Made by a program: the position numbers and the translations under genes
Assembly: GCA_038147155.1 (NCBI GenBank)
Contig: JAYQTA010000009.1
Location: 18,283-82,282, forward strand
Direction: 5' to 3'
Length of the DNA: 64,000 bases
From: Candidatus Australimonas brisbanensis
GTDB lineage: Bacteria > Chloroflexota > Dehalococcoidia > Lucifugimonadales > Australimonadaceae
Notes under the pieces: model-generated
What the model was told of the DNA's origin: nothing
Database searches by the model: none
The model's input: only the letters and a program-made list of their open reading frames with translations
Shown here: positions 1-64,000 of the stretch, one piece after another
Layout of the letters: the number at the start of each line of letters is the position of its first letter
Numbering within the stretch: position 1 is the first letter of the stretch

Positions 1-1136
1 CGCTGGTGGTGCTCGCGGTGCTGGGCGCGGGCCTCATGGCCTCGGCGGGGGAACTGCTCACCGCCTACATCTCCATCGAACTGCTCTCCTTCGCCCTCTA
101 CGTGCTGGTGGGGCTGGGCCGGGGCGATAGGCGCTCGGCGGAGGCCGTGACCAAGTACGTACTGCTGGGTGCCGTCTCCTCAGCGGTGATGCTCTTTGGC
201 ATCTCCCTGCTGTACGGGGCGACGGGCCAGACGGCGTTCCGTTACCTGGAGGGGCTGCTGGACCAGGTGTGGGCTCCTGTGCCCATCGTGGGCTTCGCCT
301 TGCTGGTGGCGGGCCTGGGCTTCAAGCTCTCCGCCGTGCCCTTCCACCTGTGGACCCCCGACGTGTACGAAGGCGCTCCCACGCCCGTGACGGCGCTGAT
401 CAGCGTGCTCTCCAAGTCCGCCACCGTGGCCCTGGTGATCCGGTTCCTGGCCGAGGGGGCCATGGGCTACCAGGAGCATTGGCAGGTGGCGCTGGTGGTG
501 CTGGCGGTACTCACCATGACGGTGGGGACGCTCACGGCCATGGCGCAGACCAACGTGAAGCGGCTGCTGGCCTACTCATCCATCACCCAGGTGGGCTTCG
601 TTCTGGTGGGCCTGGCGGCGCTGTCCGAGGGCTCGGCGAATGCCATCGCCCTGCACCTGGCAGGGTATGCCTTCACCAACCTGGCGGCCTTCACCGTGGT
701 CTCCATGGTGGAGGTGCGCGCGGGGCGCGAGTCCATCGCCGGCTACGCGGGGCTGGCCTCGGCCTCCCCCTTCTCGGCCATGGTGCTCACCGCCGCGCTC
801 TTCTCGCTGGCGGGGCTGCCCATCTTCGCGGGGTTCATCACCAAGTTCGCCCTGTTCACGGCGGCTGCCCAGGAGGGCCTGCTGTGGCTGGTGGCTGTGG
901 CGGTGCTTGCCTCACTCGTCTCGCTCTACTACTACCTGCGCATCGTGCGCGCCATGTACGTGGATAAGGCCGAGGCAGGCAGCCCGCTGGCCGGGCGATT
1001 GGCCCTGAGCCCCGTGAGCGCAGCCCTGGCCTGGGCGCTGCTGGCGGGCACCATCGCGGTGGGCGTCTACCCCGGCCCGCTGGCGGGCTGGATAGATGCC
1101 GCCACCAATGCCCTGGGCCCGTTCCTGGGCACCTAG
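1..1136 (+). CDS. nuoN: NADH-quinone oxidoreductase subunit N (5' truncated by window edge)
   Basis: Polytopic membrane ORF with NuoN motifs SIELLSFALYVL, EAVTKYVLLG, GFKLSAVPFHLWTPDVYEGAP, KRLLAYSSI; frame open to left edge. Confidence 0.93.
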   Translation, partial: LVVLAVLGAGLMASAGELLTAYISIELLSFALYVLVGLGRGDRRSAEAVTKYVLLGAVSSAVMLFGISLLYGATGQTAFRYLEGLLDQVWAPVPIVGFALLVAGLGFKLSAVPFHLWTPDVYEGAPTPVTALISVLSKSATVALVIRFLAEGAMGYQEHWQVALVVLAVLTMTVGTLTAMAQTNVKRLLAYSSITQVGFVLVGLAALSEGSANAIALHLAGYAFTNLAAFTVVSMVEVRAGRESIAGYAGLASASPFSAMVLTAALFSLAGLPIFAGFITKFALFTAAAQEGLLWLVAVAVLASLVSLYYYLRIVRAMYVDKAEAGSPLAGRLALSPVSAALAWALLAGTIAVGVYPGPLAGWIDAATNALGPFLGT

Positions 1137-1197
1137 CATCACCCGTGGCAGGGCGAGCGGGCTCTGCTAGAATGCCGGTGCCCTGCGCGGGCGTGCC

Positions 1198-3088
<1,891 letters not shown>

Positions 3089-3180
3089 CCGGAAAGGTTG
3101 CGTTGATTCGCCCCCGAGGGGGCGCTAGCATGGGACGCCCGCCGGTGAGCGGCGCCACGAACAACCCTGGAGGAGAGCGA

Positions 3181-4194
3181 ATGACCACGCGCATCGGCAT
3201 CAACGGCTTCGGCCGCATCGGCCGTCAGGTGCTGCGGGCAACCCTGGAGCGGCACCCGGACGAGCTGGAGGTGGTGGCGGTCAACGACCTGGCCAGCACC
3301 ACCACCAACGCCCACCTGTTCAAGTACGACACCAACTACGGCGTCTACCGTGGCGAGGTGAAGGCGGGTGAGGGGTCCATCTCCATCGATGGGCGCACCA
3401 TCAAGTCGCTCTCCGAGCGCGACCCGGCCAAGTTGCCGTGGGGCGATCTGGGCGTGGACCTGGTGGTGGAGTCCACGGGTATCTTCACCAACGCCGAGAA
3501 GGCCGCCGCGCACATCGAGGGCGGCGCCAAGAAGGTCATCATCTCCGCGCCCGCCACCAACGAGGACAAGACTCTGGTACTGGGCGTCAACGCCGACCAG
3601 TACGACAAGTCCAAGCACCACGTGGTCTCCAACGCCTCCTGCACCACCAACTGCGTGGCCCAGATGGTGAAGGTGCTCAACGATGCCTTCGGCATCCGCC
3701 ACGGCCTGATGACCACGGTGCACGCCTACACCAACGACCAGCAGATCCTCGACCAGACCCACCCCGACCTGCGCCGCGCCCGCGCTGCCGCGCAGAACAT
3801 CATCCCCACCTCCACCGGCGCGGCCAAGGTGGTGGGTGTGGTGATCCCGGAGCTGAACGGCAAGATCCACGGCACCGCGCTGCGGGTACCCGTCTCCACG
3901 GGCTCCATCACCGACTTCACCGCGGACCTGGGCCGCAAGGTCACGGCCGACGAGGTGAACGCGGCGTTCAAGAAGGCGTCCGAGACGAACCTGGAGGGCA
4001 TCCTCGCCTACACCGAGGACCCCATCGTCTCCTCGGACATCAAGATGAACCCGGCCTCCTGCATCTTCGACGCTCTGGCCACCATGGTGATGCAGGACGA
4101 CATGGTGAAGATCTTCGGCTGGTACGACAACGAGTGGGGCTACTCCTGCCGCACGTCGGACCTGGCCGCCTTCATGGCCTCCAAGGGCTTCTAG
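3181..4194 (+). CDS. gap: Type I glyceraldehyde-3-phosphate dehydrogenase
   Basis: [30 protein letters not shown]; ATG 3181 after GGAGGAG. Confidence 0.98.
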
Positions 4195-4220
4195 CCCTCC
4201 GGTACACCGATGCGGACGAG

Positions 4221-4253
4221 GGGCGGCGCTCAGGCGCCGCCCTCTCGCTTTCT
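4221..4253 (+). terminator. Probable intrinsic terminator after gap
   Basis: 9-bp stem GGGCGGCGC-TCAG-GCGCCGCCC followed by a pyrimidine/T-rich tail TCTCGCTTTCT. Confidence 0.55.
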
Positions 4254-4291
4254 CGCACACGGGAAGGGGCTTGTCCGGCGGGCCCGGCGGC

Positions 4292-4297
4292 TAGAAT
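4292..4297 (+). promoter_or_regulatory. -10 box TAGAAT 9 nt before ATG 4307 (leaderless or near-leaderless)
   Basis: TAGAAT-gggcgcgcc-ATG, no SD. Confidence 0.5.
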
Positions 4298-4306
4298 GGG
4301 CGCGCC

Positions 4307-7300
4307 ATGCAGCCCAACCGCGTCCGTCTCCCTCTCCCACCGCGCCAGCGCTGGCCCGCCCTGGCGGCGTTGGCGCTGGTGCTCCTAGCGCTGGCGCTGC
4401 GCCTGCCGGGCCTGGACTGGGACGGCGGGCACTTCTTCCATCCCGACGAGCGGTCCATCTACCTGCGCGCCGAGCAGATGTACGACACGCTCACCGACAC
4501 GCCCAACTGGAGGGCGGACGCCAACCGGGACTTCCCGTTGGACACGCCGGGCTGGCCCTCCCCGTCCACGTTCCTGGACCCGGACGCGAGTCCCCTGAAC
4601 CCCCACTGGTTCCCCCTGGGCTCGGTGCTGATCTACGTGCTGGTGGCCGTGCGCTTCGTGCTCGAGGCGTTCATGGACCAGGTGCGCCTGCAGGACCTGG
4701 CCACGGCGGGCCGGACGCTGGCGGCCCTGGCCGATGCGGGCACCGTGGGGCTGCTGTTCCTGTTGGGCCGACGCCTGTTCGGCGCGCGGGTGGGCCTGCT
4801 GGCTGCTGCCCTGGCGGCGTGCAGTGTCGGGGCGATCCAGTTCGCCCACGTCTACCGGCCGGAGCCCTTCGTGGTGCCGCTGGCGCTGGGCCTGTTCTGG
4901 TGGCTGCTGAACCTGGCCGAGCGTGGCGGGCGGCGCGAGCACCTGATGGTGGGGTTGTTCGTGGGCCTCTCCTTCGCCCTGCGCGGCTCCTCGCTGCCCC
5001 TGCTGGCCCCGGTGGCGCTGGTGTACCTGGCGCTGGTGGCGCGCGAACCGCGCCGGTGGGGCAGGGTGGTGGGGGAGGGGCTGCGCGCCGCAGCGGTGGC
5101 GCTGGGCGTGTTCGCGCTCCTGCAGCCCTACGCGCTGCTGGACCTGGACAAGTACCTGGGCGATCTGGGCTGGGAGGCGATGATTGCCCGCACGGCGGGG
5201 CTGGTGCCCTACACCCTCCAGTACGTGGGCACGCCACGCTGGGGGGTGTACGAGGTGAGCCAGTCGGCCCTCTGGTCGCTGGGCCTGCCCCTGGGCCTGG
5301 TGGCATGGGGGGGCCTCGCCATCAGCGTGGTGGCAGGGCTGCGCCGCCCCCACCTGCGGGAGTGGGTGCTGCTTTCGTGGGTGCTGGCGGTGCTGCTCAC
5401 CATCGTCCCCACCTTCGAGGTCAAGTTCCTGCGCTACGTTTCTCCGGTGCTGCCGGTGTTGGTGCTGCTGGGTGCGCGCTGGCTGCTGGCCGCACACGCC
5501 CTTGCGCGCGTGCGCTGGCCCGTGCTGGGACGCGCTGTGGTGGGGCTGGGCGTGTTGGTGCTGGCTGCCACGGCGTTCTACGCGCTGGCGTTCGTGGCGG
5601 CGTATGCGACGCCCCACCCCGCGGTGCAGGCGAGCACCTGGCTGCGCGAGCAGGTGAGCCCCGGCGCGCTGATCCTCACCGACAACCACTGGGACGAGGG
5701 CATCCCGGACCTGTTCGGCTTCCGGGTGGAGCAGCTGCCCGCCTACGAGTCTGACAACCCCGCCAAGACGGCGCGCTACGCCACGCTGCTGGCCGAGGCG
5801 AACGTCATCGTCGCCTACTCCAACCGCCCGTGGGGTTCCATCGCGCGGGTGCCGGAGCGCTACCCGGTCACCGCCGCCTACTACCAGGCGTTGTTCGACG
5901 GGCGGTTGGGATATTCGCTCGAGGCTGCTTTCGCGCGCTATCCAGCGCTTGCGGGTGTGGCCTTCACCCATGACCCGTTCACCCGCGCCGGCGTCCAGGC
6001 CCCCGCCTCGCTGCCGGGACTCGATTCGCCCATCGCCCTGCACCTGGGCTGGGCCGACGAGAACGTGACCAACTACGACCGCCCGCTGGTGCTGGTGTGG
6101 CGCAACACGGGCCACCTGTCCGCGACCGACATAGCCATCCTGCTCAACAGCGGGGCCAACGCGGTGCCGGAGCCGCTGCTGCTCTCCGAGGCGGCGTGGG
6201 AGCGCCAGCAGGCATCGGGCTCGTGGAACTCCCTCTTCGCCCCCGGCGGCCTTAACGGGGCCCTCCCGTGGCTCGCCTGGCTCTTCGTGGTGGAGTTGGT
6301 GGGTCTTGCCGCGCTGCCCCTGGCCCTCTGGCTCACCCGTCCGGTGCCGGGGCTGGGGCCCTTCATCGCCCGTCCGCTCGGCCTGCTGGCCGTGGCGTGG
6401 GTGGCCTGGTGGGGGGCGAGCATTGGCGTGTGGGACTTCGGCCGTGGCAGTGCGCTGGCGGGCGTGGGGCTGGTGGCCCTGGGTTCGGCAGGCGTGGTCT
6501 GGTCCCGTCGTGCGCGCTGGCGAGAGGTGGCTCGCCGCCACGCCCGCTCCGTGGCCTGGGCTGCGGCGCTGAGCGTGGGTGCCTTCGCCCTCTTCGCACT
6601 GATCCGCGCCGCCAATCCCGACCTGTGGCACCCGTGGCGCGGGGGCGAGAAGCCTATGGACCTGGCGTACCTGACGGCGGTGATGCGCTCGGTGCGCTTC
6701 CCCGCCTACGACCCGTGGTACGCGGGCGGACAGCTCAACTACTACTACTTCGGCTTCGTCCTGGTGGGCGCGGTGGCCCGCGCTGCGGGCACGGTGCCCA
6801 CGCTGGCGTACAACCTGGGCCTGGCCACCCTGGCCTCGTTCACCCTCACGGGGGCGTTCGGCGTTGGCATGGGGCTCGCCAGCGCCTGGCGCGTGAGGGC
6901 CGGGCTGCGCGTGAGCGCGCGCAGCACCCTGGTTGCCGGTGCCCTGGCCGCCGCGCTGGTGGGGGTGGTGGGCAACCTGGACGGGGTGGCCCAGCTGGCC
7001 CAGGGGCTGGGCCGCGTTATCAATCAGCAGCCCTTCGGCGGGTTCGACTTCTGGCGCTCCTCACGGCTCATGCCGGGCGAGTGGGCCATCAACGAGTTCC
7101 CCTTCTGGACGTTCCTGTTCGGTGACCTGCACGCGCACCTGATGGCCCTGCCCGTGCAGGTGCTCACCGTGGCGCTGGCCGCAGCCGTGGCCCTCTCGGC
7201 CGGGGGCTCCTGGCGGGCCCTCGGCCCCCGCGTGGGCGCGCTGGCCGTGGTGGTGGGGAGTCTGGCGGCCATCAACACGTGGGATGTGCCCGCCTACGGA

Positions 7301-8641
7301 TTGCTCTCCCTGGGCACGGTGGGCGCTGCGGTGGCGTTGCACCATCGGGGCCCCGTGCGCCCCATGACCGCGGTGCGCTGGGGCGCGTGGCTGGTGGGCA
7401 TGTGGGCGCTGGCATACCTGGCCTGGGCCCCCTTCCACCTGCACTACGACGCCCCGTCCGGCGGGGTGGAGCCGGGGCGCTGGCGCACGGTGGCCTGGCA
7501 GTACGTGGCGATCCACGCAGTGGTGGCCTTCGGTGCGCTCTCGTGGCTCGCGGCGGTGAGCTGGCGCACCGAGGTGCGCCGCCGGGTGCTCACGCGCCTC
7601 GCGGCCCGGCGCGCGGCCGCGGCGGGGGTGGGCGCTGGCCTGGTGGCCGTGACGCTGTGGGTGGCGGCTCCGCCCCTGCGGGAGTGGACCACCTTCACCC
7701 TCCTGGTGCTGGTGCTGGCCGCCACGCTGGCGCAGGGCGTGCTGTGGGCGGCGCGTAGACGCCGGGAGCCCGAGGCGCCGGTGCGCCTCCTGGTGCTGGG
7801 CATGGCGGCCCTGGCGGTGGGCATCGGCGCCGGGGTTGACCTGGTGCGGGTGACGCCCGACATCGACCGGATGAACACACTGTTCAAGTTGGGTCTGAAC
7901 GCCTGGATGCTGTATGCCCTGGCGGGTGGGGTGGGCCTCTGGCACCTGTGGGCCACGGGCGCGTTGCGCCGGCGCACCGGGCCCCTGGGCCCCCTACGCA
8001 ACGGTTGGCTCACCCTGGCGCTGGTACTGGGAGCGGCGGGGCTGGTGTACCCGGTCTGGGGCACGCTGGCGCGGGTGGACGACCGGTTCGACACCGGCGT
8101 GGGGCTCACCCTGGATGGGGAGGCCTACCTGCGGACGGCGGTCTACGGCGACCCCGGCCCCGCCGACACCCAGGCCGACGACGTGCGCTACCCACTGGCG
8201 GACGATGCCGAAGCGCTCGCCTACCTGCGTGAACACGCTGCGGGTACGCCGGTGGTGCTGGAGGCGGCGTACCGGCACGGTTATCGCTGGTACCCGCGGG
8301 TGGCCGCCTACACGGGCCTGCCGGTGGTGGTGGGCTGGGAGTGGCACCAGGAGCAGCAGCGGGGCGACGGCGGGCGCGTCACCCGCAACGTGCGCGCGCG
8401 TCTGGCGGACGTGGAGACGGCCTACGCCACCACCTCGGACGAGGCGCTGCGTGCGGTGCTGGCCCGCTACGTTGTGGACTACATCTACCTGGGGCCGACG
8501 GAACGCGCCTACTTCCCGGGGCCGGGCCTGGCCAAGTTCGATGCGCTGGTGGGCAGGGGGCTGGAGGTGTTCTTCACCAACGGCCAGGTGCACATCTACC
8601 GGGTGGACGATGCATGGCGGGATAAGTCTGACGGTGTGTAA
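4307..8641 (+). CDS. Large GT-C-fold membrane glycosyltransferase: ArnT/PMT (GT39-like) module fused to DUF2298 (YYY) module
   Basis: N-half FHPDERSIY and DNHWDE; C-half GEKPMDLAYL, PWYAGGQLNYYYFG, INEFPFWTFLFGDLHAH, INTWD, RVDDRF, VVGWEWHQEQQR; 1444 aa, many TM segments. Confidence 0.85.
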   Translation: MQPNRVRLPLPPRQRWPALAALALVLLALALRLPGLDWDGGHFFHPDERSIYLRAEQMYDTLTDTPNWRADANRDFPLDTPGWPSPSTFLDPDASPLNPHWFPLGSVLIYVLVAVRFVLEAFMDQVRLQDLATAGRTLAALADAGTVGLLFLLGRRLFGARVGLLAAALAACSVGAIQFAHVYRPEPFVVPLALGLFWWLLNLAERGGRREHLMVGLFVGLSFALRGSSLPLLAPVALVYLALVAREPRRWGRVVGEGLRAAAVALGVFALLQPYALLDLDKYLGDLGWEAMIARTAGLVPYTLQYVGTPRWGVYEVSQSALWSLGLPLGLVAWGGLAISVVAGLRRPHLREWVLLSWVLAVLLTIVPTFEVKFLRYVSPVLPVLVLLGARWLLAAHALARVRWPVLGRAVVGLGVLVLAATAFYALAFVAAYATPHPAVQASTWLREQVSPGALILTDNHWDEGIPDLFGFRVEQLPAYESDNPAKTARYATLLAEANVIVAYSNRPWGSIARVPERYPVTAAYYQALFDGRLGYSLEAAFARYPALAGVAFTHDPFTRAGVQAPASLPGLDSPIALHLGWADENVTNYDRPLVLVWRNTGHLSATDIAILLNSGANAVPEPLLLSEAAWERQQASGSWNSLFAPGGLNGALPWLAWLFVVELVGLAALPLALWLTRPVPGLGPFIARPLGLLAVAWVAWWGASIGVWDFGRGSALAGVGLVALGSAGVVWSRRARWREVARRHARSVAWAAALSVGAFALFALIRAANPDLWHPWRGGEKPMDLAYLTAVMRSVRFPAYDPWYAGGQLNYYYFGFVLVGAVARAAGTVPTLAYNLGLATLASFTLTGAFGVGMGLASAWRVRAGLRVSARSTLVAGALAAALVGVVGNLDGVAQLAQGLGRVINQQPFGGFDFWRSSRLMPGEWAINEFPFWTFLFGDLHAHLMALPVQVLTVALAAAVALSAGGSWRALGPRVGALAVVVGSLAAINTWDVPAYGLLSLGTVGAAVALHHRGPVRPMTAVRWGAWLVGMWALAYLAWAPFHLHYDAPSGGVEPGRWRTVAWQYVAIHAVVAFGALSWLAAVSWRTEVRRRVLTRLAARRAAAAGVGAGLVAVTLWVAAPPLREWTTFTLLVLVLAATLAQGVLWAARRRREPEAPVRLLVLGMAALAVGIGAGVDLVRVTPDIDRMNTLFKLGLNAWMLYALAGGVGLWHLWATGALRRRTGPLGPLRNGWLTLALVLGAAGLVYPVWGTLARVDDRFDTGVGLTLDGEAYLRTAVYGDPGPADTQADDVRYPLADDAEALAYLREHAAGTPVVLEAAYRHGYRWYPRVAAYTGLPVVVGWEWHQEQQRGDGGRVTRNVRARLADVETAYATTSDEALRAVLARYVVDYIYLGPTERAYFPGPGLAKFDALVGRGLEVFFTNGQVHIYRVDDAWRDKSDGV

Positions 8642-8708
8642 GATGAACGAGGCTTGCACGGGAGTGCTAGGCTAGGAGCGCACCAAACGCCGGTGCGGGG
8701 AGACCAAC

Positions 8709-9038
8709 ATGGAGCAGGCGGCTGACATCGCGACCCTGGTACGGGACATCCTCATCAGCGTCTACCTGCTGGCGGGTGTGCTCATCACCCTGGTGCTGGG
8801 GGTGATGGCCTTCCTGGTGTTCAAGGGTGTGCTGGGCCTCACCCACAAGGCGGGCGAGACGCTGGAGAACGTGAGCAAGGTGTCCGAGGCCGCGGTGGAG
8901 CACATCGTGGAGCCGCTGTCCGAGGGCGTCTCCTTCTCCTCCAGCGTGGGCAACGCCGTGGGATTCGCCTCCGGGTTCATCTCCGGGCTCATGGGCAAGC
9001 GCCCCGGCGGCGGCAAGGACAAGAAGAAGAAGCGCTAG
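8709..9038 (+). CDS. Small membrane protein, unknown function, basic C-terminus
   Basis: 109 aa, one long TM helix plus amphipathic region, ends KDKKKKR; typical codon usage. Confidence 0.7.
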   Translation: MEQAADIATLVRDILISVYLLAGVLITLVLGVMAFLVFKGVLGLTHKAGETLENVSKVSEAAVEHIVEPLSEGVSFSSSVGNAVGFASGFISGLMGKRPGGGKDKKKKR

Positions 9039-9862
9039 GCGGCGGGCTTGAAGCGCGGGTAGGAGCCGAACACCTTCAGGTGTGAGACGCGCCCGCGCAC
9101 CCGCTCCAGCACCGTCGCGACCGCCGGGTCCGAGCGGTGCCCCACCAGGTCCATGAGGAAGTAGTAGCGCCCCAGCCCCAGCCGGGTGGGGCGTGATTCC
9201 ACCTTGGCCAGGTTGATGCCGGACTGGGTGAACTCGCCCATCACTCCGTACAGCTGGCCGGGCTTGTCCTCCTCGAAGGTGAAGGCGATGGAGGTCTTGT
9301 CGTCACCCGTGGGCGGGGCGTCCTGGCGCGCCACCACCACGAAGCGGGTGGCGTTGGAATCGTCGTCCTGGATGCCCTGCGCCAGCACCTGCGCCCCGTA
9401 CAGCGCCGCCGCGCCCAGTGGTGCGATGGCCGCCGCGGGCACCTCGGCGTTCATGGCCTGCTCCACCGACCCCGCCGTGCTCAGGGAGGGTGCCAACTCC
9501 GCGTTGGGGAGCAACCGCTCCAGGTAGCCCTTGCACTGGCCCAGTGCCTGGGGGTGGGAGTAGACCCGGCTCACCTGCTCGAGCCGCACGCCGGGTGCGG
9601 CCATGAGGTTGTGGACGACGGGGATCACCACCTCGGCGGTGATGGCGAGCCCCTCCCCGTGCAGCAGCAGGTCCAGCGTCTCGGTGACCGCGCCCTGGAG
9701 GGAGTTCTCGATGGGCAGCGCGGCCCGTTCGGCACTTCCGTCCCGCACGGCCTGGGCCGAGGCGGTGATGGTCGGGTAGGCCACCAGCTCCGCGTCCGGC
9801 GCGTGCAGCGCCGCCGCCTGCTCGGTGAAGGTGCCCGCGGGGCCCAGGTGCGCGATGCGCAT
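9035..9862 (-). CDS. pheA: Prephenate dehydratase with ACT domain
   Basis: MRIAHLGPAGTFTE, PIENSLQGAV, YSHPQALGQC, NATRFVVV, INLAKVESRP; start reassigned to ATG 9862. Confidence 0.95.
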   Translation of the reverse strand: MRIAHLGPAGTFTEQAAALHAPDAELVAYPTITASAQAVRDGSAERAALPIENSLQGAVTETLDLLLHGEGLAITAEVVIPVVHNLMAAPGVRLEQVSRVYSHPQALGQCKGYLERLLPNAELAPSLSTAGSVEQAMNAEVPAAAIAPLGAAALYGAQVLAQGIQDDDSNATRFVVVARQDAPPTGDDKTSIAFTFEEDKPGQLYGVMGEFTQSGINLAKVESRPTRLGLGRYYFLMDLVGHRSDPAVATVLERVRGRVSHLKVFGSYPRFKPAA

Positions 9863-9864
9863 GT

Positions 9865-10545
9865 CTACGCGCCCCCCGTGAGCGCCTGCCACAGCGCGCC
9901 CTCGCGGTCGGGTGGGGTGATGGCGACCACCTCGTCGTTGGCCTCGATGGGCGGGCAGTCGGCCAGGGAGCGCAGCTCGCCCTCGCGGCTCACCACCGCC
10001 GCCAGCACCGTGCCGGAGGGCAGCGCCAACTCGCCGGGGATGCGGCCTACCACGGGCGAGCCCGGGGGGATGCGCACACACACGATGCCTGCCGAGGCGC
10101 CCGAGGGGGAGATGCCGTGGAGCTGGAGCACGTGCACCAGCGGCCCGCCGGTGAGCCCCTCTTCCATCGTGGCCAGGATCAGCTCGGTGGTGGAGATGGT
10201 CACGTCCACCCCCAGCGCCTTCAACAGGGGCACGTTGGCCGGGTCCGTCACCACGGCGATGGTGCGCGGCACCTGGTAGGACCACTTGGCCACCTGGCAG
10301 GCCATCAGGTTCACGGCGTCCGCCCCGGTGGAGGCGATGAGGATGTCGCAGCGCTTGGCGCCCGCCTCCCCCAGCACCGTGGGCTCGGTGCCGTCGGAGG
10401 AGATGACGATGCCGCCGAACTCATCCCGGGCGGCGTCCGCGCGGCCGGAGTCGCGCTCCACCACCACCACCTCGTGGCCCGCCGCCAGCAGCTCGCGGGT
10501 TAGATAGTAGCCGATCTTGCCCGAGCCGACCACGATGATGAACAT
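9865..10545 (-). CDS. trkA: TrkA-family K+ transport regulator (RCK_N + RCK_C)
   Basis: IIVVGSGKIG, DGTEPTVLGEAG, STGADAVNL; C-terminal RCK_C. Confidence 0.88.
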   Translation of the reverse strand: MFIIVVGSGKIGYYLTRELLAAGHEVVVVERDSGRADAARDEFGGIVISSDGTEPTVLGEAGAKRCDILIASTGADAVNLMACQVAKWSYQVPRTIAVVTDPANVPLLKALGVDVTISTTELILATMEEGLTGGPLVHVLQLHGISPSGASAGIVCVRIPPGSPVVGRIPGELALPSGTVLAAVVSREGELRSLADCPPIEANDEVVAITPPDREGALWQALTGGA

Positions 10546-10547
10546 GG

Positions 10548-10961
10548 CTATGCGTCCAGCGCCTGGGTGACCAGGTCGGTCATGATCTGGGAGGGGCTCA
10601 CGGTGCGCAGCCCCAGTTCCTCGTACATCTGCTGGCGGATCGGGTCGTTCACCCGGCAGACCACGTGGGGCACCCTGAAGGTGACCTGCGCCGTCTGGGC
10701 CGCCAGGGCGTTGGTGGTGTCCTGGCCCGTGAGGGCAGCGAAGGAGTCCACCGACTCGATGCCGTCGCGGCGCAGCTCATCGTGCGAGGTGCCGTCGCCC
10801 AGCACCATGGTCAGGCCCGGCTGCTCGGTGAGGCGTCGGAAATTCTCCGCCTCCAGGTCCAGTATCACCACCTCGTCGCCCCGCTCTAGCAACGCCTTGG
10901 TCACCATGGCGCCCAGGCGTCCACATCCCACGATGAGCACCTTCTTGCCGCCGCTAGCCAC
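10548..10961 (-). CDS. TrkA_N (RCK_N-only) NAD-binding protein
   Basis: VLIVGCGRLG, GDGTSHDELRRDGI, ALTGQDTTN; 137 aa, no RCK_C. Confidence 0.85.
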   Translation of the reverse strand: MASGGKKVLIVGCGRLGAMVTKALLERGDEVVILDLEAENFRRLTEQPGLTMVLGDGTSHDELRRDGIESVDSFAALTGQDTTNALAAQTAQVTFRVPHVVCRVNDPIRQQMYEELGLRTVSPSQIMTDLVTQALDA

Positions 10962-10973
10962 CCTGCGCCTCCC

Positions 10974-11423
10974 TCACGAGATGCCCGCCGTCACCCGGGC
11001 CTCGCTGCGCAGCACCAGCACCCGGCAGGGGCTGTGCTTGAGCAGGTAGGGCACCGTCTCGCCCAGGGTGGGCACACCGTAGTGCTCCTGGTAGGCGGCG
11101 CCCACCACCAGGGTGCCCGCGCTTCGGCTCTCCGCCTCCTGGACGATGGCCGAACCCCTGCTGCGCGCCTGGAGTATCTCCCCCTCCACCTTGCACTTGA
11201 GCGAACGCGCGTGGCGCTCCAGGGACTGGAGCACCTGCTCGCCGCGTGCCGTCTCCACGGGCACCTCCGCGTCCAGCGGGAGGGCATGGGAGACCTCGAT
11301 GACGTAGAGGATCACCACCGGGGACTTCTCGCGGCGCGCAAGCTCACAGGCCAGGCGCACTACCTCTTGGTCCTGGGGGCCGCCCTCCACGGGCACCAGC
11401 ACCAGGGGACCTTGCGTGCCCAT
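10974..11423 (-). CDS. Universal stress protein (single USP domain)
   Basis: VLVPVEGG, ARSRGSAIVQEA, LGETVPYLLKHSPCRVLVL. Confidence 0.88.
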   Translation of the reverse strand: MGTQGPLVLVPVEGGPQDQEVVRLACELARREKSPVVILYVIEVSHALPLDAEVPVETARGEQVLQSLERHARSLKCKVEGEILQARSRGSAIVQEAESRSAGTLVVGAAYQEHYGVPTLGETVPYLLKHSPCRVLVLRSEARVTAGIS

Positions 11424-11431
11424 CCTCGCTC

Positions 11432-12094
11432 CTACCGCAGCTTCAGCCGCTCGAGGGCATCCTCAGGCCCCGCGACCACCAGTTGGTCACCGGCCTGGAG
11501 TTGCTCGTCCTTGGAGGGCGCCAGGATAGGCTCGCGCCCCCGGCGGATCGCCACCACGGCCGAGCCGTATCGGTCGCGGGCGCCGGAGAAACCCGCCTGC
11601 TCCAGGGTGAGGCCCACCAGCGCCTCGGGCACGTTCAGCTTGGAGAAGCCGAAGTCGGCGGTCAGTTCCATGTACTCCAGCACCGCGCGCTGGAAGAGGC
11701 TGTGCGCCGTGCGCAGCCCTGTCTCCTGCTCCGGGTAGACCACCCGGTCCGCGCCCACCGCCTGGAGCGTCTTGCCGTGGAGCTCGCTGATGGCACGCGC
11801 CACCACATGGGCAACCTGGAACTGCTCCTTGAGCAGCACCGTGGTGAGCACGCTGGACTGGATGTCCGTCCCGATGGAGACGACGGCGGTGTCGAAGTTG
11901 CGGATGCCCGCCTCCTCCAGCAGCTCCGGGGAGGTGGAATCGCCCATCACCGCGTAGGTGACCTGGCCCATCATCTGCTGCACCAGCGACTCGTTCCGGT
12001 CGACGGCGAGCACGTCGTGGCCGATGCGGTACAGCTCCCTCGCGAGGGAGACGCCGAAGCGGCCCATGCCGATGACTGCTACTTGGTGTGCCAT
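11432..12094 (-). CDS. ktrA: KtrA/TrkA-family RCK regulatory subunit
   Basis: VAVIGMGRFG, GDSTSPELLEEAGIRNFDTAVVSIG, LQAVGADRVVYPE. Confidence 0.9.
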   Translation of the reverse strand: MAHQVAVIGMGRFGVSLARELYRIGHDVLAVDRNESLVQQMMGQVTYAVMGDSTSPELLEEAGIRNFDTAVVSIGTDIQSSVLTTVLLKEQFQVAHVVARAISELHGKTLQAVGADRVVYPEQETGLRTAHSLFQRAVLEYMELTADFGFSKLNVPEALVGLTLEQAGFSGARDRYGSAVVAIRRGREPILAPSKDEQLQAGDQLVVAGPEDALERLKLR

Positions 12095-12104
12095 TGCGCC
12101 CTAA

Positions 12105-13556
12105 TCACCCTATCCTAACCCGTTCCTGTGCGTACCGGTAGACGGCCCGGCGCTCGCGCAGGGCGAGGCCCAGGGCCACGGTGAGGGGCCCCAGACGGCC
12201 CAGGTACATGGCGACGGTGATGGTGAGCTTGCCCGCATCGGACAGGTCCGGCGTCACCCCGCGTGAGAGGCCCGTGGTGCCGAGGGCCGAGACCGCCTCG
12301 AACAGCACCGAGAGGAACCCGAACCGCCCCTGCTCCACCCCATCGAGCTCCGTGATGGCGAGGGTCAACACCACGGCAGCCAACACCACGCCCGACAGGA
12401 TCAGGATCGCCAGCGCCCGTGCCACCTGGGGGTAGGGTATCTCCCGCCCGGCGAACTCGGCGCGCTCGCGCCCACGCACGGAGGCCAGCCCCGCCACCAG
12501 CAGCACCATGAAGGTGTTCACCTTGATGCCGCCCGCTGCCGAACCCGACGCCCCGCCGATGAACATGAGCACCATGTACAGGAAGTCGTTGCCGGGGCGC
12601 GTGGCGGAGAAGTCGATGGACGAGAAGCCCGCCGTGCGGGCGGTGATGGCCTGGAAGGTGGCGTTGGTGATGCGGTCGAACCAGCCCAGGCCCCCCAGGG
12701 TGGCCGGGTTGTGCAGTTCGAACAGCAGCATGGTGACCGCGCCTGCGGCCCACAGCACCAGGGTGCCCACGATGACCAATCGCGTGTCCAGCGTCCAGCG
12801 GGAGGGGCGCTTGCGGCGCGCCAGCTCCGCGACCACGGGGAAGCTGATGCCCCCCAGGACGATGAGCACTCCGATGATGCCCAGGGTCCACGGGTCGGAC
12901 TGGTACCCCTCCAGGGAGGCCGAGCCCTTGAAGATGGTGAACCCCGCGTTGTTGAAGGCGGAGACGGCGTGGAACAGCGCGTCCCACGCGGCCTGCCCCA
13001 GGGGGTACTGGAGCGCGAAGCGCATGAAGAGCACCGCGGTGCCCACCACCTGCACCGCCAGGGCGAACCAGAGGATGTTGCGGCCCAGCTGCACCACCGA
13101 GCCCAGGGAGGCCGAACCCATGGTCTCGCGCACCAGGATGCGCTGGTTGAGGCTGATGCGCCGGCCGATGGCCGTGAGCACGACCACGCCGGCGCTCATG
13201 ATGCCCAGCCCACCCAGGAACATGAGTACCGCGATGACCCCCTGCCCGAAGCCGCTCCAATAGGTGGCGGTGTCCACCACCACCAGCCCCGTGACGCAGG
13301 TGGCCGAGGTGGCGGTGAACAGCGCCGTGAGCCAGCCCGCCCCGCCGGGGCCCACGCTGGCGGACGGGAGCATGAGCGCCACGGTGCCCGCCGCGATGAG
13401 CCCGGCGAAGCCCAGGGTGAGGGTGAGCAGGGCCGAGGTGGAGGCAGGGGGCGAGAAGCGCCGCCGCCGGTGCACGCGCACCCGCACCGGGGTGAGTTCC
13501 TGCTGGCGCGCGCGGCGCACCACGCGATCACCCAGGCGCCGGGCGTTAGGACGCAT
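12105..13556 (-). CDS. ktrB: KtrB/TrkH-family K+ transporter membrane subunit
   Basis: Pore motifs SATCVTGL, FNNAGF, TARTAGF, FIGGASGSAAGGIK, SALGTTGLS, MYLGRLGP; start set at ATG 13556. Confidence 0.92.
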   Translation of the reverse strand: MRPNARRLGDRVVRRARQQELTPVRVRVHRRRRFSPPASTSALLTLTLGFAGLIAAGTVALMLPSASVGPGGAGWLTALFTATSATCVTGLVVVDTATYWSGFGQGVIAVLMFLGGLGIMSAGVVVLTAIGRRISLNQRILVRETMGSASLGSVVQLGRNILWFALAVQVVGTAVLFMRFALQYPLGQAAWDALFHAVSAFNNAGFTIFKGSASLEGYQSDPWTLGIIGVLIVLGGISFPVVAELARRKRPSRWTLDTRLVIVGTLVLWAAGAVTMLLFELHNPATLGGLGWFDRITNATFQAITARTAGFSSIDFSATRPGNDFLYMVLMFIGGASGSAAGGIKVNTFMVLLVAGLASVRGRERAEFAGREIPYPQVARALAILILSGVVLAAVVLTLAITELDGVEQGRFGFLSVLFEAVSALGTTGLSRGVTPDLSDAGKLTITVAMYLGRLGPLTVALGLALRERRAVYRYAQERVRIG

Positions 13557-13663
13557 GGCGCGCACCGGCGCGGGGGGTGATGGGGGGCTTGGGGGTGATG
13601 AGTTGCTGGTGGGGCATGCGTGTTGCCCGTGGGCCCGGCGCGGGCGCCTCGGGGCCGGGCGCG

Positions 13664-13692
13664 AGCGTACGGCGCGGGCAGGGGGGTGTCAA
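13664..13692 (-). promoter_or_regulatory. sigma70-type promoter of the ktrB operon
   Basis: Minus strand TTGACA-N17-TACGCT. Confidence 0.7.
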
Positions 13693-13716
13693 CGAGCCGC
13701 GGGTGCGGACGGGCGG

Positions 13717-13722
13717 TAGAAT
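13717..13722 (+). promoter_or_regulatory. -10 box TAGAAT 7 nt before cysM ATG (leaderless)
   Basis: TAGAAT-cggggac-ATG. Confidence 0.6.
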
Positions 13723-13729
13723 CGGGGAC

Positions 13730-14671
13730 ATGGATACCCCCTCTCGCCCCGTGCACGTGCTCGACCTGGTGGGTCGCACCCCGCTGGTGGAGCTCACGCA
13801 CCTCTCCCCCAAGCCCGGCGTGCGCATCCTGGCCAAACTGGAGGGGGGCAACCCCTCCGGGTCAGTGAAGGACCGCATCGTGCTGGCCATGGTGGAGTCC
13901 GCGGAGCGTGCGGGGCTGCTGAAGCCGGGAGATACCATCGTGGAGGCGTCCACGGGGAACACAGCCATCGCCCTGGCCATGGTGGGCAAGCAGAAGGGCT
14001 ATAAGGTGCGCATCGCCCTCCCGCGCGGCATCGTCCCATCCATACCGGATTTGCTCACCCTCTACGGGGCGCAGCTCACCTGGTGCGAGCCGGAGGGGGG
14101 CATGCGCTCGGTCATCGAGGCCGCGTGCGCCATCGCCGAGCAGGAGGGGGCGCTGGCGCTGAGCCAGTTCACCGATGTCTCCAACGTGGAGTGCCACTAC
14201 CGCACCACAGGTTGGGAGATCGCCAGCGCGGTGGAGAGGGTGGACGCCTTCATCGCGGGCATCGGCACCGGAGGGACCATCATGGGTGCGGGGCGCCGGC
14301 TGCGCGAGCGCTTCCCCAACGTGCGGGTGGTGGGCGTGGAGCCGCGGTTGGGTGAACGCCTCCAGGGGCTGCGCTCCCTGGAGGAGGGCTACCTGCCGCC
14401 GCTGCTGGACCTGTCGGCGCTGGACGGGCGCTACCTGGTGGACTCGGCCTCGGCCATCGCCGCCGCGCGCACCGTCATCGAGACGGAGGGCATCTTCGCG
14501 GGTGTCTCCTCAGGGGCGACGCTCCACGCCGCCTGGCGCGTGGCCGAGCGCATGGAGCGGGGCACCATCGTGGTGATGTTCTCCGACGGGGGCTGGAAGT
14601 ACCTACCCGCGCGTCCGTGGGACGCTACCGGCGCGCAGGCCGAGGCGCTGGACGAGGTCCACTGGTGGTGA
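13730..14671 (+). CDS. cysM: PLP-dependent cysteine synthase family (CysM-like)
   Basis: LVGRTPLVEL, KLEGGNPSGSVKDR, EASTGNT, GIGTGGT, GVSSGA; start reassigned to ATG 13730. Confidence 0.88.
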   Translation: MDTPSRPVHVLDLVGRTPLVELTHLSPKPGVRILAKLEGGNPSGSVKDRIVLAMVESAERAGLLKPGDTIVEASTGNTAIALAMVGKQKGYKVRIALPRGIVPSIPDLLTLYGAQLTWCEPEGGMRSVIEAACAIAEQEGALALSQFTDVSNVECHYRTTGWEIASAVERVDAFIAGIGTGGTIMGAGRRLRERFPNVRVVGVEPRLGERLQGLRSLEEGYLPPLLDLSALDGRYLVDSASAIAAARTVIETEGIFAGVSSGATLHAAWRVAERMERGTIVVMFSDGGWKYLPARPWDATGAQAEALDEVHWW

Positions 14672-14675
14672 GGGG

Positions 14676-15533
14676 CTAGGCCTTCACGCCCAGGACGCGC
14701 TCCAGGGCGCGACGGGTGAACACCACGGCCATCTCGCGCTTGTAGTCGGCGGAGCCACGCACGTCCGAGGTGGGGTCCACGATGTCCGCCACCAGCGCGG
14801 CGGCTTCGCGCACCGCAGCGAGCGTGGGCTTCTCGCCCCGCAGCGCATCCTCCACCGCCGACGCGCGCAGCGCCGTGGGCGCGACGGCCCCCAACCCCAC
14901 GCGCACCTCGGCCACCTTGCCCCCCTCCACGCGGCCCAGCGCGGCCACGGAGACGGTGGCGTAGTCGTCCTCGGTGCGGGGCAGGTACTTGGTGTAAACC
15001 CACTCGCCCTTGGGCTGTGCGGGGACGGAGAGGCCCGCCACGATCTCCTCGGGCTCGGCCACCGTCTCGTAGTAGTCGGCGTAGAACTCGCCGATGGGCA
15101 CCGTGCGCTCGCCCTTGGCCGAGACCAGGCGCACGGAGGCGTCCAGCACCAGCAGGGAGGGAGGCGGGTCCATGGCGGGGTCAGCGTGGGCCAGGCCACC
15201 GCCCACGGTTGCAGCGTTGCGGATGCGCACCGTGGCCACGCGCGAGTAGGCGTTGGCCAGCAGCGGGGCGACGCGCTTCACGTCGGCGGAGGTCTCCATC
15301 TCGCGCTGGGTGGTCATCCCGCCGATGGTGAGGGCGGTGCCCTGGGCGCTGATGCCGGAGGCGTCCTTCACCCGGTGCAGGGAGATGATGTGCTCCGGGG
15401 TGATGAGCGATTGCTTGAGCAAGATGGCCAGTGAGGTGCCGCCGGAGGCGAGCTTGGCTGCATCGGCGTGCTGGGCCAGCAGCCCAGCGGCCTCCTGGAG
15501 CGTTGCGGGGGTGTGGTAGGCGAAGTCCTGCAT
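14676..15533 (-). CDS. Molybdenum hydroxylase FAD-binding medium subunit (CoxM/XdhB-like)
   Basis: KLASGGTSL, RIRNAATVGGGLAHADP, SDVRGSADYKR. Confidence 0.9.
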   Translation of the reverse strand: MQDFAYHTPATLQEAAGLLAQHADAAKLASGGTSLAILLKQSLITPEHIISLHRVKDASGISAQGTALTIGGMTTQREMETSADVKRVAPLLANAYSRVATVRIRNAATVGGGLAHADPAMDPPPSLLVLDASVRLVSAKGERTVPIGEFYADYYETVAEPEEIVAGLSVPAQPKGEWVYTKYLPRTEDDYATVSVAALGRVEGGKVAEVRVGLGAVAPTALRASAVEDALRGEKPTLAAVREAAALVADIVDPTSDVRGSADYKREMAVVFTRRALERVLGVKA

Positions 15534-16025
15534 CTAGGCCCCCTTGCTCATGGTCTGCGCGGCGGCCTTGATGGAGTCGATGATCTGGTAGTAGCCCGTG
15601 CAGCGGCACAGGTTGCCCATCATCCACTCCTTGATCTCGGCCTCCGAGGGAGAGGGGTTGGTCTCCAGCAGCGCCTTGGCGGCCATGATCTGGCCGGGGG
15701 TGCAGGCGCCGCACTGGAAGCCACCGTTGGCGATGAACGCCTCCTGCACCGGGTGCAGGTCATCCCCGTTGGCCACGCCCTCGATGGTGTTCACCGCGCA
15801 CCCGTCGGCGCGCACCGCCAGGGTGAGGCAGGAGGAGACGATCTTCCCGTCCAGTTCCACGGTGCAGGCACCGCAAACGCCCACGGAGCAGGTCTCCTTG
15901 GTGCCGGTGAGGCCCAGGTCGTACCGAAGCAGATCCACCAGGGTGCGGTAGGGCGGCACCTCGGCGGAATACGGCTTGCCGTTGACGGTCAGGCTGACTT
16001 TGACCCGGGCAGGTGCTTGCGCCAT
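15534..16025 (-). CDS. Molybdenum hydroxylase [2Fe-2S] small subunit (CoxS-like)
   Basis: CSVGVCGACTV, GFQCGACTPG, GNLCRCTGY; start reassigned to ATG 16025. Confidence 0.92.
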   Translation of the reverse strand: MAQAPARVKVSLTVNGKPYSAEVPPYRTLVDLLRYDLGLTGTKETCSVGVCGACTVELDGKIVSSCLTLAVRADGCAVNTIEGVANGDDLHPVQEAFIANGGFQCGACTPGQIMAAKALLETNPSPSEAEIKEWMMGNLCRCTGYYQIIDSIKAAAQTMSKGA

Positions 16026-16124
16026 GTGCTCCCCCGTTGGGTGGACTCGCCCGCGCTGACGGGCCTGCGCGATACTACCGCACCGGCGCACCCGCTGCCA
16101 AACGCGGGCCCGTGGAGGGTGAGG

Positions 16125-16571
16125 ATGGATGTGACGGTGCTGCTGCTGGTGGTGGTCTCGGCGGCGTTGGCGGCGGCGGGGCTGTTCCTGGTGGCCCAGG
16201 GACTGCGCGTGCGGGGCGAGATATCCCGCGCGCTGGTGGCCGAGCACGCCACCGCGCCCAGCGCTCCAGCGGGGGGAGCAGGCGGTGCGCTGGAGGCCCT
16301 GGCTCACGAGCCCATCAGGGATGCGCGCACCGCCCGGGCGCGGGCAGAGCAGATACGCCACCACACCCACGAGGAGGTGGGCAACTTCCAGCAGACGGTG
16401 GCCGATTCGCCAGAGCGCCAGTGGTTCCTCAACGGCCTCACGATACGCACGGCGCTGAATATGGCCATCATGGGCTACGGCGTGGCCAACCTAGCCATGG
16501 CCACGGGCGCGGGCATGCTGCTCACCGCCATCGCCCTGGCGGGTGCGGGGATACCACTGGCGCTGCGCTAG
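16125..16571 (+). CDS. Conserved small membrane protein (resembles the family often labelled 'aromatic ring-opening dioxygenase LigA' in Actinobacteria)
   Basis: N-terminal TM, loop PIRDARTARARAEQIRHH, C-terminal hairpin FLNGLTIRTALNMAIMGYGV; ATG 16125 after GAGG. Confidence 0.65.
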   Translation: MDVTVLLLVVVSAALAAAGLFLVAQGLRVRGEISRALVAEHATAPSAPAGGAGGALEALAHEPIRDARTARARAEQIRHHTHEEVGNFQQTVADSPERQWFLNGLTIRTALNMAIMGYGVANLAMATGAGMLLTAIALAGAGIPLALR

Positions 16572-18295
16572 CGCCGGATGCGCCGCGCGGCCAGGCCCGC
16601 GAGAACCAGGACCGACAGCACGCCCACCGCGGCCAGCAGCCCCAGCGCCGCCGCCTCCCCGGTGTGGTTCCCCCACAGCCGCCACACCAGGGTGCTCACC
16701 ACCAACGGCTCGCCCTCGCGGGTGAGCACCAGGGGCAGCGTGAGTTCCCGCACGGCCACCACCGCCAGCAGTGCCCACGCCGCCAGGGTGGAGGGGGCGG
16801 CCAGCGGGGCCAGCACCGAGCGCAGGACACGCACCGGCCCTGCCCCGGCCACAAGTGCGGCATCGCCCAGCGCCTGGTCCAGCTGCCCCAGGCCCGCGGC
16901 CTGCACCCGGTAGGCCAGGGCGATGCGGTAGGCGTAGGCGAGCACCAGCACCGCCAGGGGGGCGATGGGCGGCAGCCACAGGTAGAACACCAGCAGGCCG
17001 TTGGCCGCCAGCACCGCGGGCAGCGCCACGGATGACGAGGCCAGCGCGTCCACCCCCGCGCCCACGCGCCGGCCCACCACGCACATGCGCACGGCCCACG
17101 CCAGCACCAGCGCCACCCCCACGGCCAGGGAGGGCGCGGCCACGGCCAGCACCGCCGTGTTGGCCAGGGCCCCTGGCAATCGCGCATCGCCCAGGAGGCC
17201 ACGGTACTGGTCGAGGGACGCCAGCGCCCATGCCTCGCGCCCCGGTGGCAGGTACTGGGGTAGCAGGCTGGTCCACGCCAGCACCGCCAGCGGGGCCAGC
17301 GCGGTGAGGGCCAGCCACCCGCCCACCAGGCCCGCCGCGGGCCAGCGCCAGCGCCCCAGGGCCAGCGGGGCGCGCGGGTGCCCCCCGGCGCGCAGGGTGG
17401 CGAAGCGCGCGCCCTGGCGCGTGAGCCGGGCGAAGGCCCACACCAGCACCCCCGTCAGCGCCAGGACGTGCAGCCCCAGTGCGGCCACGGTGCCGTGCGC
17501 GGGTTGCCCTCCCACGGCGTCGGCCAGCGCGTAGTAGATGCGGGTGGAGAAGATGTCCGCCCCCGCCCCCAGCGCCAGCAGCAGCGGCACCTCGAACGCC
17601 TCCACCGTGAGCACCGCCGCCAGCGCCATGGCCCCCAGCAGGTGGGGGCGCACCGCGGGCAGGGTGATGTGCAGCGCCACCCGCCAGTCCGGCGCCCCTC
17701 CCACGCGTGCGGCCTCCTCCAGCGCGGGGTCCACGTTGCGCAGCGCGGCGCGGGCGAACAGGTAGAGGAGCGTCACCAGCCCAACCCCCTGCACGAAGAC
17801 CATCCCGCCCATGCTGAAGGGATCGAAGGGCCCGGCGCTGGCGGGCCAGGGCAGAAGCCAGCGCCAGGCCAGGTTCATCAGCCCCGTGCGCTCCCCCAGC
17901 AGGAGCACCCAGCCGATGGTCTGGGCGATGGGGGGCGTGAGCAGGGGGGCCAGCAGCACCAGGGGCACCAGGGCGCGGCCCGGCAGGTCGGTGCGCTCGG
18001 TGAGCCAGGCCAGGGGGACGGCGATGACGGTGCCCACCAGCACGGAGCCCGCCGTGAACAGGGCCGTGTCCCCGGCCGTGCCCCACAGCCCGCCGCCTGC
18101 GTACAGCCCCGTCACGTTGCCCAGGCCCCAACCGGTGCCCTGGGCGAAGGGCAGGGCGGTGGCCGGCACCCGGAACGCCCCCAGCGCCAGAACCAACAGG
18201 GGCGGGGCCACCAGCCAGCACGCCGCCACCACTCCGGCCAGGGCGGGCAGGCGGGGCGAGCGGAGCGCGCGGCGGAGGGCGGTGAGAGGTTGCAC
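16568..18295 (-). CDS. Fe3+/thiamine-type ABC transporter permease (FbpB-like, duplicated TM domain)
   Basis: LAWLTERTDLPGR, EAA loops LEEAARVGGA and LGDAALVAGA; GTG start 18295. Confidence 0.88.
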   Translation of the reverse strand: MQPLTALRRALRSPRLPALAGVVAACWLVAPPLLVLALGAFRVPATALPFAQGTGWGLGNVTGLYAGGGLWGTAGDTALFTAGSVLVGTVIAVPLAWLTERTDLPGRALVPLVLLAPLLTPPIAQTIGWVLLLGERTGLMNLAWRWLLPWPASAGPFDPFSMGGMVFVQGVGLVTLLYLFARAALRNVDPALEEAARVGGAPDWRVALHITLPAVRPHLLGAMALAAVLTVEAFEVPLLLALGAGADIFSTRIYYALADAVGGQPAHGTVAALGLHVLALTGVLVWAFARLTRQGARFATLRAGGHPRAPLALGRWRWPAAGLVGGWLALTALAPLAVLAWTSLLPQYLPPGREAWALASLDQYRGLLGDARLPGALANTAVLAVAAPSLAVGVALVLAWAVRMCVVGRRVGAGVDALASSSVALPAVLAANGLLVFYLWLPPIAPLAVLVLAYAYRIALAYRVQAAGLGQLDQALGDAALVAGAGPVRVLRSVLAPLAAPSTLAAWALLAVVAVRELTLPLVLTREGEPLVVSTLVWRLWGNHTGEAAALGLLAAVGVLSVLVLAGLAARRIRR

Positions 18296-18342
18296 GCCCG
18301 CAGGATAGCCCCGGCCGGGGCAAGGGCGCCTCCCCGCAGACG

Positions 18343-19455
18343 CTAACTGCCGGGGAAGAGGGCGTCTTGGAAGGTGCGGGTGGCCGCCGAGCGTTCCCGG
18401 AAGGTGGCGGGGCTCTCGTACACCAGGTCGAGTTCCGCGAAGCGCCCGCTGGTGAGCCCCTCCGGCCCGTGGCCGAAGGCCGCCCACCCCTGGCCGATGG
18501 CCTCCCAGGAGAGGGCCGAGGCCTCCCGCGAGGTGCTCCACGCCGCGAACAGGCGCGCCGCGTTGGGGTGAGGTGCGCCCGCCGCCACAGCGTGGGAGAA
18601 CAGGTTCACGCCCATGCCCGGGTTCCAGAAGGGCTCGATGAACCCCGTGCCCAGCAGGGCCTGCGGGTACCCGTAGCCCAGGTACTGGAGCGGGCGCTCA
18701 CCGGAGACGGTGAGCGCGTCGCAGTCCGAGGTCACCACCACGTCCTGCTCATCCAGCAGGCGCCGGTGGAACTCGATCATCACCTGCGGGTCGTAGTAGA
18801 GCGCCAAGAACCCGTTGCCCGCGCGCAGCAGGAAGTCCGGTGCGCAGATCAGGCCCTTCCAGCGCGGGTCGAGCCAGTCGGCCAGGGTGCGGGGCAGGTC
18901 GGCGGGGTCCACGTCGCGGGTGTTGGCGAAGTGGGTGTACTGCGATTGGGCAACGCCGATGGCGCTGCCCACCCCGTCCGCGTCCCAGGCGCGCTGCGCC
19001 GGCGCGCCCAGCGCGGCCCAGTCCACCGAGGCGGCAAGGCCTGCGTCGAGATAGGCGGCCATCTGGGACATGGACAGGTAGGCCACATCGGTCTGCGCGC
19101 GCCCTGCCTCGGCCTCGGCGGTGAGGGTGCTCACCACCTGGAAGGAGGCGAGTGCGCGCCCTGAGCAATCGATGGAGAATCGGGCGGTGAACACCGCGCA
19201 CCAGGCGTCGATCTGGTCCTGGTTGTACCCGTCCCAGCGCACCGAGCCCTCGGCTCGCGCCGCGGCCACCAGCGCCTCCAGCCCGGTGGCGTCCCAATCG
19301 GCGTCCAGCGTTCGGTAGGCGCTCCCTTCAGCCAGACGGGCCGGGTTGCCGCGCGGGGTCAGGTCCAGCGCGGGGGTGGGGGAGGCGGCGGGGGCGCTGG
19401 AGCAGCCCACCAGCAGTGCCAGGGCCAGGGGGAGCAGGAGCAGGGAACGGGGCAT
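18343..19455 (-). CDS. ABC transporter substrate-binding lipoprotein (Fe3+/polyamine-like cluster)
   Basis: Lipobox LLVGC, LADWLDPRWKG, APHPNAARLFAAW; ATG 19455. Confidence 0.8.
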   Translation of the reverse strand: MPRSLLLLPLALALLVGCSSAPAASPTPALDLTPRGNPARLAEGSAYRTLDADWDATGLEALVAAARAEGSVRWDGYNQDQIDAWCAVFTARFSIDCSGRALASFQVVSTLTAEAEAGRAQTDVAYLSMSQMAAYLDAGLAASVDWAALGAPAQRAWDADGVGSAIGVAQSQYTHFANTRDVDPADLPRTLADWLDPRWKGLICAPDFLLRAGNGFLALYYDPQVMIEFHRRLLDEQDVVVTSDCDALTVSGERPLQYLGYGYPQALLGTGFIEPFWNPGMGVNLFSHAVAAGAPHPNAARLFAAWSTSREASALSWEAIGQGWAAFGHGPEGLTSGRFAELDLVYESPATFRERSAATRTFQDALFPGS

Positions 19456-19580
19456 GGGCTCTCCTTCGTGTTTGGGAGCGGGTGCGGAGAGACATTGTAC
19501 GGCCCCTGGCACGGGCTGGTCACGCGGGCGCGCGCTTGACCCCCCGCACGCGCCCGCCTCAAAATCTGGCCGGAGGGTTC

Positions 19581-22016
19581 ATGGCGCGTACCCCGGAACG
19601 CAAGCCCGGCAGCTACGCCGAGCAGGCCCAGTCCGCTCGTCTGGAGGCGGATCTGGCGTTGCTGCGGCGCCGGTTAGGCATGTTCGCCGCCCTCTCCCAG
19701 CGCCTCTCCGCCAGCCTCGACCCGCAGCAGGTGCTGCGCAGCGTGGTGGAGGGTGCGTGCGAACTCCTGGGCGCGCGCTACGGCGCGGTGGGCATCTTAG
19801 GCGCCGACGGCACCCTGGCCGAGTTCGTCACCCACGGCATGGCCGAGGCCGAGCGCGAGCGCATCGGCCATCTGCCCGTGGGCAGGGGACTGCTGGGGCT
19901 GCTCCAGGAGGAGCAGCGCCCGGTGCGCCTGGCGGACCTGCGCACCCACCCGCGTTCCCTCGGCTTCCCGCCGGGTCACCCGCAGATGCACACCTTCCTG
20001 GGGGTGCCGCTGTGGCTGGAGGGGGTGGTCATGGGCCACCTGTACCTGACGGAGAAGCTGGGCGGGCAGGAGTTCTCCGCCGACGATGAGGAACTCGCCG
20101 TGCTGCTGGCGGGCCAGGCGGCCATGGCCATCCGCAACGCGCACCTGCACGCTGACGCCGAGGGCGAGCGCGAGCGCCTGCGCACCCTGGTGGAGACCTC
20201 CCCCGCCGGGGTGTTCGTGGTCTCGGCGGGCAGCGGCATCGTCGATTCGCCCGTGCGGCTGGTTAACCGGGAGGCCGCGCGCATCCTGGGATCCGGCGCC
20301 GAGGCCGACGGGCCGCTGGCTGAATTCGTCCAGGGCGCCACCTACTTCCGCTTCGACGGCACCCCCTTCCCTGACGACGAGCTCCCCCTGCGCCGCGCGC
20401 TGTTCAAGGGTGAGCGGGTGCAGGCGGAGGAGCTGCTGGTGCGCCGGCCAGACGGCACCGATGTGCCGGTGCTGGTCAACGCCACGCCGCTCTATGACGC
20501 GGAGGGACGCATCAGCGCCGCCGTGGGCGTGCTCCAGGACATCAGCCCCATCATGGAGCTGGAGCAGCTGCGCAACGAGTTTTTGGCCATGGTGAGCCAC
20601 GAGCTCAAGACCCCGCTCACCGCCATCAAGGGCTCGGCCGCCATGGCCCTGGGTTCCAAGCGCCTCCTCTCGGCCGACGAGTCCCATGAGTTGTTCGAGA
20701 TCATCGACGACCAGTCCGACCGCCTGCGAGACCTGGTGGACAACCTGCTGGACGTCTCGCGCATCGAGGCGGGCACCCTCTCCATCGCACCGGAGCCCGT
20801 GCACCTGGAGCCGTTGGTGCAGGAGGCGGTGGCCGCGCTGGAGCGCATGGGGGGGCGCCGCGAGGTGGTGGTGGAGCTCGCCGACGACCTGCCCGCCGTG
20901 CAGGCCGACCCCCAGCGGGTGCAGCAGGTGCTGGTGAACCTGCTCACCAACGCGGCCAAGTTCTCGCCGGAGACGGCGCCCATCACACTGCGCGCCGAGC
21001 ACACCGGCTCCTCGGTGGAAGTGTGCGTCGCCGACCACGGCCGCGGCTTCTCTCCCCAGGAGGCGGGGCTGCTCTTCCGCAAGTTCTCCCAACTGCCCGT
21101 CCAGCCGGGGGGGCGGCGCCAGGGCTCCGGGCTGGGGCTGGCCATCTGCAAGGGCATCGTGGAGGCCCACGGCGGACGCATCCGCGCCGAGAGCGCGGGG
21201 CCGGGGCGCGGATGCGCCTTCGTCTTCACGCTGCCCGTGGCCGCCGAGCAATCTGCCCGCCCCGCGCCCGCCGAGGTGACCCAGCGTGCCGCACATGTGG
21301 GGCGCATCACCCGTCCCGGTGAGCGCACCCGGGTGCTGGTGGTGGACGATGAGGCCCAGGTGCTGCGCTTCGTGCAGCGCGCGTTGGATGAGGCGGGGTA
21401 CCGGCCCATCAGTGCGCGCGACGGGGGCGAGGCGGTGCGTATGTTGGAGGGCGAGGAGCCGGACCTGGTGCTCATGGACGTGAACCTGCCGGGGCAGGAT
21501 GGGCTGGAGGTGCTGCGGCGCATCCGTGAGTTCTCCGGCGTGCCGGTCATCTTCCTGACCGCGGTGAACGATGCGGAGCAGGCGGCTCACGCCCTGCGCT
21601 CCGGTGCCGACGACTGGGTCACCAAGCCCTTCGTGCCCGATGAGTTGCTGGCCCGCATCGAGGCAGCGCTGCGCCGGCGGGTGCTGGCCGACCGCACCGA
21701 GGTGCGCGCACCCTACCGCAACGGCGCGCTGGAGATCGACTTCGCCGACCGGCGCGTGACGGTGGATGGGGAGCAGGTGCCCCTCTCGGCCACCGAGTAC
21801 AAGCTGCTCTTGGAGTTGGCCTCAAACGCGGGCCGGGTGCTCACCCACGACCAGATCCTGCACAACGTGTGGGGACCGGAGTACTCGGGCGCCAGCGAAC
21901 TGGTGCGCTCGTTCATCCGCAACCTGCGCCGCAAGCTGGGGGATGACGCGCGCAACCCCCGCTACATCCTCACCGAGCCCCAGGTGGGGTACCGCATGGC
22001 CCGCGCCGACGCCTAG
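19581..22016 (+). CDS. Soluble hybrid GAF-PAS-HisKA-HATPase-REC-OmpR/PhoB wHTH protein (kinase fused to a complete KdpE-like regulator)
   Basis: H-box SHELKTPLT, N-box NLLTNAAKF, G boxes DHGRG and GSGLGL, REC VVDDE/LMDVNLP/TKPF, wHTH VLTHDQILHNVWG...RKLGDD...YILTEPQVGY; no TM. Confidence 0.92.
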   Translation: MARTPERKPGSYAEQAQSARLEADLALLRRRLGMFAALSQRLSASLDPQQVLRSVVEGACELLGARYGAVGILGADGTLAEFVTHGMAEAERERIGHLPVGRGLLGLLQEEQRPVRLADLRTHPRSLGFPPGHPQMHTFLGVPLWLEGVVMGHLYLTEKLGGQEFSADDEELAVLLAGQAAMAIRNAHLHADAEGERERLRTLVETSPAGVFVVSAGSGIVDSPVRLVNREAARILGSGAEADGPLAEFVQGATYFRFDGTPFPDDELPLRRALFKGERVQAEELLVRRPDGTDVPVLVNATPLYDAEGRISAAVGVLQDISPIMELEQLRNEFLAMVSHELKTPLTAIKGSAAMALGSKRLLSADESHELFEIIDDQSDRLRDLVDNLLDVSRIEAGTLSIAPEPVHLEPLVQEAVAALERMGGRREVVVELADDLPAVQADPQRVQQVLVNLLTNAAKFSPETAPITLRAEHTGSSVEVCVADHGRGFSPQEAGLLFRKFSQLPVQPGGRRQGSGLGLAICKGIVEAHGGRIRAESAGPGRGCAFVFTLPVAAEQSARPAPAEVTQRAAHVGRITRPGERTRVLVVDDEAQVLRFVQRALDEAGYRPISARDGGEAVRMLEGEEPDLVLMDVNLPGQDGLEVLRRIREFSGVPVIFLTAVNDAEQAAHALRSGADDWVTKPFVPDELLARIEAALRRRVLADRTEVRAPYRNGALEIDFADRRVTVDGEQVPLSATEYKLLLELASNAGRVLTHDQILHNVWGPEYSGASELVRSFIRNLRRKLGDDARNPRYILTEPQVGYRMARADA

Positions 22017-22129
22017 CCAGCGGCCATTTTCACGTTCCACTCACACGCTCCCCGCGCCTGTTTCACGTGTGCTGCATGGCCCACGCCTAGCGTGGGTGGT
22101 GTCCCACAGGGGGACCAACGAGGTGTGGC

Positions 22130-22534
22130 ATGGCGGAGTTGGGTCTGCGGACGCCGGTGCTGCTGGTGGAGGACGATGAGGGCGTGCGGCGCATGCTGCG
22201 TGCCGTGCTGCGCCGCGGTGACTTCGATGTGACCGCCGTCACCACCGGCACCGAGGCGCTGGCCCACCTGTCCGAGCGGCCCGTGGGAGCGGTGCTGCTG
22301 GATCTGGATCTGCCCGATGGGCGCTCCGCCGATGTGCTGCGCTGGTTGCACCAGAACGACGAGAACCCCCCGTGGATGGTGATCTCGGCCATGGACCGGC
22401 GCGATGCCCTGCGCCTCGATGAGGCCATCGGCAAGCGGTTCATGGCCAAGCCCTTCGACCCCTGGGCGCTGGTGGACTCCAGCAGGGCGATGACCCAGGT
22501 GGCGGGGGATGCTTCGAGCGGAGGTGTGTGGTGA
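22130..22534 (+). CDS. Single-domain response regulator (REC)
   Basis: LLVEDD, LLDLDLPD, MAKPF. Confidence 0.85.
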   Translation: MAELGLRTPVLLVEDDEGVRRMLRAVLRRGDFDVTAVTTGTEALAHLSERPVGAVLLDLDLPDGRSADVLRWLHQNDENPPWMVISAMDRRDALRLDEAIGKRFMAKPFDPWALVDSSRAMTQVAGDASSGGVW

Positions 22535-22746
22535 CGTACTGGTTGAAGGCGTGCCCGCGCTGCGGGGGAGACATGGAGCTGGTGCGCGAACCGATGATGG
22601 GTACGTACGTGACGTGCATGCAGTGCGCCAACGTGCTCACCGCGCGTGAGGAGGCTCACCTGCGCATCACCGGCTCCATGCCCGCTGAGGTCACCGCCGA
22701 GGCGCCCCCGCCGGTGCTCATCGAAGGGCGACGGCGCAGCGCATAG
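22528..22746 (+). CDS. Small Zn-ribbon protein
   Basis: CPRC and CMQC pairs in 72 aa; start overlaps the REC stop. Confidence 0.75.
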   Translation: MVTYWLKACPRCGGDMELVREPMMGTYVTCMQCANVLTAREEAHLRITGSMPAEVTAEAPPPVLIEGRRRSA

Positions 22747-22843
22747 GGAGGGCGACGGCGCAGCACGCAGTGCTGACCTATCCCTTGGGCCCGGCGCGCC
22801 TCCGAGGCGCGATGCGAGCGAGTCCGCGAGCGGGGCATCTTCT

Positions 22844-24604
22844 CTACCAGGCTCCGGCGTAGGGGTCTTCGTCGGGCGGGCGCTGGTCCTCGCCGAAGGC
22901 GAGCCGCTCGCGGGTCGAGCGCACGATCTGGGCGATGAGGGCCCGTTCCACGCCCAGATCATGCAGGCTGGAGCGCAACACCTCCAGCGCCGCCTCCATC
23001 TCCGGCCAGACCACCTCCTCCACGCCCTGCGCCCGCAGCGCCTCGGCCTCTTCGCGGTAGCCCACGCGCCCGATGATGGGCAGTTCCGGGTGCATGCGGC
23101 GGGCGTGCTGGACGGTGACCAGTGCTGAGACGGGATCGGTGACCGTGAGGATGAGCAGCCGGGCGTGCGCCACCCGGGCCTGGCGCAACACCTCCTCCAG
23201 CGCCGCATCGCCCTGTATCGCGAAGCCGTGGGGCGGATGCACGCGCGCGGCCGCCACCGGGTCGATGTCCACGCCGATGTGGGGGATGTGCAGCGTGTTC
23301 AGCTCATCCGCCACGAAGGTGCCGATGCGTCCCAGCCCGGCGACGACCACGTGCCCGTGCAGTTCGGGGATGCGCCCGGCCACCTCGGTGGCGTGGGGGC
23401 CCGCATGCATCGGCTCGCGCCGCAGGATGCGATAGCGCGTCTCCAGCCCGCCCACCAGCCGGGAGGCCCCGGCGATGACCAGCGGCGTGGAGGCCATGGT
23501 GAGCAGGGCCGTGGCGATCACCGTTGGCAGGAAGCCCTCGTCAGAGAGGCCCAGTTCGGCGGCGGCTGCGGCCAGGATGAAGCTGAACTCCCCCAGTTGC
23601 ACCAGGCCGGCCCCGGCGCGGGTGGCGGTGTTGGGCAGGTAGCCCACCGCGCGCACCAGCACCGCCACCAGGGTGAACTTCACCGCGATGGCAGCGGCGA
23701 CCACCAGGGCGATGGTGAGGGCGTTCTCCACCAGGAAGAGGGGGCTGGTGAGCATGCCCAGGGCCGCGAAGAAGAGGGCGCCGAAGATATCCCGCATGGC
23801 GCCCACCTCCTGGAGCGCCTGGTGTCCTGCCCAGTCGGTCTCGCTCACCACCAGGCCCGCCACGAAGGCCCCCAGCGCCGCGGAGAGGCCCACTGAGGAG
23901 GTGGCCGCCGCGCTGGCGAAGGTGATGGCGACCACGGTGATGACGAAGGTCTCCCGTGAGCCCAGCACCGCCACGCGGCGCAGCAGCCACGGGATCACGC
24001 GCCCGCCCGCGACGAAGGCGATGGCCAGCACCGCGGCGGCCTTGCCGGTGCTCACGCCCAACTCCCACACGAGCGAGCCGCCGTTCCCGGCGAACACGGG
24101 TAGCAGCGCGATCATGGGGATGAAGGCCAGGTCCTGGAGCACGAGGACGCCGGTCATCACCCGGCTGTGCAGCGCTCCGAGTTCCCCCCGGTCCATTATG
24201 GTCTTGAGCACCACCATTGTGGAGGAGAGGGAGAGGGCCATGCCCAGCGCGGCCGACTGCCCGGTTGGCCAGCCCAGCCCCAGCCCCAACAGGTAGCCTG
24301 CCAGCGCGGTGCCCACGATCTGCCCGCCGCCAGCCACCAGCACGCGCCAGCCCGCCCGGCGCAGGTCCGCCAGCGAGATCTCCACGCCCACGGTGAACAG
24401 CAGCAGTACCACGCCGAATTCGGCCAGGGACTGCACCTCATCGGTGTTGTGGATGAGCCCGAAGGCGTGCGGGCCGATGGCGACGCCTGCCGCCATGTAG
24501 CCCATGATGGCGGGCAGGCGCAGCGCGCGCGCGATGAAGCCGCCGGCGAAGACGGCGACGAAGACGATGACGATGTCGGAGAAGAGCCCTGCCTGCTCGT
24601 GCAC
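22844..24604 (-). CDS. CPA2 cation:proton antiporter with C-terminal TrkA_N (KefC/YbaL-like)
   Basis: AEFGVVLLLFTVGVE, LSLSSTMVV, VLQDL, LGAFVAGL, QLGEFSFI, HVVVAGLGRIG. Confidence 0.92.
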   Translation of the reverse strand: MHEQAGLFSDIVIVFVAVFAGGFIARALRLPAIMGYMAAGVAIGPHAFGLIHNTDEVQSLAEFGVVLLLFTVGVEISLADLRRAGWRVLVAGGGQIVGTALAGYLLGLGLGWPTGQSAALGMALSLSSTMVVLKTIMDRGELGALHSRVMTGVLVLQDLAFIPMIALLPVFAGNGGSLVWELGVSTGKAAAVLAIAFVAGGRVIPWLLRRVAVLGSRETFVITVVAITFASAAATSSVGLSAALGAFVAGLVVSETDWAGHQALQEVGAMRDIFGALFFAALGMLTSPLFLVENALTIALVVAAAIAVKFTLVAVLVRAVGYLPNTATRAGAGLVQLGEFSFILAAAAAELGLSDEGFLPTVIATALLTMASTPLVIAGASRLVGGLETRYRILRREPMHAGPHATEVAGRIPELHGHVVVAGLGRIGTFVADELNTLHIPHIGVDIDPVAAARVHPPHGFAIQGDAALEEVLRQARVAHARLLILTVTDPVSALVTVQHARRMHPELPIIGRVGYREEAEALRAQGVEEVVWPEMEAALEVLRSSLHDLGVERALIAQIVRSTRERLAFGEDQRPPDEDPYAGAW

Positions 24605-24619
24605 CGGGCTGATACCCCC

Positions 24620-25621
24620 TCAACGAACGCGGCGCCGCCCCCAGGGCGGCGCCTCGATTTGCCTGCGCCCTCCCGAGGTCTGGCCGGGCCGCACCACCAG
24701 CACCGGGCCTGAGCTGTGGCGGATGACCCGGTCGGCCACCGACCCCAGCACCCAGCGCTTGACGCCGGAGCGCCCGTGCGTGCCCATGACGGCGAGCTTG
24801 TCGCCGCCCTCACCCAGCTCCTCAAGGATAGCGGTGCCGGGGTAGCCGGTCATAGCGACCTCGTTCACGTCACTGATGCCTGCTGCCTTCACCTACTGGG
24901 CGATCTTGGAGGCGTACTGCTGGGCGTCGGCCTCCACCTCTGCGTACAGGTCATCGTAGGCGGCGGGCACGTACTCAGCGAAGGTGTCGCCGAAGGCGGT
25001 GGGGGGGATGGCGCGCAGCACGGTGATGCCGGTGCCCAGCGCCTTGGCCATCTCGATGGCGTGGGAGATGGCGCGCTCGCCCGTCTCGGATCCGTCCACC
25101 GCGAGCACCACGCGGGAGATCCTGGGCGCGGCGGAGGCCACGTCACCTTCGGCTGAGCGGATCACCAGCGTCGCGTGGTTGGCCTCACGCACCTTCTTGT
25201 CGGTGACGGAGCCCATGACCCAGCGCCCCACGCCGGAGCGACCGTGAGTGGAGATGACGATGAGCGTCTCGGCCACCTTGGTCGCCTCGGTGTTGATGGC
25301 ATCAGCCGGGTCGCCCTCAGCGGCGATGCTGCCCATCTTGGCGCCGGAACCCTTCAGGTTCGCGGCCTCCTTGGCCAGGCCTGTCTCGGCTGCCTTGCGC
25401 TGCGCGGCGGTCATCTCGGCCAGTTTGGTGGGGTCGACCTTCGCCGCCACGCCCTCACGCATGCCCCGGCCCACCTCCGCCCAGATCCCCTCGGGCAGGG
25501 CGTTCTAGGCGCGCAGCAGGTCCACGCGCGCGCCGGTGGAACGGGCCACCAGCAGGGCAACGGGCAGCGCCTGGAGCGCCAGGGCGGAACCGTCCAGGGG
25601 AATCAGCACACGCTTGTACAT
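24620..25621 (-). pseudogene. Tandem-domain universal stress protein with two in-frame TAG codons (as sequenced)
   Basis: One frame from ATG 25621 (MYKRVLIPLDGS) to TGA 24620; TAG at 25505-25507 (codon 39) and 24893-24895 (codon 243); two USP signatures STHGRSG...MGSVTDK and GTHGRSG...LGSVADRV. Confidence 0.85.
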
Positions 25622-25659
25622 GCGGACCTCCTCCGAGGTGGAACGGGTTGGGGACGAGA

Positions 25660-26407
25660 CTACTGGGCGGTGAAGCCCCCGTCGGCCACCAGCTCGGCGC
25701 CGGTGACGAAGGAGGCCTCGTCAGAGGCCAGGAACAGGATGCAGTTGGCGATCTCCACGGGCTGCGCCATGCGGCCGATGGGGTGCATGCGCTTGCCCAG
25801 GTCCGGGTCGGCGCTCAGCGCACCCTCGGTCATGGGAGTGACGACCCCGCCGGGGTGCACGGAGTTCACCCGCACGCCCTCGGCGGCGTACCCCACCGCA
25901 GCGGCCTTCGTGATCAGGTGCACGGCGGCCTTCGTCGCCCCATAGAGGGGGGGGGGTGTACACCATGCCCACCAGCCCCGAGATGGACGAGACGTTGACG
26001 ATGGACCCGCCACCATTCACGCGCATGTGGCGCACCGCCTCGCGTGTGCCCAGGTAGCACCCACGGGCGTTCACCGCCATCAGCCGCTCCCAATCGTCCA
26101 GGGACGATTCGGCCAGGGGCCCCATGGCGAGGATGCCCGCGTTGTTAACCACGATGTCCAATCGCCCGAAGCGGCGCACCGCCTCACCCATTGCCCCCGC
26201 CCACGCGGCCTCGTCGGCCACGTCCAGGTGCAGGTAGGCGGCCTGGGCGCCGCCCTTGGTGAGCCGTGCGGCAAGCGCCTGACCGGGCTCGTCCAGCACA
26301 TCAGCGATGAGTACGCTGGCACCCTCCTGGCAGAAGCGCTCCGCCGTGGCCGCGCCGATGCCACGCGCCGCTCCGGTGACGAGGGCAACCTTGCCAGACA
26401 ACCTCAT
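25660..26407 (-). CDS. SDR oxidoreductase with a +1 frameshift in a C10 run
   Basis: TGAARGIG, VNNAG, NVSSISG; catalytic YGATK and NSVHPG continue in another frame after the G10 at 25947-25956. Confidence 0.88.
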
Positions 26408-26523
26408 GCGCACCTCTGTGGGCCTGGGTGGGACTCCACACCCGCCACCGTCAGGCTAGGAGAGGGCCGTCAATCCATCGTTAGGGGAGGGCATGGCGGC
26501 GTGAAGGGTGCGTGAAGGTGCGC

Positions 26524-27345
26524 TCAGGAGGCGGGCACATCACGGAAACCCGTCAATACCGCGCTCACCAGCAGGCGTTGGTCGTACTTGAGGCGTGGGT
26601 AGCAGGTGACGAGCGTGAGGCGGGCGTCGCCTGCCTGGGTCAGTTCCAGCGCCTCTGCGGGGACGATGCCGGTGCCGCTCACCTGGTAGAGGTACTGGCG
26701 GCTTCCGGTCTGGAGGATGACGTGCACGTCCTCCCCCGCCCGCAGCAGTCCCGGTATCTGGGGAAGCGCGGCGAAGACGTTGCCCTCCCCCAGCACCGGC
26801 GATTCCAGGTGGCCGAAGTACCACCCATTGCCGTGGGAGCCGGGGTTGGGTGTTGCGGGGATGTGCCCCACCATGAACTTGGGCGTCTCGTAGGCCGATG
26901 AGTCGCCCAGGTCCAGGATGGCCAGTTCATCCACCGCTGCGTCCACGCCGATGGCGGGGATGATGATGCGCTCGGCCTGGCCCACTGCCCCGGACAGCGA
27001 GGGCTGCCCCAGTGGAGAGAGGGGGATGAACCCCTCCAGCGTGCCCGCGCCGGGCACCGCGAAGCCGAGGGTACCGCGCGGGTCGGCCCACTGGCGCGCG
27101 GGCAACTGGCTGCCGGGGTAGAGGGAGGCCCATGCGCCCGCCTGGCTTCCGGGGCCTGCGGGGGTGGGCGTGGACAGCGTCTCCGCCGGGCCGCCCGTGG
27201 TCACCAGCCCGCCCGCCCCGCGTCCTGCCAGGAAGGTGTAGGCGTAGTAGGCAACCGCTCCGGCCAGGAGCACCAGGCCCACGACCAGCATGCCGGTGGA
27301 GGCCCAGAGGCGCAGACGTGAGGAACGCTGTGGCGAGGGGCTCAT
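26524..27345 (-). CDS. Sortase family protein
   Basis: N-terminal TM, RIIIPAIGVDA, YFGHLES (His), LTLVTCYP (Cys), RLLV (Arg). Confidence 0.88.
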   Translation of the reverse strand: MSPSPQRSSRLRLWASTGMLVVGLVLLAGAVAYYAYTFLAGRGAGGLVTTGGPAETLSTPTPAGPGSQAGAWASLYPGSQLPARQWADPRGTLGFAVPGAGTLEGFIPLSPLGQPSLSGAVGQAERIIIPAIGVDAAVDELAILDLGDSSAYETPKFMVGHIPATPNPGSHGNGWYFGHLESPVLGEGNVFAALPQIPGLLRAGEDVHVILQTGSRQYLYQVSGTGIVPAEALELTQAGDARLTLVTCYPRLKYDQRLLVSAVLTGFRDVPAS

Positions 27346-27388
27346 CACCACGGGTACGCTCCGGGGCGGCGTTCGGACGCCTGCCGGG

Positions 27389-27577
27389 TCAGCGCCCGCG
27401 CCCCTCCCCATCGGAGATGGGCTCGTTGCGGATGATCTCGCCGTTGCGGATCTTCAGGTTGAAGCCGCATGCGGGGTTGGTGCAGACCCATGCCTTGTAG
27501 TGTACCGGCGCGCCCTGCCCGCCGAAATCAGACAGGGGCACCAGGTCACCGGCACCGCACGAGCGGCAGGGGGGCAT
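27389..27577 (-). CDS. Small Zn-finger-like protein
   Basis: CRSC...LVPLSDFG...YKAWVCTNPACGFNLKI, 62 aa; GGAG upstream. Confidence 0.75.
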   Translation of the reverse strand: MPPCRSCGAGDLVPLSDFGGQGAPVHYKAWVCTNPACGFNLKIRNGEIIRNEPISDGEGRGR

Positions 27578-27747
27578 GCTCACATCCACAGGGCTCCTCC
27601 TCGTGCGTGGCGCCCCAGGGGCGCCCGGCCCGCCCTTGCGGGTGGGCGACGCGGATACTACCACCGCGTGCGGTGAACCGTCCGTGGGGGCATGGATTGG
27701 GCGCGACGGGCGGTCTATGCTGGCCGGGTTGGCAGTGGAGGTGCGGG

Positions 27748-28503
27748 ATGCTGGAGCAGACGGTGCGGCACGTGCGGCGGCTCATCATGCCGTGGATCTC
27801 TCGCTCCAACAGCCAGCGCCGGCATGAGGGGCACCGGCCCGAGGGCTCCATGCTGCGGGAGGTGGTGTTCGGCGCCAACGATGGGCTGGTGTCAAACGTG
27901 GCTCTGGTGGCTGGCATCGCGGGCGGCACCTCGGACCCCAAGGTCATCGTCCTCGGCGGTGTGGCGGGCCTGGTTGCCGGGGCCATCTCCATGTCCCTGG
28001 GCGCCTACGTGTCCACCAAGTCGGAGCGTGAGTTCCGCGAGGCCGAGGAGGCCCGGGAGCGCTACGAGGTGGAGCACATGCGGGAGGTTGAGCTGGCGGA
28101 GACGCGGCACATCTTTCGCCTCAAGGGCATCACCGGCCCGCTGCTGGACGAGGTGGTGGAGACGGTCTCCCGCGATCACGACGCCTGGGTGCAGCTGATG
28201 ATGACCGAGGAGCTGGGCTTCCCCGACCAGCCCCCGCGCCCCGTGCTCTCCGCAGCCCTCATGGGCATCGCCTTCGCCGTGGCCGCCTGCGCACCGGTGC
28301 TGCCCTACCTGTTCCTGGAGGGCACGTCCGCCTTCGCCGCGTCGGTGGGGTTCACGGGCGCTGCGCTCTTCGCCGTGGGCGCCTGGCGCGCCACCCTCAG
28401 CGCGGGCAACGTGCTGGTGAAGGGGACGGAGATGGTGCTGCTGGCCGCCGCCGCCGTGGTGGTGGCGAACCTGATCGGCAAGCTGGTGGGCGTGAGCCTC
28501 TAG
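27748..28503 (+). CDS. VIT1/CCC1 family Fe/Mn transporter
   Basis: REVVFGANDGLVS, AGAISMSLGAYVS, MMTEELG; ATG 27748. Confidence 0.92.
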   Translation: MLEQTVRHVRRLIMPWISRSNSQRRHEGHRPEGSMLREVVFGANDGLVSNVALVAGIAGGTSDPKVIVLGGVAGLVAGAISMSLGAYVSTKSEREFREAEEARERYEVEHMREVELAETRHIFRLKGITGPLLDEVVETVSRDHDAWVQLMMTEELGFPDQPPRPVLSAALMGIAFAVAACAPVLPYLFLEGTSAFAASVGFTGAALFAVGAWRATLSAGNVLVKGTEMVLLAAAAVVVANLIGKLVGVSL

Positions 28504-29414
28504 CGCGCGCCCAGCGCCGCCAGGGCGGTGAGCAGTTCGCCCCGGTTCACCAGCCCCTCGAAGCGCGCGGCCACGTTGCCGTCGCCGTCCACAACGAAGG
28601 TCCACGGCTCGGTGGGCAGCCCCCACTCGGTGGCCTCCGGGGCCAGCACCAGGCGGCCCTCCTCGCGGGCGAGCGAGAGCACCCACGGCTCGATGTGCAG
28701 CATGGGCACGCGTCCACCCAGCGCCTCGTATGCCGCGGCCACCTCGTCCACCACGGGCCCGCACAGCGCACTCACGCAGAAGGCCGGCGAGGCGAAGGCC
28801 ACCACGAAGGGCTCGCCCAGCGCCAGCGCACCGGCCACGGAGTGGCCGTGGAGCGGGTCCGTCTCCACCGCTCGGGAGGAGAGGTCCCGGAATGATGCGT
28901 CGGCCAGGGTCAGATTGGCCGTGGGCGGTGCGGGTGCACCGATGGCGGGGACCGTGGTGGCGTCCACCCGGAACGCGGGCGGCTCCACGCGGACGGCGCG
29001 GCCCTGGGCATTCACTGCGTCCAGATGCGCCTGGTAGGTGCCAGCCGTGGGCAGCATCACCCCGTCCGCCGTGTAGTAGCCGCGCACGTCGAAATGGGTG
29101 TGGAGCGAGCCGTCGGGATGGGGGTGCGGCGTCCCGCCCTCGGCCCGGCGCCACGTGGCCCGCGCCTCGGCCACCTGCTCCTCGCTCCCGTCCGCCAGCA
29201 GACGCACGATGCGCACCGTGACGTCGGCATCCTCCAGCAGCACGCCGTTCACGTCGGCCAGCACGAAGGGGATGCGATTGAGCCCGGGGGTGAACTGGGT
29301 GGCGGTGAGGAAGCCGGAGTAGGTGGGCGCCTGCGTGTCGCCGCAGCCAGCCAGCGCCGCGAGCAGCGCGGCGGACAGGGCCATGACGGTGGTGAGACGG
29401 CAGAGGATGCGCAT
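28500..29414 (-). CDS. Lipoprotein with C-terminal thioredoxin-like domain
   Basis: Lipobox LAGC, FASPAFCVSALCGP, WGLPTEPWTFVVD; His-rich HPHPDGSLHTH. Confidence 0.7.
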   Translation of the reverse strand: MRILCRLTTVMALSAALLAALAGCGDTQAPTYSGFLTATQFTPGLNRIPFVLADVNGVLLEDADVTVRIVRLLADGSEEQVAEARATWRRAEGGTPHPHPDGSLHTHFDVRGYYTADGVMLPTAGTYQAHLDAVNAQGRAVRVEPPAFRVDATTVPAIGAPAPPTANLTLADASFRDLSSRAVETDPLHGHSVAGALALGEPFVVAFASPAFCVSALCGPVVDEVAAAYEALGGRVPMLHIEPWVLSLAREEGRLVLAPEATEWGLPTEPWTFVVDGDGNVAARFEGLVNRGELLTALAALGAR

Positions 29415-29423
29415 GGGGTTGCG

Positions 29424-29500
29424 TGGTGGGCGGTAGAGGACTCGAACCTCTGACCTCCGCGATGTCAACGCGACGCTCTAACCAACTGAGCTAACCGCCC
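29424..29500 (-). tRNA. tRNA-Val (anticodon GAC), CCA encoded
   Basis: GGGCGGT acceptor stem, D arm GCTC/GAGC, anticodon loop TT-GAC-AT, TTCGAGT loop, 3' ACCA; 77 nt; TATACT at 29512-29517 upstream. Confidence 0.97.
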
Positions 29501-29580
29501 GCAACTCGGCCAGTATAGCGGGCGCTTGTGGTGCCCGCCTAGCGGCGGGCCCGCCACGCCCCTTTGGCCCGGCGCTTTTC

Positions 29581-29938
29581 CCGCTCGCTACGCTCGCTCG
29601 ATGGAAGGGGGGCTCCCCCTGTCCCCAGCTGCCTGCGGCAGCCTCGTTCCCGGGGACTCCCCTGCGCCCCCTCCGGGGGCTACCCCGTCTACGCGCCCTG
29701 CCGGGCGCTCAACGTGGGGCCTGCGGCCCCGCTCGCTGCGCTCGCTCATGGAAGCAGGCGCGTGGCCTGCTCGCATAGTTCGCGATAGAGAGTGGGGCTC
29801 AGCCCCAAAAGCGCCGACAAGCCTAGGAGTGTCCGGGCTAGGGGGGTGCAGTGGGGGAGTGCAACTCCCCCCGCCGGGGGTTCGGCGCGCAGCGCCCAGG
29901 GGGTGTCCCCCTTCAGACGAGCGAACGAAGTGAGCGGG
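29581..29938. repeat. Modular palindromic intergenic repeat, copy A
   Basis: 29741-29924 closely matches 56665-56846; 29643-29745 matches the reverse complement of 42227-42327; 20-nt terminal inverted repeat (17/20) at 29581-29600 / 29918-29937. Confidence 0.85.
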
Positions 29939-30096
29939 CCCCCTCGCGCGCGCACGCGTGGCGTACGCACGCGCGATGTGCTATGGTTGTGCGGATTTAA
30001 TCGCAGATATCGCTGCGCGCTGTTGGCGTGCCACCAGATATGGGGTGATTGTCCCGCTGCCCACCGCGCTGGTGGGCCTCGCTGAAAGGAGCCCGC

Positions 30097-32730
30097 ATGG
30101 TTCTCGGTTCCGGCAACATCCGCCCGGTCCGCATCGAGGAGGAGATGCGCTCGGCGTACCTGGACTACGCCATGAGCGTCATCGTCTCGCGGGCGCTGCC
30201 CGACGTGCGCGACGGCATGAAGCCCGTGCACCGGCGCATCCTCTACGCCATGCAGGGCATGGGGCTGCGCCCCGGCTCCTCCTACAAGAAGTCGGCGGCG
30301 GTGGTGGGCGAGGTGCTGGGCAAGTACCACCCCCACGGCGACTCGGCGGTGTACGACGCCCTGGTCCGCATGGCGCAGGACTTCTCCATGCGCCACCCGC
30401 TGGTGGACGGGCAGGGGAACTTCGGCTCCGTGGACGATGACCCCCCGGCAGCCATGCGCTACACCGAGGCGCGGCTGGCGGCGGTGGCCGAGCAGGTGCT
30501 GGCGGACATCGATCGCGACACGGTGGACTTCGCCGACAACTACGACGGCTCCCAGCGCGAGCCCACGGTGCTGCCGACCCGCCTGCCCAACCTGCTGATC
30601 AACGGCGCGTCGGGCATCGCGGTGGGAATGGCCACCAACATCCCTCCCCACAACCTGCGGGAGGTGGCGGCGGCCATCGCGCACCTGATTGAGAATCCCG
30701 ATGCCACCGTGGACGACCTGATGGGGTTCATCCACGGGCCGGACTTCCCCACCGCCGGCATCATCATGGGCAAGGAGGGGCTGCTCCAGGCCGCGCACAC
30801 GGGCCGGGGCAGGGTGGTGGTGCGTTCGCGCGCCAGCGTCGAGGACATGGAGCGCGGCGACCGCCAGCGCATCGTGGTCACCGAGCTGCCCTACCAGGTG
30901 AACAAGGCGAGCCTCGTGGAGAAGATCGCCACCCTCTCCAAGGAGAAGAAGATCGAGGGCATCTCCGAGGTGCGGGACGAGTCCGACCGGGAGGGTCTGC
31001 GGGTGGTGATTGAGCTCTCGCGCGGGGCCGCCCCGGACCAGGTGCTCAACAACCTGTTCAAGCACACCACGATGCAGTCCGCCTTCCACGTGAACATGGT
31101 GGCCCTGGTGGATGGCCAACCCCGCGTGCTCTCCCTGCGCGCCGCGCTGGTTGCGTTCATCGAGTTCCGCCGCAACGTGGTGCGCCGGCGCGCCGAGTAC
31201 GACCTAGGCCGCGCCCGCGAGCGCGCCCACATCCTGGAGGGGCTGCGCATCGCGCTGGAGAACCTGGACGCGGTGATCGCCCTGATCAGGGCCTCCGCGG
31301 ACACGGAGGCTGCGCGCAACGGGCTGATGCAGCAGTTCGGCCTCACGGAGACCCAGGCCCAGGCCATCCTGGAGATGCAGCTGCGCCGCCTGGCCGCCCT
31401 GGAGCGCGAGCGCATCGAGAACGAGTACCGTGACCTGATGGCCCGCATCGCGGACCTGGAGGGGCTGCTGTCGGATCCCGCGCGGGTGCTGGCGGTGGTC
31501 AAGGACGAGACGGCCGAGGTGGCCCGAGCCTTCGGCAACCCCCGGCGCACGGAGGTGTGGGAGCAGGAGGCACAGGACTTCTCCAAGGAGGAGCTGACCC
31601 CCCACGCCGACGTGGTGATCACCCTCTCGGACCGCGGCTACGTCAAGCGGCTGCCCATCGAGGCCTACCGGCTCCAGCGCCGGGGCGGCAAGGGCGTGCG
31701 CGGGCAGGAGACGCGCGAGGGTGATGCGATCCAGCAGCTGGTGGTGTGCGACACCCATGACTGGCTGCTGTTCTTCACCGACAAGGGGCGCGTGTACCGC
31801 GAGCGCGTGTTCAACGTGAAGGAGGACTCCACCCGCCAGACGCGCGGCACCCCCGTGCAGAACTACATCGCCATCAACCCGGCGGAGGAGACGGTGACGG
31901 CGGTGGTGTCCATCACGGACCTAGAGGTGGACAAGTACATCTTCATGGCCACGCGCATGGGCGAGGTCAAGCGCATGGCGCTGGCCCAGTTCGCCAACAT
32001 CCGCTCCAACGGCCTGGCCGCCTTCGACCTGGAGAAGGGCGACGCGCTGCTGGGCGCCCGCCTCGCGGATGAGTCCATGACGGCCATCATGGTCACCCGC
32101 AACGGCAAGGGCGTGCAGTTCGCGCTCACCGACGTGCCGGTGCGTCAGACGCGCGGCGCGGGCGGGGTGCGCGGCATCCGGCTGCTGGACGACGACGAGC
32201 TGGTGGGCATGGACGTGGCCAACCCCGACGACCAGCTCTTGGTGCTGACGGTGCGCGGGTTCGGCAAGCGCACACCGGTCAACCGCTTCCGCACCACGGG
32301 GCGCAACGTGCAGGGGGTGATCGCCCTCAAGATCTCTGACAAGACCGGCTCCCTGGCAGGTGCGGTGATCACCGGGCCCGACGTGGAGGAGGTGATGGTG
32401 GGTTCCTCCAAGGCCATGGTCTACCGCACGCGGCTGGAGGAGATCCGCACCCTGGGCCGCAATACCCAGGGCGTCATGGTGATGACCAAGCTGGCCGACG
32501 CCGACCGCGTCATCTCCCTCTCCGCCTTCAAGGAGCGCTCCTGGGAGGAGATCCCGCAGCTGCCGTCCCTGGCCGCAGCCCCCAAGCCCCCCGCGGGCAA
32601 GCGGGGGAAGAGCGCCGCCGCACCGCCACCGCCCGCACCGGCCCCGCAGCTGGCGCTGGGCCTCGATGACCAGGAGCCGGACGAGCCGGACGCCGAGGAC
32701 GCCGCAGATGAGGAAGAGGAGGACGAGTAG
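30097..32730 (+). CDS. gyrA: DNA gyrase subunit A
   Basis: [29 protein letters not shown], GyrA-box QRRGGKG, acidic tail; ATG 30097 after AAAGGAG. Confidence 0.97.
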
Positions 32731-32795
32731 GCGTCCTGGCCCCCCACCCCTTGTCAGCAACGGGCTGGGGCGGCTAAAATCCCCTGGTTGTGAGC

Positions 32796-33161
32796 ATGAA
32801 CTACGCAATCATCGAAACCGGCGGAAAGCAGTACCGGGTCCAGCCCGGTCAGACCATCACCGTGGAGAAGCTCCCCGGCGAGGTGGGCAGCACGGTCGAA
32901 CTCGACCGTGTGCTCCTCCTGGCCCAGGACGGCGCGGCCACCGTTGGCACCCCCACCGTTGAGGGGGCCAAGGTCGTGGCCGAGGTGGCCGAGCAGGGGC
33001 GCGGCGATAAGGTGATCGTCTTCAAGTACAAGCCCAAGGTGCGCTACCAGGTGAAGCAGGGCCACCGCCAGTGGCTGACGAAGCTCTCCATCAAGGAGAT
33101 CGTCGGTTCCGGCGCGGGGGCGGCTCCCAAGCGCACGCGGAGCAAGAGCAGTGGCGCATAA
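32796..33161 (+). CDS. rplU: 50S ribosomal protein L21
   Basis: [22 protein letters not shown]; C-terminal extension overlaps the rpmA start. Confidence 0.96.
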
Positions 33162-33411
33162 GAAGGCAGGCGGTTCCAGCCGCAACGGACGCGACTCCAA
33201 GAGCAAGCGCCTCGGCGTGAAGCGCTTCGGGGGTGAGCAGGTGCGCGCGGGGACCATCATCCTGCGTCAGCGCGGCACCCAGTTCTTCCCGGGCCTGAAC
33301 GTGGGCATGGGGCGCGACCACACGCTGTACGCACTGGTGGATGGTGAGGTCAAGTTCGACCACGCCACCAAGCTGCGCAAGCGGGCCAACATCGTCCCCG
33401 CCACGGCCTAG
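33151..33411 (+). CDS. rpmA: 50S ribosomal protein L27
   Basis: [20 protein letters not shown]. Confidence 0.97.
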
Positions 33412-33485
33412 CAGCACCGTTCTCCAGGGCCCGGGCATCATACTGGCACGGGCCTTGCTCGTTCCCAAGGCACAGGAGCAGCACG

Positions 33486-33689
33486 ATGAAGACCGGGATC
33501 CACCCCACCTACTACGAGGAAGCGCAGGTTACCTGCTCGTGCGGGAACACATTCACCACGGGTGCCACCACCCCCACCATCAAGGTGGAGATTTGCGGCG
33601 CCTGCCACCCCTTCTACACCGGTGAGCAGCGCATCGTGGACACCGAGGGTCGGGTGGAGCGCCTGAAGCGCCGCTTCAACCTCCAGTAG
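33486..33689 (+). CDS. rpmE: 50S ribosomal protein L31 (Zn-binding type)
   Basis: [21 protein letters not shown]. Confidence 0.97.
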
Positions 33690-33712
33690 CCCCCTTTCGG
33701 GCGGGAGTCCCC

Positions 33713-34606
33713 GTGTCCCAACAGCGGTTCGTGTACGGCGGTCAGGCGGTCATCGAGGGTGTGATGATCCGCGGGCGCAGCGCGTACACCGTCGCCGCGC
33801 GCCACCCCGACGGCTCCATCCGCACCATCCGCCGCCCCGTGCCCACCTGGAGCACCGGGCGCTGGCGGCGCGTGCCCTTCGTGCGCGGCGTGCTGGTGCT
33901 TGCCGAGTCGCTGGTGGTGGGCATGCGCGCCCTCACCTACTCGGCCCAGGTGGCCGCGGGTGAGGAGGAGGACGAGCAGCCCATCCCCGCCTGGGCCCTG
34001 GCGCTGACCATGGCGGCCTCCCTGGGGTTGGGCGTCGGTCTCTTCTTCGTCCTGCCCCTGGTGCTCACCCACTACGGCGTGGATCGGTTCACCGGCAACT
34101 CCATCCTCTCCAACCTGGGGGAGGGGGTGCTGCGCTTGGGCATCTTCTTCGCCTACCTGGGCCTGGTGGGGCTGATGCCATCCATCCGCCGGGTGTTCGG
34201 CTACCATGCCGCTGAGCACATGGCCGTCCATACCAACGAGCATGCGCTGGACCTGGAACCGGACAACCTGCGCCGGTTCCCCGCCGCGCACCCGCGCTGC
34301 GGCACGGCCTTCCTGCTCACGGTGATGCTGGTGAGCATCGTGGTCTTCGCGCTGCTGGGTACGCCGGACCTCCCCCTGCGCATCGCATCGCGCATCGTCC
34401 TGGTGCCGGTGATCGCCGGCATCTCCTACGAGGTGATCCGCTTCAACGCGGCGCACTCCGGCAATTGGCTGGTGCGTGCGGGGACCATCCCCTCGCTGGC
34501 GCTCCAGGCCCTCACCACCCGCAAGCCGGACGATGGGCAGATCGAGGTGGCCATCGCCGCCATGAACGCGGCCATCGCCGCCGATGAGGCCCCCGAGGCC
34601 GCCTAG
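33713..34606 (+). CDS. DUF1385 membrane protein
   Basis: YGGQAVIEGVMIR, YHAAEH, HPRCGTAF, LTTRKPDD; usual neighbour of rpmE. Confidence 0.9.
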   Translation: MSQQRFVYGGQAVIEGVMIRGRSAYTVAARHPDGSIRTIRRPVPTWSTGRWRRVPFVRGVLVLAESLVVGMRALTYSAQVAAGEEEDEQPIPAWALALTMAASLGLGVGLFFVLPLVLTHYGVDRFTGNSILSNLGEGVLRLGIFFAYLGLVGLMPSIRRVFGYHAAEHMAVHTNEHALDLEPDNLRRFPAAHPRCGTAFLLTVMLVSIVVFALLGTPDLPLRIASRIVLVPVIAGISYEVIRFNAAHSGNWLVRAGTIPSLALQALTTRKPDDGQIEVAIAAMNAAIAADEAPEAA

Positions 34607-34658
34607 GCGCACCGCCTGCACGCGCGGGCGCATCTCAAGACCAGTGAGGTGAGCCCCT

Positions 34659-35093
34659 ATGTCCAACGCCGGCGTCCCACTGAACCGTGTGTCCGTGGAG
34701 TGCCTCACGGGGTTGGCCGCCCGCGCCTCTGCCCGCGGTCACGTGGTGGTGGCCGACGAACCCCCCTCGGCAGGGGGCGCCGATGAGGGCATGCGCCCCT
34801 CTGAGCTGCTCCTCTCCTCACTGGGCGGCTGAATCGCCATCACGCTCCGGCTGTACGCCGGGAGGAAGGACTGGGCGCTGCGCGAGGTGCGGGTGGAACT
34901 GGCCCACCGCAAGGTGGAGGCGGAAGGTGGCTCGCCGGTGGACGAGATCGACGTCGAGGTCACCGTCACCGGCGACCTCGACGCCGCGCAACTCGAACGC
35001 CTGGAGCAGATATCCGGCCGCTGCCCCGTGGCCCGCACCCTCAAGGGTGGAGGGCTGCGCATCAGCGAGCGCCTCACCCACCTCCCGGCCTAG
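34659..35093 (+). CDS. OsmC/Ohr-family protein, probable selenoprotein (TGA codon 58 = Sec)
   Basis: One frame ATG 34659 to TAG 35093: ADEPPSAGGADEGMRPSELLLSSLGG[TGA]IAITLRLYAGRKDW ... RCPVARTL; TGA at 34830-34832 occupies the first catalytic Cys position. Confidence 0.85.
34845..34864 (+). promoter_or_regulatory. Candidate bacterial SECIS hairpin
   Basis: CTCCGGC-TGTAC-GCCGGGAG: 7-bp stem with one bulged G, GU in a 5-nt apical loop beginning 19 nt after the UGA. Confidence 0.7.
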
Positions 35094-35998
35094 CGCACGT
35101 TCACGCTGGCCGCCCCCACGCTGATGGACAGGTCCACCCGGTCCTGCGCCGTGGCGTAGTCCGCCGACTCCCACACGTCCCCGGACTTGGGGAAGCGCTC
35201 CGCGTCCACGCTTACTGACGAGAGCCCCGACGATGCCCTGATGCGCGCCGCCACCCCCACCGGGATGATAAGGGTGATGTCCGCCGCGCCGCCGCTCACG
35301 CTGGCGCTGAGGCGCCCGTAGGCGGGCAGCGTGATGCTCACGTCCGCCGCACCAACGATGACGGAGAGGCTCTCGATGGACAGCGCGGACAGGTCCACGT
35401 CAGCGTCCGCCGCGCCGATGTCCAGGTCCATCGCCATGGGGATGCCGCGCGCCAGGGCGATGTCCCAGTTCGCGTCGTTCTCACCCCAGCCGAAGGGCAG
35501 GTCGAGGAGGCCACCCTCGCCGGGCGCGTAGCGCAGGGTGGCCGTCCCGCCGGTGCGCTCTACCGCGGCGATGGGGTCCTTGCCGGGCATCACCTGGGTA
35601 GACTCGGCCAGCAGGCGTGAGTCCTCGGGAAGGGCGTTCAGGCGCAGCGAGCCCGCGCCGAAGTCCACCTCCACGTCCATGTGCGAGACGGGCACGATGC
35701 CCAGCGGCTCGTTCACGTAGAGGGTGCACATGCCCGCGTGGGTGGGGCCGATGAGCGCGGCGAGAGCGATGGCCCCGGCCAGCAGCGCCGCCACGATGGC
35801 TCCCGCCACCAGGGGCGCGCGCCGCCCCAGCACCAACTGCACGCCGGCGATGATGATCAGCACTGGCCACAGGCGCTAGAGTGCGCCCCACACGCCCCAG
35901 GCCACCACGCCGGTGGTCTGGAGCAGCAGCAGCGCACCCAGGGCCACCAGCACCAGGCCGCCGATGGGGATGCGTGAACGCCTGGGTTCCTTGTTCAT
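35090..35998 (-). pseudogene. LiaF/DUF5668-type membrane protein with C-terminal beta-repeat (DUF2154-like) domain; one in-frame TAG as sequenced
   Basis: ATG 35998 MNKEPRRSRIPIGGLVLVALGALLLL...GAL[TAG 35876-35878]RLWPVLIIIAG; C-terminal repeats LDIGAADADVDL, VSGGAADITL. Confidence 0.8.
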
Positions 35999-36462
35999 CG
36001 CTTGCCTCCGCGCATCTGGCGGCCGGCGATGATGAACACGCCCACGCCGATGATGACCAACGGCCAGAACACGTCCCAGCGCCACCAGAAGAAGACGTTG
36101 AAGTTGGAGGCGAGCAGCACCGCCCCCACCAGCACCAGCACCAGTCCGGCGGCCATGCGGCGGCGCTCGCGCATCGCACCGCGGCGCTCCTTGTCCTCAG
36201 GGGTCGGCGCGCTGGCGGGGCTTGCATCCTTCGCCATCGGGTCATCAGGCATGCCGGAGACCAACGGGTCGGCGGTCTTGGGCGCCTCGGGCAGGGCGAT
36301 GGCCAGGATGATCTAAGCGATGATGCCCACCCCGGAGGCGAGGGTCAGGGCGGCGAAGACCACCCGCACCAGCACCGGGTCCACCTCGAAGTACTCGGCG
36401 AGTCCGCCACAGACCCCCCAGATCACCTTCTCCTTGGAGCTCTTATGCAGCCGTTGTTCCAT
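35995..36462 (-). pseudogene. pspC: PspC-domain protein with C-terminal TM hairpin; one in-frame TAG as sequenced
   Basis: [34 protein letters not shown]...GIIA[TAG 36313-36315]IILAIALP; frame runs on to TGA overlapping the next ATG (ATGA). Confidence 0.85.
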
Positions 36463-36658
36463 GGGTGCCTCCCCGGCGTGGTGTTGGGCCCATCTTTCAG
36501 CGTGCACGCTAGGGGCCATGCGTGCGGCGGACGTGTACCCATTACCATCGGACGTGGAAGGGGCGTGAACGGTTCCCGTCGGCCGAGGGGTGTGGGAGGA
36601 GGGACCGTGCGGTGGTAGGCTTGCGCCGCTGGAGTCAGCGGGCACAGGGAGGTGACGC

Positions 36659-36868
36659 GTGGGGTGCATGGCCATCTTCGCCATCCCCTCGGCGGGGGTG
36701 AGCTTCTTCTTCAGCGCGTGGGTGCTGATGCTCTTCGCCGGGGTCATCAACCCGTGGCTGGGCCTCAAGACGGTGAGCTACGTGGAGGCGATGGTCATCA
36801 CCATCGCGCTGTGGATCGTGGTGGCCCCGCTGGTGGCCGCCGTGGCCGGTAGCCGCAGGCGCCGCTAG
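36659..36868 (+). CDS. Small two-TM hypothetical protein
   Basis: 69 aa hydrophobic with basic tail RRRR; GGAGG upstream. Confidence 0.6.
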
Positions 36869-36887
36869 GGCGCCGAGGAGGGCAGGG

Positions 36888-38186
36888 ATGCTGACCGCAG
36901 AGCAGAACGAGCGCCTGAGCCGGGTGGGGCCGGGCACCCCCATGGGAGAGCTGCTGCGCCGCTATTGGCACCCCATCTCCACCACCGGGGAGCTGGCCGA
37001 GAACCCCGTGCGCCCCGTGCGGGTGCTGGGCGAGTCGCTCACCCTCTACCAGGACACCCGCGGGCGGCTGGGGCTCATCGCCCAGCGCTGCCCGCATCGG
37101 CGCGTGGACCTGAAGTGGGGGATACCCACCGATGACGGCCTGCGCTGCCCCTACCACGGCTGGACCTTTGACGAGTCCGGCGCCTGCACCCTCCAGCCAG
37201 CGGAGCCGGAGAGCTCGCGCTTCAGGGACAAGGTGCGGGTGAGCGCCTACCCGGTGGCGGAGCTGGGCGGGCTGATCTGGGCCTACCTTGGCCCCGCGCC
37301 AGCCCCGCTGCTGCCGGCCTGGCGCCCCTTCACCGTGGAGGGGGCGCTGCGCCACGTGGCGGTGACGACCATCCCGTGCAACTGGCTCCAGTGCGTGGAG
37401 AACGCTCTGGACCCGGTGCACGCCGAGCACCTGCACGGCTGGTTCTGGGAGTACCTGTCGGCCCGGCGCGGGGAGTGGTCGGAGGCGCTGGGCGCCACGT
37501 TCGAGCGGCTCAAGCGCCCGCACTCGCGCATCGCCTTCGAGCCCACGGCCCACGGCATCAACAAGCGGCGCATCCTCCAGGGACAGGACGAGCACGCCCC
37601 CGATTGGGAGCACGGGCACCCCTTCGTGTTCCCCACCGCCGTCACCCTGGGCACCTCGGGCCTCTACCAGATCGAGATCCGCACCCCCATGGACGATGAG
37701 ACCACCTGGTCCATCATCTACCAGGCCTGGGTGCCGGGGCACGGCGTGGCGATCCCGGAGCAGCCGCACCTGGTCACCTTCGAGGCCCCGCTGGAGGAAC
37801 TGCCCTCGTACATCGCAGGGCAGGACATGGTGGTCTGGCGCGACCAGGGGGCCATCGCCGACCGCACCGAGGAGATGCTGGGTGAGTCGGACCGGGGCAT
37901 CATCCTCTTCCGTCGCATGCTGGAGGAGCAGATGGCACGCGTGGAGCGGGGCGAGGAGCCGATGAATGTGTTCCGGGGCCCCGACCCGCATCCCGCGCTG
38001 CCGCAGGCCTCCGAGGAGTACGGGCCGGTGAAGGGGTACGTGCCGGGCGCCGCCCGCCTGCGGACGGCGGGGCCCTTCAGCCCGCTCATGGATACCATCG
38101 ACGAGGTGCTCATCGCGGGAAGCCGCGCCGCGGAGGAGGCTGGTGTGCGGGAACGCGAGCGGGTGAAGGGGAGCCTGGACTACTAG
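36888..38186 (+). CDS. Rieske non-heme iron oxygenase alpha subunit (phthalate 4,5-dioxygenase/LigX-like group)
   Basis: GPGTPMGELLRRYW, CPHR...CPYHGW, ENALDPVHAEHLH, LGESDRGIILFRR. Confidence 0.9.
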   Translation: MLTAEQNERLSRVGPGTPMGELLRRYWHPISTTGELAENPVRPVRVLGESLTLYQDTRGRLGLIAQRCPHRRVDLKWGIPTDDGLRCPYHGWTFDESGACTLQPAEPESSRFRDKVRVSAYPVAELGGLIWAYLGPAPAPLLPAWRPFTVEGALRHVAVTTIPCNWLQCVENALDPVHAEHLHGWFWEYLSARRGEWSEALGATFERLKRPHSRIAFEPTAHGINKRRILQGQDEHAPDWEHGHPFVFPTAVTLGTSGLYQIEIRTPMDDETTWSIIYQAWVPGHGVAIPEQPHLVTFEAPLEELPSYIAGQDMVVWRDQGAIADRTEEMLGESDRGIILFRRMLEEQMARVERGEEPMNVFRGPDPHPALPQASEEYGPVKGYVPGAARLRTAGPFSPLMDTIDEVLIAGSRAAEEAGVRERERVKGSLDY

Positions 38187-39931
38187 GGCGTCGAGCGCTT
38201 GAGGGCGTCTGCCTCGGCCAGCAGCTCGCGGGCGGCCCCACCCAGGCTGGCGGAATCACCGCCCAGCAGCGCGGCAACCTCGGCACGGCGCCCCTCGGCG
38301 TCCAGCACCTCGGCCCCGGAGACGGTGCGCTCGCCGTCGGTGGCCTTGGTCACGCGGTAGTGGCGGTCGGCGAAGGCGGCGATCTGCGCCAGGTGCGTCA
38401 CGCACAGCACCTGCGCCCCGTGCCCCAGTGCCCACAGCTTGCGCCCCACCACCGCACCGGCGCGCGCGCCCACGCCCGCGTCCACCTCGTCGAACACCAG
38501 CGTGGGCACCCCACCGCCCGCCGCCAGCGCCCCCTTGAGCGCCAGCATCAGCCGCGCCGTCTCGCCCCCTGAGGCCACGCGCGCCAGGGGGCGCAGCCCC
38601 TCGCCGGGGTTGGTCTCCACCCGGAACTCGGCATCGTCCACGCCCCGGCTCCCGAAGGCCAGGGTGCGCCCACCGGGGCAGGGGAGCCCAGACGGGTCAT
38701 CGCGCTGGCCCAGCGCCACGGCGAAGCGCACCCGCCCCAGCCCCAGGTCGGCCAGCTCCGCCGCCACGCGCGCCTCCAGTGCGCGGGCTGCGTCGGCGCG
38801 GGCGCTGGAAAGTTGGCCTGCCAGCAAACCGGCATTCTGGGATGCGCTGGCCGCCTCACGCTCCAGCCGCTCGCGCAGCGCACCGGCATCGCCCGCCGCC
38901 TCCAGGCCCGCACGGGCGCGCTCGGCGAAGGCGAGCACCGCTTCCTCGGTGGCCCCGTACCGGCGCTTGAGGGAGTGCAGGGTGGCGATGCGCTCTTCGA
39001 TGGCCTCCAGGCGGCGGGGGTCGGCCTCCAACCCATCGGCGTGGGCGTGCAGCTCGTGCGCGGCCTCCTCCACGCCCGCGCTCGCCGCCTCCAGCGCCTC
39101 TGCCTGGCGGGCCAGCGCCCCGGTGGGGTCGGGTACGCGCCGCAGTGCCGCTAGCGCCTGGCCGATCAGGTCGGCGGCGTTCTGTCCCCCGGCGTACAGC
39201 GCCTCGTAGGCGGCGGCGCACGCCTCGCCCACCTCCTGGGCGGAGGCCAGCACCGCACGCTCCTGCGCCAGCGCGGCCTCCTCGCCGGGCTGCACCTGCG
39301 CCGCGTCTATCTCCCCCACCTGGAAGGCGAGCAGGTCCGCCTGCTGGGCCGCCTGACGCGCAGCTTCTTCGTGCCCGGCCAGCGCCTCGCGCGTCGCCCG
39401 CACCGCGCGCACCGCCTCGGCCACGCCCGCGCGCTGGGGGCCGAGGCCTCCGGCTGCGTCCAGCAGGGCCAGTTGGGTGCGCCCCTCCAGCAGGGAGAGG
39501 TGGTCGCCCTGGCCGTGGATGTCCACCAGCAACGCGCCCACCGCACGCAGCGTGCCCACGGGCACCGTGCGCCCGTTGACCCGCGCCACGGTGCGCCCAT
39601 CGGCGCTCACCTCGCGGGCCAGCGCCAGCACGCCGTCCTCGTCCAGTTCGATGCCCAACGACTCCAGCGCCGCGGCCCAGGCCGGGTCGGCAGGGGGCAG
39701 GTGAAAGACGGCCTCGGCCCCGCCCCGCTCGGCACCGGCGCGCAGCAGCTCACGCCCCGCGCGTGAGCCCAGCACCAGTTCCAGCGCGTCCACCAGGAGC
39801 GATTTGCCCGCGCCCGTCTCGCCGGTGATGACGTTGAGCCCCGGTCCCAGTTCCAGGCGCGTTGAGGCGATGACCGCCACGTTGCGGACGGACAGTTCGG
39901 TGAGCAGCGCCTGGGGGCGGGTGGGCGGCAT
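38183..39931 (-). CDS. recN: DNA repair protein RecN
   Basis: ITGETGAGKS, DIHGQGDH, ASGGETARLMLALK, FDEVDAG, VTHLAQIA; ATG 39931. Confidence 0.96.
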   Translation of the reverse strand: MPPTRPQALLTELSVRNVAVIASTRLELGPGLNVITGETGAGKSLLVDALELVLGSRAGRELLRAGAERGGAEAVFHLPPADPAWAAALESLGIELDEDGVLALAREVSADGRTVARVNGRTVPVGTLRAVGALLVDIHGQGDHLSLLEGRTQLALLDAAGGLGPQRAGVAEAVRAVRATREALAGHEEAARQAAQQADLLAFQVGEIDAAQVQPGEEAALAQERAVLASAQEVGEACAAAYEALYAGGQNAADLIGQALAALRRVPDPTGALARQAEALEAASAGVEEAAHELHAHADGLEADPRRLEAIEERIATLHSLKRRYGATEEAVLAFAERARAGLEAAGDAGALRERLEREAASASQNAGLLAGQLSSARADAARALEARVAAELADLGLGRVRFAVALGQRDDPSGLPCPGGRTLAFGSRGVDDAEFRVETNPGEGLRPLARVASGGETARLMLALKGALAAGGGVPTLVFDEVDAGVGARAGAVVGRKLWALGHGAQVLCVTHLAQIAAFADRHYRVTKATDGERTVSGAEVLDAEGRRAEVAALLGGDSASLGGAARELLAEADALKRSTP

Positions 39932-39937
39932 GGGCCG

Positions 39938-39943
39938 ATTATA
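39938..39943 (-). promoter_or_regulatory. Perfect -10 TATAAT 6 nt before the recN ATG (leaderless), overlapping the EamA stop codon
   Basis: Minus strand TATAAT-cggccc-ATG. Confidence 0.7.
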
Positions 39944-40816
39944 CGGCGCGTCTGCCCTCGGCCCGGGCGGCCACCACCGCACCGCCCAGTATCAGCACGG
40001 CCCCCGGCGCCAGCACCCAGCCGGGCACCTCGCCCAGCACGGGCACGGCCAGCAGCGTGGCGACCACTGGCTCCGCGCGCACCGCCAGCGTCACTGTGGT
40101 GGCGGAGATGTGCGCCAGCGACCAGTTGAGCAACGAGTGGCCGATGACCTGCGGCACCAGCGCCACCAGCCCGATCCACAGGTAACTGGCCGGTTCCAGC
40201 CCGGCCAACGGGCTGCGGGCGGCCAGCGCCAGTGCCAGCAGCACCAGCGCGGCCACGGTGTTCACCACGGTGGAGTAGGCCAGCACCCCCATGCGGGCGC
40301 GCACGCGCCGCCCCACCAGCAGGTAGCCAGAGACGGTCGCCGCACCCACCAGCGCCAGGGCATCGCCCGCCAGGTGGCCCTCCCCGCCCGTGGAGTCCAA
40401 CGCCAGGACGCCGCCTCCCGCCATGGAGAGGGCCACGGCCCCCCACATGAGGCGTGAGGGGCGCTGGTGGAGGAACACCGCCTCACCCAGCGCCACGAAC
40501 ACCGGCGTGGTGGTCACCAGGAACACGGCATTCGCCACGGAGGTGAGGGAGAGGGAGGAGATGAACGCGGCGAAGTGGGCCGCCAGCAACAGGCCGGAGC
40601 CCACTAGGGGGCGCGCATCGGCCCGGCGCAGGGCGCGCAGCCCCGCGCGTTGCCAGATGAGGGTGGGCAGCGCGATGAGCAGCGCCCCCAGGCTCATGCG
40701 CAGCGCGGCAACCGAGAGGGGAGGCGCGTCGGCCAGGCGGATGAACACCGCCGAGCCGACACCGCCGCCACGCCCACGGCGAGCCAGAGGACGGACCGGG
40801 AGCGGGCTTGGCCCAC
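39939..40816 (-). CDS. EamA/DMT transporter with an apparent -1 frameshift near the N-terminus
   Basis: GTG 40816 gives MGQARSRSVLWLAVGVAAVS, then a frame switch near 40757 to SAVFIRLADAPPL; LAAHFAAFISSL, QVIGHSLLNW. Confidence 0.8.
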
Positions 40817-40819
40817 CGC

Positions 40820-42137
40820 CTAGCCCTGGCGGGCCATCAGGCGGGCCACCTCGCCCACGTTGGGCGCCCCGTCCAGCGCCCACACGGCCTTGCGCAGCGC
40901 CTCGGTCTGCGCCGCGCCCAGCACCTCGGCGGTGAGTGCGGTGTATTGGCCGTGAGCACATCGTCCGGCATGGGGTTGGAGGGGAGCCGGTGGCGTGCTC
41001 CATGGGTCTCCATGGTGCGCCCGTCGGTGAGGCGTATCGCCAGGTACACTTCATCCTCCTCGATGCCCTTCTCCGGTTCGCCGAGACCTTGTCGCGCAGG
41101 GCGCTGATGACCGGGTCGGCCACCTTGGCGTCGGAGAACTGGGCATCGTGGCCCGCCCCGTCCACCAGCGCTGCGGCGCGCGGTGCTGGAAGGAGACTGC
41201 CCTCCAGGCCCCGTCGGGCTCCGGGCGAGTTCATCAGCTCCAGCACCAGCGGGTTCACCCGTGCGGTGGCCGCCACCTGCTCGGCCTTCAGGTTGTGCTC
41301 GTTGCGCAGGCGGATCACCGCGTCCTGGATGGGGTGGGAGACCACGCCGTTGGCGTAGGGCTTGAGGCCGTTGTTGCCCAGCTCCCAGTGCTCGCCCAGC
41401 CGCCCGTCAGCTGCGCCTCGTCGCCCATTGGGGAGAGCACGGCCCAGAAGCCGCGCCGCCCGCCGATGATGTCGTCAGCGGCCGTGAACCAGGCCTGCGC
41501 CAGCTGCGCGGCCTGCAGGCCGTTGGAGGCGGCCTTGGCGGCGTGCAGCGCCTGGCGTCGGAACCAAACACCTCACGCACGCCCGATGCCTGCGTCCCGG
41601 CGGCGCCAGGGCGTACACCAGTTGGCCCTCGTCCAATCCCAGCAGCCGCCCGCGCCGGCGGCGTCATCGCCGGCGGTGCCGGTGATGTGCCAGCCCGCGT
41701 CGTAGTGCCAGGGTGAACGGACATGGCGATGCGGCAGGCGGCCTCCGCGCCCAGGGCGAAGGCGGCCAGGGCATCGCGCCCTGACGCGCCGGTCACCTCG
41801 GCGGCGGCCAGCACCGCGGGCCACACGGGCGCCGTGGGGTGGAGCACCGTGGGGAAGTGGGTGTCGTCGTAGTCCTGCAGAGTGGGCGGCGTAGCCATTG
41901 ATCAGAGCGGCGTTGAAGGCGCTGGTGCGCAGCCGGAACCGATGGCCGTGGCCTTCCCGCTGGTGCCCTCGGCGCGCGCCCACTCGGTGAGGAGACCACG
42001 GGCTTCTGCACCGAGGCGGAGACGGAGACGGCCAGCATGTTCAGCAGGGTGCGCTTGGACTCGTGGAGCACCCAGTCCGGCAGCGACTCGCTGCGGGCGG
42101 AGATGAGGTAGTCGGCCAGGGTGCGGGTGACGGACAC
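40820..42137 (-). pseudogene. MmgE/PrpD family protein with several frameshifts as sequenced
   Basis: Fragments in different frames: HESKRTLLN, NAALINGYAAH, DYDDTH..LHPTAPVWPA, WHITGTAG, LKPYANGVVSHP; GTG 42137 after GGAGG. Confidence 0.8.
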
Positions 42138-42202
42138 GGTGCGCCTCCGGAGGGGAACTGGGGATGCGCGCGAGTATAGCGGGCGAGGCATGGCCTCGCA
42201 TC

Positions 42203-42345
42203 AGCGGGGGTTCTCCTTCAGACCAGCGCAGCGTAGCGAGCGGGGCTGCAGGCCTTATGTTGAGCGCCCGGCAGGGCGCGGAGACAGTAGCCCCCAAAGG
42301 GGGCGCAGGGGAGCCCCCTGGAACGAGCGAGCGCAGTGAGCGGGG
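42203..42345. repeat. Modular palindromic intergenic repeat, copy B (inverted, partial)
   Basis: 42227-42327 is a near reverse complement of 29643-29745, bounded by (C)GAGCGA-type motifs. Confidence 0.8.
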
Positions 42346-42403
42346 TATGGCGAGGGCCCCGGCGCTGGCCAGCCTGCTCCTGCTCGGTGTTGGTCAGCCT
42401 GCG

Positions 42404-42928
42404 CTAGGAGGCGGCGGCGAGGCGGTCCAGGTGGTCCTTGTGGTCCTTGGGCTCGCGGGGCGCCAGGGCGCGCTGGCCGGCCTGCACCGTCTCCAGCAGC
42501 TTGGCGATCTGCCCCTCCAGCTCATCCAGGGAAGCGCGGGCGTACTCGTCGGCCCCGGCGCGCCGGCGGCGAGCCTCCTGCTCACCGGCCTGGATCAGCC
42601 GCTGGGCCTTCTGCTCAGCCTCGGCGACGATCTCCTCGCCCCGCTTGCGGGCGGACTTGATCAACTCCGACTCCTCCACCAGCGCGCGGGAGTCCTGCTC
42701 GGCGGTGTTGCGGATGCGCCGGGCGTCCAGCATCGTCTGGTTGATGATCTGCTCGCGCCGCTCCAGCACCTCGGAGGCCTCCGAGATGTTGCGCGGGATG
42801 GCCAGGCGCAGCTGGTCGATGACGTCCAGCAGCCGCTCGGCGTCCACCATGGCCATGCCGGTGATGGGCATGCGCTTGGCGTGGGATGCCATGTTCTCCA
42901 GCTTGTTGATCAGTTCCAGGATCTCCAT
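42404..42928 (-). CDS. DivIVA/SepIVA-like coiled-coil protein (conserved coaD neighbour)
   Basis: MEILELINKLE...AKRMPITG...GADEYA; heptad-rich; ATG 42928 after AGGAGG. Confidence 0.75.
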   Translation of the reverse strand: MEILELINKLENMASHAKRMPITGMAMVDAERLLDVIDQLRLAIPRNISEASEVLERREQIINQTMLDARRIRNTAEQDSRALVEESELIKSARKRGEEIVAEAEQKAQRLIQAGEQEARRRRAGADEYARASLDELEGQIAKLLETVQAGQRALAPREPKDHKDHLDRLAAAS

Positions 42929-42996
42929 ACCGTTCCTCCTTGCCCCGTGGGGCGGCTGTACCCTCTCTCCCTCTCCGACCTGACCGGTGCGGCCCG

Positions 42997-43482
42997 CTAG
43001 GCCGGGTGGCCTAGCCTGGCCGCCAGCGCCGCGATGACGTTGGGTGGCGCGAGGCCGTCGATGTTCCCGCCCAACCGCGCCACCTCCTTGATGCGGCTGG
43101 CGCGGACGAACTGGTACTGGATGTCCGTCATGAGGCAGACCACGTCCAGGTCTGGGGCGAGGCGCCGATTCATGAGGGCCATCTCGAACTCGTACTCGAA
43201 GTCGGCGTTCATGCGGATGCCCCGCACGATGGCGCTGGCCCCGTTGGCCCGGGCGCAGTCCACCAACAGGCCGTGGAAGCTGGTGACCGAAACGTTGGGC
43301 GTGCCCTTGACCGCCTCCTGGAACAGGGCGATGCGCTCGGCGGTAGAGAAGAGCGTCGCCTTCTCCGGGGCCTCGAACACCGTGATGATGACCTGATCGA
43401 ACAGGCGCGCGGCGCGCTGCAAGATGTCCAGGTGGCCCATGGTCACCGGGTCGAACCGGCCGGGGTAGATCGCGACGGTCAT
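42997..43482 (-). CDS. coaD: Phosphopantetheine adenylyltransferase
   Basis: AIYPGRFDPVTMGHLDI, IVRGIR, DFEYE; ATG 43482 overlaps the rsmD stop. Confidence 0.96.
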   Translation of the reverse strand: MTVAIYPGRFDPVTMGHLDILQRAARLFDQVIITVFEAPEKATLFSTAERIALFQEAVKGTPNVSVTSFHGLLVDCARANGASAIVRGIRMNADFEYEFEMALMNRRLAPDLDVVCLMTDIQYQFVRASRIKEVARLGGNIDGLAPPNVIAALAARLGHPA

Positions 43483-44048
43483 GCCGCTCGCTCCTCCACG
43501 TCCTGCTCCATCTGGTAGAAGGCGAGGCTCGCATCGCCGTAGCGACGGTCCTGCACCCGCACCAGCCGCCCGCACTGGGCCGGGGCCTCCACGCGGGAGG
43601 CGTGCCCACATACCAGCAGGCCCCCCTCGCTCAGCAGTTCACGTTCGCCGATGCGCTCGAGCACCATGGCAGGGAAGGGCTTGGTGTAGGGCGGGTCCAT
43701 GAGCAGGAAGTCGAAGCGCCGGTCCAGGCGCTCGACCGCCTGCTCGACGGGCGATGCGATGAGTTGGGCGCGGCGGGCCGTCCCGGTATCGCGCAGGTTC
43801 GCCCTGATCACGTCCACCTGCCTGCGGTCCATCTCCACGAAGTCCACGTGCTCCGCTCCCCGGCTCAGTGCCTCGATGCCCAGCGCCCCGGTGCCCGCGT
43901 ACAGGTCCGCGCACACCGAGCCCTCGATGCCGTAGGGGGCGAGGATGCTGAACAGCGCACTGCGCACCCGGTCGGTGGTGGGTCGCACGCCGGGGGCCTT
44001 CGGCGAGTGCAGGGGCCTGCCCCTGGCGGCACCGCCGGTGACCCGCAC
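43479..44048 (-). CDS. rsmD: 16S rRNA m2G966 methyltransferase
   Basis: RVTGGAARGR, RPTTDRVR, DLYAGTGALGIEALSRGA, DPPY; GTG 44048. Confidence 0.94.
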   Translation of the reverse strand: MRVTGGAARGRPLHSPKAPGVRPTTDRVRSALFSILAPYGIEGSVCADLYAGTGALGIEALSRGAEHVDFVEMDRRQVDVIRANLRDTGTARRAQLIASPVEQAVERLDRRFDFLLMDPPYTKPFPAMVLERIGERELLSEGGLLVCGHASRVEAPAQCGRLVRVQDRRYGDASLAFYQMEQDVEERAA

Positions 44049-44413
44049 GCCGTCCTCCCCACGGACCGGAGCCCGTCTCCCACGGCAACGATTAAGCACA
44101 ATCTTAGAAAAAGTATGAAACTGGGTTCAATGAGATTGAGAGGCACTTGCGGGGCTGTTGGTGGGCGCCGACGCCGTGAACAGCCCATTGAAGCGCACGT
44201 CAGCGCTAACGCTCACTCACCGCTGCTGCCCCGTGCTGACGTGTGCGCGACGCTGCGGGTGCCCCGGACGGCGGGGGTGATGTACAATAGCCACCGCGCA
44301 AGGCTGGTCGGACGCACGGCGCCGGGGCCCCCTTCAGGGCTCGCCGGTGCCTATCTCTGTAGGGCGGCGTTCTTGCCTGGGACGCACCGCTCCCCACGAT
44401 GCGAGGTGTGCCC

Positions 44414-44893
44414 ATGCCACAGGAAGAGACCTACCTCACAACGAAGGGCCTGCGTGCCTTGGAGGCGGAGCTGGAGGAGCTGCGCACCGTTCGTCGCGAA
44501 CAGGTCGCGGGACGCATCCACGAGGCCAAGGAGGTCGGCGAGCTGGAGAACGCCGAGTACGAGGAGGCCAAGAACGAGCAGGCCTTCGTCGAGGGGCGCA
44601 TCCAGGACCTGGAGTTGATGATCCAGAACGCGGTCATCATCCCCGACCACGGCAAGGGCGGCGCAAAGTCCGACGTGGTGGAGCTCGGCTCCGTGGTCAA
44701 GGTGCAGGCGGCCTCCGCCAAGCGCGCCGACACCTACACCATCGTGGGTAGCGCCGAGGCCTCCCCCGCCGATGGGCGCATCTCCAACGAGTCCCCCCTG
44801 GGCCGGGCTTTGCTGGGCAAGAAGGCGGGCGACCAGGTGGAGTTCTCGATCCCCTCGGGCACCCAGCGGGTGAAGATCGTCTCCGTCCGCTAG
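44414..44893 (+). CDS. greA: Transcription elongation factor GreA
   Basis: LTTKGLRALEAEL, GELENAEY, ISNESPLGRALLG. Confidence 0.96.
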   Translation: MPQEETYLTTKGLRALEAELEELRTVRREQVAGRIHEAKEVGELENAEYEEAKNEQAFVEGRIQDLELMIQNAVIIPDHGKGGAKSDVVELGSVVKVQAASAKRADTYTIVGSAEASPADGRISNESPLGRALLGKKAGDQVEFSIPSGTQRVKIVSVR

Positions 44894-44941
44894 CCCGCGC
44901 CATCACCCCGGCGGGGCACCCCGCCACCCTATGGAGGGCCC

Positions 44942-46483
44942 ATGCCCCAGCGTGGTGAAGAGCTCCTGCAGAGCCGCCGCGCCAAGTTGGCGCGCCTGCG
45001 CGAGCGGGGCATCGACCCCTACCCCCCTCGCTTCAAGCGCACCCATGACACGGCGCAGGCCGCTGCCGCCTTCAACGCGGCGGAGGGTGCGGGCGGCGCG
45101 CCTGTGCGCGCGTCGGTGGCCGGACGCCTCACCCGCGCACGCAACATGGGCAAGGCCGCGTTCCTGGACATCGAGGACTCCGCCGGACGCCTCCAACTCT
45201 TTCTGCGGCGCGACGCGCTGGGCGAGGGCTACGCCTTGCTCGATGAACTGGACCTGGGCGACTTCGTGGGCGCCTCCGGCACCATGATCCGCACCCGCAT
45301 GGGTGAGGTGTCGCTGGAGGCCGAGTCGCTCACGTTCCTGGCCAAGGCGCTGCGCCCGCCGCCCGGCAAGTTCCACGGTCTGAAGGACGTGGAGCGCCGG
45401 TACCGGCAGCGTTACCTCGACCTGATCGCCAACCGTGACGTGCACGAGACTATGCGCGCGCGTTCGCGCATCATCTCCGGCATCCGCCGTTTCTTCGATG
45501 GGCGCGGGTACCTGGAGGTGGACACGCCGGTGCTGGTGCCGGTGCCCGCCGGGGCCATGGCCCAGCCCTTCGTGACCGAGCACCTGGCCCTGGGGCGCCA
45601 ACTCTTCCTGCGCATCGCTACCGAGCTCTACCTCAAGCGGCTCATGGTGGGCGGGATGGACCGGGTGTACGAGATAGGCCGGGTGTTCCGCAACGAGGGC
45701 ATCGACGCCGACCACAACCCGGAGTTTACGCTCCTGGAGTCGTACGAGGCCTACGCCGACTACAACGACATCATGGCGCTGGTGGAGGCGCTGGTGCCGC
45801 AGGTGGCGCAGGAGGCGGTGGGCACCACCAGCGTGGAGTTCGAGGGCCAGCCCATCGAACTGGCCGGCCCGTGGCCGCGCCTGGGCCTGTACGATGCGGT
45901 GCGTGAGTACGCGGGGGTGGACCTGAACCACCACCCTGACGCACGCTCCCTCGCCGATAAGATGCGCGAGCTGGGCGTCCCCGCCACCTACGCGGAGAGC
46001 CGGGGGCGGCTCATCGACAAGCTGGTGGGCACCTACGTCGAGCCCCGCCTCATCCAGCCGACGTTCCTGGTGGACTACCCGGTGGAGATGTCCCCCCTGG
46101 CCAAGGCGAGCCCGGACGACCCGCGCTACGCCGAGCGGTTCGAGGCCTTCGCTGCGGGCATGGAGATCGCCAACTCCTTCACGGAGCTGAACGACGCCGA
46201 CGTGCAGCGCCAGCGCCTCAGCGACCAGGAGGAGCTGCGCAAGCACTATCAGGGTGAGGACCTGGATCGGCTGGACGAGGACTTCCTGCGCGCCCTGGAA
46301 CACGGTATGCCCCCCACCGGGGGCCTAGGCATCGGGATAGACCGGCTGGTGATGTTGCTCACGGGGCAGAAGACCATCCGGGACGTGCTGCTCTTCCCCC
46401 AGGTGCGTGAGGCAGCGCCCGGGGCGCCAGAGGACGACCTGGACGACGAGGACGAGGAGGACGGGGCCGATGCTCGCGCTTGA
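44942..46483 (+). CDS. lysS: Lysyl-tRNA synthetase (class II)
   Basis: RYRQRYLDLI, LRIATELYLKRL, FRNEG, HNPEFT, GMPPTGGLGIGIDR. Confidence 0.97.
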   Translation: MPQRGEELLQSRRAKLARLRERGIDPYPPRFKRTHDTAQAAAAFNAAEGAGGAPVRASVAGRLTRARNMGKAAFLDIEDSAGRLQLFLRRDALGEGYALLDELDLGDFVGASGTMIRTRMGEVSLEAESLTFLAKALRPPPGKFHGLKDVERRYRQRYLDLIANRDVHETMRARSRIISGIRRFFDGRGYLEVDTPVLVPVPAGAMAQPFVTEHLALGRQLFLRIATELYLKRLMVGGMDRVYEIGRVFRNEGIDADHNPEFTLLESYEAYADYNDIMALVEALVPQVAQEAVGTTSVEFEGQPIELAGPWPRLGLYDAVREYAGVDLNHHPDARSLADKMRELGVPATYAESRGRLIDKLVGTYVEPRLIQPTFLVDYPVEMSPLAKASPDDPRYAERFEAFAAGMEIANSFTELNDADVQRQRLSDQEELRKHYQGEDLDRLDEDFLRALEHGMPPTGGLGIGIDRLVMLLTGQKTIRDVLLFPQVREAAPGAPEDDLDDEDEEDGADARA

Positions 46484-47759
46484 GTTGCTGCGCCGCAGTC
46501 CTGAGGCCATCACCCGTTCGCTCACCCGCCGTGGCGAGGACACCGGCGTCGTGGCGACGCTGGCGGGCCTGGACGAGCGCCATCGGGCGGTACTGACGGA
46601 ACTGGAGGAGTCACGAGCGCAGCGCAATGAGGCCTCCAAGGCCATCGGTGCGCTGATGCAGGCGGGCAAGGCCTCCGAGGCCGAGGCGCAGAAGGCCGCC
46701 GTCCGTGAGCTGGGCGAGCGGATGAAGGCGCTTGAGGAGTTTGAGCGCGCCTTGGGCGAGGAGTTGCGCGCCGGGATGCTGCGCCTGCCCAACATCGTCT
46801 CGGACGAGGCCCCGGACGGCCTGGACGCCGAGGCCAACGTGGTGGCGCGCACCGAGGGCGAGCGGCGCTTCTACGACTTCCCGCTGCGCCCCCACTGGGA
46901 GCTGAGCGAGAGCCTGGGCATCACGGACTTCGAGCGTGGCGCGCGGGTGTCCGGGCGCATGTTCGCGGTGTACGCAGAGACGGGGGCGCGATTGCAGCGG
47001 GCGCTGGTGCGCTGGATGCTGGACCTGCACCGTGAGAAGCACGGGTACCGGGAGTGGGCGCTGCCCCTGCTGGTGCACGGGGAGAGCCTGGTGGGCTCCT
47101 CCAACCTGCCCAAGTTCGCCGACGCCCTCTACAAGGACGGCGAGGAGGACCTGTGGCTGATCCCCACCGCTGAGGTGCCCCTCACCAACCTGCACCGCGA
47201 TGAGATCCTCGAGCCCGGCACGCTGCCGCTGCTCTACATGGCGGACACCCAGTGCTTCCGCCGCGAGCGCGCCGCCGCGGGCTCCCAGGTGCGCGGGCTC
47301 AAGCGCCTGCACCAGTTCGAGAAGGTGGAGATGTACCACTTCGTGGAGCCGCAGGACTCCCCCGCCGCGCTGGAGGCGCTGGTGGAGCACGCCTCGGACG
47401 TGGTGCGCGGGCTGGGGCTGCCCTTCCGCATCCTGGAGCTGTGCGCGGGGGACATGAGCTTCCCCTCCACCCACTCCTACGACGTGGAGATCTACACCCC
47501 CGCCTCCGACGAGTGGCTGGAGGTCTCCTCCTGCTCCAACTGCACCGACTTCCAGGCCCGCCGCGCCAACATCCGCTTCCGGCGTGAGGCGGGCGGACGC
47601 ACGGAGTTCGTCCACACGCTCAACGGGTCGGGCCTGGCGCTTCCGCGCGTGCTCATCGCGCTGCTGGAGACCTACCAGCGCCCCGACGGCTCGGTGGCCC
47701 TGCCCCCCGTGCTGGTACCCTACATGGACGGCCAGCAGGTGCTGGAGCCGCTCTCCTAG
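46470..47759 (+). CDS. serS: Seryl-tRNA synthetase
   Basis: LIPTAEVP, CFRRE, RLHQFEKVE, EVSSCSN, HTLNGSGLA; ATG 46470. Confidence 0.97.
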   Translation: MLALELLRRSPEAITRSLTRRGEDTGVVATLAGLDERHRAVLTELEESRAQRNEASKAIGALMQAGKASEAEAQKAAVRELGERMKALEEFERALGEELRAGMLRLPNIVSDEAPDGLDAEANVVARTEGERRFYDFPLRPHWELSESLGITDFERGARVSGRMFAVYAETGARLQRALVRWMLDLHREKHGYREWALPLLVHGESLVGSSNLPKFADALYKDGEEDLWLIPTAEVPLTNLHRDEILEPGTLPLLYMADTQCFRRERAAAGSQVRGLKRLHQFEKVEMYHFVEPQDSPAALEALVEHASDVVRGLGLPFRILELCAGDMSFPSTHSYDVEIYTPASDEWLEVSSCSNCTDFQARRANIRFRREAGGRTEFVHTLNGSGLALPRVLIALLETYQRPDGSVALPPVLVPYMDGQQVLEPLS

Positions 47760-47776
47760 CCCATCCCCCCAGCGAG

Positions 47777-49048
47777 GTGTCGATGTTCGAGCGCAGCGTC
47801 CTCCCCAACGGCCTGCGGGTGCTCACCGCGCCCATGCCGGGCACGCGCTCGGCCAGCGTGGGCATCTTTGTGGGCACGGGCTCGCGGCACGAGGACGACG
47901 CGCACGCCGGGGCCTCTCACTTCTTGGAACACCTGCTGTTCAAGGGCACGGCCAAGCGCTCGGACCCGGAGCTGGTGAGCGGGGCCATCGAGTCGGTGGG
48001 CGGGCTGATGAACGCCTCCACCGACCGGGAGGCGACGATCTACTACGCCAAGGTGGGTGCGAAGCACATGGCCCTGGCGCTGGACGTGCTGGCCGACATG
48101 GTGGCGGCGCCCCTGCTGGACGGGACGGAGATGGAGCGTGAGCGCGGGGTGGTCATCGAGGAGATATCGATGACCTACGACCAGCCCGACGCCCTGGCCG
48201 ACATGTTCCTGGACGAGACTCTCTGGCCATCCCAGGCCATGGGGCGCGACATCGCCGGCACCAAGGAGTCGGTTGGGGCCATCACCCTGGCCCAGCTGCG
48301 CGACTACCACGCTCGCCAGTACACCCCCGCCAACATGGTGGTGGCCGTGGCGGGGGCCGTGACGCACCAGCAGGTGCTGGAGGAGGCGGGGCGTCTGCTG
48401 GGCGGGCTGAGCGCCGGGCCCGCGCCGCTGCCCTGGCTGCCCGCTCACGCGGGGCCCGTTGGTGACCGGGTGAAGGTGTATCGCAAGCGCACCGACCAGG
48501 CGCACATCGCGCTGGCCACGCCCGGGGTGCCCACCGACGCGCCGGACCGCCCGGCGTCCGACCTGCTCAACGTCATCCTGGGCGAGGGGATGACCTCGCG
48601 CCTCTTCCTGGAGGTGCGCGAGCGCGGGGGCCTGGCCTACGACATCCACTCGGCGGCCATGCACTACCGTGACACCGGCGCCATGACCGTCTACTGCGGT
48701 ACCGACCCGTCCAAGGTGGACGCGGCGCTGCGGGCGGTGCTGGGGCAGTTCGCATCGCTGGCGGGCGGGGTGCCGGAGGAGGAGGCCGCGCGCGCCCTCT
48801 CCTACGCCGTGGGGCGGCTGGACCTGCGCCTGGAGGATTCCCGCGCCGTCATGGGCTGGGTGGGCGGCCAGGAGTTGCTGCGCGAGCGCGTGCGCACCCC
48901 CGACGAGGTGGTGGCCGACCTGCGCGCCGTCACCACGGCGGACCTGGCAGCCGCCGCAGGGCGCCTGCTGGCGAATGCCGACAAGCGCCTGGCCATCGTG
49001 GGGCCCTTCGCCTCCGAGGCGCGCTTCCGCAAGCTGCTGGCCGCCTAG
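47777..49048 (+). CDS. M16 family zinc peptidase
   Basis: Inverted Zn motif HFLEHLLFKGT, NASTDRE, SRLFLEVRE. Confidence 0.93.
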   Translation: MSMFERSVLPNGLRVLTAPMPGTRSASVGIFVGTGSRHEDDAHAGASHFLEHLLFKGTAKRSDPELVSGAIESVGGLMNASTDREATIYYAKVGAKHMALALDVLADMVAAPLLDGTEMERERGVVIEEISMTYDQPDALADMFLDETLWPSQAMGRDIAGTKESVGAITLAQLRDYHARQYTPANMVVAVAGAVTHQQVLEEAGRLLGGLSAGPAPLPWLPAHAGPVGDRVKVYRKRTDQAHIALATPGVPTDAPDRPASDLLNVILGEGMTSRLFLEVRERGGLAYDIHSAAMHYRDTGAMTVYCGTDPSKVDAALRAVLGQFASLAGGVPEEEAARALSYAVGRLDLRLEDSRAVMGWVGGQELLRERVRTPDEVVADLRAVTTADLAAAAGRLLANADKRLAIVGPFASEARFRKLLAA

Positions 49049-49126
49049 TCCCCATCCTCCCCACCGCGTGAGCAGACAGGCCCCGGCGCATGCCGAGCCT
49101 CTCGGTGTAGTGTTGGCTGGAGTGGA

Positions 49127-50795
<1,669 letters not shown>

Positions 50796-50813
50796 TCAGG
50801 GACGCCGCGCCGC

Positions 50814-51107
50814 CTAGCCGACCTTGGCCAGGACGTCGGCCTCCTTCATGATCAGCAGCTCCTCACCGTCGTCGGTGAACTCGGTCCCGGCGAACTTGGA
50901 GTAGATGACGACGTCACCCACCTTCAGGTCCATCGCGATGCGCTTGCCGTCCTCACCCACGCGGCCGGGGCCAGCGGCGACGACCTTGCCCTCCTGGGGG
51001 CGCTCCTTGGCGGTGTCGGGCAGGTAGATACCAGACTTGGTCTGGTTGGACTGCTCAACGGCCTTCACCACGATCCGGTCACCCAGCGGCTGCAGCGTTC
51101 GTGCCAC
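50814..51107 (-). CDS. groS: Co-chaperonin GroES
   Basis: [34 protein letters not shown]. Confidence 0.97.
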
Positions 51108-51215
51108 GGTTGTCCTCCTTCGCTCTGCTGCGCGATTCTCGCTCCCGGACTGCTCACCACGAGGCCCCCTCGCAGGCGCCGGGGGGCAGGTGCTAGCAAA
51201 CCGGGTTGGCGTTTG

Positions 51216-51242
51216 TTAGCAGACTCCACAGGGGAGTGCTAA
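51216..51242 (-). promoter_or_regulatory. CIRCE element (HrcA operator)
   Basis: Minus strand TTAGCACTC-N9-GTCTGCTAA vs consensus TTAGCACTC-N9-GAGTGCTAA, directly downstream of the groESL promoter. Confidence 0.88.
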
Positions 51243-51248
51243 CGAGGC

Positions 51249-51277
51249 ATGGTATGGACGTGCCTCGCAGGTGTCAA
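51249..51277 (-). promoter_or_regulatory. sigma70-type promoter of groESL
   Basis: Minus strand TTGACA-N17-TACCAT. Confidence 0.8.
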
Positions 51278-51334
51278 GGGGCGCGCGGCGGGCCCGTCCT
51301 TGACGGCCCCCCGGCCCGCTGCGAGCATCGCCGC

Positions 51335-51997
51335 ATGTTCGCCCTCACCCTCACGGCCGACGGCCTCACGGCAACCCTGGCGCTTGATGCCCCGGAGGGT
51401 GAGCGTGACCTGGCCGCCGCCTGCGCCGCGCTGCCCGAGGGGGTGCGGGTGGTGGTGGTGACGGGCTTCGCGGGTGCGCCCCCCCTTGCGCCCGCCGCCT
51501 TGCTGGCGGCGCTGGCCGTCCCCACGCTGGGTTGGGTGGACGGCGATGTGCGCGACCACGGCGTGGAGCTGGCGCTGGCGTGCGACATCCGCGTGCTGGC
51601 CTCCGGCGCATCGGTGGCGCTCACGCAGGTGCGCGCGGGCGCGCTCCCCGCCGACGGCGGCACGCAGCGGCTGGTGCGGCTGGTGGGCCGGGGCCACGCG
51701 TTGCGCCTGCTGCTCACCGGCGATGCCGTCGGCGCTCAGGAGGCCGCGGTCATGGGCCTCGCGCAGGCGGTGGGCACGCTGGCCGAGGCCGAGGCGCTGG
51801 CTGCGCGCATCGGTGCGACGGGGCCGCTGGCCACGGCCTACACCCGTGAGGCGGTGCGCGCGGCGGGTGAGGTGCCGTTGGCTGAGGGGCTGCGGGCGGA
51901 GGCGGACCTGGCCATCCTGCTGCACACCAGCGCCGACCGGGCCGAGGGCCTGGCGGCGTTCCGGGAGCGGCGCGCTCCGCGCTTCGAAGGGCGATGA
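51335..51997 (+). CDS. Enoyl-CoA hydratase/crotonase family protein (shortened N-terminus)
   Basis: GVELALACDIR, GGTQRLVRLVG, AEGLAAFRERRAPRF; TTGACG-N17-GAGCAT-N6-ATG upstream. Confidence 0.8.
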   Translation: MFALTLTADGLTATLALDAPEGERDLAAACAALPEGVRVVVVTGFAGAPPLAPAALLAALAVPTLGWVDGDVRDHGVELALACDIRVLASGASVALTQVRAGALPADGGTQRLVRLVGRGHALRLLLTGDAVGAQEAAVMGLAQAVGTLAEAEALAARIGATGPLATAYTREAVRAAGEVPLAEGLRAEADLAILLHTSADRAEGLAAFRERRAPRFEGR

Positions 51998-52725
51998 GCC
52001 CCTTCGACACCATCGTGTACGAGAAGGACGGCCCGCTGGCGCTGGTGCGCCTGGCGCGCCCGGCGGCGGTGAACGCCTTCAGCGTGCGCATGCGCGATGA
52101 GCTGTGGGAGGTGCTCACGGCGGTGCGGGACGACCCGGATGTGCGCGGCTTGGCGCTGGAGGGGGAGGGGCGCGGCTTCTGCGCCGGGGCCGACCTGTCC
52201 GAGTTCGGCACCGCCCCCTCCCAGGCCATCGCCCGGCGGGTGCGCTTCGAGCGCGACGTGTTCGGCCTGCTCCTGTCCCTTCCAGTGCCCACCCTCGCCG
52301 CCGTGCACGGCCCGTGCCTCGGCTCCGGGGTGGAGCTGGCGGCAGCGTGCGACGTGCGCCTGGCAGCGGACGATGCGACCTTCGGCTTGCCGGAGACGGG
52401 CTGGGGGCTCATCGCGGCGGCCGGCGGTACCCAGCTGCTCCCGCGCATCGTGGGGCAGGGGCGGGCGCTGGAGACCCTGCTCACGGGCCGCCGTTTCAGC
52501 GCGGACGAGGCGTTGGCCATGGGGCTGGCGCACCGCATCGTCCCCCGCGCCGCGCTGGCCGCCGAGGCCCGTGCGTGGCTCTCGCGCATCGTGGCGGCCC
52601 CGGCGCCGGCGCTGGCGGCTGCCAAGCGCGCCGTGAACGAGCTGGCTGACCTGCCCCTGGCTGAGGGGCTGGCGGGGGAGGCCCGCTTGGCCCGGCTGTT
52701 GGGTGCGGGCGGCCCCCTGCGCTAA
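51994..52725 (+). CDS. Enoyl-CoA hydratase/crotonase family protein
   Basis: FCAGADL, GSGVELAAACDVR, GGTQLLPRIVG. Confidence 0.92.
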   Translation: MSPFDTIVYEKDGPLALVRLARPAAVNAFSVRMRDELWEVLTAVRDDPDVRGLALEGEGRGFCAGADLSEFGTAPSQAIARRVRFERDVFGLLLSLPVPTLAAVHGPCLGSGVELAAACDVRLAADDATFGLPETGWGLIAAAGGTQLLPRIVGQGRALETLLTGRRFSADEALAMGLAHRIVPRAALAAEARAWLSRIVAAPAPALAAAKRAVNELADLPLAEGLAGEARLARLLGAGGPLR

Positions 52726-52759
52726 CCTAGGGGCAGCCCTGCCCCTGGACGGTACCCGC

Positions 52760-54319
52760 GTGCACACCCACGAACTGCTCACCATCGCCTCGGCCATCGT
52801 GCCGGAGCGCGCCGCCGTCATCGCCGACGGGGTGCGCCTGACCTACGAGGAACTGGCCGCGCGCGCCAACCGGTTGGCCAACGCGCTCCATGCGCAGGGC
52901 GTGGGGCCGGGCGACCGGGTGGCGGTGATGGACGTGAATGCCCCGCACCACCTGGAGCTGTACTTCGCCGCCGCGCGCCTGGACGCCATCTACGTGCCGC
53001 TGAACTTCCGTGGCCGGGGCGAGGAGGTGGGCTTCCCCCTCCAGCACGCCCAGCCCAAGGTGGTGGTGGCGGGGAGCCGCTACGCGGGGATGCTGGACGA
53101 ACTGCGCGAGCGCGCCCCCGCCGCACGTTTCGTGGTGGCGGATGGTGCGGCGGGGCCGGGGTGGGATGCCTATGACGACGTGCTCGCCTCCGGCGCGCTG
53201 GACGAGCTGCGCTTCCCGGAGGGGGACGCGGAGGACACGGCTGTGCTGCTGTTCACCGCGGGCACCACGGGCACGCCCAAGGCGGTGATGCTCTCCCACG
53301 GTTCGTTCACCTCCTACATGCTCACCTCCGTGGAGCCGCCCGACCCGGACGCGGAGGAGCGCACCATCCTGACCATGCCCCTCTACCACGTCGCGGGCCT
53401 GCAGGCGGCGCTGGCCTCGGTGTATGGGGGGCGCACGGTGGTGCTCCAGCGCCAGTTCGACCCCGGCGAGTGGATGCGGCTGGTGGAGGAGGAACAGGTG
53501 CAGCGCGCCTTGGTGGTGCCCACCATGCTCAAGCACCTGATCGACCACCCCGACTTCCCCCAGCGTGACTTGGGCTCGTTGCGCGTGGTGACCTATGGCG
53601 GTGCCCCCATGCCCCCCTCGCTGATCGAGCGGGCCATCGGCGCGCTGCCGGGGGTGCAGTTCATCAACGCCTTCGGCCAGACGGAGACGGGCTCCACCAT
53701 CGCCATGGTGCCCCCAGAGGACCACGTGCTGGAGGGCCCGCCGGAACTGGTGGCCAAGCGCCGCAGGCACCTGGCGTCCATCGGCCGCCCGCTGCCCGAC
53801 GTGGAGGTGGCGGTGGTGGACGAGAACGGCCAACCCCTGCCCCCTGAGCAGACGGGGGAGATCGTGGCGCGCGGCCCGCGGCTGATGCGCGGCTACTGGG
53901 GCCAGGAGGAGGCCACCGCCCAGACCATCAGGGGTGGGTGGCTCTACACCGGGGACCTGGGCTACATGGACGAGGACGGCTACATCTACCTGCAGGGGCG
54001 GGCCAAGGACTTCATCAAGCGTGGTGGCGAGATGGTGGCCCCCGAGGAGGTGGAGAACGCTGTCCACGCCTGCCCCGGCGTCGCCGAGTGCGCGGTGATC
54101 GGCCTGCCGGACGAGGAATGGGGCGAGCGGGTGGCCGCCGTGGTGGTGGCCGAGACCGGCGCATCGCTCACCGAGGACGCGGTGCTGGACGCATGCGCGG
54201 GCCTGGCCCGCTTCAAGCGCCCGGTGCAGGTGCTGTTCGTTGACGCCCTGCCTCGCAACGCCCTGGGCAAGGTGCTCAAGCGGGAGCTGCGCGAGCGCTT
54301 CGCGCAAGGTGCCGCCTAG
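52760..54319 (+). CDS. Acyl-CoA synthetase (AMP-binding, long-chain fatty acid type)
   Basis: FTAGTTGTPK, FGQTE, TGDLG, GRAKDFIKRGGE, NALGKVLK; GTG 52760. Confidence 0.93.
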   Translation: MHTHELLTIASAIVPERAAVIADGVRLTYEELAARANRLANALHAQGVGPGDRVAVMDVNAPHHLELYFAAARLDAIYVPLNFRGRGEEVGFPLQHAQPKVVVAGSRYAGMLDELRERAPAARFVVADGAAGPGWDAYDDVLASGALDELRFPEGDAEDTAVLLFTAGTTGTPKAVMLSHGSFTSYMLTSVEPPDPDAEERTILTMPLYHVAGLQAALASVYGGRTVVLQRQFDPGEWMRLVEEEQVQRALVVPTMLKHLIDHPDFPQRDLGSLRVVTYGGAPMPPSLIERAIGALPGVQFINAFGQTETGSTIAMVPPEDHVLEGPPELVAKRRRHLASIGRPLPDVEVAVVDENGQPLPPEQTGEIVARGPRLMRGYWGQEEATAQTIRGGWLYTGDLGYMDEDGYIYLQGRAKDFIKRGGEMVAPEEVENAVHACPGVAECAVIGLPDEEWGERVAAVVVAETGASLTEDAVLDACAGLARFKRPVQVLFVDALPRNALGKVLKRELRERFAQGAA

Positions 54320-54321
54320 CC

Positions 54322-54633
54322 GTGGCCTCCCCGCAGCGCCGAGCGGAACTGGGCATCGATGAGGCCACCGACGCGCTGATGGCCCGTGCCTACGCCTACC
54401 TGCACACCCCCGCGCGCACGGCGCGCACCGGCGCGGAGCTGGCGGCGCGCCTGTCCCTGCCCACACCGGCGGCCCCGCGTGGATTCACCCCGGAGCAGGC
54501 GCGCGCCTGCGAGGCGCGCTTGGCCCACGCCCTGGCGGTGCTGACGGAACTGGGGGTGCTGGAGCGGGTGCCCGGTGGTTACCGGGTGAAGGCGGAGGCG
54601 GATGTGGGGAGTTGGCGGGTGGCTGGCCGCTAG
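54322..54633 (+). CDS. Hypothetical protein
   Basis: 103 aa ORF 2 nt after the ligase stop; end VLTELGVLERVPGGYRV suggests a winged helix. Confidence 0.55.
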   Translation: MASPQRRAELGIDEATDALMARAYAYLHTPARTARTGAELAARLSLPTPAAPRGFTPEQARACEARLAHALAVLTELGVLERVPGGYRVKAEADVGSWRVAGR

Positions 54634-54640
54634 CGCAGGG

Positions 54641-55078
54641 CTAGGCGGCGCGGCGCTCAGCCGCGGGCTCGGCGCTTCGCGCTTCGGGCGGGGCCTCGTC
54701 CCACGAGAGCCCCCCGGCGCGCCACTCGTACACCAGCCCCGCCACCAGCACGGCGATGAAGAAGCCGACGGCGCCCAGCGCACTCCAGCCCAGCGCCCCA
54801 GCCTGCGTGGCCCAGGGGAAGAGGAACACCGCCTCCACGTCGAAGAGCAGGAAGAGCAGCCCGTAGCGGTAGAAGCGCACGTTGTGGCGCTCCCAGCGCG
54901 GGTTCCCCTCGGGCACCATGCCACACTCGTACGGGTCGTACTTGAGGGGGTTGGGCCGGTAGGGACGGGCGCGCACCTTGGAGGCGAGCTGCGAGACGAG
55001 CAGCACCCCCGCGGGCGTGGCCACGGAGAAGATGCCTAACAGGAGCACGAAGCCGTACTGGCGCAGGTAATCGTCCAT
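54641..55078 (-). CDS. nuoA: NADH-quinone oxidoreductase subunit A (stand-alone)
   Basis: KYDPYECG, RFYRYGLLFLLFDVEAVFLFPWA, YEWRAGGLSW; ATG 55078. Confidence 0.93.
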   Translation of the reverse strand: MDDYLRQYGFVLLLGIFSVATPAGVLLVSQLASKVRARPYRPNPLKYDPYECGMVPEGNPRWERHNVRFYRYGLLFLLFDVEAVFLFPWATQAGALGWSALGAVGFFIAVLVAGLVYEWRAGGLSWDEAPPEARSAEPAAERRAA

Positions 55079-55085
55079 CGATGGC

Positions 55086-55115
55086 ATGCTAGAAGCCCCG
55101 TGCGCGCACCGTCAA
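55086..55115 (-). promoter_or_regulatory. Leaderless sigma70-type promoter of nuoA
   Basis: Minus strand TTGACG-N18-TAGCAT-N7-ATG. Confidence 0.65.
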
Positions 55116-55261
55116 GGCGCGTGCGTGTACCGGAACGAGCCCATGTTGCACGTGCAAACCTTGCGCGTACCCCCCTCCATGATTAGACTGTTCGCTTGCG
55201 TGCGAAACGCCAATCGGGCCGGTGCGAGCGACCGGTACTTTCCGAGAGGGGGGCTGCTTGG

Positions 55262-55630
55262 TTGGAAGCACTGGGTCGTCACATCCTGCTGGAACTGCGC
55301 TCCTGTAACCGCGAGAAGCTCAACGATCTCCCGTTCGTCCGGGACACGATGTTGAGCGCTGCGCGGGAGACGGGGGCCACCATCATCGGGCAGATCTTCC
55401 ACCAGTTCAGCCCGCAGGGCGTCACCGGCGTCATCGCCATCGCCGAGTCCCACCTGTGCATCCACACCTGGCCCGAGTATGGCTACGCTGCGGTTGACGT
55501 GTTCACCTGTGGCGAGTCCTTCAACCCCACCGAGGCCGCGCACCTGATCGCGCAGGGCCTCGAATCCGCTGACCCGGAGATCTCCGAGGTGACCCGTGGT
55601 CACCTGGACTTCGCCGCTCTGGCGCATTAG
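55262..55630 (+). CDS. speD: Pyruvoyl-dependent S-adenosylmethionine decarboxylase proenzyme (class 1B)
   Basis: GRHILLEL, HQFSPQGVTG, AESHLCIHTWPEYGYAAVDVFTCG; TTG 55262 after GAGAGGGG. Confidence 0.92.
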   Translation: MEALGRHILLELRSCNREKLNDLPFVRDTMLSAARETGATIIGQIFHQFSPQGVTGVIAIAESHLCIHTWPEYGYAAVDVFTCGESFNPTEAAHLIAQGLESADPEISEVTRGHLDFAALAH

Positions 55631-55633
55631 CCG

Positions 55634-56575
55634 ATGCCGGGTATCTCCGCAGCCACCGCCAAGCAGACGGTCTGGTACTACGAGTACATCACCGACGACC
55701 TGCTCCAGGCCGCCTCGGTGAAGGAGTTGATGTACCAAGGCGAGACCGCCTACCAGCGCGTCCACGTGCTGGACACCGACACCTTCGGCCGCATGCTGGT
55801 CCTGGACGGCAAGACCCAGTCCTCCGAGGCCGACGAGTTCTGCTACCACGAGGGGCTCGTTCAGCCCATCGCCATCGCGCATGCGAACCCGAAGCGCGTG
55901 TTCATCGCGGGCGGCGGCGAGGGTGCCACGGCCCGTGAGGTGCTGCGCCACCGCAGTGTGGAGCAGGTGGTCATGGTGGACCTGGACAAGGAGGTGGTGG
56001 ACCTGTGCAAGCGCTACCTGCCCAACCACCACCAGGGTGCCTTCGATGACCCGCGCCTCACGCTGATCCACGATGATGCGCTGGTGCACCTGCGCGATGC
56101 GACCGAGCCCTTCGACCTGATCATCATCGACATCCCGGACCCCCTCGAGGGCGGCCCCGCCTACCTGCTCTACACCGAGGAGTTCTACGCCATGGTGCGT
56201 GACCGCCTCGCCCCCGGCGGGTTGATGGTCGCCCAGTCGGGCCCCACGGGCCCCACCAACGTGTCCGAGGTGTTCACGGCTATCGCCAAGACCATGGATC
56301 GTTCGTTCCCCCTCGTGAACGGCTACTCGGTGTACATGCCTGCCTTCGGGTGCCAGTGGGGCTTCTTGGTGGGCGTTCCCGAGGGCTCGCCGGATCTGCG
56401 TTCCATCAGCGCGGAGGAGGTGGACGCGCGCATCGACGCTCGCCTCACCAGCCCCCTGCGCTACTACGACGGGCAGGCCCACCACGGCATCCTGGGGCTG
56501 CCCAAGTACGTGCGCGCCGCCATGGCCGCCGAGCAGCGGGTCATCACCAACGACTCGCCGCTCTTCTCCGTCTAG
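55634..56575 (+). CDS. speE: Polyamine aminopropyltransferase
   Basis: LVLDGKTQS, YHEGLV, IAGGGEGATAREVL, DIPDPLEGGP. Confidence 0.94.
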   Translation: MPGISAATAKQTVWYYEYITDDLLQAASVKELMYQGETAYQRVHVLDTDTFGRMLVLDGKTQSSEADEFCYHEGLVQPIAIAHANPKRVFIAGGGEGATAREVLRHRSVEQVVMVDLDKEVVDLCKRYLPNHHQGAFDDPRLTLIHDDALVHLRDATEPFDLIIIDIPDPLEGGPAYLLYTEEFYAMVRDRLAPGGLMVAQSGPTGPTNVSEVFTAIAKTMDRSFPLVNGYSVYMPAFGCQWGFLVGVPEGSPDLRSISAEEVDARIDARLTSPLRYYDGQAHHGILGLPKYVRAAMAAEQRVITNDSPLFSV

Positions 56576-56590
56576 GGTTTTTTTCTCCGC

Positions 56591-56924
56591 GCTCCCTTCG
56601 GTCGCTCGTTACAGGGGACTCCCCTGCGCGCCTGCGGCGCTACCCCGTCTCCGCTCGCTGGGCGCTCGCTCATGGAAGCAGGCGCGTGGCCTGCTCGCAT
56701 AATTCGGGGCTCCCAGTGGGGCGCAGCCCCAAGAACGCCGACAAGCCTGGGAGTGTCGGGGCTGAGAAGTGCAGTGGGGAGGGCACCTCCCCCTGCCGGG
56801 GGTTCGGCGCGGAGCGCCCAGGGGGTGTCCCCCTTCAGACGAGCGAGCCGTAGGCGAGCGGGGTACGGGTTTGGCGCGGAGCGCCCAGGGGGTGTCCCCC
56901 TTCCATTTAGCGACCGAAGGGAGC
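56591..56924. repeat. Modular palindromic intergenic repeat, copy C, with a perfect 16-bp terminal inverted repeat
   Basis: GCTCCCTTCGGTCGCT (56591-56606) / AGCGACCGAAGGGAGC (56909-56924); identical 31-bp internal module at 56806-56836 and 56873-56903; core shared with copy A. Confidence 0.88.
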
Positions 56925-57030
56925 GGGGAACCAACGGGATGACGCTCCATCTGCTCCCTTAGGGCGTTGTTGGCCCGCGCGTGCGCTTGCTAGAGTGCGC
57001 GCAGCACGCCGACTGGAGCGAGGGGCTTCC

Positions 57031-57558
57031 ATGAACTGGGTGGATATCGTCATCATCGTCCTGGTGGCCGGGTTCGGCTTCCTGGGCTGGCGCAACGGGG
57101 TGATCCGCTGGGCGTTCACCGTGGCGGGCGTCATCGCCGGCGTGGTGCTGGCGGGGCAGTTCTACGACACGTTGGCCCCGGTCATGGTGTTCACGGACTC
57201 CGAGGGCATCCGCAAGGTGTTGGCCTTCGCCGCGGTGTTCATCGCGGTGATGATCGGTGCCTGGCTCATCGCCCGCATCCTGCGCACGGTGCTCAAGGTG
57301 CTGCTGCTGGGGTGGGTGGACTCGCTGGCGGGGTTGGCGCTGGGCGTCGTGGGTGGTGCGCTGGCCGCATCCGCGCTGCTCACGGCCTTCGGCGTGGTGC
57401 CGGTGGGCAGCCTGCAGGATGCGGTCGCCTCCTCCACGTTGGCCGAGCCGCTGCTGCGCAGCACGGGATTCATCCGCGCCTTCCTGCCCGCTGAGTTCGA
57501 CGCCATCAAGGACCTGATCGACCAGGGGGTTCAGCTCAAGGACGGCCTCGGCATCTAG
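57031..57558 (+). CDS. cvpA: CvpA (colicin V production) family membrane protein
   Basis: MNWVDIVII, GWRNGVIR, LGWVDSLAGLALG. Confidence 0.88.
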   Translation: MNWVDIVIIVLVAGFGFLGWRNGVIRWAFTVAGVIAGVVLAGQFYDTLAPVMVFTDSEGIRKVLAFAAVFIAVMIGAWLIARILRTVLKVLLLGWVDSLAGLALGVVGGALAASALLTAFGVVPVGSLQDAVASSTLAEPLLRSTGFIRAFLPAEFDAIKDLIDQGVQLKDGLGI

Positions 57559-57680
57559 CGAGGGCTGTTGCGGGGCTTTTCGCCCCGGTTCTACACTGAG
57601 GATACGCACCCCACCGGGCCCAGGCCCTGGGGTGCGGCGGCCAGCAGGCGAAGCGCGCACGGGGCACCCGCGAGGGAGCG

Positions 57681-58217
57681 TTGAGCGAGCCAGTCTTGGT
57701 CCTGAACCGCAATTTCGAGCCGCTCAACGTGTGCGGCCCGCGCCGGGCACTGGTGCTCGTGCTGCGCGAGAAGGCGCAGCCCATCGAGTTCCACGACCGT
57801 GCCCTGCGCTCCATCGCGGCCGAGCTCCCCGTCCCCTCGGTGATCCGCCTGCTGAACCAGGTGCGCCGCCCGGTGCTCTCCCGGCGGCTCTCGCGTCGCG
57901 AGGTGTTCACCCGCGACGGCTTCGCGTGCCAGTACTGCGGACGCCACGCCAAGGTGCTCACCCTCGACCACGTGGTACCGCGGGTGCGCAAGGGGCCCAG
58001 CACCTGGGAGAACGTGGTGACGGCGTGCCCGGCGTGCAACCACCGCAAGGCGGACCGCACGCCGGAGGAGGCGGGCATGCGCCTGCTCAACCACCCCGCC
58101 CCACCGCGCGCGAACCCGTACGCGCACCTGATGGGGCGTGATTTCCCCCGCCAGTGGGACATCTACCTGCCGTGGATGGGCGCTGGGCGCCGCGCCGGGG
58201 CGCTGGCTGCGGTCTAG
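57681..58217 (+). CDS. HNH endonuclease (stand-alone, McrA-like type)
   Basis: VLVLNRNFEPL, VFTRDGFACQYCG, TLDHVVP, WENVVTACPACNHRK. Confidence 0.92.
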   Translation: MSEPVLVLNRNFEPLNVCGPRRALVLVLREKAQPIEFHDRALRSIAAELPVPSVIRLLNQVRRPVLSRRLSRREVFTRDGFACQYCGRHAKVLTLDHVVPRVRKGPSTWENVVTACPACNHRKADRTPEEAGMRLLNHPAPPRANPYAHLMGRDFPRQWDIYLPWMGAGRRAGALAAV

Positions 58218-59059
58218 CCTGTGCTCGGGGGCTCCGGCCTCAGGTCGGCCAGGGGCACCTCGACGGTGCGGGCGAACTCGCCCTCCCCGCGCCGATCCAG
58301 CGCCACCGAGACGCTCTCCCGCAGGGGGTGGCCCACCAGCACGCGGCCGGGGCCGTCGGCGGTGAGCACGCGCGCGCCGATCTTGGACAGTGCGCGGTTC
58401 GCCTCCCGGTACTGCTCGTACTCGAACCGCAGGCAGCACTTGAGGCGCCCACACTGGCCCGCCAGGCCCTCGGCGCTGATGGGGAGTGCCTGCTCCTTGG
58501 CCATCTTCACGGTGACCGGGTCGAAGCGGTTCATCCACCGCGCGCAGCAGATGACCCCGCCGCACCGGCCCAGCCCGCCCAGCACCTTGGCCTCATCCCG
58601 TGGGCCCAGGGAGCGCAGCTCCACGCGCACCGGCACCGCCTCGCGCAGCCGCTGGTAGACGGCGCGCAGGTCGGCCTGGCCCGTGGAGGTGAACTCGATG
58701 ACCGCGCGGCGCTCACCCAGCCCCATGCGGGCGCGGGAGAGCTTGATGGGCAGCCCCATGCCGCGCAGGGCGTCTTTGGCCTGCCCCAGCACCGCCTGTT
58801 CGCGCTCGGGCGCGTGCTCCCAGTGGGTGCGGTCGGCCTCGTTCGCCGCGCGCAGCACCGGCGCCAGGGCGGCCATGGCATCGCGATGCACCAGGGCGCA
58901 GGGCGGCCGGGTGACCACGCCCACGTCCGGCCCGTGGGACGATTCCACCACGGCCAGGTCTCCCTCGTGCAGGGTGAACTCTCCCGCGTCGAAGTAGACC
59001 GGCTTCTCGCCGGGGCGCAGGCGCACGGGGACGGCGCGGGGTGTGGACTGGAGTGCCAT
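58214..59059 (-). CDS. ricT: PSP1-domain protein RicT/YaaT
   Basis: LGPRDEAKVLGGLGRCG..CC, MAKEQ, GQCGRLKCCLRFE; follows holB. Confidence 0.9.
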   Translation of the reverse strand: MALQSTPRAVPVRLRPGEKPVYFDAGEFTLHEGDLAVVESSHGPDVGVVTRPPCALVHRDAMAALAPVLRAANEADRTHWEHAPEREQAVLGQAKDALRGMGLPIKLSRARMGLGERRAVIEFTSTGQADLRAVYQRLREAVPVRVELRSLGPRDEAKVLGGLGRCGGVICCARWMNRFDPVTVKMAKEQALPISAEGLAGQCGRLKCCLRFEYEQYREANRALSKIGARVLTADGPGRVLVGHPLRESVSVALDRRGEGEFARTVEVPLADLRPEPPSTG

Positions 59060-59129
59060 GAGGGCCAGCACAACCACCTGGGGAGGCTTGTTCCAGAGGC
59101 CGCCACGGCGGGTTGTGTTGCGAGGCGGG

Positions 59130-60192
59130 CTAGGCCGGCCGGGGGGCCCCGAGCATCAGCGCCTCCAGGGCCAGACGCGGGGTGGCGTTGCGCTCCAGCG
59201 CATCCAGGGTGCGTTCTGTGGCGCGCAGCCAGCCCGTCAGCGCCGCTGGGGCGATGCCGGAAGCCAGGCGACGCAGGGTGCCCGCCCAGGCGGTGTGGAG
59301 GATGCGCTCTTCCTGCCCGTGCTGGAGCAGCAGCGTCGCGCAGCCAGCGCGTCCACAGCGCCAGTTCATCGCGCCCTGCCGCGCGGTCGCGCTGGAAGCG
59401 CCGGGCCAACTCCTCGGCGTAGGCGAACCGTTCGGCCAGCCCCCCCTCGCACACGGCGGCGATGCGCTCCAGCCGCTGGTGCAGCCCCGCGGGCACCGAG
59501 GGGTCGTGCGCGGCGGTGATGGCCCAGCCGATGCACCCGCGTGAGAGGCGCGCTAGGGTGGCCGCCTGCTCGGGGGACTGACCGTGCTCCGCCTCCAGCA
59601 CCTGCGCCACCTCCGCCTCCGGCAGGGGGCGCAGGGCAATCTCCTGACAGCGGGAGCGGATCGTGGGGAGCACCCCGTCGGGGTTAGCGGTCACCAGCAC
59701 CAGCAGCACGCCGGGCGGCGGCTCCTCCAGCACCTTGAGCAGGGCGTTGGCGGCGGCCTCCTGCATCCGGTCGGCGGGGTCGATGACGTACACCCGCGAG
59801 CGCCCCTCGTAGGGCAGCAGGTGGGCGGAGGCGATGAGCTCACGCACCCGCTCGATGCCGATGACGGTGGTGGGGCCCTTCTCCGCTTCGGCGTCCACGG
59901 TGAGCGTCTGCACGTCAGTGCTCGCCCGCCGCGATGCGGGTGCAGGCGCGGCACGCCCCACAGGGCACGCTGGTGACGGGGGCCAGGGCAGGTTCGCCGA
60001 AGTCCATGGCCAGGGGCCTCGGCGGAGGCAACGACGGCGATGCAGTTCACCGCCTGCGCCAGCGCGGTGGCAAGAGGTCGCCTTGCCCACGTGGGCCGGG
60101 CCGGTGAGCAGGTAGGCGTGGGAGAGGCGCCCGGCGGCCAGCGCCCCCTCCAGCGCCCGCACGGCGCCCTCGTGCCCGTGCAGGGGGAACAC
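59130..60192 (-). CDS. holB: DNA polymerase III delta' subunit with at least four apparent frameshifts
   Basis: HAYLLTGPAHVGK, PCGACRAC (shifted frame), AANALLKVLEEPP, LPTIRSRCQ, NATPRLALE; indels near 60075, 60030-59970, 59920 and 59335. Confidence 0.88.
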
Positions 60193-60194
60193 GC

Positions 60195-61512
60195 TGAGAG
60201 CACGTCCTGGGCCATCAGGTCGGCGTAGGACTCGCGCCGGCGTATCAGCGTGGCCTTCCGTCGCGCACCAGCACCACGGCGGGGCGCCCGTTCAGGTTGT
60301 AGGTGGAGGCCCATGCTGGGGCGTACGCCCCGGAGGCGGGGATGGCGATGATGCTGCCCGCCTTCGCCGGGGGGATGTGCGCATCGCGAACCAGCACGTC
60401 GCCCGACTCGCAGTCTTGCCCGCGATGGTCACCGTCTGGGCGGGCTTGGCGGCGGCGTCATCGGCCACCAGCGCCACGTAGCGCGAGCCGTAGAGGGCAG
60501 GGCGGATGTTATCGCCCATGCCTCCGTCCACGGACACGTAGGTGCGCACGCCGGGCACGTCCTTGATGACGCCCACGGTGTAGAGGGTGACCCCGGCGGG
60601 GCCGGTGATGGACCGGCCCGGCTCGACGATGAGGGTGGGTTCTTCCAGCCCGTGGCGCGCGCACCCCTCGCGCAGCGCCCCCACGATGGCGTTCGCGTAG
60701 TCCGCCTTGGCGGGGGGCTCGTCGGAGTCGAGATAGGCGATGGCGAAGCCGCCGCCGGGGGAGAACTCCTGGAGGCGCAGCCCCTCCTCCCTCATCTCCG
60801 CGGCGAAGGCCAGCACCCGCGCCACGGCCTCGGTGTAGGGCTCCAGCTCGAAGATGGGCGAGCCCAGGTGGAAGTGCAGCCCGCGCACGTCCAGGTGGGG
60901 CGCGTCCAGCGCAAGGCGCACGGCCCTGGCGGCATCACCCGTCTCCAGGGGGAAGCCGAACTTGGAGTCCAGCGTGCCCGTGGTGGTCAGCCGGTGCGTG
61001 TGGGGGTCGATGGACGGGGAGATGCGCAGCAGCACCGGCTGGCGCACGCCAGCCTCGCCAGCGATCTCGTTGAGCAGGGTGAGCTCGTTGAATCCGTCCA
61101 CCACGATGCGCCCGATGCCCCAGGAGACGGCATCGCGCAGCTCCTGCGGGGTCTTGTTGTTGCCGTGGAAGTAGACCGACTCCAAGTCCACCCCCGCCGC
61201 GTGCAGCAGGGCCAGCTCACCGCCGGAGACCACATCGAACCCCACGCCCCAGGAGGCCAGCTTGCGGGCGAGGGCCACGTTGATGAACGCCTTGCAGGCG
61301 TAGGAGACCTGCGTTGCGGGGTAGACGGCCCGGAAGTCGCGCAGGTAGCCGGTGGCCTGCGCCTCCAGGGTCGCCTCGTCGAACACGTAGAGGGGCGTGC
61401 CGAACTCACCGGCCAGGGCCACGGTATCGCACCCGCCGATGCGCAGGTGTCCGGCCCCGTCCACCTCGGCGGTGATGGGGAAGACCTTGGCATGGGGGGC
61501 GGGGGTGCTCAC
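60195..61512 (-). CDS. lysA: Diaminopimelate decarboxylase (3' end frameshifted as sequenced; end approximate)
   Basis: FGTPLYVFDE, YACKAF, DVVSGGEL, HGNNK, HFHLGS, EPGRSI, DNIRPALY; C-terminal [Y]CESGD and YNLNGRP in a shifted frame after about 60414. Confidence 0.92.
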
Positions 61513-61616
61513 GGGGCGTGCTCCTCGGTGGGGATGATGGCTCAGGATAGCCCGGCCCACGCGTGCGGCGCCAGGGTCAGCGGGGCCAGTCCCCGCGCGC
61601 CACCCCCGGTGCTAGG

Positions 61617-62897
61617 ATGCGAACCACCGTGTCCAACCGAACCCCCACGCAACCGCCCGCTCCGGACGGCGAGGGCCAACCCGCCACCGCGCGCCCCTGG
61701 GCACCCCTGTTCAACCCCCACTTCCGGCTCCTGTGGGCCTCAGGGCTCGCCTCGGTCACCGCCGAGCAGGGGCGGCGCACCGTGGACCTGTGGCTCATCT
61801 ACCAGCTCTCCGGCGGCTCGGCCGTGCAGTTGGGGCTCATCGGCATCTTCCAGGCGGTGCCCCTGTTCACCACGGGCCTCCTCTCCGGCACCGTGGCTGA
61901 CCTGGTGGATCGCAAGAAGCTGCTGCTGATCGCCCAGGCGATGCGCGTGGCGATGCTGGCCGCGCTGGGAGCGGTGGTGCTCAGCGGGAATGCCCAGGTC
62001 TGGCACGTGTACGCGGCCACGCTGTTCAACGGCATCGCCCAGGTGGTGGAGCAGCCCGCCCGCACCTCGCTCATCCCCAACATGGTCCCACGCACCCAAC
62101 TGATGCACGCGCTGGGGCTCAACTCCGGCATGCGGCAGATGGGCATGCTCACCGGGCCGCCCCTGGCGGCCTGGCTCATCGGGCCCATCGGCATCGGTGG
62201 GGCGTACCTGGTCCAGTCGGGGCTGTACGTGGTGAGCATGGCGGTGATGCTGGGGCTGCCTTCCTGGGGCGCATCCGGGGCAGGTGGCCTGCGCTCGCTG
62301 CGCCTGTCCACGGTGCTGGAGGGGCTCCGGTTCATGTTCTCCAACCGGTTCCTGGCCGCCGTGGTGAGCCTGGATGCCGCGGTGGTGCTATTCACCTCCT
62401 GGCGGGTGCTGGCGCCCATCGTGGCGGCTGACGTGCTGGGGGGCGATGAACGCACCCTCGGGTTGCTGATGGCCTCCCAGGCCGCCGGGCGTCTGGTGGG
62501 CACCGGGTCGGTGATGGTCACCTCGGTGCGCCGCCAGGGGCTGGTGGTGCTGGGGGTGAGCATGGGCTACGCCGCCTCCTTCGCCGCCCTGGGGCTGGTG
62601 CAGGTGAGCGTTGTGGCCATGGGGGTGATGCTGCTGATCGGCGCCACGGACGGGGCGGGCTCCATCGTGCGCAACACCGTGGTGCAGCTGGCCGTGCCCG
62701 ATACGATCCGCGGGCGGGTGACCGCCGTGAACCAGATATTCGCCCAGGGCTCACCGGCGCTGGGGCAGACGGTGACAGGCGCCATGGCCGCGGCGCTTGG
62801 CGCGGGCGGCGCGCTCCTGGCGGGCGGGGCCATCGCTGCCGCCGCCACCGTGGTTGTGGGGGTGTGGGTGCGTGAGGTGGTGCGCTTCCGGGTCTAG
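61617..62897 (+). CDS. MFS transporter (DHA3/enterobactin exporter-like)
   Basis: 12-TM pattern, VADLVDRKKLL, VPDTIRGRV; start may be GTG 61629. Confidence 0.9.
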   Translation: MRTTVSNRTPTQPPAPDGEGQPATARPWAPLFNPHFRLLWASGLASVTAEQGRRTVDLWLIYQLSGGSAVQLGLIGIFQAVPLFTTGLLSGTVADLVDRKKLLLIAQAMRVAMLAALGAVVLSGNAQVWHVYAATLFNGIAQVVEQPARTSLIPNMVPRTQLMHALGLNSGMRQMGMLTGPPLAAWLIGPIGIGGAYLVQSGLYVVSMAVMLGLPSWGASGAGGLRSLRLSTVLEGLRFMFSNRFLAAVVSLDAAVVLFTSWRVLAPIVAADVLGGDERTLGLLMASQAAGRLVGTGSVMVTSVRRQGLVVLGVSMGYAASFAALGLVQVSVVAMGVMLLIGATDGAGSIVRNTVVQLAVPDTIRGRVTAVNQIFAQGSPALGQTVTGAMAAALGAGGALLAGGAIAAAATVVVGVWVREVVRFRV

Positions 62898-64000
62898 GCG
62901 GGTGGGGGCGTGGGTGGGGCGCCGGGGCCCTCGCGCTTGTCAGGCTCACGGCCCTCGGGACGTTCCGCCTCGGTCTTCACCGGCGGCTTCTCCTGCGCGG
63001 TGCGGTTGTTGCGCTCGCGCCCAGCGATGCGGTCCGCCATCTCCTGGAGCGTCGCGGCCACCCTGCCGAAGATGGACTCCGGCGGGTAGTTGCCCTCGGC
63101 GTCGGGCTCGCCCGCCGGGACACCGGTGAGCAGCTCGATGCCCTCCTCGATGCGGGTGACGGCGTAGACGGCGAAGCGGCCTGATTCCACCGCCTCGGTC
63201 ACCTGGCGCGAGAGCACCAGGTTGTCCACGTTGGTGGCGGGTATCAGCACGCCCTGCTCTCCGGACAGGCCCTTGGCATCGCACACGGCGAAGAAGCCCT
63301 CCACCTTGCGCGTGGCCCCGCCGATCGCCTGCACCCGGCCCAGCTGGTCGATGGAGCCGGTCACGGCCAGGCCCTGGCGTATCGACACGCCGGAGAGGGC
63401 GGAGAGGAGCGCGTACAGCTCGGTGGAGGAGGCGGAGTCCCCGTCGATCTCCTCGTAGGTCTGCTCGAAGGCAACGCTGGCGCGTATCGGCAGGACGGCG
63501 TCCGCGCCGAACTTGCCCATCAGGTAGCCCATGAGGATGCCGAAGCCCTTGGTGTGGATGCGCCCGGACATCTGGCTGGCCTGCTCCACGGTGCCGAACT
63601 CGCCCCGCCCCGCCGAAACGCGTGCGGTGAGGCGCGAGGGGCGCGCGAAGGAGTAGTCGCCCATGTCGATGACGGCCAGGCCGTTGATCTGCCCCACCTC
63701 GGTCCCGGCTACGTCCACATGCAGCGTGCCGCGGTCGTAGAACTCCTGGAGGCGCTCCTCTACCAGGTTGGAGCGCTGCCTGCGCTCGGCGATGGCCTGC
63801 TCCACGTCCTCGCCGCTCACCCCATCACGCCCCGCACGCTTGGACCAGAAGGCGGCTTCGGTGATCAGGTCGGCCACGTCGGCGAAGCGCGCGGTGAGCC
63901 GCTTCTGATCCTCCACCAGGCGCGAGGAGTGCTCGATGATGCGGGCGACGGCCGTCGCCTCGAAGTGGGGCAGGCCCTCCTCCTGCACCCGGTTGACGAT
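62894..64000 (-). CDS. Lon-like (S16) ATP-dependent protease, C-terminal part (5' end beyond the window)
   Basis: VGQINGLAV, FEQTYEEIDGDSAS (catalytic Ser), QAIGGATRKVEGFF (Lys). Confidence 0.92.
   Translation of the reverse strand: MVNRVQEEGLPHFEATAVARIIEHSSRLVEDQKRLTARFADVADLITEAAFWSKRAGRDGVSGEDVEQAIAERRQRSNLVEERLQEFYDRGTLHVDVAGTEVGQINGLAVIDMGDYSFARPSRLTARVSAGRGEFGTVEQASQMSGRIHTKGFGILMGYLMGKFGADAVLPIRASVAFEQTYEEIDGDSASSTELYALLSALSGVSIRQGLAVTGSIDQLGRVQAIGGATRKVEGFFAVCDAKGLSGEQGVLIPATNVDNLVLSRQVTEAVESGRFAVYAVTRIEEGIELLTGVPAGEPDAEGNYPPESIFGRVAATLQEMADRIAGRERNNRTAQEKPPVKTEAERPEGREPDKREGPGAPPTPPPA

Follow-up and report, generated by a model that had tools for sequence, protein, structure and literature searches.

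In-frame stop codons in the stress genes of the window

The 64,000-nt stretch of the Candidatus Australimonas brisbanensis assembly analyzed here (the window) carries in-frame TAG codons in stress genes and small indels in essential genes, and the question that it raises is what lies behind this division. The initial annotation considered genuine loss of stress functions, conditional amber read-through acting as a stress switch, and sequence error.

Inspection of the interval confirmed that the four internal stops other than a selenocysteine-type TGA are all TAG. Two lie in a gene for a tandem-domain universal stress protein (USP), at 25505-25507 and 24893-24895, and one each in a PspC-domain gene and a LiaF-like gene. 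All four are on the minus strand, each inside a single Pfam domain or gene frame, and they are confined to two loci, the SDR-USP pair and the pspC-liaF operon (Table 1). The TGA, the only other internal stop of the interval, is found in an OsmC-like gene. The Pfam OsmC match spans this codon, which is conserved in the sister species (G001), and the genome has a tRNA-Sec gene; the OsmC-like gene probably encodes a selenoprotein, in which the TGA would be no lesion. Other in-frame stops in the window, at CoxS/CoxM, GreA/LysS, SpeH/SpeE, and USP/TrkA, proved to separate adjoining genes in the same frame.

The residues replaced by the TAGs had been listed as Tyr, Trp, and unknown, and intact relatives corrected this list to Tyr, Gln, Tyr, and Trp. 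An intact 313-aa USP orthologue with 87% amino acid identity, encoded on ENA contig k141_2454749, has TAC (Tyr) at the first USP site and CAG (Gln) at the second. At the PspC site, the intact orthologue from genus G002 has Tyr (LLAYIILAII), and the LiaF site is TGG in the sister species and Trp in the intact 302-aa LiaF relatives. Since close relatives encode ordinary residues at these sites, each TAG is a one-base change; the mutations would have been TAC to TAG and CAG to TAG in USP, TAC or TAT to TAG in PspC, and TGG to TAG in the LiaF-like gene.

Table 1. Features of the window discussed in the text, with the evidence or lesion recorded for each.
Feature	Coordinates	Strand	Evidence or lesion
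Tandem-domain universal stress protein pseudogene	24620..25621	-	Pfam Usp 2.8e-48; translation
Short-chain dehydrogenase (SDR) pseudogene	25660..26413	-	Three-frame translation; sequence
OsmC-like gene	34659..35093	+	TGA at 34830-34832, at catalytic Cys position
LiaF-like (DUF5668/LiaF) pseudogene	35090..35998	-	In-frame TAG at 35876-35878
PspC-domain pseudogene	35995..36477	-	Pfam PspC match (2.3e-20) spans TAG at 36313-36315
groEL	49127..50750	-	Sole genome copy; one-base insertion at 50466
holB (DNA polymerase III delta')	59133..60195	-	2-nt gaps at ~59335 and ~59917; extra bases at ~60010 and ~60075
lysA (diaminopimelate decarboxylase)	60196..61560	-	1-nt gaps at 60415 and 60261; paired homopolymer changes at 60312/60322; extra base in TAG stop at ~60196

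The TAG codons and the SDR frameshift are reproduced in other assemblies

The lesions were checked by exact-protein look-ups in per-run Logan contigs, which are k-mer assemblies, drawn for each locus from as many as four public runs. Identity of the window to these contigs holds over the aligned stretches. The runs bear consecutive accessions and may come from one study, or may even be the source reads of the assembly; they test for assembly or consensus error, not for population-wide fixation. A JGI metagenome contig, Ga0606706_021151, approximately 99% identical to the window, is the only sequence from a clearly different sample and covers USP alone.

The four TAGs were present in every conspecific sequence found. 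The 189-aa USP fragment recurs unchanged in the contigs of four runs, its gene calls broken into three pieces as in the window, and both USP TAGs also occur in the JGI contig. Over pspC and the N-terminus of liaF, both TAGs included, contigs from SRR26337511 and SRR26337512 match the window with 100% identity. The SDR gene beside USP is frameshifted by -1 within a stretch of 10 C (25947-25956), where 11 C would restore the frame, and across this tract the window is identical to the Logan contigs of two runs. The four TAGs and the poly-C frameshift are thus reproduced, genuine lesions. When metagenomes were scanned with the USP protein, no conspecific turned up, the best match being 45% identical.

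The indels of groEL, holB, and lysA are absent from other assemblies

The indels reported for groEL, holB, and lysA do break the frames in this assembly, but they did not hold as lesions of the organism. The groEL insertion, which splits the Pfam Cpn60 match at profile position 70/71, is absent both from the sister species and from Logan contig SRR26337511_29438, with which the window otherwise agrees fully over 430 nt; it is an assembly artefact. For holB, two Logan contigs of different runs are in mutual agreement, have none of the indels of the window, and encode an intact 354-aa protein; these indels, too, are artefacts. A contig from SRR26337555 encodes an intact 439-aa LysA, and its alignment covers 60261 through the stop, where the lysA indels, likewise missing from two concordant contigs of different runs, are assembly artefacts; the gap at 60415 is probably artefactual as well, judged from the intact ORF and the sister species.

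Such errors are numerous in the assembly. Their density reaches 8 in 1.3 kb across holB-lysA, 1-nt deletions also occur in EF-G, gltB, ribBA, and uvrD, and a tRNA-Met gene has five bases deleted relative to the sister species. Frameshifts in the assembly amount to about one per 50-90 kb of coding sequence. Over the 2.5 kb compared with per-run contigs, the window differed by indels and by one substitution beside an indel, with no isolated substitution.

We considered whether all of the lesions might share a single origin. Were they all genuine, groEL, holB, and lysA would also be pseudogenes in a degenerating organism dependent on a host or partner, and the small genome (1.87 Mb) and the frequency of lesions in the assembly could be cited in favor. 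The indel-free per-run contigs, identical elsewhere and with the 5' region of groEL uninterrupted, rule this out for the three genes, and the single-copy groEL has a dN/dS of 0.036 and 99.6% amino acid identity to the sister species; we regard the idea as having almost no chance of being right. At the other extreme, all of the lesions, TAGs included, might be base-calling or polishing errors, for which the proven indel errors of the assembly could speak. For the four TAGs this is ruled out by their recurrence, base for base, in independent contigs. Moreover, the TAG-bearing genes are also degraded in the sister species, and approximately 620 ORFs intact in that species (223,000 aligned residues) yielded no verified nonsense codon, one TGA candidate towards the end of a 510-aa gene aside. 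An error origin for every lesion is equally close to excluded. Sequence error, as proposed in the initial annotation, therefore applies to the indels of the essential genes and fails for the TAGs.

We consider it about 90% probable that the four in-frame TAGs and the SDR frameshift are genuine decay and that the groEL, holB, and lysA indels are assembly errors. The TAGs being reproduced in per-run contigs from which the indels are absent, the pattern has two unrelated causes, and lesion type appeared linked to gene class because genuine mutations were mixed with assembly errors. The division between amber codons in stress genes and indels in essential genes thus stands as a description of the window but not as a biological pattern.

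Decay of the SDR-USP and pspC-liaF loci

The two loci with TAGs have been degraded independently in the sister species. There, a 1.3-kb deletion fuses the N-terminus of SDR to the C-terminus of USP, with the 3' half of SDR gone; pspC is largely deleted, and liaF is partly deleted and carries a different TAG. The LiaF-like gene has a dN/dS of 0.32 against the remnant in that species, at about the 95th percentile for a genome whose median is 0.15, in keeping with relaxed constraint.

The natural TAG stop of USP has become CAG at 24680-24682, adding a 20-residue tail (Gln plus 19) that runs to a TGA at 24620. By hand count, six nonsynonymous and four synonymous changes separate the window and JGI copies of USP, together with one indel and one altered stop. 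In other respects the USP frame shows no decay in this population: it has 0 frameshifts in 333 codons, and both domains are recognizable. The 69-codon tail shared with the sister species has a dN/dS of 0.17, although this value is not informative. These observations imply that the inactivation is recent.

Genuine loss of function is the one proposal of the initial annotation that was upheld for USP, PspC, and the LiaF-like gene, by the recurrence of the TAGs in conspecific assemblies and by independent partial deletions of these genes in the sister species. All three would be non-functional, that is, their TAGs would not be read through.

Internal stops across the genome

A genome-wide screen, which is incomplete, took in only stops flanked on both sides by 50 or more coding-like codons and supported by Pfam or by the sister species. 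Eleven internal stops other than selenocysteine codons were verified by Pfam: eight TAG, two TAA, and one TGA. Genes interrupted in this way also include those for a Rieske oxygenase, an aldo-keto reductase, an ABC ATPase, a response regulator, a histidine-kinase 7TM domain, and OtsA, as well as a baeRF gene. OtsA is absent from the sister species and intact in at least 14 genera of the family. Spread over diverse gene classes, the internal stops thus showed neither an excess of TAG nor a bias to stress genes, as non-stress genes and both other stop codons are represented.

Several candidates were discarded. An automatic list of internal stops drawn up against the ORFs of the sister species comprised 15 cases; of the ten examined, nine fell in antisense frames of stop-to-stop ORFs or in their upstream extensions. 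An 811-aa ORF on contig C12, with an apparent TAG and two frameshifts, was an antisense artefact of what is actually a miaB-like gene, and Pfam gave no confirmation of internal TAGs in ion-channel and methyltransferase candidates. Stops seemingly inside USP orthologues of relatives were terminal in both cases inspected.

The codon usage of the genome accounts for the predominance of TAG. Because G/C-ending codons dominate, about 70% (69-71%) of one-base nonsense changes lead to TAG, and the probability that four of four would do so is 0.22-0.26. That all four are TAG is no more than chance. Their presence in stress genes is explained in that only dispensable genes can retain a stop.

Amber decoding

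Conditional read-through would have the TAGs decoded at low or stress-induced efficiency, by a suppressor tRNA, by pyrrolysine insertion, or under limiting RF1, and so serve as a switch for stress genes. The stable presence of the four TAGs in the conspecific sequences, the otherwise intact USP frame, and the low dN/dS of its tail are compatible with such a mechanism. Decay continues at the locus, however, as seen in the lost natural stop of USP, an additional 2-nt deletion in the JGI copy, and the frameshift of the neighboring SDR gene. Nor are the TAGs conserved in any other lineage: all intact relatives have sense codons at these positions, the sister species has deleted the genes in part, and in the family relatives whose orthologues were read, USP, LiaF, and OtsA have no internal stop.

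The decoding machinery was searched for as well. ARAGORN identified 49 tRNAs on the 18 contigs, none with a CUA anticodon; the genome is approximately 96% complete, and such a gene might lie on a missing contig. In the search for pyrrolysine genes no PylS was found: the best score against TIGR02367 was 24.4 bits, versus a cut-off of 178, with the matches going to LysS/PheS-like proteins, whereas the control, Methanosarcina acetivorans, passed. Inspection of prfA gave no indication of release-factor loss, as the genome encodes both RF1, with its PAT motif, and RF2, with SPF, and neither PCRF domain is interrupted. Since 63% of genes end in TAG, efficient termination by RF1 is indispensable.

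The sequences around the four TAGs have no common context; no shared motif was seen and, as initially noted, no shared hairpin. Rfam elements in the window were limited to one tRNA. The +4 bases of the four TAGs (A, G, A, and C) gave no usable signal versus terminal TAGs (C 346, G 268, A 84, and T 64). With these findings, a stress-gene switch by amber read-through, the second of the proposed hypotheses, is very improbable. Near-cognate read-through, increasing under limiting RF1 in a genome where most genes end in TAG, might still make the TAGs leaky, yielding small, condition-dependent amounts of full-length USP, PspC, and LiaF; we hold this to be a shade less probable again.

Discussion

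Our preferred reading, genuine decay overlaid by assembly error, comprises two processes. In the first, this Dehalococcoidia lineage, with a genome of 1.87 Mb and 70% GC, would be losing accessory stress and envelope genes, with selection on them presumably relaxed by genome streamlining. In the second, the MAG consensus carries scattered small indels, mostly 1-2 nt deletions, irrespective of gene function, and probably of long-read consensus origin; groEL, holB, and lysA are intact in the organism.

The explanation of the pattern is ordinary and of an already known kind. As in the bacterial pseudogenes of reductive or streamlining evolution, single-base nonsense mutations and a homopolymer frameshift occur in accessory genes, a gene may have several lesions (two TAGs and a lost stop in USP), adjoining operon genes are affected together (pspC-liaF), deletion has already removed these genes from related lineages, and the lesion spectrum matches mutational expectation. 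We see no essential difference from such pseudogenes; the decay here is recent, with recognizable frames and a modestly raised dN/dS. The indels resemble MAG consensus errors in being 1-2 nt long, mostly deletions, situated in conserved single-copy genes and a tRNA gene, and absent from independent read assemblies, but many fall outside long homopolymers and their local density is very high. Natural amber suppression or reassignment, known with pyrrolysine, suppressor tRNAs, or RF1 loss, has only the in-frame TAG codons in common with the present case, in which PylS and tRNA(CUA) were not found, RF1 is retained, most genes stop at TAG, and the internal TAGs occupy unconserved positions.

The result serves chiefly as a warning: in this assembly substitutions can be trusted, but small indels cannot. 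A frameshift in an essential gene is to be taken as a consensus error, and an internal TAG in an accessory gene as the mark of a genuine pseudogene. One candidate case of novel amber read-through thereby drops out. Also documented is the continuing loss of modules for envelope and osmotic stress (USP, PspC-LiaF, and OtsA) in a streamlined, high-GC genus of the Dehalococcoidia, a finding of modest ecological interest.

Amber codons in the stress genes are real mutations

The tandem universal stress protein (USP) gene is interrupted by two TAG codons, and the PspC-domain and LiaF-like genes, which overlap by ATGA, carry one each. Exact-protein look-up placed the 189-aa USP fragment on Logan contigs (per-run public assemblies) of four runs, with gene calls alike of 38, 189, and 68 aa. 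Both USP TAGs also occur on Ga0606706_021151, a JGI metagenome contig that stems from a different sample; it is about 99% identical and has an extra 2-nt deletion upstream. The 257-aa LiaF fragment was found in the same manner on contigs of SRR26337511 and SRR26337512, which match the window at 100% identity over 700 nt, the pspC and liaF TAGs included. Relatives have sense codons at all of these sites. An intact 313-aa USP on an ENA contig (87% amino acid identity) has TAC where the first USP TAG stands and CAG where the second stands, the PspC site is Tyr in another genus of the family (G002), and the LiaF site is Trp in intact 302-aa relatives (83% and 77% identity) and reads TGG in the sister species, G001. 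All four TAGs are therefore one-base changes.

The natural TAG stop of USP, still TAG in the JGI contig and the intact ENA orthologue, is CAG at 24680-24682 in the window, which adds a 20-residue tail (Gln at the former stop and 19 more) running to a TGA at 24620. Upstream of USP, the short-chain dehydrogenase (SDR) gene has a -1 frameshift within a run of ten C residues (25947-25956). The same frameshift was seen in Logan contigs of two runs, which makes it a genuine mutation, at a homopolymer prone to slippage.

Intact USP, PspC, LiaF, and SDR genes are kept in other genera of the family. The sister species, which belongs to the same genus (about 87% nucleotide identity, median dS 0.37), lacks the counterpart of 24889-26203, a microhomology deletion having joined the N-terminal part of SDR to roughly the last 70 codons of USP. 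This 1.3-kb deletion lies at a short AGGCAGC-like repeat at about 45690-45702 of contig C3 of G001 (L011 5695-5702), and the resulting chimeric 130-aa ORF runs in frame from SDR, to codon ~68, into USP. Also missing from G001 are 35117-35533 (liaF) and most of 35912-36412 (pspC), and its liaF remnant has its own TAG, different from that in the window. The deletions indicate that USP, pspC, liaF, and SDR are decaying independently in two species. The dN/dS of liaF is 0.32 (genome median 0.15, 95th percentile 0.33). The real loss of stress functions proposed in the initial annotation is thus supported for the TAG-bearing genes, both by the independent contigs and by the decay in G001.

Indels in the essential genes are consensus errors

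A Logan contig with an exact GroES runs into groEL and, over 430 nt, is identical to the window minus the extra base at 50466. The groEL gene is the sole copy in the genome, with 99.6% amino acid identity to that of G001 and a dN/dS of 0.036. The exact PSP1 neighbour was found on contigs of SRR26337555 and SRR26337511; HolB is intact (354 aa) on both, and so is LysA (439 aa) on the longer one. These two contigs agree at every base over 1.3 kb, and the window departs from them eight times between 59120 and 60480, with seven pure indels and one 2-nt gap plus adjacent substitution; one of the eight destroys the TAG stop of lysA. Single-nucleotide deletions relative to G001 likewise occur in the EF-G, gltB, ribBA, and uvrD/pcrA genes, and a tRNA-Met(CAT) gene (C12:17162-17233) is read by ARAGORN with a 2-base anticodon because it has five bases fewer than in G001.

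The essential-gene indels are consensus errors of the assembly, and their density is very high locally within 59120-60480; substitutions were reliable at every place checked. Sequence error therefore explains the groEL, holB, and lysA lesions, for which there are contigs without them, but not the TAGs. Genes should be called from this assembly with methods that tolerate frameshifts.

Internal stops across the genome

The initial annotation described the window lesions accurately, with TAGs only in stress genes and indels in essential ones. Given the codon usage of long ORFs, 69-71% of single-base nonsense changes produce TAG, a share stable under several transition/transversion and GC-to-AT weightings, so that four TAGs of four have a probability of 0.22-0.26. 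The four are confined to two loci, and further stops in the same frame within the window mark the junctions of neighbouring genes.

Comparison with 826 kb (49%) of G001 aligned ~620 of its ORFs (223,000 residues) and confirmed no nonsense codons among them, one TGA (residue 484 of 510, C5:98989) being left aside; stops falling in those parts of stop-to-stop ORFs that are upstream or antisense had been removed. A second screen started from 230 stops with coding-like flanks on both sides; when these were checked by alignment to G001, by codon-usage tests of frame, and with Pfam, seven more were verified as internal stops within a single domain. With those of the window, the 8 TAG, 2 TAA, and 1 TGA fit the expected 70/13/17 split. 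Genome-wide, the three stops other than TAG among these 11 undo the amber-only pattern, and the lesions in Rieske oxygenase, ABC ATPase, aldo-keto reductase, and other genes undo the restriction to stress functions.

Stop codons and frame-broken genes (C numbers are contigs of the studied genome; other positions are in the window)
Feature	Position	Strand	Detail
Tandem USP gene		minus	333 codons; Pfam Usp 2.8e-48; translation
USP TAGs	25505-25507, 24893-24895	minus	in frame; translation
PspC-domain gene TAG	36313-36315	minus	within PspC domain
LiaF-like gene TAG	35876-35878	minus	translation
OsmC-like gene TGA	34830-34832		catalytic Cys position; TGA kept in G001
groEL	49127-50750		frame-broken in assembly
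holB	59133-60195		frame-broken in assembly
lysA	60196-61560		frame-broken in assembly
Rieske oxygenase	C3:42854		TAG
Response regulator	C8:13525		TAG
OtsA	C8:4139		TAG; also frameshifted
baeRF-family gene	C6:33174		TAG
HisKA_7TM	C10:28808		TAA
ABC ATPase	C2:264277		TAA
Aldo-keto reductase	C12:7041		TGA; Trp in G001
Further in-frame TGAs	C2:192711, C3:242429, C6:94903, C11:68160, C12:31123, C2:319817, C2:319625		Cys positions, redox proteins

The trehalose-6-phosphate synthase gene (OtsA, GT20; C8:3575-4900) has its frameshift downstream of the TAG. Since OtsA is intact in most genera of the family, at least 14 of them, and missing from G001, it is another osmotic-stress function under loss. 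The baeRF gene encodes a bacterial eRF1-like protein (baeRF family 10/12, Host_attach) whose domain the TAG interrupts; the 826 kb of G001 yielded no counterpart.

Conditional amber read-through, also proposed initially, found no support. The 49 tRNAs found include no tRNA(CUA), a search of the genome for PylS found none, and the genome encodes both RF1, with its PAT motif, and RF2, with its SPF motif, neither of which is interrupted in the PCRF domain. ORFs end in TAG (63%), TGA (29%), or TAA (8%), and TAG ends 59% of those in G001, making weak RF1 termination implausible. The only Rfam element in the window is one tRNA. Two ordinary causes account for the window pattern: genuine nonsense mutations persist only where a gene is dispensable, and random indel errors of the assembly are noticed in essential genes.

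Selenoproteins and stop-codon usage

The sole internal stop in the interval besides the four TAGs is the TGA of the OsmC-like gene. Its Cys position, its conservation in G001, and a tRNA-Sec gene in the genome (C8:86178-86275) indicate a probable selenoprotein. Internal TGAs that stand where redox proteins have Cys are probably Sec codons; including the window gene, they occur in two OsmC-like genes, one Prx-like, one TlpA/thioredoxin-like, one Grx-like CPHC, one TYC-LC protein, and a MerB-like gene with two. The genome (18 contigs, 1.87 Mb, 70% GC), in which the window is C9:18283-82282, appears to be rich in selenoproteins.

Every relative identified by GyrA is a metagenome-assembled genome labelled Dehalococcoidia or Chloroflexota, and G001 also has about 70% GC. 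The dominance of TAG coincides with many Sec-type TGAs. In surveys, bacterial TAG usage is low and unresponsive to GC, the "TAG paradox" (PMC9348620), to which this TAG-dominant lineage looks like a marked exception.

Follow-up and report, generated by a model that had tools for sequence, protein, structure and literature searches.

How should a reading frame be understood that is interrupted once, by a TGA, at exactly the place where OsmC and Ohr proteins carry their first, peroxidatic Cys? This question is raised by a gene of Candidatus Australimonas brisbanensis, a member of the Dehalococcoidia, in a stretch of 64,000 nucleotides that was analysed as a whole (hereafter the window). An original prediction, made from the letters alone, interpreted the gene as a hidden selenoprotein encoded by one frame of 144 codons, running from an ATG to a TAG, with the TGA as its sole internal stop. 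Re-reading the frame gave the same result. The TGA is codon 58, in the context SLGG-U-IAITLRLYA, and the second Cys of the OsmC pair was correctly reported to be intact; it is residue 122, in the context GRCPV. Standard ORF calling cuts the frame in two, as had been noted, and yields pieces of 57 aa (34659..34832) and 68 aa (34887..35093).

Only the N-terminal piece of 57 aa is present in the public protein collections (NCBI, JGI/IMG and Logan), where one record calls it a 'putative redox protein'. Hence, the full gene is hidden in current annotation. Dozens of Dehalococcoidia genomes probably carry the same mis-annotation, since the subfamily of this protein is beyond the reach of the curated selenoprotein model. 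The gene, its parts, its neighbours and other candidate selenoprotein genes are listed in Table 1.

Table 1. Positions of the OsmC-family gene and its elements, of neighbouring genes, and of further candidate selenoprotein genes. Positions are those of the window, except where a contig of the host genome (G000) or of a related genome (G031) is given.
Feature	Position	Strand	Remark
Full OsmC-family selenoprotein gene	34659..35093	+	144 codons plus TAG stop; single frame, one TGA
Shine-Dalgarno-like GAGGTG	34646..34651	+	7 nt 5' of ATG; read from the sequence
Putative Sec codon UGA (U58)	34830..34832	+	At first, peroxidatic Cys position of OsmC/Ohr
Candidate bacterial SECIS hairpin	34845..34864	+	Inside the CDS; codons L63-R64-L65-Y66-A67-G68-R69
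Hairpin, 5' strand	34845/6-34851	+	CUCCGGC
Hairpin, loop	34852-34856	+	UGUAC
Hairpin, 3' strand	34857-34862/4	+	GCCGGGAG
Cys122 codon (TGC)	35022..35024	+	Second (resolving) Cys of the OsmC pair; motif RCPV
True stop TAG	35091..35093	+	TAG is the commonest stop of the genome
gyrA, flanking	30049-32730		
DUF1385 membrane protein, directly upstream	33713-34606	+	52-nt gap
LiaF-like/toast-rack gene, adjacent	35090-35998	-	In-frame TAG 35876-35878
Rieske/LigXa-like oxygenase, downstream	36888-38186	+	
recN, flanking	38183-39982		
selD, a selenoprotein itself	G000 C11:47299-48219 (locus L001)	-	Sec in LATCAGUAGKF; active-site motif CAGUAGK
Redoxin/AhpC-TSA selenoprotein candidate	G000 C3:242117-242716	-	FASWUPDC; in-frame TGA, Pfam over cut-off
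GrdB-like selenoprotein candidate	G000 C10:25032-26234	+	TPTUPNC; in-frame TGA, Pfam over cut-off
Thioredoxin_3 selenoprotein candidate	G000 C11:~67700-68408	+	TPTUPHC; in-frame TGA, Pfam over cut-off
Different OsmC-like paralog (L045)	G031:C2:39077-39448	-	In-frame TGA, GVGGUTLTHY (UxxT); NF041052 81 bits, below 95

The host genome (1.87 Mb, 70.6% GC, 95.6% complete) contains the machinery for selenocysteine that the original prediction presupposes. The genes selA (506 bits), selB (342 bits, over model positions 2-579 of 581) and selD (387 bits) were all found with scores over the curated cut-offs, together with one tRNA-Sec with anticodon UCA, which scored 72 bits with Rfam and was also called by ARAGORN. 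The selD product is a selenoprotein itself, with Sec in the canonical motif CAGUAGK. A genome-wide GC3 scan for read-through TGAs was rejected as a census, as its 309 candidates were mostly antisense-frame artefacts and the OsmC gene was missed; only three redox-motif candidates were retained from it, after a Pfam check. These three candidates, with the motifs WUPDC, TUPNC and TUPHC, have hairpins with an NGU loop 3' of the TGA, at a spacing similar to that of the OsmC gene.

The UGA might also be read in another way, as Trp or Gly under a reassigned code, by near-cognate read-through, or as Cys delivered by Cys-tRNA(Sec). The frame is open under any TGA-reading code, and insertion of Cys at Sec-UGA codons under selenium limitation is known in other systems. 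This possibility would also fit the low frequency of TGA as a stop, which the original prediction had pointed out and which we recovered in a crude count: among 1021 ORFs with a GC3 over 0.8 and a length of 300 codons or more, TAG was the stop in 652, TGA in 295 (~29%) and TAA in 74. Yet, TGA still terminates those 295 long ORFs. Moreover, a UGA-reading tRNA other than tRNA-Sec was not found in the genome; the anticodon UCA occurs in tRNA-Sec only, and tRNA-Trp has the anticodon CCA only. Therefore, the code is standard and TGA is a working minority stop. In addition, homologs have Cys in the column of the TGA rather than Trp or Gly, and the hairpin downstream fits the geometry of a SelB-type SECIS. 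We consider it very unlikely that this UGA is decoded as anything other than Sec.

At such a GC content, TGA is usually the commonest stop. The dominance of TAG in this genome may be tied to heavy use of Sec or to release-factor usage. ARAGORN also returned one tRNA-like call, at 17162-17233 of one contig of the genome, whose anticodon is given just as the two bases '(ca)'. In addition it called three tmRNAs; the one with the tag GERELALAA looks canonical, the other two do not.

Relatives of the gene alternate between TGA and Cys at this position, as the original prediction had anticipated. A homolog is present in 25 of 61 close relatives; exactly one in-frame TGA, located in the U58 column, was seen in ten core-family sequences, and ten other sequences have TGC in this column. 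Within the Dehalococcoidia order of the window, a homolog was found in 72 of the 401 sampled genomes, 58 of which have exactly one in-frame TGA. In every order member inspected this TGA falls in the window's column, and the remaining homologs have Cys there. Our nucleotide-level comparison took in 29 of about 58 Sec forms. The U58 column has TGA in these 29 distinct Sec forms and TGC or TGT in 90 distinct Cys forms. The search for related loci used five sequences and the pattern RLYA[EG]RK[GD]W, so that its sample is biased to one stem class of the hairpin; the best 80 named loci comprised 5 Sec forms and 75 Cys forms. All five Sec forms are Chloroflexota/Dehalococcoidia MAGs, in line with the 'Chloroflexota-like' organism that had been proposed, and the 75 Cys loci belong to Alphaproteobacteria, Acidobacteriota, Anaerolineae, Gemmatimonadota, Planctomycetota and Deinococcota.

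These comparisons bear on the possibility of a pseudogene or an assembly error, where a nonsense mutation or a miscalled base would have turned the catalytic TGC or TGT into TGA. This change takes only one substitution, and other genes nearby have in-frame stops as well, such as the TAG in the adjacent LiaF-like gene. However, the same TGA column is present in an independent MAG of the same genus (83% identity) and in the 58 genomes of the order, which span many families, and the frame 3' of the TGA is open and conserved in all those relatives. Furthermore, the position-specific hairpin goes with the TGA and not with the Cys codon. Recurrence of the TGA in independent assemblies rules out both a sequencing error and a private nonsense mutation, and this explanation is effectively refuted; its remaining probability is negligible.

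The in-frame TAG of the LiaF-like gene lies in the context GAL*RLWPVLII, in a frame that is open on both sides. An amber-reading tRNA (anticodon CUA) was not found in the genome by ARAGORN. The other neighbours of the OsmC gene are listed in Table 1, and among them no redox partner gene adjoins the OsmC gene.

The family tree places every one of the 29 distinct Sec forms in a single supported clade (SH-aLRT 95). The 45 sequences of this clade are from the window's order and include 16 Cys forms, interleaved with the Sec forms. Another 74 distinct Cys sequences come from other lineages, mostly other phyla. The tree requires at least eight changes between the Sec and Cys states, and at least two of these are forced by well-supported branches. 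Presence of selA showed a weak correlation with the Sec form, in the right direction: selA was over the cut-off in 14 of the 15 Sec-form genomes tested versus 13 of the 19 Cys-form genomes. In five genomes selA is neither present over the cut-off nor split into pieces, and each of them has Cys at the locus. For instance, in one pair of sister genomes, G041 has the Sec form and selA, whereas G099 has the Cys form and lacks selA. One genome (G052, locus L030) has the Sec form and the hairpin, yet no selA over the cut-off; this MAG is 95% complete, in 80 contigs, and the absence of selA is likely an assembly gap.

The original prediction also proposed a hairpin with a GU-containing loop, 19 nt after the TGA, with the geometry of a bacterial SECIS. 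The bSECIS model has an apical loop of 3-9 nt, an upper stem of 4-16 bp, a distance of 16-37 nt from UGA to loop, an obligatory G as the first or second loop nucleotide, mostly with a G or U after it, and an energy of -7.5 kcal/mol or lower (PMC13188914, Fig. 2A). The hairpin of the window agrees with the model on every count. Its loop is 5 nt long, its upper stem has 6 bp, the spacing is 19 nt, G is in position 2 of the loop and is followed by U, and the energy is -10.1 kcal/mol.

On its own, the hairpin is not above chance in a sequence of 70.6% GC (z=+0.95 in dinucleotide shuffles; p=0.17 under a synonymous-codon null). Since folding of the single sequence is not significant, the significance of the hairpin comes from the comparison with relatives. 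Here, the Cys forms offer a natural control, because many of them encode the identical peptide (TLRLYAERK or LLLYARRK) from other synonymous codons. MFE z-scores against synonymous resampling shifted modestly between the two groups (-1.16 in Sec forms vs -0.20 in Cys forms), and a position-specific helix statistic was used in their place. An uninterrupted helix of at least 5 bp that encloses the GUA of the Tyr codon is present in 93% of the 29 Sec forms versus 6.7% of the 90 Cys forms. The Mann-Whitney test of this contrast gave p=2.5e-13, which is an upper bound on the significance; because the Sec forms come from one order and the sequences are not independent, such p-values overstate it. 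In the Sec forms the helix has a mean length of 5.8 bp, compared to 3.2 bp under synonymous-codon resampling.

Other measures point in the same direction. The apex NUG-UAY occurs in 28 of the 29 Sec forms versus 25 of the 90 Cys forms, and a stem of at least 5 bp combined with G[G/U] in the loop in 23 of the 29 versus 4 of the 90. With a looser helix criterion the contrast is weaker (27/29 Sec forms vs 23/90 Cys forms). Thus, the expectation that orthologs share the hairpin along with the TGA is borne out: the hairpin is common to the Sec forms and missing in most Cys forms.

The stems of the Sec forms belong to three classes, which have the position of the 5' strand and the apex in common. 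Class A pairs CUNCGGC with GCCGNNG and encodes the peptide LRLYA[EGD]R. Class B pairs UCCUCC with GGAGGA around a 9-nt loop and encodes LLLY[TS]RR, and class C pairs CUCCUSAU with GUSAGGAG and encodes LLMYVRR. The three classes pair in different registers, and base pairs were tabulated per class. Covariation is apparent within the classes. Pair 17-31, for example, is U-A, C-G or G-C, and pair 20-29 differs between loci L131 and L146, with C-G in the one and G-C in the other, owing to synonymous substitutions in two codons (CUC to CUG for Leu, GUG to GUC for Val). Compared to the bSECIS consensus there is no difference in kind; what the window's family has is three alternative stems on one fixed apex.

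Membership of the OsmC family, as originally predicted, is supported by both the Pfam score and the predicted fold. When its U is treated as C, the protein matches OsmC (PF02566) with 64.8 bits and E=1e-17, where the gathering threshold is 27.5. An AF2 model based on 47 homologs (pLDDT 95.4, pTM 0.86) has the OsmC fold, in which U58 is part of the long helix formed by residues 47-69 and C122 caps the N-terminus of helix 123-130. The top Foldseek matches are all OsmC-like (2onf, 1vla, 1lql and E. coli YhfA 1ml8; TM 0.76-0.80). Both the model and these matches thus give an OsmC fold with the two conserved redox Cys positions. The part of the protein 3' of the TGA is conserved in relatives, where Q111, R114, C122 and P123 vary little or not at all; throughout the aligned core family, the second Cys never changes.

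Hydroperoxide reductases of the OsmC/Ohr type work with a pair of a peroxidatic and a resolving Cys. The family, the fold and the conservation of this pair suggest that the window's protein is a peroxidase as well, and this assignment is the weakest link of our explanation. It draws on the fold and the Cys pair, because the scores are far below those required by the models of OsmC, YhfA and OsmC_like_Se: 20.8 bits for the OsmC peroxiredoxin TIGR03562 (cut-off 85.8), 21.2 bits for the YhfA equivalog NF008009 (cut-off 138), and 34 bits, with 31-36 bits in relatives, for NF041052 (cut-off 95). An alternative explanation might be that the protein is a true selenoprotein that does not work as a peroxidase, with a Sec/Cys redox role such as the handling of disulfides or persulfides, or a regulatory redox switch. 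A role of this kind has already been suggested for proteins of the COG1765/YhfA type, and the low scores against the peroxiredoxin and YhfA models and the name 'putative redox protein' given to relatives by JGI are consistent with it. So are the extra DCxDCEE insertion of many members, and the closest solved relative, PDB 9wo1, which is the C-terminal domain of a fusion of 400 residues. Our literature search found no biochemical study and no demonstrated activity for any member of the window's OsmC subfamily, and nothing relevant on the 9wo1-type hydrolase-OsmC subfamily. In contrast, the two-Cys architecture and the fold match those of characterised OsmC/Ohr hydroperoxide reductases, and in enzymes that reduce peroxides, it is typically the nucleophilic peroxidatic Cys that is exchanged for Sec. 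A role other than that of a peroxidase therefore seems rather unlikely, albeit a serious contender.

The DCxDCEE insertion, a CxxC-containing segment of about 10 residues between two central strands, is present in many family members (e.g., L023, L026, L027 and L036). It occurs in Sec and Cys forms alike and in PDB 9wo1, but neither the window's protein nor its relative in the same genus has it. The segment might bind a metal or act as a second redox site.

Among solved structures, 9wo1 ('Osmotically inducible protein C'; OsmC domain 264-398 of 400 aa) is the closest relative by sequence, with 150 bits against the family profile, and YhfA follows far behind with 31 bits. The window's family and 9wo1 have LGACTAMTLRMYA.RK, the DCxDCE insertion and CPVH in common. 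However, 9wo1 has Cys instead of Sec and is fused to an N-terminal domain of roughly 260 residues, whereas the window's protein stands alone and is without the DCxDC insertion. E. coli OsmC and bacterial Ohr hydroperoxide reductases (e.g., 1vla, 1zb9, 1n2f, 6eb4) and E. coli YhfA (1ml8) have the fold in common with the window's protein (TM 0.6-0.8), as well as the two conserved Cys places, one within the long helix and the other capping the N-terminus of a later helix. Yet the identity is only 14-25%, and the window's protein is below the curated OsmC and YhfA cut-offs.

OsmC-like selenoproteins have indeed been predicted in metagenomes, as the original prediction stated. They were first reported in 2005 from the Sargasso Sea selenoproteome, with three sequences of COG1765 and the motif UxxT (PMC1088965), and a 2026 review still includes them, as PF02566 with UxxT (PMC13188914). 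The window's protein has the same Pfam domain as the Sargasso Sea proteins, the Sec at the first conserved Cys, and a SECIS just 3' of it with a G in a small apical loop. Even the name 'putative redox protein' that JGI gives to its relatives resembles the COG1765 wording in that study (PMC1088965). In contrast to the UxxT of OsmC_like_Se, the window's UIAIT and the UTAMT of its relatives read UxxxT, and the window is far from the cut-off of the NCBIfam model NF041052 ('OsmC-related (seleno)protein'). A different OsmC-like paralog with an in-frame TGA (L045) is much closer to that model, with U-T-L-T and 81 bits, than the window's subfamily. The genome of this paralog, G031, lacks a selA over the cut-off and has the core-family gene in the Cys form.

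The kind of protein is therefore already known, and what is new is a subfamily with a UxxxT motif outside NF041052. A bolder reading takes in both the subfamily and the hairpin. This would be an unrecognised Sec-OsmC subfamily, separate from NF041052 and widespread in one Dehalococcoidia order (about 58 of the 401 genomes sampled), with a SECIS written into the active-site helix. Its stem would have been rebuilt in at least three versions around an unchanging CUG-UAY apex, through amino-acid changes coupled to synonymous ones (LRLYAER, LLLYTRR, LLMYVRR), and would have decayed at each reversion to Cys. We put this joint reading forward tentatively, as one that may well turn out either way.

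For the gene itself, the Sec machinery, the orthologs, the hairpin and the OsmC membership all agree, and they uphold the reading of the internal TGA as Sec with which the original prediction started. It is highly probable that the gene encodes an OsmC-family selenoprotein, in which Sec58, inserted via SelB and the hairpin, would be partnered by Cys122 and would most likely carry out chemistry of the OsmC/Ohr type. The UGA at codon 58 would then be decoded as selenocysteine in a protein of 144 residues. SelB with Sec-tRNA(Sec) would bind the hairpin, 15-34 nt after the UGA, and bring Sec to the ribosome, where it would compete with release factor 2. Sec58 would take the place of the peroxidatic Cys on the long OsmC helix, with Cys122 as the resolving partner. 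Its selenolate would attack a hydroperoxide, or another oxidised substrate, to give a selenenic acid. Cys122 would resolve this to a selenenylsulfide, which a cellular dithiol reductant would presumably recycle.

This interpretation does not change our knowledge of Sec decoding and does not add a new kind of enzyme; a specialist would hardly be surprised by it. It corrects the annotation from a fragment of 57 residues to a full gene of 144 codons, and adds one more selenoprotein to a lineage already reported to be rich in them, with MAGs of Dehalococcoidia that have 46-49 selenoproteins in BSepDB (PMC13326102). The 29 Sec forms and 90 Cys forms, many with the same peptide, offer a natural experiment on the rise, remodelling and decay of a SECIS in a coding region. 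If the joint reading of subfamily and SECIS remodelling is true, constraints of RNA structure would dictate the residues beside the catalytic Sec.
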